Shown one piece after another: positions 1 to 15,705 of a stretch of 15,705 nt of DNA. The DNA is from Clostridia bacterium. GTDB taxonomy: Bacteria; Bacillota; Clostridia; Oscillospirales; Acutalibacteraceae. Location of the stretch: NCBI GenBank assembly GCA_017435665.1, contig JAFSEP010000051.1, positions 1 through 15,705 of the forward strand, in the 5' to 3' direction. A program made the translations under genes and the position numbers. A model generated the notes under the pieces. The model was given only the letters and a program-made list of their open reading frames with translations, made no database searches and was not told the DNA's origin. Within the stretch, counting starts at the first letter, position 1. The number at the start of each line of letters is the position of its first letter.

Positions 1-864
1 CAGCAGACAAGAGAGCACGTTCTTCTCGCTCGTCAGGTTGGCGTTCCTGCAATCGTTGTATTCATGAACAAGACTGACCTCGTTGATGACGAAGAACTCC
101 TCGAGCTCGTTGAAATGGAAATCCGTGAGACTCTCGATGAGTATGAATTCCCCGGCGATGACACACCCATCATCAAGGGTTCAGCTCTCAAGGCTCTCGA
201 ATATGCAGGCAGCGATGTAAACGCTCCTGAGCTTGCTCCTATCTGGGAACTCATGGCTGCTGTTGACAGCTACATTCCCACTCCTGACCGTAAGGCAGAC
301 CTTCCCTTCATCATGCCCGTTGAAGACGTATTCACAATCACAGGTCGTGGTACAGTTGCTACAGGTAGAGTTGAAAGAGGTCAGTTAAAGCTTTCAGAAG
401 AAGTTGAAATCGTTGGTCTCACAGAAGAAAAGAGAAAGACTGTTGTTACAGGTATCGAAATGTTCCACAAGCTCCTCGACTATGCAGAGGCTGGTGATAA
501 CATTGGTGCTCTTCTTCGTGGTGTTCAGAGAACAGACATCGAAAGAGGTCAGGTTCTTGCAAAGCCCGGCTCAATTCAGCCCCACACAAAGTTCCGTGGT
601 CAGGTTTACGTTTTAACAAAGGATGAAGGCGGCCGTCACACACCGTTCTTCGATAACTACAGACCCCAGTTCTATTTCCGTACAACAGACGTTACAGGTA
701 TCATCAAGCTTCCCGAAGGCGTAGAAATGTGCATGCCTGGTGATAACGTTGAAATGGACGTTGAACTTATCACTCCGATCGCTATCGAAGAAGGTCTTCG
801 TTTCGCTATCCGTGAAGGTGGTCGTACAGTTGGTTCAGGCGTTGTTATCGCTATCAACGAATAA
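1..864 (+). CDS. tuf: Elongation factor Tu, C-terminal ~287 codons (the 5' end lies left of the window)
   Basis: Frame 1 is open from base 1 ([24 protein letters not shown]..., the EF-Tu NKxD region) to TAA at 862-864. The rest reads as EF-Tu domains II/III ([36 protein letters not shown]). The ATG at 64 in the ORF track is an internal Met. Confidence 0.97.
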
Positions 865-874
865 TTTATCAATT

Positions 875-903
875 AAGAGCTTCTCGTAAGAGGAGCTCTT
901 TTT
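875..903 (+). terminator. Rho-independent terminator of tuf
   Basis: AAGAGCTTCTC (875-885), loop GTAA, GAGGAGCTCTT (890-900), one G.T pair, then TTT. It lies 11 nt after the tuf stop. Confidence 0.8.
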
Positions 904-947
904 GCAGAAGTTTAATATAAACTGAAGAAAACTCAGGAGGTCAGAAA

Positions 948-2312
948 ATGAAGTTAGTTTATAATGTTAAGGATAAGCCTAAATTCGGGCAGTTAATAGT
1001 TTTTGCATTTCAGCAGTTACTTGCCATTATGGCAGCAACTATTGCTGTTCCTGCCATCGTGGGCAACGGCATGTCTGCTTCGGCAGCACTTTTCGGCGCA
1101 GGTGTGGGCACTATTGTTTATCAGTTATTCACAAAATTCAGAAGCCCTGTATTCCTTGGCTCATCATTTGCCTTCATCGGCTCAATGCTTGCAGCATTTG
1201 CAGGCGCAACATCAATGCAGCTCGGTTATCTGGGTCTGATTATCGGTGCCCTGTTTGCAGGTCTTGTTTATGTGCTGATTGCCCTTGTGGTTAAATTTGT
1301 GGGTGTTGGCTGGATCAACAAGCTTATGCCCGCAGTTGTTATCGGCCCCACAGTTGCTCTTATCGGTCTTTCACTCGCCGGTGCAGCCATCAAGGACGTG
1401 TTTTCATACGGTCCTCAGGACAGCAACGGCTCATTCATTATGACAACAAATATTTGGGTGTCACTTATATGTGCTCTTGTTACCTTCTTTGTTGTGGTAA
1501 TCTGCTCAACATACGGAAAAAAGATGATGAAGCTTATACCCTTTATCATAGGAATTCTTGCAGGATATGCTGTAGGTCTTGTTTTCACTCTTATCGGAAA
1601 TGCTATCGGTAATGAGGCACTTATGGTTATCGACTTTGCACCCTTCAAAGCTCTTGTTGCTGACGGTGTGACACTTAAAACCTTCCTTGCACTTCCTGAT
1701 TATACATTCCTTACTGCAATTGACGGAATCAAGGATTTCGATACTTCATATCTGGCTACAATCGCAGTTGCATATGTTCCTGTTGCATTTGTTGTATTTG
1801 CTGAGCATATTGCTGACCACAAAAACCTTTCTTCAATCATCGAAAGTGACCTTCTTGAAGATCCCGGTCTCCACAGAACGCTTCTCGGTGACGGTATTGG
1901 CTCATTTGTAGGTGCATTCTTCGGCGGCTGTCCCAATACAACCTACGGTGAATCTGTTGGTTGCGTTGCTATCACGAAGAACGCTTCCGTTGCAACAATC
2001 ACAACAACAGCTATTATCAGTATGCTTATCGCATTCGTTTCGCCCTTTGTCGCCTTCCTTGATTCAATCCCCGGCTGTGTAATGGGCGGTGTTTGTATCA
2101 CTCTTTATGGTTTCATCGCTGTCAGCGGTCTGAAGATGATACAGAAGGTTGATCTTGAGGATAACGCAAATCTGTTTACAACTTCGGTAATTCTTATCAC
2201 AGGTATCGGCGGTATGGCTCTTGCAATCGGCAAGGTTACAATCACAGCTATCGCTTGTGCGCTTATTCTCGGCATAATCACAAATATTGTTCTTACAAAG
2301 AAAAAGGCATAA
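948..2312 (+). CDS. uraA: NCS2-family nucleobase:cation symporter, uracil permease-like (UraA/PyrP type)
   Basis: 454-aa polytopic membrane protein. From memory it is collinear with B. subtilis PyrP / E. coli UraA (LGSSFAFIG; AEHIADH...DPGLHRTLLGDGIGSFVGAFFGGCPNTTYGESVGCVAITK). RBS AGGAGG at 934-939. Confidence 0.88.
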   Translation: MKLVYNVKDKPKFGQLIVFAFQQLLAIMAATIAVPAIVGNGMSASAALFGAGVGTIVYQLFTKFRSPVFLGSSFAFIGSMLAAFAGATSMQLGYLGLIIGALFAGLVYVLIALVVKFVGVGWINKLMPAVVIGPTVALIGLSLAGAAIKDVFSYGPQDSNGSFIMTTNIWVSLICALVTFFVVVICSTYGKKMMKLIPFIIGILAGYAVGLVFTLIGNAIGNEALMVIDFAPFKALVADGVTLKTFLALPDYTFLTAIDGIKDFDTSYLATIAVAYVPVAFVVFAEHIADHKNLSSIIESDLLEDPGLHRTLLGDGIGSFVGAFFGGCPNTTYGESVGCVAITKNASVATITTTAIISMLIAFVSPFVAFLDSIPGCVMGGVCITLYGFIAVSGLKMIQKVDLEDNANLFTTSVILITGIGGMALAIGKVTITAIACALILGIITNIVLTKKKA

Positions 2313-2333
2313 TTCTTAAACAAATCTTATATT

Positions 2334-2385
2334 GCCTCCCTTGGGATGCCTCTTTATGAAGGTCGCTCAAGGGAGGCGTTTTTTA
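2334..2385 (+). terminator. Probable terminator of the permease gene
   Basis: Perfect 10-bp stem GCCTCCCTTG (2334-2343) / CAAGGGAGGC (2368-2377) followed by GTTTTTTATT. The loop is long (24 nt). Confidence 0.65.
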
Positions 2386-2391
2386 TTAAGG

Positions 2392-2495
2392 CTTCCCCTC
2401 AGGGGGAGCTGGATTTGACGAAGTCAAATACTGAGGGGGTGTACCGCCCGCAGTCGTGGGCGGTGTGCGGCGAAGCCGCACAGATAAACCGAAGT
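2392..2495. repeat. GC-rich structured intergenic element. A two-tier hairpin is followed by REP-like double hairpin copy A.
   Basis: CCCCTCAG (2395-2402) pairs with CTGAGGGG (2431-2438) and encloses ATTTGAC-GAA-GTCAAAT (2413-2429). Two further hairpins follow: ACCGCCC...GGGCGGT and GTGCGGC-GAA-GCCGCAC. Bases 2442-2494 are the reverse complement of 9733-9785 (49 of 53 positions by hand alignment). Confidence 0.8.
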
Positions 2496-2572
2496 TATAG
2501 CATACTATGAATAAAGCTGTATTTTTTACCCTGATCAGGCAAATACTAATAAAAAACTCAGGAGATGAAAAT

Positions 2573-3562
2573 ATGCTGAAATTTGCCCTTTTTGATGCAA
2601 GAGAATATGACCGACCTGCATTTGAACGTTGCAGCGAAAAATACGGTTTTGCCCTGAAATTTTTTGAAACAAAGCTGAACGAGGATACAGTTACTCTTGC
2701 AAACGGCTTCGACGGAGTAATTGTCTTTGTAAATGACACTGTCAACAAAGAAGTAATTGATAAGCTGACAGAATACGGTGTAAAAATAATCGCACTCAGG
2801 TGTGCAGGCTTTAACAATGTGGACCTGAAATCAGCCAAAAACAGAATAACGGTAGTTCGAGTACCTGCCTATTCGCCTCAGGCTATTGCCGAGCATACCA
2901 TGGCATTGCTTCTGTCGGCTGTAAGGAAAATTCACAAGGCATATATAAGAACAAGGAGCTTCAATTTCAGCATCAATGAGTTCACAGGCTTCGAGCTTCA
3001 GGGAAAAACCGTAGGAATTATCGGTACCGGCAGAATCGGCAGGGCATTTATAGAAATCTGCAGGGGCTTTGGCATGCAGGTGGTTTGCTATGATCCGCAC
3101 CCCGATGAAAACGGTAAATATAACTATGTCCCCCTTGAAACAATCTTTTCGGGGTCGGATATAATCTCTCTTCATTGTCCGCTGACAGCTGAAAATAAGC
3201 ATATAATAAATCGTGAAACGATTAGCAAAATGAAAAACGGAGCTATAATTCTGAATACCTCCAGAGGTCAGCTTATCGACACCCAGGCACTTATTGAGGG
3301 AATAAGAAGCGAAAAAATCGGTGCGGCGTGTCTCGATGTCTATGAGGAGGAATCAGATGTATTTTTTGAGGATCATTCCTCAGTTATCATCCGTGACGAT
3401 ACTCTGCTGAGGCTTATTTCCTTGCCTAATGTTATTGTAACCTCACACCAGGCTTTTCTTACAAGAGAAGCCCTGAACAGCATTGCCGAAACCACAAGCG
3501 AAAACCTGAGGTGCTTTTTTGGCGGAAAAACGCAGAACGAGGTCGAATACAGGGAACAATAA
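2573..3562 (+). CDS. ldhA: D-lactate dehydrogenase / D-isomer-specific 2-hydroxyacid dehydrogenase
   Basis: 329 aa, collinear with E. coli LdhA from memory (MLKFALFDAREYD...; IALRCAGFNNVDL; VVRVPAYSPQAIAEH; GIIGTGRIG; SLHCPLT; NTSRG; TSHQAFLT). I chose ATG 2573 (GGAG at 2561-2564) over the ORF-track ATG 2507, because LdhA homologues begin at MK(L/F)A. Confidence 0.93.
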   Translation: MLKFALFDAREYDRPAFERCSEKYGFALKFFETKLNEDTVTLANGFDGVIVFVNDTVNKEVIDKLTEYGVKIIALRCAGFNNVDLKSAKNRITVVRVPAYSPQAIAEHTMALLLSAVRKIHKAYIRTRSFNFSINEFTGFELQGKTVGIIGTGRIGRAFIEICRGFGMQVVCYDPHPDENGKYNYVPLETIFSGSDIISLHCPLTAENKHIINRETISKMKNGAIILNTSRGQLIDTQALIEGIRSEKIGAACLDVYEEESDVFFEDHSSVIIRDDTLLRLISLPNVIVTSHQAFLTREALNSIAETTSENLRCFFGGKTQNEVEYREQ

Positions 3563-3582
3563 AAAAATTTTTGTTAAATGGC

Positions 3583-3611
3583 TTGACAAAAAGGAAAAAC
3601 GCTCCTATAAT
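3583..3611 (+). promoter_or_regulatory. Sigma-A type promoter with perfect consensus hexamers
   Basis: TTGACA (3583-3588), 17-nt spacer, TATAAT (3606-3611). It lies 21 nt after the ldhA stop and 55 nt upstream of the next start codon. Confidence 0.75.
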
Positions 3612-3621
3612 TGAATTATAG

Positions 3622-3635
3622 AGAACATTTGTTCG
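3622..3635. promoter_or_regulatory. LexA (DinR) operator, Cheo box
   Basis: AGAACATTTGTTCG matches the Firmicute consensus CGAAC-N4-GTTCG at 12 of 14 positions (both GAAC/GTTC arms intact). It sits about +4 to +17 from the predicted TSS. A weaker overlapping half-site, CGAACAAACGTAAT, lies at 3634-3647. Confidence 0.6.
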
Positions 3636-3665
3636 AACAAACGTAATAAAAAAGGAGTGAAAAAA

Positions 3666-4295
3666 TTGTTCTACACATCAAAATCAATCGCATACTATGA
3701 CAGTATGCCCAAAGAAAAGGACTTCGATATTGACGAGGCCTGCAGTGTGTTTTTCAATTGGAAGGATGCAACCATTGAAAATGCCAAAGAATATGAAAAC
3801 AGAATCAGGAAGTTAAAATTGTTAAAAGTAATGAAGTCTATTATGGATAATGAGCTGACACCGACTCAGAAAGACATAGTAAGACTTCATTATTTTGAAA
3901 ATAAGAACGGCGAAGAAATTGCCGGAATGTACGGGATAAACCGTTCAACAGTCAGCAGAATGCTCAGTAAAACAGAAAGCATAATAAGGGAGCATATGAA
4001 GTATGTATTTGAGTACTCTGAGCTTGACCTGAGTGAAGAAGCACCGCCCGTAACAGTGGCAAGAGCGATTGCCTTCATAACTGCAGACAGCGCAAAGGCG
4101 GACAGCATAGGAAAGCGCATACGGAAAGCAAGAGAATCAAAGCTGCTTACACAGGAGCAGGTTGCAGCAGCAACAGGCATGACGGCGCAACGACTGGAGA
4201 TGATTGAAAAAAGTGGAAATTTGACAGTTCAGGAATTGATGAAGCTGATATTTTTCTTTTCCGTCAGCGCTGACTATATTATATACGGCGTGTGA
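3666..4295 (+). CDS. Dual-HTH DNA-binding protein: a sigma-70 region-4-like HTH fused to a C-terminal XRE-family HTH
   Basis: The segment LTPTQKDIVRLHYFENKNGEEIAGMYGINRSTVSRMLSKTESIIREHM looks like sigma70_r4 / YlxM-type HTH. The segment IGKRIRKARESKLLTQEQVAAATGMTAQRLEMIEKSGNLTVQELMKLIFFFSVSADYIIYG looks like HTH_3 (XRE). The start is uncertain. TTG 3666 lies 8 nt after AAAGGAG (3651-3657). The ORF-track GTG 3657 overlaps that RBS. ATG 3705 has no RBS. Confidence 0.7.
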   Translation: MFYTSKSIAYYDSMPKEKDFDIDEACSVFFNWKDATIENAKEYENRIRKLKLLKVMKSIMDNELTPTQKDIVRLHYFENKNGEEIAGMYGINRSTVSRMLSKTESIIREHMKYVFEYSELDLSEEAPPVTVARAIAFITADSAKADSIGKRIRKARESKLLTQEQVAAATGMTAQRLEMIEKSGNLTVQELMKLIFFFSVSADYIIYGV

Positions 4296-4309
4296 GGGAG
4301 GAGAGAAAA

Positions 4310-4522
4310 ATGAGTGATCTTAGAAATCTCAGAGATACATATGCCGACTGCATCGAAAGGCAGAAGCAGGTAATTTCAATTAACCGGGCAAAGCTGAACC
4401 TGGCTGTTAAAAGCTGTAATTTTGAGGAAATGAGGCGTCTCAGACGGGTGCTTAATGTTTTATACGATGAGCAGGCAGAGCTTGAATACCTGTATAAATG
4501 TCTGGGGAAATATGTGGGGTAA
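4310..4522 (+). CDS. Small (70 aa) predicted all-helical protein, hypothetical, in an operon with the dual-HTH gene
   Basis: ATG 4310 is preceded by GGGAGGAG (4296-4303), which begins 1 nt after the upstream TGA (4293-4295). The heptad-like charged sequence has no family I recognise. The ORF-track GTG 4292 overlaps the upstream stop and lacks an RBS. Confidence 0.6.
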   Translation: MSDLRNLRDTYADCIERQKQVISINRAKLNLAVKSCNFEEMRRLRRVLNVLYDEQAELEYLYKCLGKYVG

Positions 4523-4526
4523 ATGA

Positions 4527-4552
4527 AACCGGGAGCCGAAAGGCTCCCGGTT
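4527..4552. terminator. Bidirectional terminator between convergent genes
   Basis: AACCGGGAGCC (4527-4537), loop GAAA, GGCTCCCGGTT (4542-4552): a perfect 11-bp stem. GTTGTTGTTT follows on the plus strand. Confidence 0.8.
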
Positions 4553-4557
4553 GTTGT

Positions 4558-5106
4558 TTAATAAATATCTACTTTATCACACTTCCCCTTAACAAACTCC
4601 GAAAAGCTCTCATACTGTTCCTTTGACTCAAAGCAATTCAGGGGGAGTACGTATGCAAGAAGGTTGTTGATGTGAATGTATATAACCTTGCCGTCAACAA
4701 AGCTGATTCGTTCTATCGCCGAATACCTCTGCTCGGTTTTGTTGTCGGGGGTTATTTCGGTGAAGCAATCCTCATAAAATTCCATAACGGAATCGGGTGA
4801 ATAGCAGGGCTTTCCGCTTTTCTTCATCATTTTAAGCTGTCCCTTCAGCGACCATGCAAGAAAACGCTTGCAGACAGCCTGCATTATAATATAGAGAATT
4901 GCCAGAGGAATAACCGCAGTCAGCAGATACTCTGCAGAGAGGCCACCGACAATCAGAGAAAGCAGAACAGATGCCCCGAAAAGAACGGTAAGTGAAATCC
5001 TGAGATTTCTCAGCTGTTTTTTACCGTAAGGAGAACGTATAAGCTGAAATTTGTTGTATTCCAGATAATCCTCATCGGTCATTATTACATTAAATCGGTA
5101 TTTCAT
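4558..5106 (-). CDS. YcxB-like membrane protein (two central TM helices)
   Basis: 182 aa. The N-terminus MTDEDYLEYNKFQL, the central hydrophobic pair and the C-terminal ISFVDGKVIYIHINNLLAYVLPLNCFESKEQYESFSEFV fit the YcxB family pattern as I remember it. RBS AAGGAG is 8 nt upstream of ATG 5106. Confidence 0.6.
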   Translation of the reverse strand: MKYRFNVIMTDEDYLEYNKFQLIRSPYGKKQLRNLRISLTVLFGASVLLSLIVGGLSAEYLLTAVIPLAILYIIMQAVCKRFLAWSLKGQLKMMKKSGKPCYSPDSVMEFYEDCFTEITPDNKTEQRYSAIERISFVDGKVIYIHINNLLAYVLPLNCFESKEQYESFSEFVKGKCDKVDIY

Positions 5107-5333
5107 ATTATCACTCCTTGGGGGGATTATAGCATAAACTTAGAAATAAATCAATGCGAAGCATTGTATATCATCAATACCGAAGGAATTGTATATCATC
5201 AAAACTTTTGTTTTGTATATCATCAAGCCGACAGAAATGCACACTTCGTGTGATGATATACGCCTTAGGCGATGATATACACGACTGCGTCGTGATGATA
5301 TACCAAGCCTGTCGGCTTGGATAAAAAAAGAAC
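5104..5333. repeat. Complex repeat module, copy 1 (promoter and 5' UTR plus a 3+3 box array with interleaved hairpins)
   Basis: Homologous to 5744-5993. GTATATCATCA boxes lie at 5166-5176, 5191-5201 and 5215-5225. TGATGATATAC boxes lie at 5251-5261, 5270-5280 (first base C) and 5293-5303. Flanking hairpins are AATGC-GAA-GCATT (5153-5165) and CCAAGCC-TGTC-GGCTTGG (5303-5320). Every inter-box spacer is self-complementary. Confidence 0.9.
5126..5154 (-). promoter_or_regulatory. Promoter of the YcxB-like gene (inside repeat copy 1)
   Basis: The minus strand reads TTGATT (5154-5149), 17-nt spacer, TGC-TATAAT (extended -10; TATAAT = 5131-5126). CCCCCCAAGGAG and the ATG follow. Confidence 0.65.
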
Positions 5334-5356
5334 TGGGCGAAAACCGAGGATTTTCC

Positions 5357-5746
5357 TTACTTTTTATCAAAATACTGCTTGTATTCCCATTCTTGCATTA
5401 ACATTTTTAACGCCTCATCCTCTGTGCCAAAAAAGGAATATGCAAACGAGCGATCCATTGGGTTCCACCAAGCAGGAATGGCATTTTCTTGGTTGCAAAT
5501 ATACATCCACTCTTCTTCATCAAAAACACATAATTCCTCATATGTATATTTGTAATATCCGTTAACATTTTTTAAAAGAATAAATCTTTTTGTTTTTTCT
5601 TCATTGTAAATAACTCTTATCACTTGCATATCTTCTGAAAAAGATAAACTTTTATCAAACATCATTTCAACAATTTCAGAAAAAGGGGGTATTGGAGGGA
5701 CATTAGCTTTTATCTTTTTATTGAATATTTTTGAAAACAAGTTCAC
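5357..5746 (-). CDS. Hypothetical cytoplasmic protein (129 aa), strongly AT-rich gene
   Basis: GTG start at 5746 with AAGGCGG upstream. There is no TM segment or signal peptide and no motif I recognise. It is rich in W/Y/E (EEWMYICNQENAIPAWWNP). Its composition is visibly more AT-rich than the flanking core genes. Confidence 0.55.
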   Translation of the reverse strand: MNLFSKIFNKKIKANVPPIPPFSEIVEMMFDKSLSFSEDMQVIRVIYNEEKTKRFILLKNVNGYYKYTYEELCVFDEEEWMYICNQENAIPAWWNPMDRSFAYSFFGTEDEALKMLMQEWEYKQYFDKK

Positions 5747-5993
5747 TATATCACCGCCTTGAGTGTATTATAGCATAAAAGCGAAAACAAATCAATGCGA
5801 AGCATTGTATATCATCAGTTCCGAAGGAATTGCATATCATCAACTTCGTAAGAAGTTGTATATCATCAAGCCGACGGTTTTTTATGCACACCTAAAGGTG
5901 TGATGAGATACAAATGCGACTTGTCGCATTTGATGATATACACGTTATTGCGTGATGATATACCAAGCCTGTCGGCTTGGATAAAAAAAGAAC
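5744..5993. repeat. Complex repeat module, copy 2
   Basis: Boxes lie at 5807-5817, 5832-5842 (GCATATCATCA), 5858-5868, 5901-5911 (TGATGAGATAC), 5931-5941 and 5953-5963. The flanking hairpins and the right end ...CCAAGCCTGTCGGCTTGGATAAAAAAAGAAC are identical to copy 1. The spacers differ in sequence but are again hairpins. Confidence 0.9.
5767..5795 (-). promoter_or_regulatory. Promoter of the 129-aa ORF (inside repeat copy 2)
   Basis: The minus strand reads TTGATT (5795-5790), 17-nt spacer, TGC-TATAAT (TATAAT = 5772-5767). The geometry is the same as in copy 1. Confidence 0.65.
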
Positions 5994-6016
5994 GAAGCGA
6001 TTGCTTCGTTCTTTTT
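5983..6016 (-). terminator. Terminator of tRNA-Thr (the hairpin is symmetric, so it could act in both directions)
   Basis: GAACGAAGC (5990-5998), loop GATT, GCTTCGTTC (6003-6011), flanked by an A-tract on one side and a T-tract on the other. It starts directly after the tRNA CCA end. Confidence 0.8.
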
Positions 6017-6092
<76 letters not shown>

Positions 6093-6113
6093 GTATAAAA
6101 TTTATGCTTGATT

Positions 6114-6142
6114 ATTATACATATTTATTATATAAATGTCAA
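6114..6142 (-). promoter_or_regulatory. Promoter of tRNA-Thr with perfect consensus hexamers
   Basis: The minus strand reads TTGACA (6142-6137), 17-nt spacer, TATAAT (6119-6114). The -10 ends 21 nt upstream of the mature tRNA 5' end. Confidence 0.7.
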
Positions 6143-6211
6143 GTGTTTTTAATGCAAAATCGGCATATCTGCTGTGGGCATTATTATAAACAGGGGCTTT
6201 GTGCCGAAAAC

Positions 6212-6240
6212 TTGCAATATGACAAAACATAGTGTATAAT
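6212..6240 (+). promoter_or_regulatory. Promoter of the LRR protein gene
   Basis: TTGCAA (6212-6217), 17-nt spacer, TATAAT (6235-6240). An RBS-like AGAGGAAAG lies upstream of ATG 6274. Confidence 0.6.
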
Positions 6241-6273
6241 CATATTATAATATCCTGACAAAGAGGAAAGAAT

Positions 6274-14772: not shown

Positions 14773-15705
14773 TCAATAAGTAATTGTGTAGTCCTTTTCG
14801 AAGCTGAGGCCGACTGAAGCATCGTGTGTGCCGAACATATTGACCGTTACATTAAGAACAAGGGGAGTTATGTAGTTTGCCCATACTGTGTGACCGCTTG
14901 CCTTGTCAATTCTGCACTTAACAACACAGTTATAATACTCTGTGTCAAACTTCTCAACAAATGTTACCGCATCTGTGATTTCTGAGGCTTCAATAACGTC
15001 GAAAACTGAGCCTACGCCCTTTCCTGCAGAGGGATTTGTTTCATCCTTGAGCTTGATGGTGATTTCGTATTCCGTTCCGTTGTCAACGCAGGTTGCTTCT
15101 GCAACATCTGCTTCTGTAAGCTGACTTACGTATGTCTGGTTGGGAACCATATAGTTTGCAGCGATATCTTCCTTTGTTGCGTATTCAATGGGGTCTGTGT
15201 CGTCCTTCATAAATTTGTCCATAAGAGTGGGCGCAAGGGATTTAAGTGCAGAGGGAACAACAAGCTTATCTTCCTGAACCTCACGGTCCTCATAATTCTT
15301 GACAACCTTTGTTGCATCTGTCTTTACCTTGTTTGCACTTTCGTTGAACAGCTTTACGATTTCAGCAGTTGACATTTCGCCTGAGGGTGCGGGAGTCTCC
15401 TCCTTATCCTCTGTGGGAGCAGAGGGTGTATCCTCAGCTTTGTCGTCTGTGTCGGGTGTCTGTACTGGAGCCTGAGGTGTGGGAGCACTCTGCTGCGGCT
15501 GTTGCTGAGGAGCAGGAGTCTGCTGAGTATTGACGGTCTGCTGCTGAGGCGCACCTTTGACACCAACGCCTACCTCAAGAGGACTTGAACCAAAGCCTAC
15601 CATATAGCCCACAGCAACAAGAACAAGAATTGTTACTGCTGCAAGACTCTCAATCTTCCAATCTGTGTCTCCGAAACCCTTGAATGCTTTTTTGATTTTC
15701 TTCAT
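14773..15705 (-). CDS. Membrane-anchored hypothetical protein with a Q/P-rich linker and a C-terminal globular domain
   Basis: 310-aa ORF whose ATG is the last three bases of the window. The N-terminus MKKIKKAFKGF plus a TM segment (SLAAVTILVLVAVGYMVGF) looks genuine, but the upstream region is not visible. A low-complexity stretch QQQTVNTQQTPAPQQQPQQSAPTPQAPVQTP follows. No family recognised. Confidence 0.6.
   Translation of the reverse strand: MKKIKKAFKGFGDTDWKIESLAAVTILVLVAVGYMVGFGSSPLEVGVGVKGAPQQQTVNTQQTPAPQQQPQQSAPTPQAPVQTPDTDDKAEDTPSAPTEDKEETPAPSGEMSTAEIVKLFNESANKVKTDATKVVKNYEDREVQEDKLVVPSALKSLAPTLMDKFMKDDTDPIEYATKEDIAANYMVPNQTYVSQLTEADVAEATCVDNGTEYEITIKLKDETNPSAGKGVGSVFDVIEASEITDAVTFVEKFDTEYYNCVVKCRIDKASGHTVWANYITPLVLNVTVNMFGTHDASVGLSFEKDYTITY

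Follow-up and report, generated by a model that had tools for sequence, protein, structure and literature searches.

Arrays of short hairpins joined by a repeated linker are known from gut metagenomes as Gut-1 (RF01706), which Weinberg et al. (2010; PMC2864571), in the passages devoted to it, rated as a likely RNA, and which has been listed in Rfam since 2010 as an orphan "sRNA", with gut metagenomes as its sole known source. In the seed alignment of that study (PMC2864571, Additional file 4), tRNA T-arm motifs occur 13 times, all 8 displayed passages with such a motif start directly after a tRNA-CCA end followed by GAAAA and a terminator, and the flanks contain inverted linkers (AAUAUCAC, 31 times; AUUUCAC, 33 times); the Gut-1 passages of the paper and its supplements make no mention of a dyad, a link to tRNA genes, or a promoter. 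The window, that is, the whole 15,705-nt stretch of DNA analyzed here, contains two tandem copies (5116–5340 and 5757–6016) of a conserved ~230-bp intergenic module that is the same kind of element. It has at least three short hairpins separated by a repeated conserved linker, as does Gut-1, and it shares the setting of the Gut-1 seeds, which come after tRNA-CCA, an A-run, a terminator, and a U-run and have inverted linkers downstream; compared with Gut-1, its two halves have mirrored polarity with respect to the tRNA. The hairpins are in tandem and mostly of 4–6 bp with 3–5-nt loops in both, the conserved linker is purine-rich and of the TGA(T/A)AT type in both, and both belong to human-gut Clostridia-like sequences. 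The linkers differ (GUGAAAU/GUGAUAUU in Gut-1 versus GATGATATAC/GTATATCATC in the window module), and the Rfam model covers three hairpins on one strand, labeled sRNA. The initial annotation had known of no Rfam motif with this layout; in the module, nothing indeed reaches the Rfam threshold, but a covariance match to Gut-1, which has the same layout, was obtained on the plus strand at 5230–5306 (28.0 bits, E about 1e-3, gathering score 50). We class the module with Gut-1 because the published seeds share the tRNA-terminator-array layout, and, judged by the displayed part of those seeds, Gut-1 is the half nearest the tRNA in an analogous module whose linker differs. A Gut-1-type array is also present downstream of tRNA-Cys at another locus (L013).

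Resemblance to other described systems is partial. Like REP/BIME elements, the modules are multicopy extragenic hairpins with a short conserved single-stranded foot tag (GTAG in REPs; GTATATCATC here), which cluster in both orientations after terminators and vary in copy number among strains. However, REP stems are conserved in sequence, whereas the module conserves the linker alone, its stems drifting by compensation (30–48 different spacer sequences per position among 50 modules) and its tag being a 10-mer rather than GTAG/CGTC; in addition, its 3+3 arrangement is fixed and comes with a terminator, a promoter, and a long-range helix, the module is attached to the 3′ ends of tRNA genes, and no RAYT-like (Y1 HUH) gene was seen nearby (within 3 kb of 72 modules). 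Integron attC sites are likewise imperfect dyads conserved in structure rather than sequence, with a strand-specific folded form, and integron cassettes are likewise single small genes in one orientation separated by the element, but the module sequence has no R/L core boxes (GTTRRRY), no integrase is found among the window ORFs, no more than two modules occur per 8-kb locus, each with a promoter and a terminator, and the halves lie on opposite strands. Single-strand initiation and primosome assembly signals, such as the G4 and phiX174 origins, the ColE1 pas sites, and RSF1010 ssiA/ssiB, resemble the module in being clustered, small, very stable GNA-loop DNA hairpins with one functional strand each and, sometimes, an opposite-strand pair. 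These signals lie in extrachromosomal replication origins, whereas the modules are many chromosomal copies beside tRNA genes, and we know of no sequence similarity between the two. Type III toxin-antitoxin (ToxI-like) repeats are ruled out by the order terminator, array, promoter, gene, and further by units that differ in their stems and by unrelated downstream genes.

Two module copies in the window

The six boxes that the initial annotation had placed upstream of the gene for a YcxB-like protein, three in each orientation, are all present and recur in a second copy (Table 1), with similarity extending over 5116–5340 versus 5757–6000. With up to one mismatch allowed, the whole window contains 13 box matches versus 0.30 expected, and 13 or more were reached in 0 of 200 shuffles; a stray match at 12229 lies outside both copies. 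The repeated unit is shorter than the 11-mer originally described, since the first base of each 11-mer covaries with the base after the previous box and therefore belongs to the neighboring stem, leaving a conserved linker of 10 nt, GTATATCATC. The spacers are small palindromes, as had been noted, one of which in copy 1 (ATACC-GAA-GGAAT) has an internal A·A mismatch. A consensus scan recovered both the annotated minus-strand promoter (TTGATT-17-TG-n-TATAAT, 5154..5126) and a twin at 5795..5767, each with 10 of 12 consensus bases plus the TG.

Table 1. Features of the two module copies and their flanking genes (positions in the window)
Feature	Positions	Strand	Basis or remark
tRNA-Thr (GGT)	6017..6092	-	ARAGORN; Rfam tRNA, 70.4 bits; encoded CCA end abuts copy 2
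Copy 2 bidirectional intrinsic terminator (predicted)	5983..6016	.	Minus-strand A5, GAACGAAGC-AATC-GCTTCGTTC, T7
Copy 2 terminal hairpin H6	5963..5980	-	CCAAGCC-GACA-GGCTTGG on minus strand; stem covaries
Copy 2 tRNA-proximal array	5901..5963	-	Three GTATATCATC linkers on minus strand, hairpins between
Copy 2 tRNA-proximal boxes	5901-5911, 5931-5941, 5953-5963	-	Box matches
Copy 2 central segment	5868..5876	-	Complements H6 5′ arm and loop; 9-nt match CAAGCCGAC
Copy 2 distal array	5793..5868	+	Three plus-strand GTATATCATC linkers and hairpins; H0 at 5793-5807
Copy 2 distal boxes	5807-5817, 5832-5842, 5858-5868	+	Box matches
Copy 2 predicted promoter, TTGATT-17-TGnTATAAT	5767..5795	-	Consensus scan; -35 overlaps H0 3′ arm
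129-aa ORF downstream of copy 2 promoter	5357..5746	-	No Pfam family at cut-off
Copy 1 terminator remnant	5321..5340	-	GTTC-T7-AT on minus strand; stem without 5′ half
Copy 1 terminal hairpin H6	5303..5320	-	Sequence; CTGTCGGCTT at 5309-5318
Copy 1 proximal array	5251..5303	-	Boxes 5251-5261, 5270-5280, 5293-5303 (reverse complement of GTATATCATCA; 5270 is CGATGATATAC, one mismatch)
Copy 1 proximal hairpins	within 5251..5303		Plus-strand spelling CGCC-TTA-GGCG, CACGAC-TGC-GTCGTG
Copy 1 center	5225..5250	-	AAGCCGACAG (5225-5234), complementary to and pairing with 5309-5318; hairpin H3 CACAC-TTC-GTGTG
Copy 1 distal array	5152..5225	+	Boxes 5166-5176, 5191-5201, 5215-5225 (11-mer GTATATCATCA); hairpins including H0 5152-5166
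Copy 1 predicted promoter, TTGATT-17-TGnTATAAT	5126..5154	-	Consensus scan; AAGGAG ribosome-binding site follows
182-aa YcxB-like ORF downstream of copy 1 promoter	4558..5106	-	Pfam PF14317, E = 1.9e-07

The downstream boundary of tRNA and tmRNA genes

At least 120 loci were returned by a pattern scan in which each species was represented by one genome, and an HMM built from both window copies yielded, among the matches listed, 72 full and unambiguously oriented modules, 50–51 of which have the 3+3 layout and none of which has the two box orientations in reversed order. Related modules are found, among the matches listed, in ~65 species-level Clostridia/Oscillospirales genomes, the hosts being Oscillospirales (Acutalibacteraceae, Oscillospiraceae, and relatives). 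Read in the direction of the tRNA (the minus strand of the window), the module consists of tRNA-CCA, A5, a predicted bidirectional terminator, T7-AT, and hairpin H6; three (range 2–12) units, each comprising the invariant 10-nt linker GTATATCATC and a 4–8-bp hairpin; a central segment, the pairing partner of the H6 5′ arm and loop; three opposite-strand units; and hairpin H0, the 3′ arm of which is the -35 element of a predicted sigma-A promoter for the next gene. Half-arrays also occur independently, the number of units varies, changing by tandem duplication, and module-gene pairs often follow one another in tandem (window, L034, L040, and L116). At locus L030, the array is located inside an operon, between a stop codon and the next ribosome-binding site, and therefore must be part of the mRNA. 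With relatives in ~65 genomes and covarying hairpins, the module has a recurrent architecture under selection rather than being a local duplication, the outcome that had been named as refuting the original reading.

The module is the downstream boundary of tRNA and tmRNA transcription units in gut Clostridia, and the neighboring tRNA-Thr gene is the key to it. When modules at contig ends are set aside, 68 remain; in 38 of these, the 3′ end of a co-oriented tRNA or tmRNA gene is no more than 60 nt away, with 14 tRNA identities represented, and all 38 start exactly as tRNA/tmRNA-CCA, AAAAA, terminator, TTTTTTTAT, with the junction spelled CCA-A5-stem-loop-T7-AT-CC. A further seven lie within 300 nt of a tRNA or tmRNA end; roughly one module in four has no tRNA gene near it, and modules away from tRNA genes are often preceded by tRNA 3′ remnants. 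In the window and in all 38 tRNA-adjacent modules, the stem-loop between the A-run and the T-run is predicted, from sequence only, to be a bidirectional terminator, and identical terminator hairpin families follow different tRNAs in different species. At the other end, TTGATT fused to H0, followed after 17 nt by a TATAAT-like -10 and mostly accompanied by TGn, is present in 20 of 50 canonical modules (~40%), and one promoter and 5′ untranslated region (UTR) sequence precedes nonhomologous genes in window copy 2, L074, and L057. Many modules have no fused promoter or lie between convergent genes. No conserved antisense promoter was found among the 50 canonical modules, and a dedicated promoter of this kind was dropped from consideration.

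The suggestion that the boxes are arm-type sites or ends of a recombination substrate next to a tRNA gene has survived in part: the tRNA neighbor proved decisive, but the module is not an arm of an integrated element. At other loci, integrations into tRNA genes displace the module along with the old tRNA 3′ end, so that the module is resident tRNA-downstream sequence, and the 3′ end of tRNA-Thr is not repeated elsewhere in the window. A classical tRNA-targeting island was rejected on this absence of a repeat in the window and of an integrase among the window ORFs.

The genes downstream of the modules are diverse, unrelated, and small. Within 3 kb of the 72 modules, the sole recurrent neighbor is a gene for a four-helix-bundle protein of the 23S rRNA intervening sequence (IVS) type (11 of 72), and no HTH, transposase, integrase, or HUH gene recurs. 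The four-helix-bundle protein was considered as the cognate factor and set aside, nothing beyond its enrichment speaking for it. A strain variant with an identical homoserine dehydrogenase is devoid of the 129-aa gene and of one module; the module that it carries is a mosaic, differing in terminator, H6 type, and center. Assemblies break at the module. A phage or plasmid origin was rejected, no module being detected by HMM among the 119 viral pattern matches listed and no match by blastn in plasmid and phage collections; inversion between the 10-bp inverted repeat formed by the H6 arm and the center was likewise discarded, with no flipped state among the loci examined. The literature on the box sequences, Ruminococcaceae REP elements, four-helix-bundle/IVS proteins, and tRNA-downstream palindromes offered nothing relevant beyond the 2010 Gut-1 paper.

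Covariation and strand specificity

Every hairpin stem shows compensatory changes in 10–24 of 44 sequences, which makes a structured single-stranded nucleic acid the best-fitting of the functions initially proposed. The stems are 97–99% paired, with a covariation score of 0.67 versus 0.17 for shuffled sequences (0 of 500 shuffles reach 0.67). The annotated complementarity of 5225–5234 and 5309–5318 is borne out as well: this long-range helix between H6 and the center has changes on both sides in 4 of 7 pairs and covaries through at least eight sequence types, loop bases included (H6 loop/center pairs GACA/TGTC, GCA/TGC, GAAA/TTTC, and GGA/TCC). The envisaged pairing of forward with reverse boxes (F1:R3, F2:R2, and F3:R1) is the thermodynamic optimum of the predicted fold, yet the stacked box-to-box junctions are rejected by covariation. 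Position-specific box variants are frequent and uncompensated, with both-side changes in 0 of 7, 0 of 10, and 1 of 10 pairs of the box helices, and 26 of 44 sequences are unpaired at alignment column 120:171, which represents this pairing. Selection does not maintain pairing between the boxes of the two halves.

When the 242 unique units are written on the GTATATCATC strand, G·T mismatches number 12 versus 2 for A·C, and the loops are of the G..A form in 84 of 172 stems versus T..C in 5, the commonest being GAA (25), GCA (14), GTA (9), GCAA (7), and GTCA (5). The linker-plus-hairpin units are thus strand-specific, and the two halves of the module, which differ in their well-formed strand, lie on opposite strands. 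GNA triloops predominate, and among the tetraloops about one in two is GNNA without being GNRA (GTCA, GACA, and GTTA). GNA triloops and GNNA tetraloops are the most stable classes of DNA mini-hairpins, rather than typical RNA loops; examples of stable DNA mini-hairpins include those of the d(GCGAAGC) type, the phage N4 hairpin promoters, and primosome assembly sites.

Possible modes of action

As a working model built on comparative sequence data, to which we assign a probability of roughly 35%, the module would be a boundary element that acts through single strands and insulates tRNA and tmRNA genes from their neighbors. The hairpins would fold out of a single strand, either nascent read-through RNA or DNA that supercoiling, transcription, or replication has opened, and folding would expose the invariant 10-mers as repeated sites for a putative conserved sequence-specific factor. 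With one array per strand, the module could act regardless of the direction from which the polymerase arrives; the array, the bidirectional terminator, and the built-in promoter would together insulate the heavily transcribed stable-RNA gene and restart the expression of its neighbor. The exact conservation of the 10-mer favors such a reader over a Rho rut-like reading, which was rejected: the linker has two YC dimers and its complement none, and the sites would be masked by complementary linkers. A scheme in which the well-formed units are the first that an incoming polymerase encounters fits the window-type family and L030 and was dropped as a general rule, since it fails for the Gut-1-type family with its mirrored polarity. 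Against the working model, most sense RNA should end at the strong terminator that precedes the array, and simple insulator logic is at odds with the quarter of modules located away from tRNA genes and with the L030 array, which must be transcribed through. DNA hairpins with 5-bp stems are rarely extruded.

Compensatory evolution of the extent described above is typical of RNA, and the hairpins and exposed linkers might instead act in a structured sRNA or a tRNA 3′-trailer RNA, produced by read-through from the very strong tRNA promoter or by opposite-strand transcription and serving, for example, to sponge an RNA-binding protein or sRNA or to provide a structure for processing or stabilization. 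Such a role, although unlikely in our estimate, agrees with the rating of Gut-1 in the passages cited above (PMC2864571), with the bidirectional terminator that flanks the array, with the L030 array in mRNA, and with a predicted RNA fold of the whole region that beats shuffled sequence (z = -5 and -6). However, the array follows a strong intrinsic terminator and precedes the promoter, the opposite strand has no conserved promoter, and the box pairing that dominates the predicted RNA fold was not kept in evolution. Moreover, as the well-formed strands of the two halves are opposite, no single transcript holds all good hairpins, and the loops (GNA, and GNNA rather than GNRA) are those of stable DNA mini-hairpins.

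The modules are multicopy and extragenic, with units in both orientations, and attach one terminator, promoter, and 5′UTR to unrelated genes and different tRNAs, as would be expected of a nonautonomous mobile or recombining repeat akin to REP/BIME, MITE, or gene-cassette junctions. In that case, a single-strand DNA enzyme or recombinase acting in trans would recognize linker plus hairpin and copy or exchange the module, perhaps as module-gene units, with the 3′ flank of tRNA genes as the preferred target. The tandem module-gene arrangements, the change of unit number by tandem duplication, the strain variant with its mosaic module, the assembly breaks, and the recurrent four-helix-bundle gene are compatible with this scenario, but we consider it doubtful. 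Genes for transposases, integrases, or HUH enzymes do not recur within 3 kb; reading of the junctions revealed no terminal inverted repeats or target-site duplication at the outer ends, which are CCA-AAAAA on one side and a promoter or ribosome-binding site on the other; and the tRNA 3′ end is unrepeated in the window. The stems are position-specific and evolve by compensation, unlike identically copied REPs, integrations into tRNA genes displace the module and mark it as resident sequence, and none occurs in the viral matches listed or in the plasmid and phage collections.

The loop classes and C:G closing pairs, which match extraordinarily stable DNA mini-hairpins, the presence of one array per strand, and the position directly 3′ of tRNA and tmRNA genes would also suit a single-strand DNA signal for genome maintenance beside heavily transcribed stable-RNA genes, functioning in primosome assembly or replication restart, or as a buffer or reporter of torsional stress when extruded by supercoiling; the family-dependent polarity would matter little if either strand may be exposed. 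This is improbable, however, in that the whole case is inferential, no known primase or PriA determinant is present in the invariant 10-mer, and positive supercoiling downstream of a strong gene disfavors hairpin extrusion. Highly improbable is a double-stranded operator or iteron array controlling the adjacent promoter and bound by a transcription factor such as the dual-HTH protein encoded at 3657–4295 (sigma-70 region 4 and HTH_3 domains), as the initial annotation had conjectured: the six near-identical boxes precede a promoter with its -35 fused to the array, which would fit, but box spacing is 19–31 bp with no helical phasing (50 modules), covarying spacer palindromes and strand-biased loops are not required of a duplex site, the HTH gene is no conserved neighbor, the neighbors being diverse, many modules have no adjacent promoter or lie between convergent genes, and the strongest association is with the upstream tRNA rather than the downstream gene.

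The window and its relatives suggest that each Gut-1-like motif makes up one half of a larger module with dyad symmetry. Such modules are anchored at the CCA end and terminator of a tRNA or tmRNA gene and often bring a portable promoter with them. For these abundant gut Clostridia, the question thereby shifts from the role of an sRNA to the events at the downstream boundary of stable-RNA genes, with the invariant 10-mer as bait, the strand prediction, and the long-range helix as experimental handles. Variation among strains has a local hot spot at the module, which also supplies promoters to small accessory genes and breaks metagenome assemblies. It is conceivable, albeit rather improbable, that the module, the Gut-1 "sRNA" included, is a DNA-level element rather than an RNA gene, with very stable, strand-specific d(GNA)/d(GNNA) mini-hairpins extruded on both strands beside the cell's most heavily transcribed genes; it may then serve to restart replication or load primosomes, to form a polar barrier, or to work as a torsional-stress device with a putative dedicated linker-reading protein. 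If so, it would represent a previously unrecognized class of chromosome-maintenance or boundary elements tied to bacterial tRNA genes.

A conserved multi-copy dyad

Reading of 4800-6300, combined with a mismatch-tolerant search, placed the six boxes (repeated 11-mers) of module copy 1 where the initial annotation had located them and delineated six more in copy 2 (Table); in total, the window contains 13 box matches versus 0.3 expected by chance. A repeat finder aligned the two copies at both ends (5116-5202 versus 5757-5843, 86%; 5291-5340 versus 5951-6000, 94%), and between these conserved ends the spacer sequences diverge while retaining their palindromic character. Both copies end, on the minus strand, with TTGATT-17-TGnTATAAT. 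One isolated site resembling a box, GCATATCATCA (at 12229; window 12223-12248), within an ORF without a Pfam match (11708-12472), shows 82% complementarity over 22 nt to 5284-5305 and may be a chance match or a relic unit. Two G+C-rich hairpins, CCGCCC...GGGCGG and GTGCGGC-GAA-GCCGCAC, make up a different inverted repeat (2444-2494 and 9733-9783; 51 nt, 94% complementary, 7.2 kb apart); its first copy is intergenic, and the second, just past the AI-2E transporter gene, is probably intergenic too, judging from gene calls on the related contig L240.

Features of the window and of related loci (L-numbers)
Feature	Location	Strand	Remarks
tRNA-Thr	6092-6017	minus	first in minus-strand order, followed by copy 2
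Copy 2 boxes	5807, 5832, 5858 / 5901, 5931, 5953
129-aa ORF	5746-5357	minus	between copy 2 and copy 1
Copy 1 reverse boxes	5251, 5270, 5293		TGATGATATAC; 5270 with 1 mismatch
Copy 1 forward boxes	5166, 5191, 5215		GTATATCATCA
YcxB-like ORF	5106-4558	minus	after copy 1
Gut-1-type array	L013 about 3540-3715		behind tRNA-Cys; linkers AGTGATATT/AATATCACT
Analogous array	L058 about 1350-1517		behind tRNA-Ala; linker ATGATATCC
Analogous array	L046 about 2839-3010		behind tRNA-Arg; linker CTTCACT/AGTGAAG
Analogous array	L040 about 3844-4010		behind tRNA-Gly; linker TTCATTA
Four-helix-bundle gene	L019, L042, L064, L101, L104, L107, L080, L082		directly after module
Four-helix-bundle gene	L040, L117		upstream of module

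A scan for two exact boxes 8-24 nt apart, with one genome per species, returned at least 120 loci; the 80 listed by title are mostly from Acutalibacteraceae, Oscillospiraceae, 'Eubacteriales' and 'Clostridia' gut MAGs. Training a profile HMM on both window copies, read along the minus strand ('sense'), yielded 72 full modules among the matches listed, with scores in one orientation far above those in the other. Three boxes one way followed by three the other way were found in 50-51 of the 72 modules, and the opposite order of orientations in none. Variants with 2-12 units (linker plus hairpin) per half are produced by tandem duplication, and half-arrays with a single orientation also occur. 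The element is genuine and of more interest than a local duplication.

Hairpins, linkers and one long-range helix

In an alignment of 44 canonical modules, each hairpin stem includes pairs that are double-changed yet still paired in 10-24 sequences, with 97-99% of the cells paired and a covariation score of 0.67 versus 0.17 for shuffled alignments (0/500 shuffles); the signal collapses upon sliding the partners by 1-3 columns. Because the base that follows a box covaries with base 1 of the box after it (ATACa...tGATGA changing to ATACc...gGATGA), the conserved single-stranded linker is only 10 nt long, GTATATCATC (opposite strand, GATGATATAC).

Helices between boxes, from which stacked four-way junctions (F1:R3, F2:R2, F3:R1) had been proposed, dominate the minimum-energy fold. 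Double-sided changes occur in just 0/7, 0/10 and 1/10 of their pairs, and at one column pair, 26 of the 44 sequences cannot pair. The third proximal linker is GTATcTCATC in 28/50 modules without compensation in its complement, the variants GcATATCATC (15/50) and GATGATATgC (16/50) are likewise uncompensated, and complementary variants never occur together, versus about 4 cases expected by chance from the variant counts. The stacked four-way junction is therefore not a selected structure. The other proposed pairing, which competes with the terminal hairpin on the tRNA side (H6), is real: the 5' arm and loop of H6 covary with the centre, the segment between the half-arrays, to which they are complementary over 9-10 nt in most modules. 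The two change together through at least 8 types, including CCAAGCC-GACA with TGTCGGCTTG, the H6 loop variant -GCA with TGCGGCTTG, CCATTGC-GAAA with TTTCGCAATG and CCATTAC-GGA with TCCGTAATG; the mean match is 8.4 nt versus 5.6 nt with permuted partners, and 4/7 pairs show double-sided changes. The module is, then, a conserved multi-copy dyad in which the hairpins and a single long-range helix are real.

When 242 unique units from all loci were oriented to the GTATATCATC strand, stem mismatches were G·T in 12 cases and A·C in 2, and loops were bounded by G..A in 84 of 172 stems versus T..C in 5. Given these biases, the units, with their invariant 10-nt linker, are directional and lie on opposite strands: in the canonical module, the well-formed strand of the tRNA-proximal half is the tRNA sense strand, and that of the distal half is the opposite one.

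Location at the CCA end of stable-RNA genes

Relative to stable-RNA genes, the module occupies a fixed position, at their CCA end and terminator. Among 68 modules away from contig ends, ARAGORN placed a co-oriented tRNA or tmRNA 3' end at most 60 nt upstream in 38, a tRNA or tmRNA within 300 nt upstream in 7 further modules, and one within 1.5 kb in another 7, including distal members of tandem pairs such as window copy 1. These genes represent 14 tRNA identities and one tmRNA, and the junction is identical in 38/38: ...CCA/A5-6, a stem-loop, T7, AT and CC (H6). Behind the tmRNA gene (L033 1204-1596), the CCA/A-run-terminator junction is as behind tRNAs. The terminator hairpins fall into families, such as CGACAAGT...ACTTGTCG and AGAACTTTTGTCTACCAAAAGTTCT, that recur behind different tRNAs in different species, so the terminator is part of the module. 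At least two boxes lie behind 40 of 65 cluster-final tRNA genes (a biased sample, the loci having been chosen for boxes), and several of the others carry analogous arrays with other linkers, in genomes that also have the module, which points to a broader group of arrays located downstream of tRNAs.

Contigs encoding an identical homoserine dehydrogenase fall into two haplotypes. That of the window runs tRNA, module, 129-aa gene, module, ycxB; that of L240 has one module, its promoter side of the copy 1 type and its middle of the copy 2 type. Its terminator, H6 (CCATTGC-GAAA) and matching centre are all unlike the window, as are proximal-half hairpins H5 and H4, the H3 loop and the box number (four distal boxes); H6 and centre have co-changed even inside one species. 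Several assemblies end at the module. Between hom and the LRR gene, L240 additionally carries a zinc-ribbon (DZR) gene of 127 aa that has a promoter of its own and no module attached (L240 7210-8030 versus window 7017-7075).

A predicted promoter is frequently built into the module: in 20/50 canonical modules, the last hairpin overlaps, through its 3' arm, a -35 TTGATT, and 17 bp beyond this -35 lies a TATAAT-like -10, mostly with a TGn extension. In a second class, the promoter lies 45-70 nt further downstream, and some modules lack a promoter or lie opposite a convergent terminator. In the window, L074 and L057, the genes behind near-identical promoters and 5'UTRs are not homologous to one another, indicating that the promoter travels with the module. 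The downstream genes are diverse, encoding lipoproteins, membrane proteins, regulators and enzymes, among others. The largest protein cluster (11/72), and the only neighbour to recur among the 72 modules, comprises four-helix-bundle proteins (115-126 aa) of the 23S rRNA IVS type; in 4/4 loci inspected (L019, L042, L064, L107), the gene for this protein separates the module promoter from an unrelated gene whose start is only a few bases away from the stop.

Relation to Gut-1 and possible roles

The earlier statement that no known Rfam motif has this layout is nearly right: no family reaches its gathering threshold on the module, and the best match below threshold is Gut-1 (RF01706), at 28 bits versus 50 on 5230-5306, whose seeds have a like layout. 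The original description from 2010 presents Gut-1 as a likely RNA, confined to sequences from the human gut (PMC2864571). Its published seed alignment with flanks contains 13 tRNA T-arm motifs, and 8/8 displayed passages with such a motif start right behind tRNA-CCA/GAAAA-terminator-UUUUUUC; downstream flanks contain the inverted linkers AAUAUCAC 31 times and AUUUCAC 33 times (PMC2864571). Gut-1 is therefore the tRNA-proximal half of a like module. It differs from the window module in its linker, GUGA(A/U)AU(U) rather than GTATATCATC, and its halves are mirrored relative to the tRNA, with the ATATCA-type-linker strand antisense in the proximal half; in one seed hairpin, by eye, that strand turns a C·A mismatch into a G·U pair. 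REP/BIME, attC, iteron and ToxI-like repeats each differ from the module in at least one defining feature; as for MITEs, no terminal inverted repeats or target-site duplication were noticed at the junctions read. The module is best filed as a variant within the Gut-1 class of putative tRNA-flank dyad modules.

That the module acts as RNA appears unlikely. In its favour, the nine-unit, single-orientation array of L030 occupies the gap from a stop codon to the following ribosome-binding site, so that an operon transcript runs through it. GNA triloops dominate (GAA 25, GCA 14, GTA 9, GGA 5), and GNNA tetraloops, about half of them not GNRA, are also common; in DNA mini-hairpins, c(GNA)g and c(GNNA)g are known as the loops of greatest stability. 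These loop types tilt toward a single-stranded DNA state and are also compatible with RNA.

A mobile or recombining repeat is similarly doubtful. Modules without an adjoining tRNA often directly follow a tRNA 3' remnant ending in CCA/AAAAA, with an intact tRNA 190-380 nt upstream in L025 (about 6617-6874), L010, L012, L114, L034 (600-807), L036 and L064. In these loci, foreign sequence and a new terminator on the intact tRNA precede the displaced remnant and module, as expected where other DNA has inserted at the 3' end of a tRNA gene; they resemble scars or mini-insertions. Other tRNA-less modules, window copy 1 among them, have a truncated terminator. The matches to the box pattern listed from viral contigs were all chance matches, none of them recognized by the HMM, and plasmid and phage collections gave no blastn match to the module. 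Separately, a shared sequence, AAACTGTCCTTA, adjoins a module terminator lacking its 5' half (L073 about 1990-2055, L008 about 5970-6030, L027 about 5715-5780) and may be the end of an element inserting into the terminator.

A replication or topology signal in single-stranded DNA, a state that the loops favour, is quite improbable. A duplex operator is more improbable still: the box spacing of 19-31 bp fits folded-out hairpins, not a phased duplex array, and the suggested operator for a nearby HTH protein finds no counterpart in the neighbours of the 72 modules, among which no HTH gene is conserved. A small remaining probability falls to explanations other than those considered here.

We tentatively favour, with a probability of about 0.35, a boundary model in which folded hairpins and a putative linker-reading factor would insulate the stable-RNA gene; among its main weaknesses is that polarity is mirrored in the Gut-1-type family. 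The hairpins, folding out once single-stranded, would expose the linkers to a putative conserved sequence-specific factor, and the arrays on both strands, together with the bidirectional terminator and the promoter, would form a boundary between a strongly transcribed stable-RNA gene and its neighbour.

Follow-up and report, generated by a model that had tools for sequence, protein, structure and literature searches.

The window analysed here, i.e. the whole stretch of 15,705 nucleotides, contains two copies of an intergenic module, each consisting of three GTATATCATCA boxes followed by three inverted ones, with a hairpin in every spacer (Table 1). Behind one tRNA, modules and reading frames follow each other in the order module, ORF, module, ORF. 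The neighbouring genes in the window encode EF-Tu, a permease, a 2-hydroxyacid dehydrogenase, a sigma70_r4/HTH protein, YcxB and LRR_5 proteins, a homoserine dehydrogenase, and AI-2E, PI-PLC and Oxidored_FMN proteins; a look-up of the HTH protein gave no record. With at most one mismatch, GTATATCATCA occurs 13 times in the window (0.30 expected; 0 of 200 shuffled versions reached 13), and 12 of these occurrences fall inside the two modules.

Table 1. Features of the two module copies and their surroundings (window positions)
Feature	Position	Strand	Description
tRNA-Thr(GGT)	6017–6092	-	ARAGORN; Rfam tRNA 70.4 bits; reads toward module
Bidirectional intrinsic terminator	5981–6016		A-run, GAACGAAGC / GCTTCGTTC stem, T-run; directly after tRNA 3' end
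Terminal hairpin of half A, copy 2	5963–5980	-	CCAAGCC-GACA-GGCTTGG on minus strand
Half A (tRNA-proximal), copy 2	5901–5963	-	3 boxes, reading GTATATCATCA on minus strand
Inverted boxes, copy 2	5901–5911, 5931–5941, 5953–5963	-	first box TGATGAGATAC, 1 substitution
Half A hairpins, copy 2	5941–5954, 5911–5932		
Central hairpin, copy 2	5887–5902		CACACC-TAAA-GGTGTG
Centre segment, copy 2	5868–5877		AAGCCGACGG, complement of CTGTCGGCTT (5969–5978), one G.T
Half B (promoter-proximal), copy 2	5793–5868	+	3 boxes + 3 hairpins
Forward boxes, copy 2	5807–5817, 5832–5842, 5858–5868	+	second box GCATATCATCA, 1 substitution
Half B hairpins, copy 2	5793–5807, 5816–5832, 5841–5858		first hairpin CAATGC-GAA-GCATTG
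Promoter-like site, copy 2	5767–5795	-	TTGATT-17-(TG)TATAAT, directed away from boxes
Downstream gene of copy 2	5357–5746	-	129-aa orphan protein, no Pfam family above cut-off
Copy 1 of module	5149–5343		boxes + terminal hairpin
Terminator remnant, copy 1	5322–5343		3' arm (GTTC) + T-run only
Terminal hairpin, copy 1	5304–5321		
Inverted boxes, copy 1	5251–5261, 5270–5280, 5293–5303		
Forward boxes, copy 1	5166–5176, 5191–5201, 5215–5225		
Promoter-like site, copy 1	5126–5154	-	
Downstream gene of copy 1	4558–5106	-	182-aa YcxB-like protein

A first-pass annotation had described copy 2 as a second version of the module with the same boxes and ends and with different spacers that again form hairpins. 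All elements it listed for copy 2 are present, including the six boxes, two of them with single substitutions, and the ends shared with copy 1, namely the region up to the start codon, the minus-strand site TTGATT-17-TATAAT and the right end ...GGCTTGGATAAAAAAAGAAC. The hairpins said to replace those of copy 1 were also found, although AAATGCGAC-TT-GTCGCATTT has to open to a 4-nt loop with 8 pairs. The long-range complement proposed between AAGCCGACGG and CTGTCGGCTT forms with a single G.T; the stem encloses half A, and it is the 5' arm and loop of the terminal hairpin that are complementary to the centre segment. A 56-aa ORF runs over copy 1 (5154–5324). Coding potential was rejected because the frame stops early in copy 2 and spacer lengths are not multiples of three.

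The hairpin-and-box module is a real and widespread intergenic element of about 190 bases in gut and rumen Clostridia. A box-pair scan of one genome per species identified at least 120 loci with adjacent perfect boxes, whereas about one is expected by chance. Nearly all carriers are uncultured Clostridia (Acutalibacteraceae, Oscillospiraceae), and the module is common in Oscillospirales-type Clostridia, oriented and dyad-symmetric. The box arrangement of three forward and three inverted copies (+++---) recurs across loci with variable, non-phased box-to-box spacings of 19–31 bp. In 48 aligned modules, the ends are TTTATCC-hairpin and hairpin-GATT, and the position of the central hairpin is conserved. 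Many species share the same box variants at given positions and the same hairpin sizes; several box families coexist, and arrays grow to 9–12 units in some loci. Genomes carry several copies, which differ in their hairpin sequences and keep the pairing, and metagenome contigs break at the module. Where contigs encode an identical LRR protein, they either repeat the two-module arrangement or end at the module, and were thus uninformative on strain-level variation. A scan of a viral collection gave only unrelated tandem or coding repeats and blastn against plasmid and phage collections gave zero module matches; a phage or plasmid origin was rejected on this absence. Literature searches on the box sequence and on later studies of Gut-1, the RNA motif discussed below, returned nothing relevant. 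Short stretches of the module presumably resemble known sites, each as a partial match only: TTATCCA at the tRNA-side end a DnaA box, WATCAA an IHF site and CTTGATA a pC194-type nick site.

Pairing is conserved where sequence is not. Of 433 spacers from 121 sources, 67% contained an uninterrupted Watson-Crick stem of 4 bp or more, compared to 3.1% after shuffling; at this shuffled rate, hairpins in five out of five spacers of one copy are far beyond chance. The palindromes are drawn from a repertoire common to several species, 248 of the 433 being distinct. The spacers are anywhere between 8 and 20 nt long, so there is no helical phasing of the boxes. Covariation was assessed on 76 distinct box-spacer-box units and on 48 whole modules, and for the hairpins it is overwhelming. 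In the units, 97.6% of the cells were paired (69.7% in shuffles, 26–40% in slid registers), and 130 cells showed changes on both sides, compared to 34.8 expected. G.U/G.T pairs (10/456 cells) were as rare as true mismatches (11/456). In the whole modules, each hairpin helix had one to five pairs changed on both sides; double changes were found in four pairs of the terminal hairpin (helix 1) and in four of six pairs of the long-range complement, which follows the terminal hairpin type across loci. The first-pass annotation had suggested selection on a folded single strand with the caveat that two copies make weak statistics. This larger sample supports the suggestion and supersedes the caveat. 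Its argument that pairing kept while the sequence drifts is not what one expects of plain dsDNA operators also holds.

The boxes behave differently. Compensatory change was seen in none of 19 box-box pairs of the 48 modules, and one box-box position reads U.G on the tRNA-sense strand in 22 of them. Both strands fold far better than shuffled sequences (z approximately -7 to -8), and on both the minimum-free-energy structure is a predicted box-to-box "ladder". This ladder remains unproven, because the boxes hardly vary and the variants seen at particular positions are not compensated.

The module is oriented with respect to its surroundings. In 50 of 89 two-armed modules, a tRNA located 52–106 nt away reads into it (23 anticodons in total), and none of the 89 has a tRNA in the opposite orientation. 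The module comes after the last tRNA of a cluster or after an rRNA operon. Toward the tRNA, the repeated unit is bounded by the 3' arm and T-run of the terminator; homology between loci starts within this arm, and the junction of terminator and ATCC recurs at other loci. At the far end, the outermost hairpin and a partial box overlap the -35 element of the promoter, and a promoter-like site directed away from the module is found behind many modules. A promoter feeding the module was not found; the only recognisable one fires away. The module is thus flanked by a strong bidirectional terminator and an outward promoter. Its own hairpins do not resemble an array of intrinsic terminators, as they run into TGTATATCATC or TGATGATATAC and not directly into a U-run. 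A terminator scan of positions 4400–6400 returned 10 sites, to which the module contributed only the two promoter-side hairpins and the central hairpin of copy 1, all with weak tails; the genuine terminator by the tRNA, at 5990–6016, was missed, its T-run lacking a T-rich 8-base window. The downstream genes are highly variable (61 ORFs in 48 clusters) and show no functional coherence, and some of them are housekeeping genes (coaE, tatD, mutL). PADLOC gave zero matches for the downstream proteins, and the idea of a defence island was rejected on this result.

Synteny between related species breaks at the module edges, and units of box plus hairpin are gained and lost between related loci. Orthologous tRNA-Gln loci keep the module, but the genes downstream of it are of three kinds, the terminator hairpin has been exchanged and there is one additional unit. 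Between loci L007 and L110, homology starts inside the terminator 3' arm and one unit is inserted or deleted. At the same module in two species (L017 and L043), a downstream 85-aa gene is 97% identical while the flanks are 70% identical. Modules also recur in consecutive intergenic regions, two or more being present at 17 of 128 loci, sometimes with different box families (L011). Homologues of the 129-aa gene occur in other small-ORF arrays behind tRNA clusters, beside Gut-1-type modules. No empty orthologous site was present among the syntenic loci available, a metagenome scan with the homoserine dehydrogenase for such a site gave no relatives, and a circular junction was not observed. The analysis identified no binding protein, recombinase or transposase for the module.

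Our favoured reading, which we put forward tentatively, is that the module acts as a DNA-level element with extrudable hairpins and not as a single RNA. In the direction of the tRNA, the last tRNA of the operon and its terminator of A-run, hairpin and T-run are followed by ATCC, the terminal hairpin, three units of GTATATCATCA plus hairpin, the central hairpin with the centre segment, three units of TGATGATATAC plus hairpin, and a partial box serving as the -35 element of the next promoter. The short G+C-rich palindromes, closed by C:G and with loops of the 5'G...A3' type, could extrude from negatively supercoiled duplex next to the A+T-rich boxes; they would also fold on transiently single-stranded DNA. 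Palindromes of this composition, closure and loop beside A+T-rich flanks are a known type for the extrusion of small hairpins. Once the hairpins are out, the invariant boxes would be brought to a fixed close spacing regardless of spacer length, and could be read by a putative box-specific factor. In this way, a stable-RNA operon under heavy transcription would be set off by a structured boundary from the promoter that follows it. This boundary might at the same time be a fragile point, prone to recombination, at which downstream genes are swapped and units come and go. A role as a boundary or in topology is suggested by position and by analogy with REP/BIME elements.

The DNA-level reading is favoured because loop polarity flips, G.U pairs are rare and no promoter feeds the module. 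On the tRNA-sense strand, loop polarity tracks box direction and is reversed between the halves: half A has 29 loops of the type C-G..A-G and 2 of the type C-T..C-G, whereas half B has 0 and 43, respectively. One transcript would carry half of its hairpins in the unfavoured form, while duplex DNA offers both strands; the flip thus argues against one RNA. The scarcity of G.U/G.T is unusual for a structured RNA. In phage N4, a C:G closing pair and a loop with 5'G and 3'A are required for promoter hairpins to extrude, which they do at a superhelical density of -0.035 in vitro and gyrase-dependently in vivo (PMC4496689). The module has exactly these reported requirements, which counts for the DNA reading. 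The U.G at the box-box position counts against it, as this pair would be tolerated only by RNA or by that single strand, and the GNRA tetraloops of 27 distinct units suit RNA too.

The strongest competitor, which we nevertheless consider rather unlikely, is a structured non-coding RNA, i.e. a Gut-1-like sRNA, with the tRNA-proximal half or the whole module transcribed, either as read-through of the tRNA operon or from a promoter that escaped recognition. Such an RNA would fold into a closing stem and three or four hairpins, with single-stranded boxes binding protein or RNA. Gut-1 (Rfam RF01706) matches copy 1 over the full model at positions 5230–5306 (+) with 28.0 bits (E=0.003), below the gathering threshold of 50 bits; copy 2 gave no match even at E<=10, and 18 other module-bearing loci gave none at gathering. 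The model aligns from 1 to 77 of 77, with its three covarying hairpins on hairpins and the boxes on linkers. Weinberg et al. graded Gut-1 as "certainly RNA" by covariation (PMC2864571); however, its authors later stated that the method cannot separate ssDNA from RNA motifs (PMC5737381). The flanks of the Gut-1 seeds and loci L152 and L156 show an equal super-architecture behind tRNAs. GNRA loops here and UUCG loops in Gut-1 both lie on the tRNA-sense strand of the half within the covarying closing stem. Since Gut-1 has its C-UUCG-G loops, which stabilise RNA and not DNA (PMC2864571), in the same half and on the same strand, an RNA reading of the tRNA-proximal half is coherent across both families. 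The U.G position is in line with an RNA of this sense, and the folding of both strands beyond shuffles was likewise counted for it. Against it stand the strong terminator immediately upstream, together with a sole recognisable promoter that points away, the reversed loop polarity in the second half, the rare G.U pairs and the dominance of C-GNA-G among the triloops (73/148). In addition, an RNA with six identical boxes would be prone to misfold.

Next comes a tRNA-anchored recombination site for gene cassettes, which we judge improbable. Like an integron attC site, the module would fold as ssDNA and be read by its shape and boxes, while an unlinked recombinase exchanges module-plus-gene cassettes. 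The alternation of modules and ORFs behind one tRNA, the 17 of 128 loci with at least two modules in consecutive intergenic regions, the 48 clusters among 61 downstream ORFs, the ending of synteny at module edges, the nearly identical 85-aa gene between diverged flanks and the small-ORF arrays near Gut-1-type modules would all suit it, and an ORF-motif-ORF pattern was called attC-like for another motif (PMC5737381). However, no integrase or recombinase was found in the window or beside most arrays. IntI is not adjacent to the array in the 15.7-kb window, and no recombinase stood out when the ORFs on the downstream-gene side were read, eight of the first-gene representatives being scanned against Pfam. 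Housekeeping genes are among the downstream genes, breakpoints lie at the outer module edges and not at a defined internal crossover, and neither an empty site nor a circular junction was observed. Ordinary homologous recombination anchored on tRNA plus module could yield an equal pattern. The wider version of this idea is similarly doubtful: the modules, the Gut-1-type modules and other "RTGAW-box" relatives would be the junctions of an unrecognised, integrase-unlinked cassette system at tRNA and rRNA operon 3' ends, folding into an ssDNA chain of perfect four-way junctions (box helices with a hairpin on either side), recognised by shape and box, and exchanging genes within and between species.

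Still less probable is a selfish, non-autonomous repeat of the MITE or REP/BIME type without host function, spread by a hairpin-recognising transposase that maintains the palindromes and prefers terminator hairpins. Multiple copies per genome, contig breaks, unit expansions, coexisting box families and the constant place behind a terminator are compatible with this, as is the dyad symmetry of the whole module, an imperfect inverted repeat with TIR-like ends (TTTATCC-hairpin ... hairpin-GATT). A recent burst, however, would be expected to leave near-identical copies, and copies in the same genome differ in their hairpins yet pair; both the box variants at each position and the hairpin sizes have been kept in many species, and phage, plasmid and viral collections do not contain the module. 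Target-site duplications were not recognisable, the flanking T-run and T-rich promoter spacer masking any duplication. A tblastn search of about 1 Mb around modules with an IS200-type TnpA query, which is a weak test, revealed no Y1/HUH transposase.

An ordinary dsDNA operator array, in which the six boxes are transcription-factor sites for the adjacent promoter and the hairpins are incidental, is very unlikely: identical boxes, 3+3 inverted and with conserved variants at fixed positions, directly upstream of a near-consensus promoter with overlapping -35 element would fit, but it leaves the covarying palindromic spacers, the non-phased spacings and the fixed place behind tRNA terminators unexplained, and the downstream genes lack functional coherence. 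A CRISPR array does not match either, as the repeats are 11 nt long and occur in two orientations, and the spacers are palindromes of 8–20 nt, whereas CRISPR arrays have cas genes and direct repeats of 23–50 nt with unique, non-palindromic spacers of similar length; no CRISPR family appeared at gathering in the Rfam scan. A directional model, in which the module is a terminator or insulator for incoming transcription, was dropped because Gut-1-type relatives show the opposite unit polarity in the same context; with boxes convergent here and divergent there, no simple directional model fits both families.

With these data, an orphan motif class gains context and anatomy, Gut-1 having been listed since 2010 without function: Gut-1-like elements are oriented modules with two arms that lie where stable-RNA operons end, and the modules mark where gene content changes among related gut and rumen Clostridia. 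If the module acts as DNA, it would be one of few natural cases in which purifying selection clearly acts on a multi-hairpin DNA structure, and a new handle on how uncultured Firmicutes insulate highly transcribed operons or shuffle accessory genes. If it acts as RNA, it would represent an abundant, unstudied sRNA class. With more than 100 natural variants in hand, the question of RNA versus DNA is directly testable.

Among known systems, Gut-1 is the closest, and the module is only a distant relative of it. Both have three variable, covarying hairpins with a short conserved linker between them, and the sequences flanking the Gut-1 seed include the 3' end of a tRNA with a terminator, a closing stem formed at long range and another box set in inverted orientation. 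Gut-1-type modules hold equivalent places beside homologues of the window's 129-aa gene. The box cores are related (GUGAAAU / GUGAUAUU in Gut-1, GAUGAUAUAC in the module; common core TGAWAT). The linker (G)UGAAAU itself is replaced here by (U)GAUGAUAUAC / GUAUAUCAUCA, the module box is 11 nt long and different in sequence, its polar units converge on the centre whereas they diverge in Gut-1, and its loops are GNA/GNRA instead of UUCG. The published description of Gut-1 is limited to a candidate sRNA of 77 nt found in human gut metagenomes; function, context and two-armed architecture are unstated there (PMC2864571).

The module also shares features with attC sites, keeping pairing without sequence and recurring between consecutive, unrelated and co-oriented ORFs, as in the two modules and two ORFs of the window. 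Sites of the attC type act as folded single-stranded DNA between diverse co-oriented ORFs, with pairing and not sequence conserved. They form one imperfect hairpin, whereas the module has several hairpins and six invariant boxes, lies upstream of each gene, gives it a promoter element and belongs to tRNA-anchored arrays; the RYYYAAC ... GTTRRRY core pair is absent from its ends. REP/BIME elements of enterobacteria are extragenic clusters of palindromes in alternating orientation with short conserved linkers, located after the 3' ends of transcription units and variable in unit number; they have been proposed to influence DNA topology by binding gyrase and to be hot spots of recombination or insertion. 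The module likewise consists of palindromes with conserved linkers in variable number after transcription units. In REPs, however, the palindrome with its flanking tetranucleotide is conserved and the linkers vary, while here the box is invariant and the palindromes vary, and the weak tblastn test found no RAYT-type transposase. To our knowledge, REPs have nothing equivalent to the fixed orientation or to the association with the ends of tRNA operons. Pneumococcal BOX and Neisseria Correia elements are structured, modular intergenic repeats with variable internal units, which can supply or modify adjacent promoters. The module is similarly structured, unit-variable and in contact with an adjacent promoter, but the sequences are unrelated, and the stems of those elements are conserved and not covarying; we know of no association of them with tRNA terminators.

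The hairpins of phage N4 have a 5–7 bp stem, a 3-nt loop and a strand asymmetry of loop stability (PMC4496689), and those of the module are likewise small, closed by C:G and with 5'G/3'A loops, their stem bases varying as long as they pair. In N4, single hairpins with conserved stem bases are themselves the promoters for the phage RNA polymerase, whereas the module presents arrays of seven to eight free-stem hairpins on alternating strands, adjoined by an ordinary sigma-70-type promoter.

Each of the two module copies in the window carries six boxes, three reading GTATATCATCA and then three in inverted orientation. If one mismatch at most is allowed, the window contains 13 occurrences of the box compared with 0.30 expected, and 12 of the 13 are located in the two modules. 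Both copies have in common the stretch leading to the start codon of a gene on the minus strand, a promoter-like site directed away from the boxes (TTGATT-17-TATAAT), and the right end GGCTTGGATAAAAAAAGAAC; the boxes and these three parts are among the features that copy 2 had been said to keep. The first-pass annotation had further described different spacers in copy 2 that still form hairpins, and every hairpin it named was found in the sequence. The long-range complement AAGCCGACGG / CTGTCGGCTT, said to be kept with one G.T pair, is present as described.

Coordinates of the modules and associated features. L-numbers denote loci collected from other genomes or contigs; all other positions refer to the window.
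Feature	Position	Remark
Module copy 1	5116-5343	tandem with copy 2
Module copy 2	5744-5993	second of two tandem copies
Bidirectional terminator		immediately right of copy 2
tRNA-Thr gene		right of copy 2, reading toward module
129-aa orphan gene	5357-5746	minus strand
212-aa protein gene	3657-4295	plus strand
51-nt repeat	2444-2494	plus strand
51-nt repeat	9733-9783	inverted copy
PF05635 gene	L017:1456-1815	
PF05635 gene	L152:4632-4982	
PF05635 gene	L153:4632-4982	
Swapped terminator hairpin	L015:6800-6850	
Differing-box module	L011:1656-3660	
Differing-box module	L023:6170-6288	
Differing-box module	L017:349-514	
Differing-box module	L080:6516-6659	
Differing-box module	L108:5840-5988	
Differing-box module	L152:5448-5560	
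Differing-box module	L156:4221-4384	
Gut-1-type array	L234, ~3692	IMG/VR
Gut-1-type array	L194:9817	IMG/VR
Gut-1-type array	L230:456	IMG/VR

A second intergenic repeat of 51 nt is present in the window in two copies that are 94% complementary, located in a permease/ldhA-like and an AI-2E transporter/PI-PLC intergenic region. In this repeat, two G+C-rich hairpins precede AGATAAACC; one of them, GTGCGGC-GAA-GCCGCAC, has a C-GAA-G loop. Matches to the repeat were found in contigs of the same species only. A gene convergent with the two-cassette array, at its distal end, encodes a 212-aa protein with sigma-70 region 4 and HTH_3 (XRE) domains. Same-species metagenome contigs (L124 to L126, L129, and L130) stop at the tRNA-Thr/module junction, approximately 227 to 385 nt upstream of the LRR gene, which is consistent with genomic repetition of the module or the tRNA breaking the assemblies.

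The collection of more copies by genome search, as proposed earlier, was carried out with one genome per species (185,579 species) using two boxes 8 to 24 nt apart as the query. At least 120 loci were obtained, whereas about one is expected by chance (estimated for 596 Gb, two strands, 17 gap lengths, and 22 fixed bases). Among the matches listed, nearly all are Clostridia genomes assembled from animal-gut metagenomes (Acutalibacteraceae, Oscillospiraceae, and 'Eubacteriales'). The three-plus-three layout recurs with spacings of approximately 19-31, 19-31, 32-47, 19-31, and 19-31 nt, and all six boxes are present at no more than one mismatch in 43 modules. Some loci contain one-directional arrays of 7 to 12 units built by local duplication, and two or more modules occupy consecutive intergenic regions in 17 of 128 loci. 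No true module was found on viral contigs, plasmids, or phages.

The hairpins are under selection for pairing. A contiguous Watson–Crick stem of at least 4 bp is formed by 67% of 433 spacers (248 distinct) compared with 3.1% of shuffles. In 76 distinct units with 12-nt spacers, 97.6% of the cells of a six-pair stem are paired (shuffles 69.7%, slid registers 26-40%), and 130 cells are changed on both sides versus 34.8 expected. Two box bases take part in this stem, the last of one box and the first of the following box; the last box base covaries with the last spacer base. The alignment of 48 whole modules, set in the direction of the tRNA, revealed one to five double-changed pairs in each hairpin helix. 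Covariation in the 76 units and 48 modules bears out the first-pass claim that structure is kept while sequence changes. The long-range complement is real as well: the centre segment, a mid-module stretch whose stem encloses the tRNA-proximal half, matches the 5' arm and loop of the terminal hairpin in its own module over a mean of 8.3 nt versus 4.3 nt for other terminal hairpins, and double changes occur in four of six arm pairs. Predicted minimum-free-energy folds are dominated by three box-to-box helices, in which compensatory change was detected in none of 19 pairs (48 modules). Position-specific box variants are conserved (box 3 GTATCTCATCA in 28, box 5 ...ATGC in 20, and box 6 GGATG... 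in 13 of the 48), with no matching change in the partner box.

The module is functionally asymmetric. The half with the terminal hairpin and the closing stem always lies on the tRNA side, the other half always on the promoter side. Of 89 two-armed modules, 50 are preceded by a tRNA gene that reads into them and ends 52 to 106 nt short of the first box; for 43 of the 50, the distance is 52 to 62 nt, which corresponds to the terminator alone. These tRNAs cover 23 anticodons, and none in the opposite orientation was found among the 89 modules. In groups of several tRNA genes and at rRNA operons, the module comes after the last gene, and modules lacking an adjoining tRNA are still located behind a terminator or its 3' arm alone. 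At many loci, the outermost hairpin and a partial box make up the −35 box of a near-consensus promoter. In orthologous loci (L015, L096, and L023), the tRNA terminator hairpin is swapped for an unrelated stem, with the A-run and T-run unmoved. One terminator stem (CCGACAAGT...ACTTGTCGG) stands behind different tRNAs of different species.

The genes downstream of the module vary, and its units turn over. The first ORFs behind 61 modules represent 48 sequence clusters, among them housekeeping genes (coaE, tatD, and mutL), small orphans, and genes for YcxB-like proteins. The sole recurrent family, and the commonest first gene (13 of 61), is PF05635 (23S_rRNA_IVP, Avd-like four-helix bundle) with a product of approximately 115 aa. 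Three related species have a tRNA-Gln cluster and module in common, and the downstream genes differ in all three; the terminator hairpin is swapped, one species has an additional box-hairpin unit, and homology stops directly past TTGATTT. L007 and L110 share 4.8 kb at 89% identity on the downstream-gene side, starting within the 3' arm of the terminator and with one 23-nt unit missing, while the other side is unrelated. L017 and L043 have a tRNA-Arg and the module in common; identity is 70% in the flanks and 97% in an 85-aa downstream gene. The PF05635 gene, present in L017 and absent in L043, fits precisely between the module's promoter region and the ribosome-binding site of the 85-aa gene and resembles an independent insertion unit. 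The 129-aa orphan of the window is part of a family comprising at least 65 protein clusters (47-98% identity), and members (L152 to L158) are located behind tRNA clusters among runs of small ORFs without annotation. In L154, the gene adjoins genes for MobA/MobL, ParB_N, and a large serine recombinase, an indication that it travels on mobile elements, too.

The best-supported reading, to which we give somewhat less than an even chance, is that the module acts at the DNA level as a hairpin-extruding, box-bearing boundary at the end of stable-RNA operons and doubles as a fragile junction for gene exchange. The data show how the module is built, where it lies, that its pairing is selected, and that turnover occurs; we infer that the hairpins extrude, that a factor binds the boxes, and that the module serves as a boundary. 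A small RNA like Gut-1 (Rfam RF01706; Weinberg et al., 2010, PMC2864571) is a possible but rather unlikely alternative. GNRA tetraloops here and UUCG loops in Gut-1 both lie on the tRNA-sense strand of the half inside the covarying closing stem, where U.G is also frequent at one box-box position (48 modules), and both features argue for RNA. However, C-G..A-G and C-T..C-G loops occur on the tRNA-sense strand in a ratio of 29:2 in the tRNA-proximal half and 0:43 in the promoter-proximal half; therefore, the favored loop lies on opposite strands in the two halves. C-GNA-G triloops predominate, G.U pairs are no commoner than mismatches (76 units), and no promoter leading into the module was found. 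For the small promoter hairpins of phage N4, a C:G closing pair and 5'G/3'A loop ends are reported to be needed if they are to extrude from supercoiled duplex, both in vitro and in vivo (PMC4496689), and the favored loops of the module have the same closing pair and loop ends. According to Weinberg et al. (PMC5737381), sequence analysis cannot assign such motifs to RNA or single-stranded DNA; because of the polarity flip, the N4-type loop ends, the triloops, the rare G.U pairs, and the missing inward promoter, we consider DNA slightly better than an even choice as the acting form and RNA a distinctly lesser one. The same authors regard the ORF-motif-ORF pattern as typical of attC sites, and an attC-like cassette recombination site is improbable here. 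A selfish REP/MITE-like repeat is less probable still, and a plain operator array is the least credible explanation.

A permissive Rfam scan of the window gave one meaningful match, Gut-1, at full length in the inverted-box half of copy 1 (28 bits vs. a gathering score of 50); at threshold, Gut-1 matched neither copy 2 nor 18 further loci. In other species, homologues of the 129-aa protein are found behind tRNA clusters, beside genuine modules of the Gut-1 type whose boxes are GTGAAAT or ATGAAATA. With a generic detector, the same genomes yielded additional box families (AGTGATA, AATGAAGT, ATGAATTG, TATGAAA, and others), with the common core RTGAW and box orientation in both orders. The differing-box modules of the table carry AGTGATA, AATGAAGT, ATGAATTG, TGAAATA, TGAAATC, or GTGAAAT boxes, and some lie one intergenic region beyond a GTATATCATCA module. 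IMG/VR contigs classed as viral contain a few Gut-1-type arrays with GTGAAAT boxes and hairpin spacers, one with three inverted boxes; the other 119 pattern matches were mostly ordinary tandem or coding repeats. Gut-1 itself comprises three hairpins with GUGAAAU between them. The flanks of its published seed alignment contain a tRNA 3' end, a terminator, a closing stem, and inverted boxes, the super-architecture of the window module, which in its two-armed form is not described in the Gut-1 paper. The context around Gut-1-like elements is now far fuller than previously known, and the module, formally a member of no described family, is of the Gut-1 kind.
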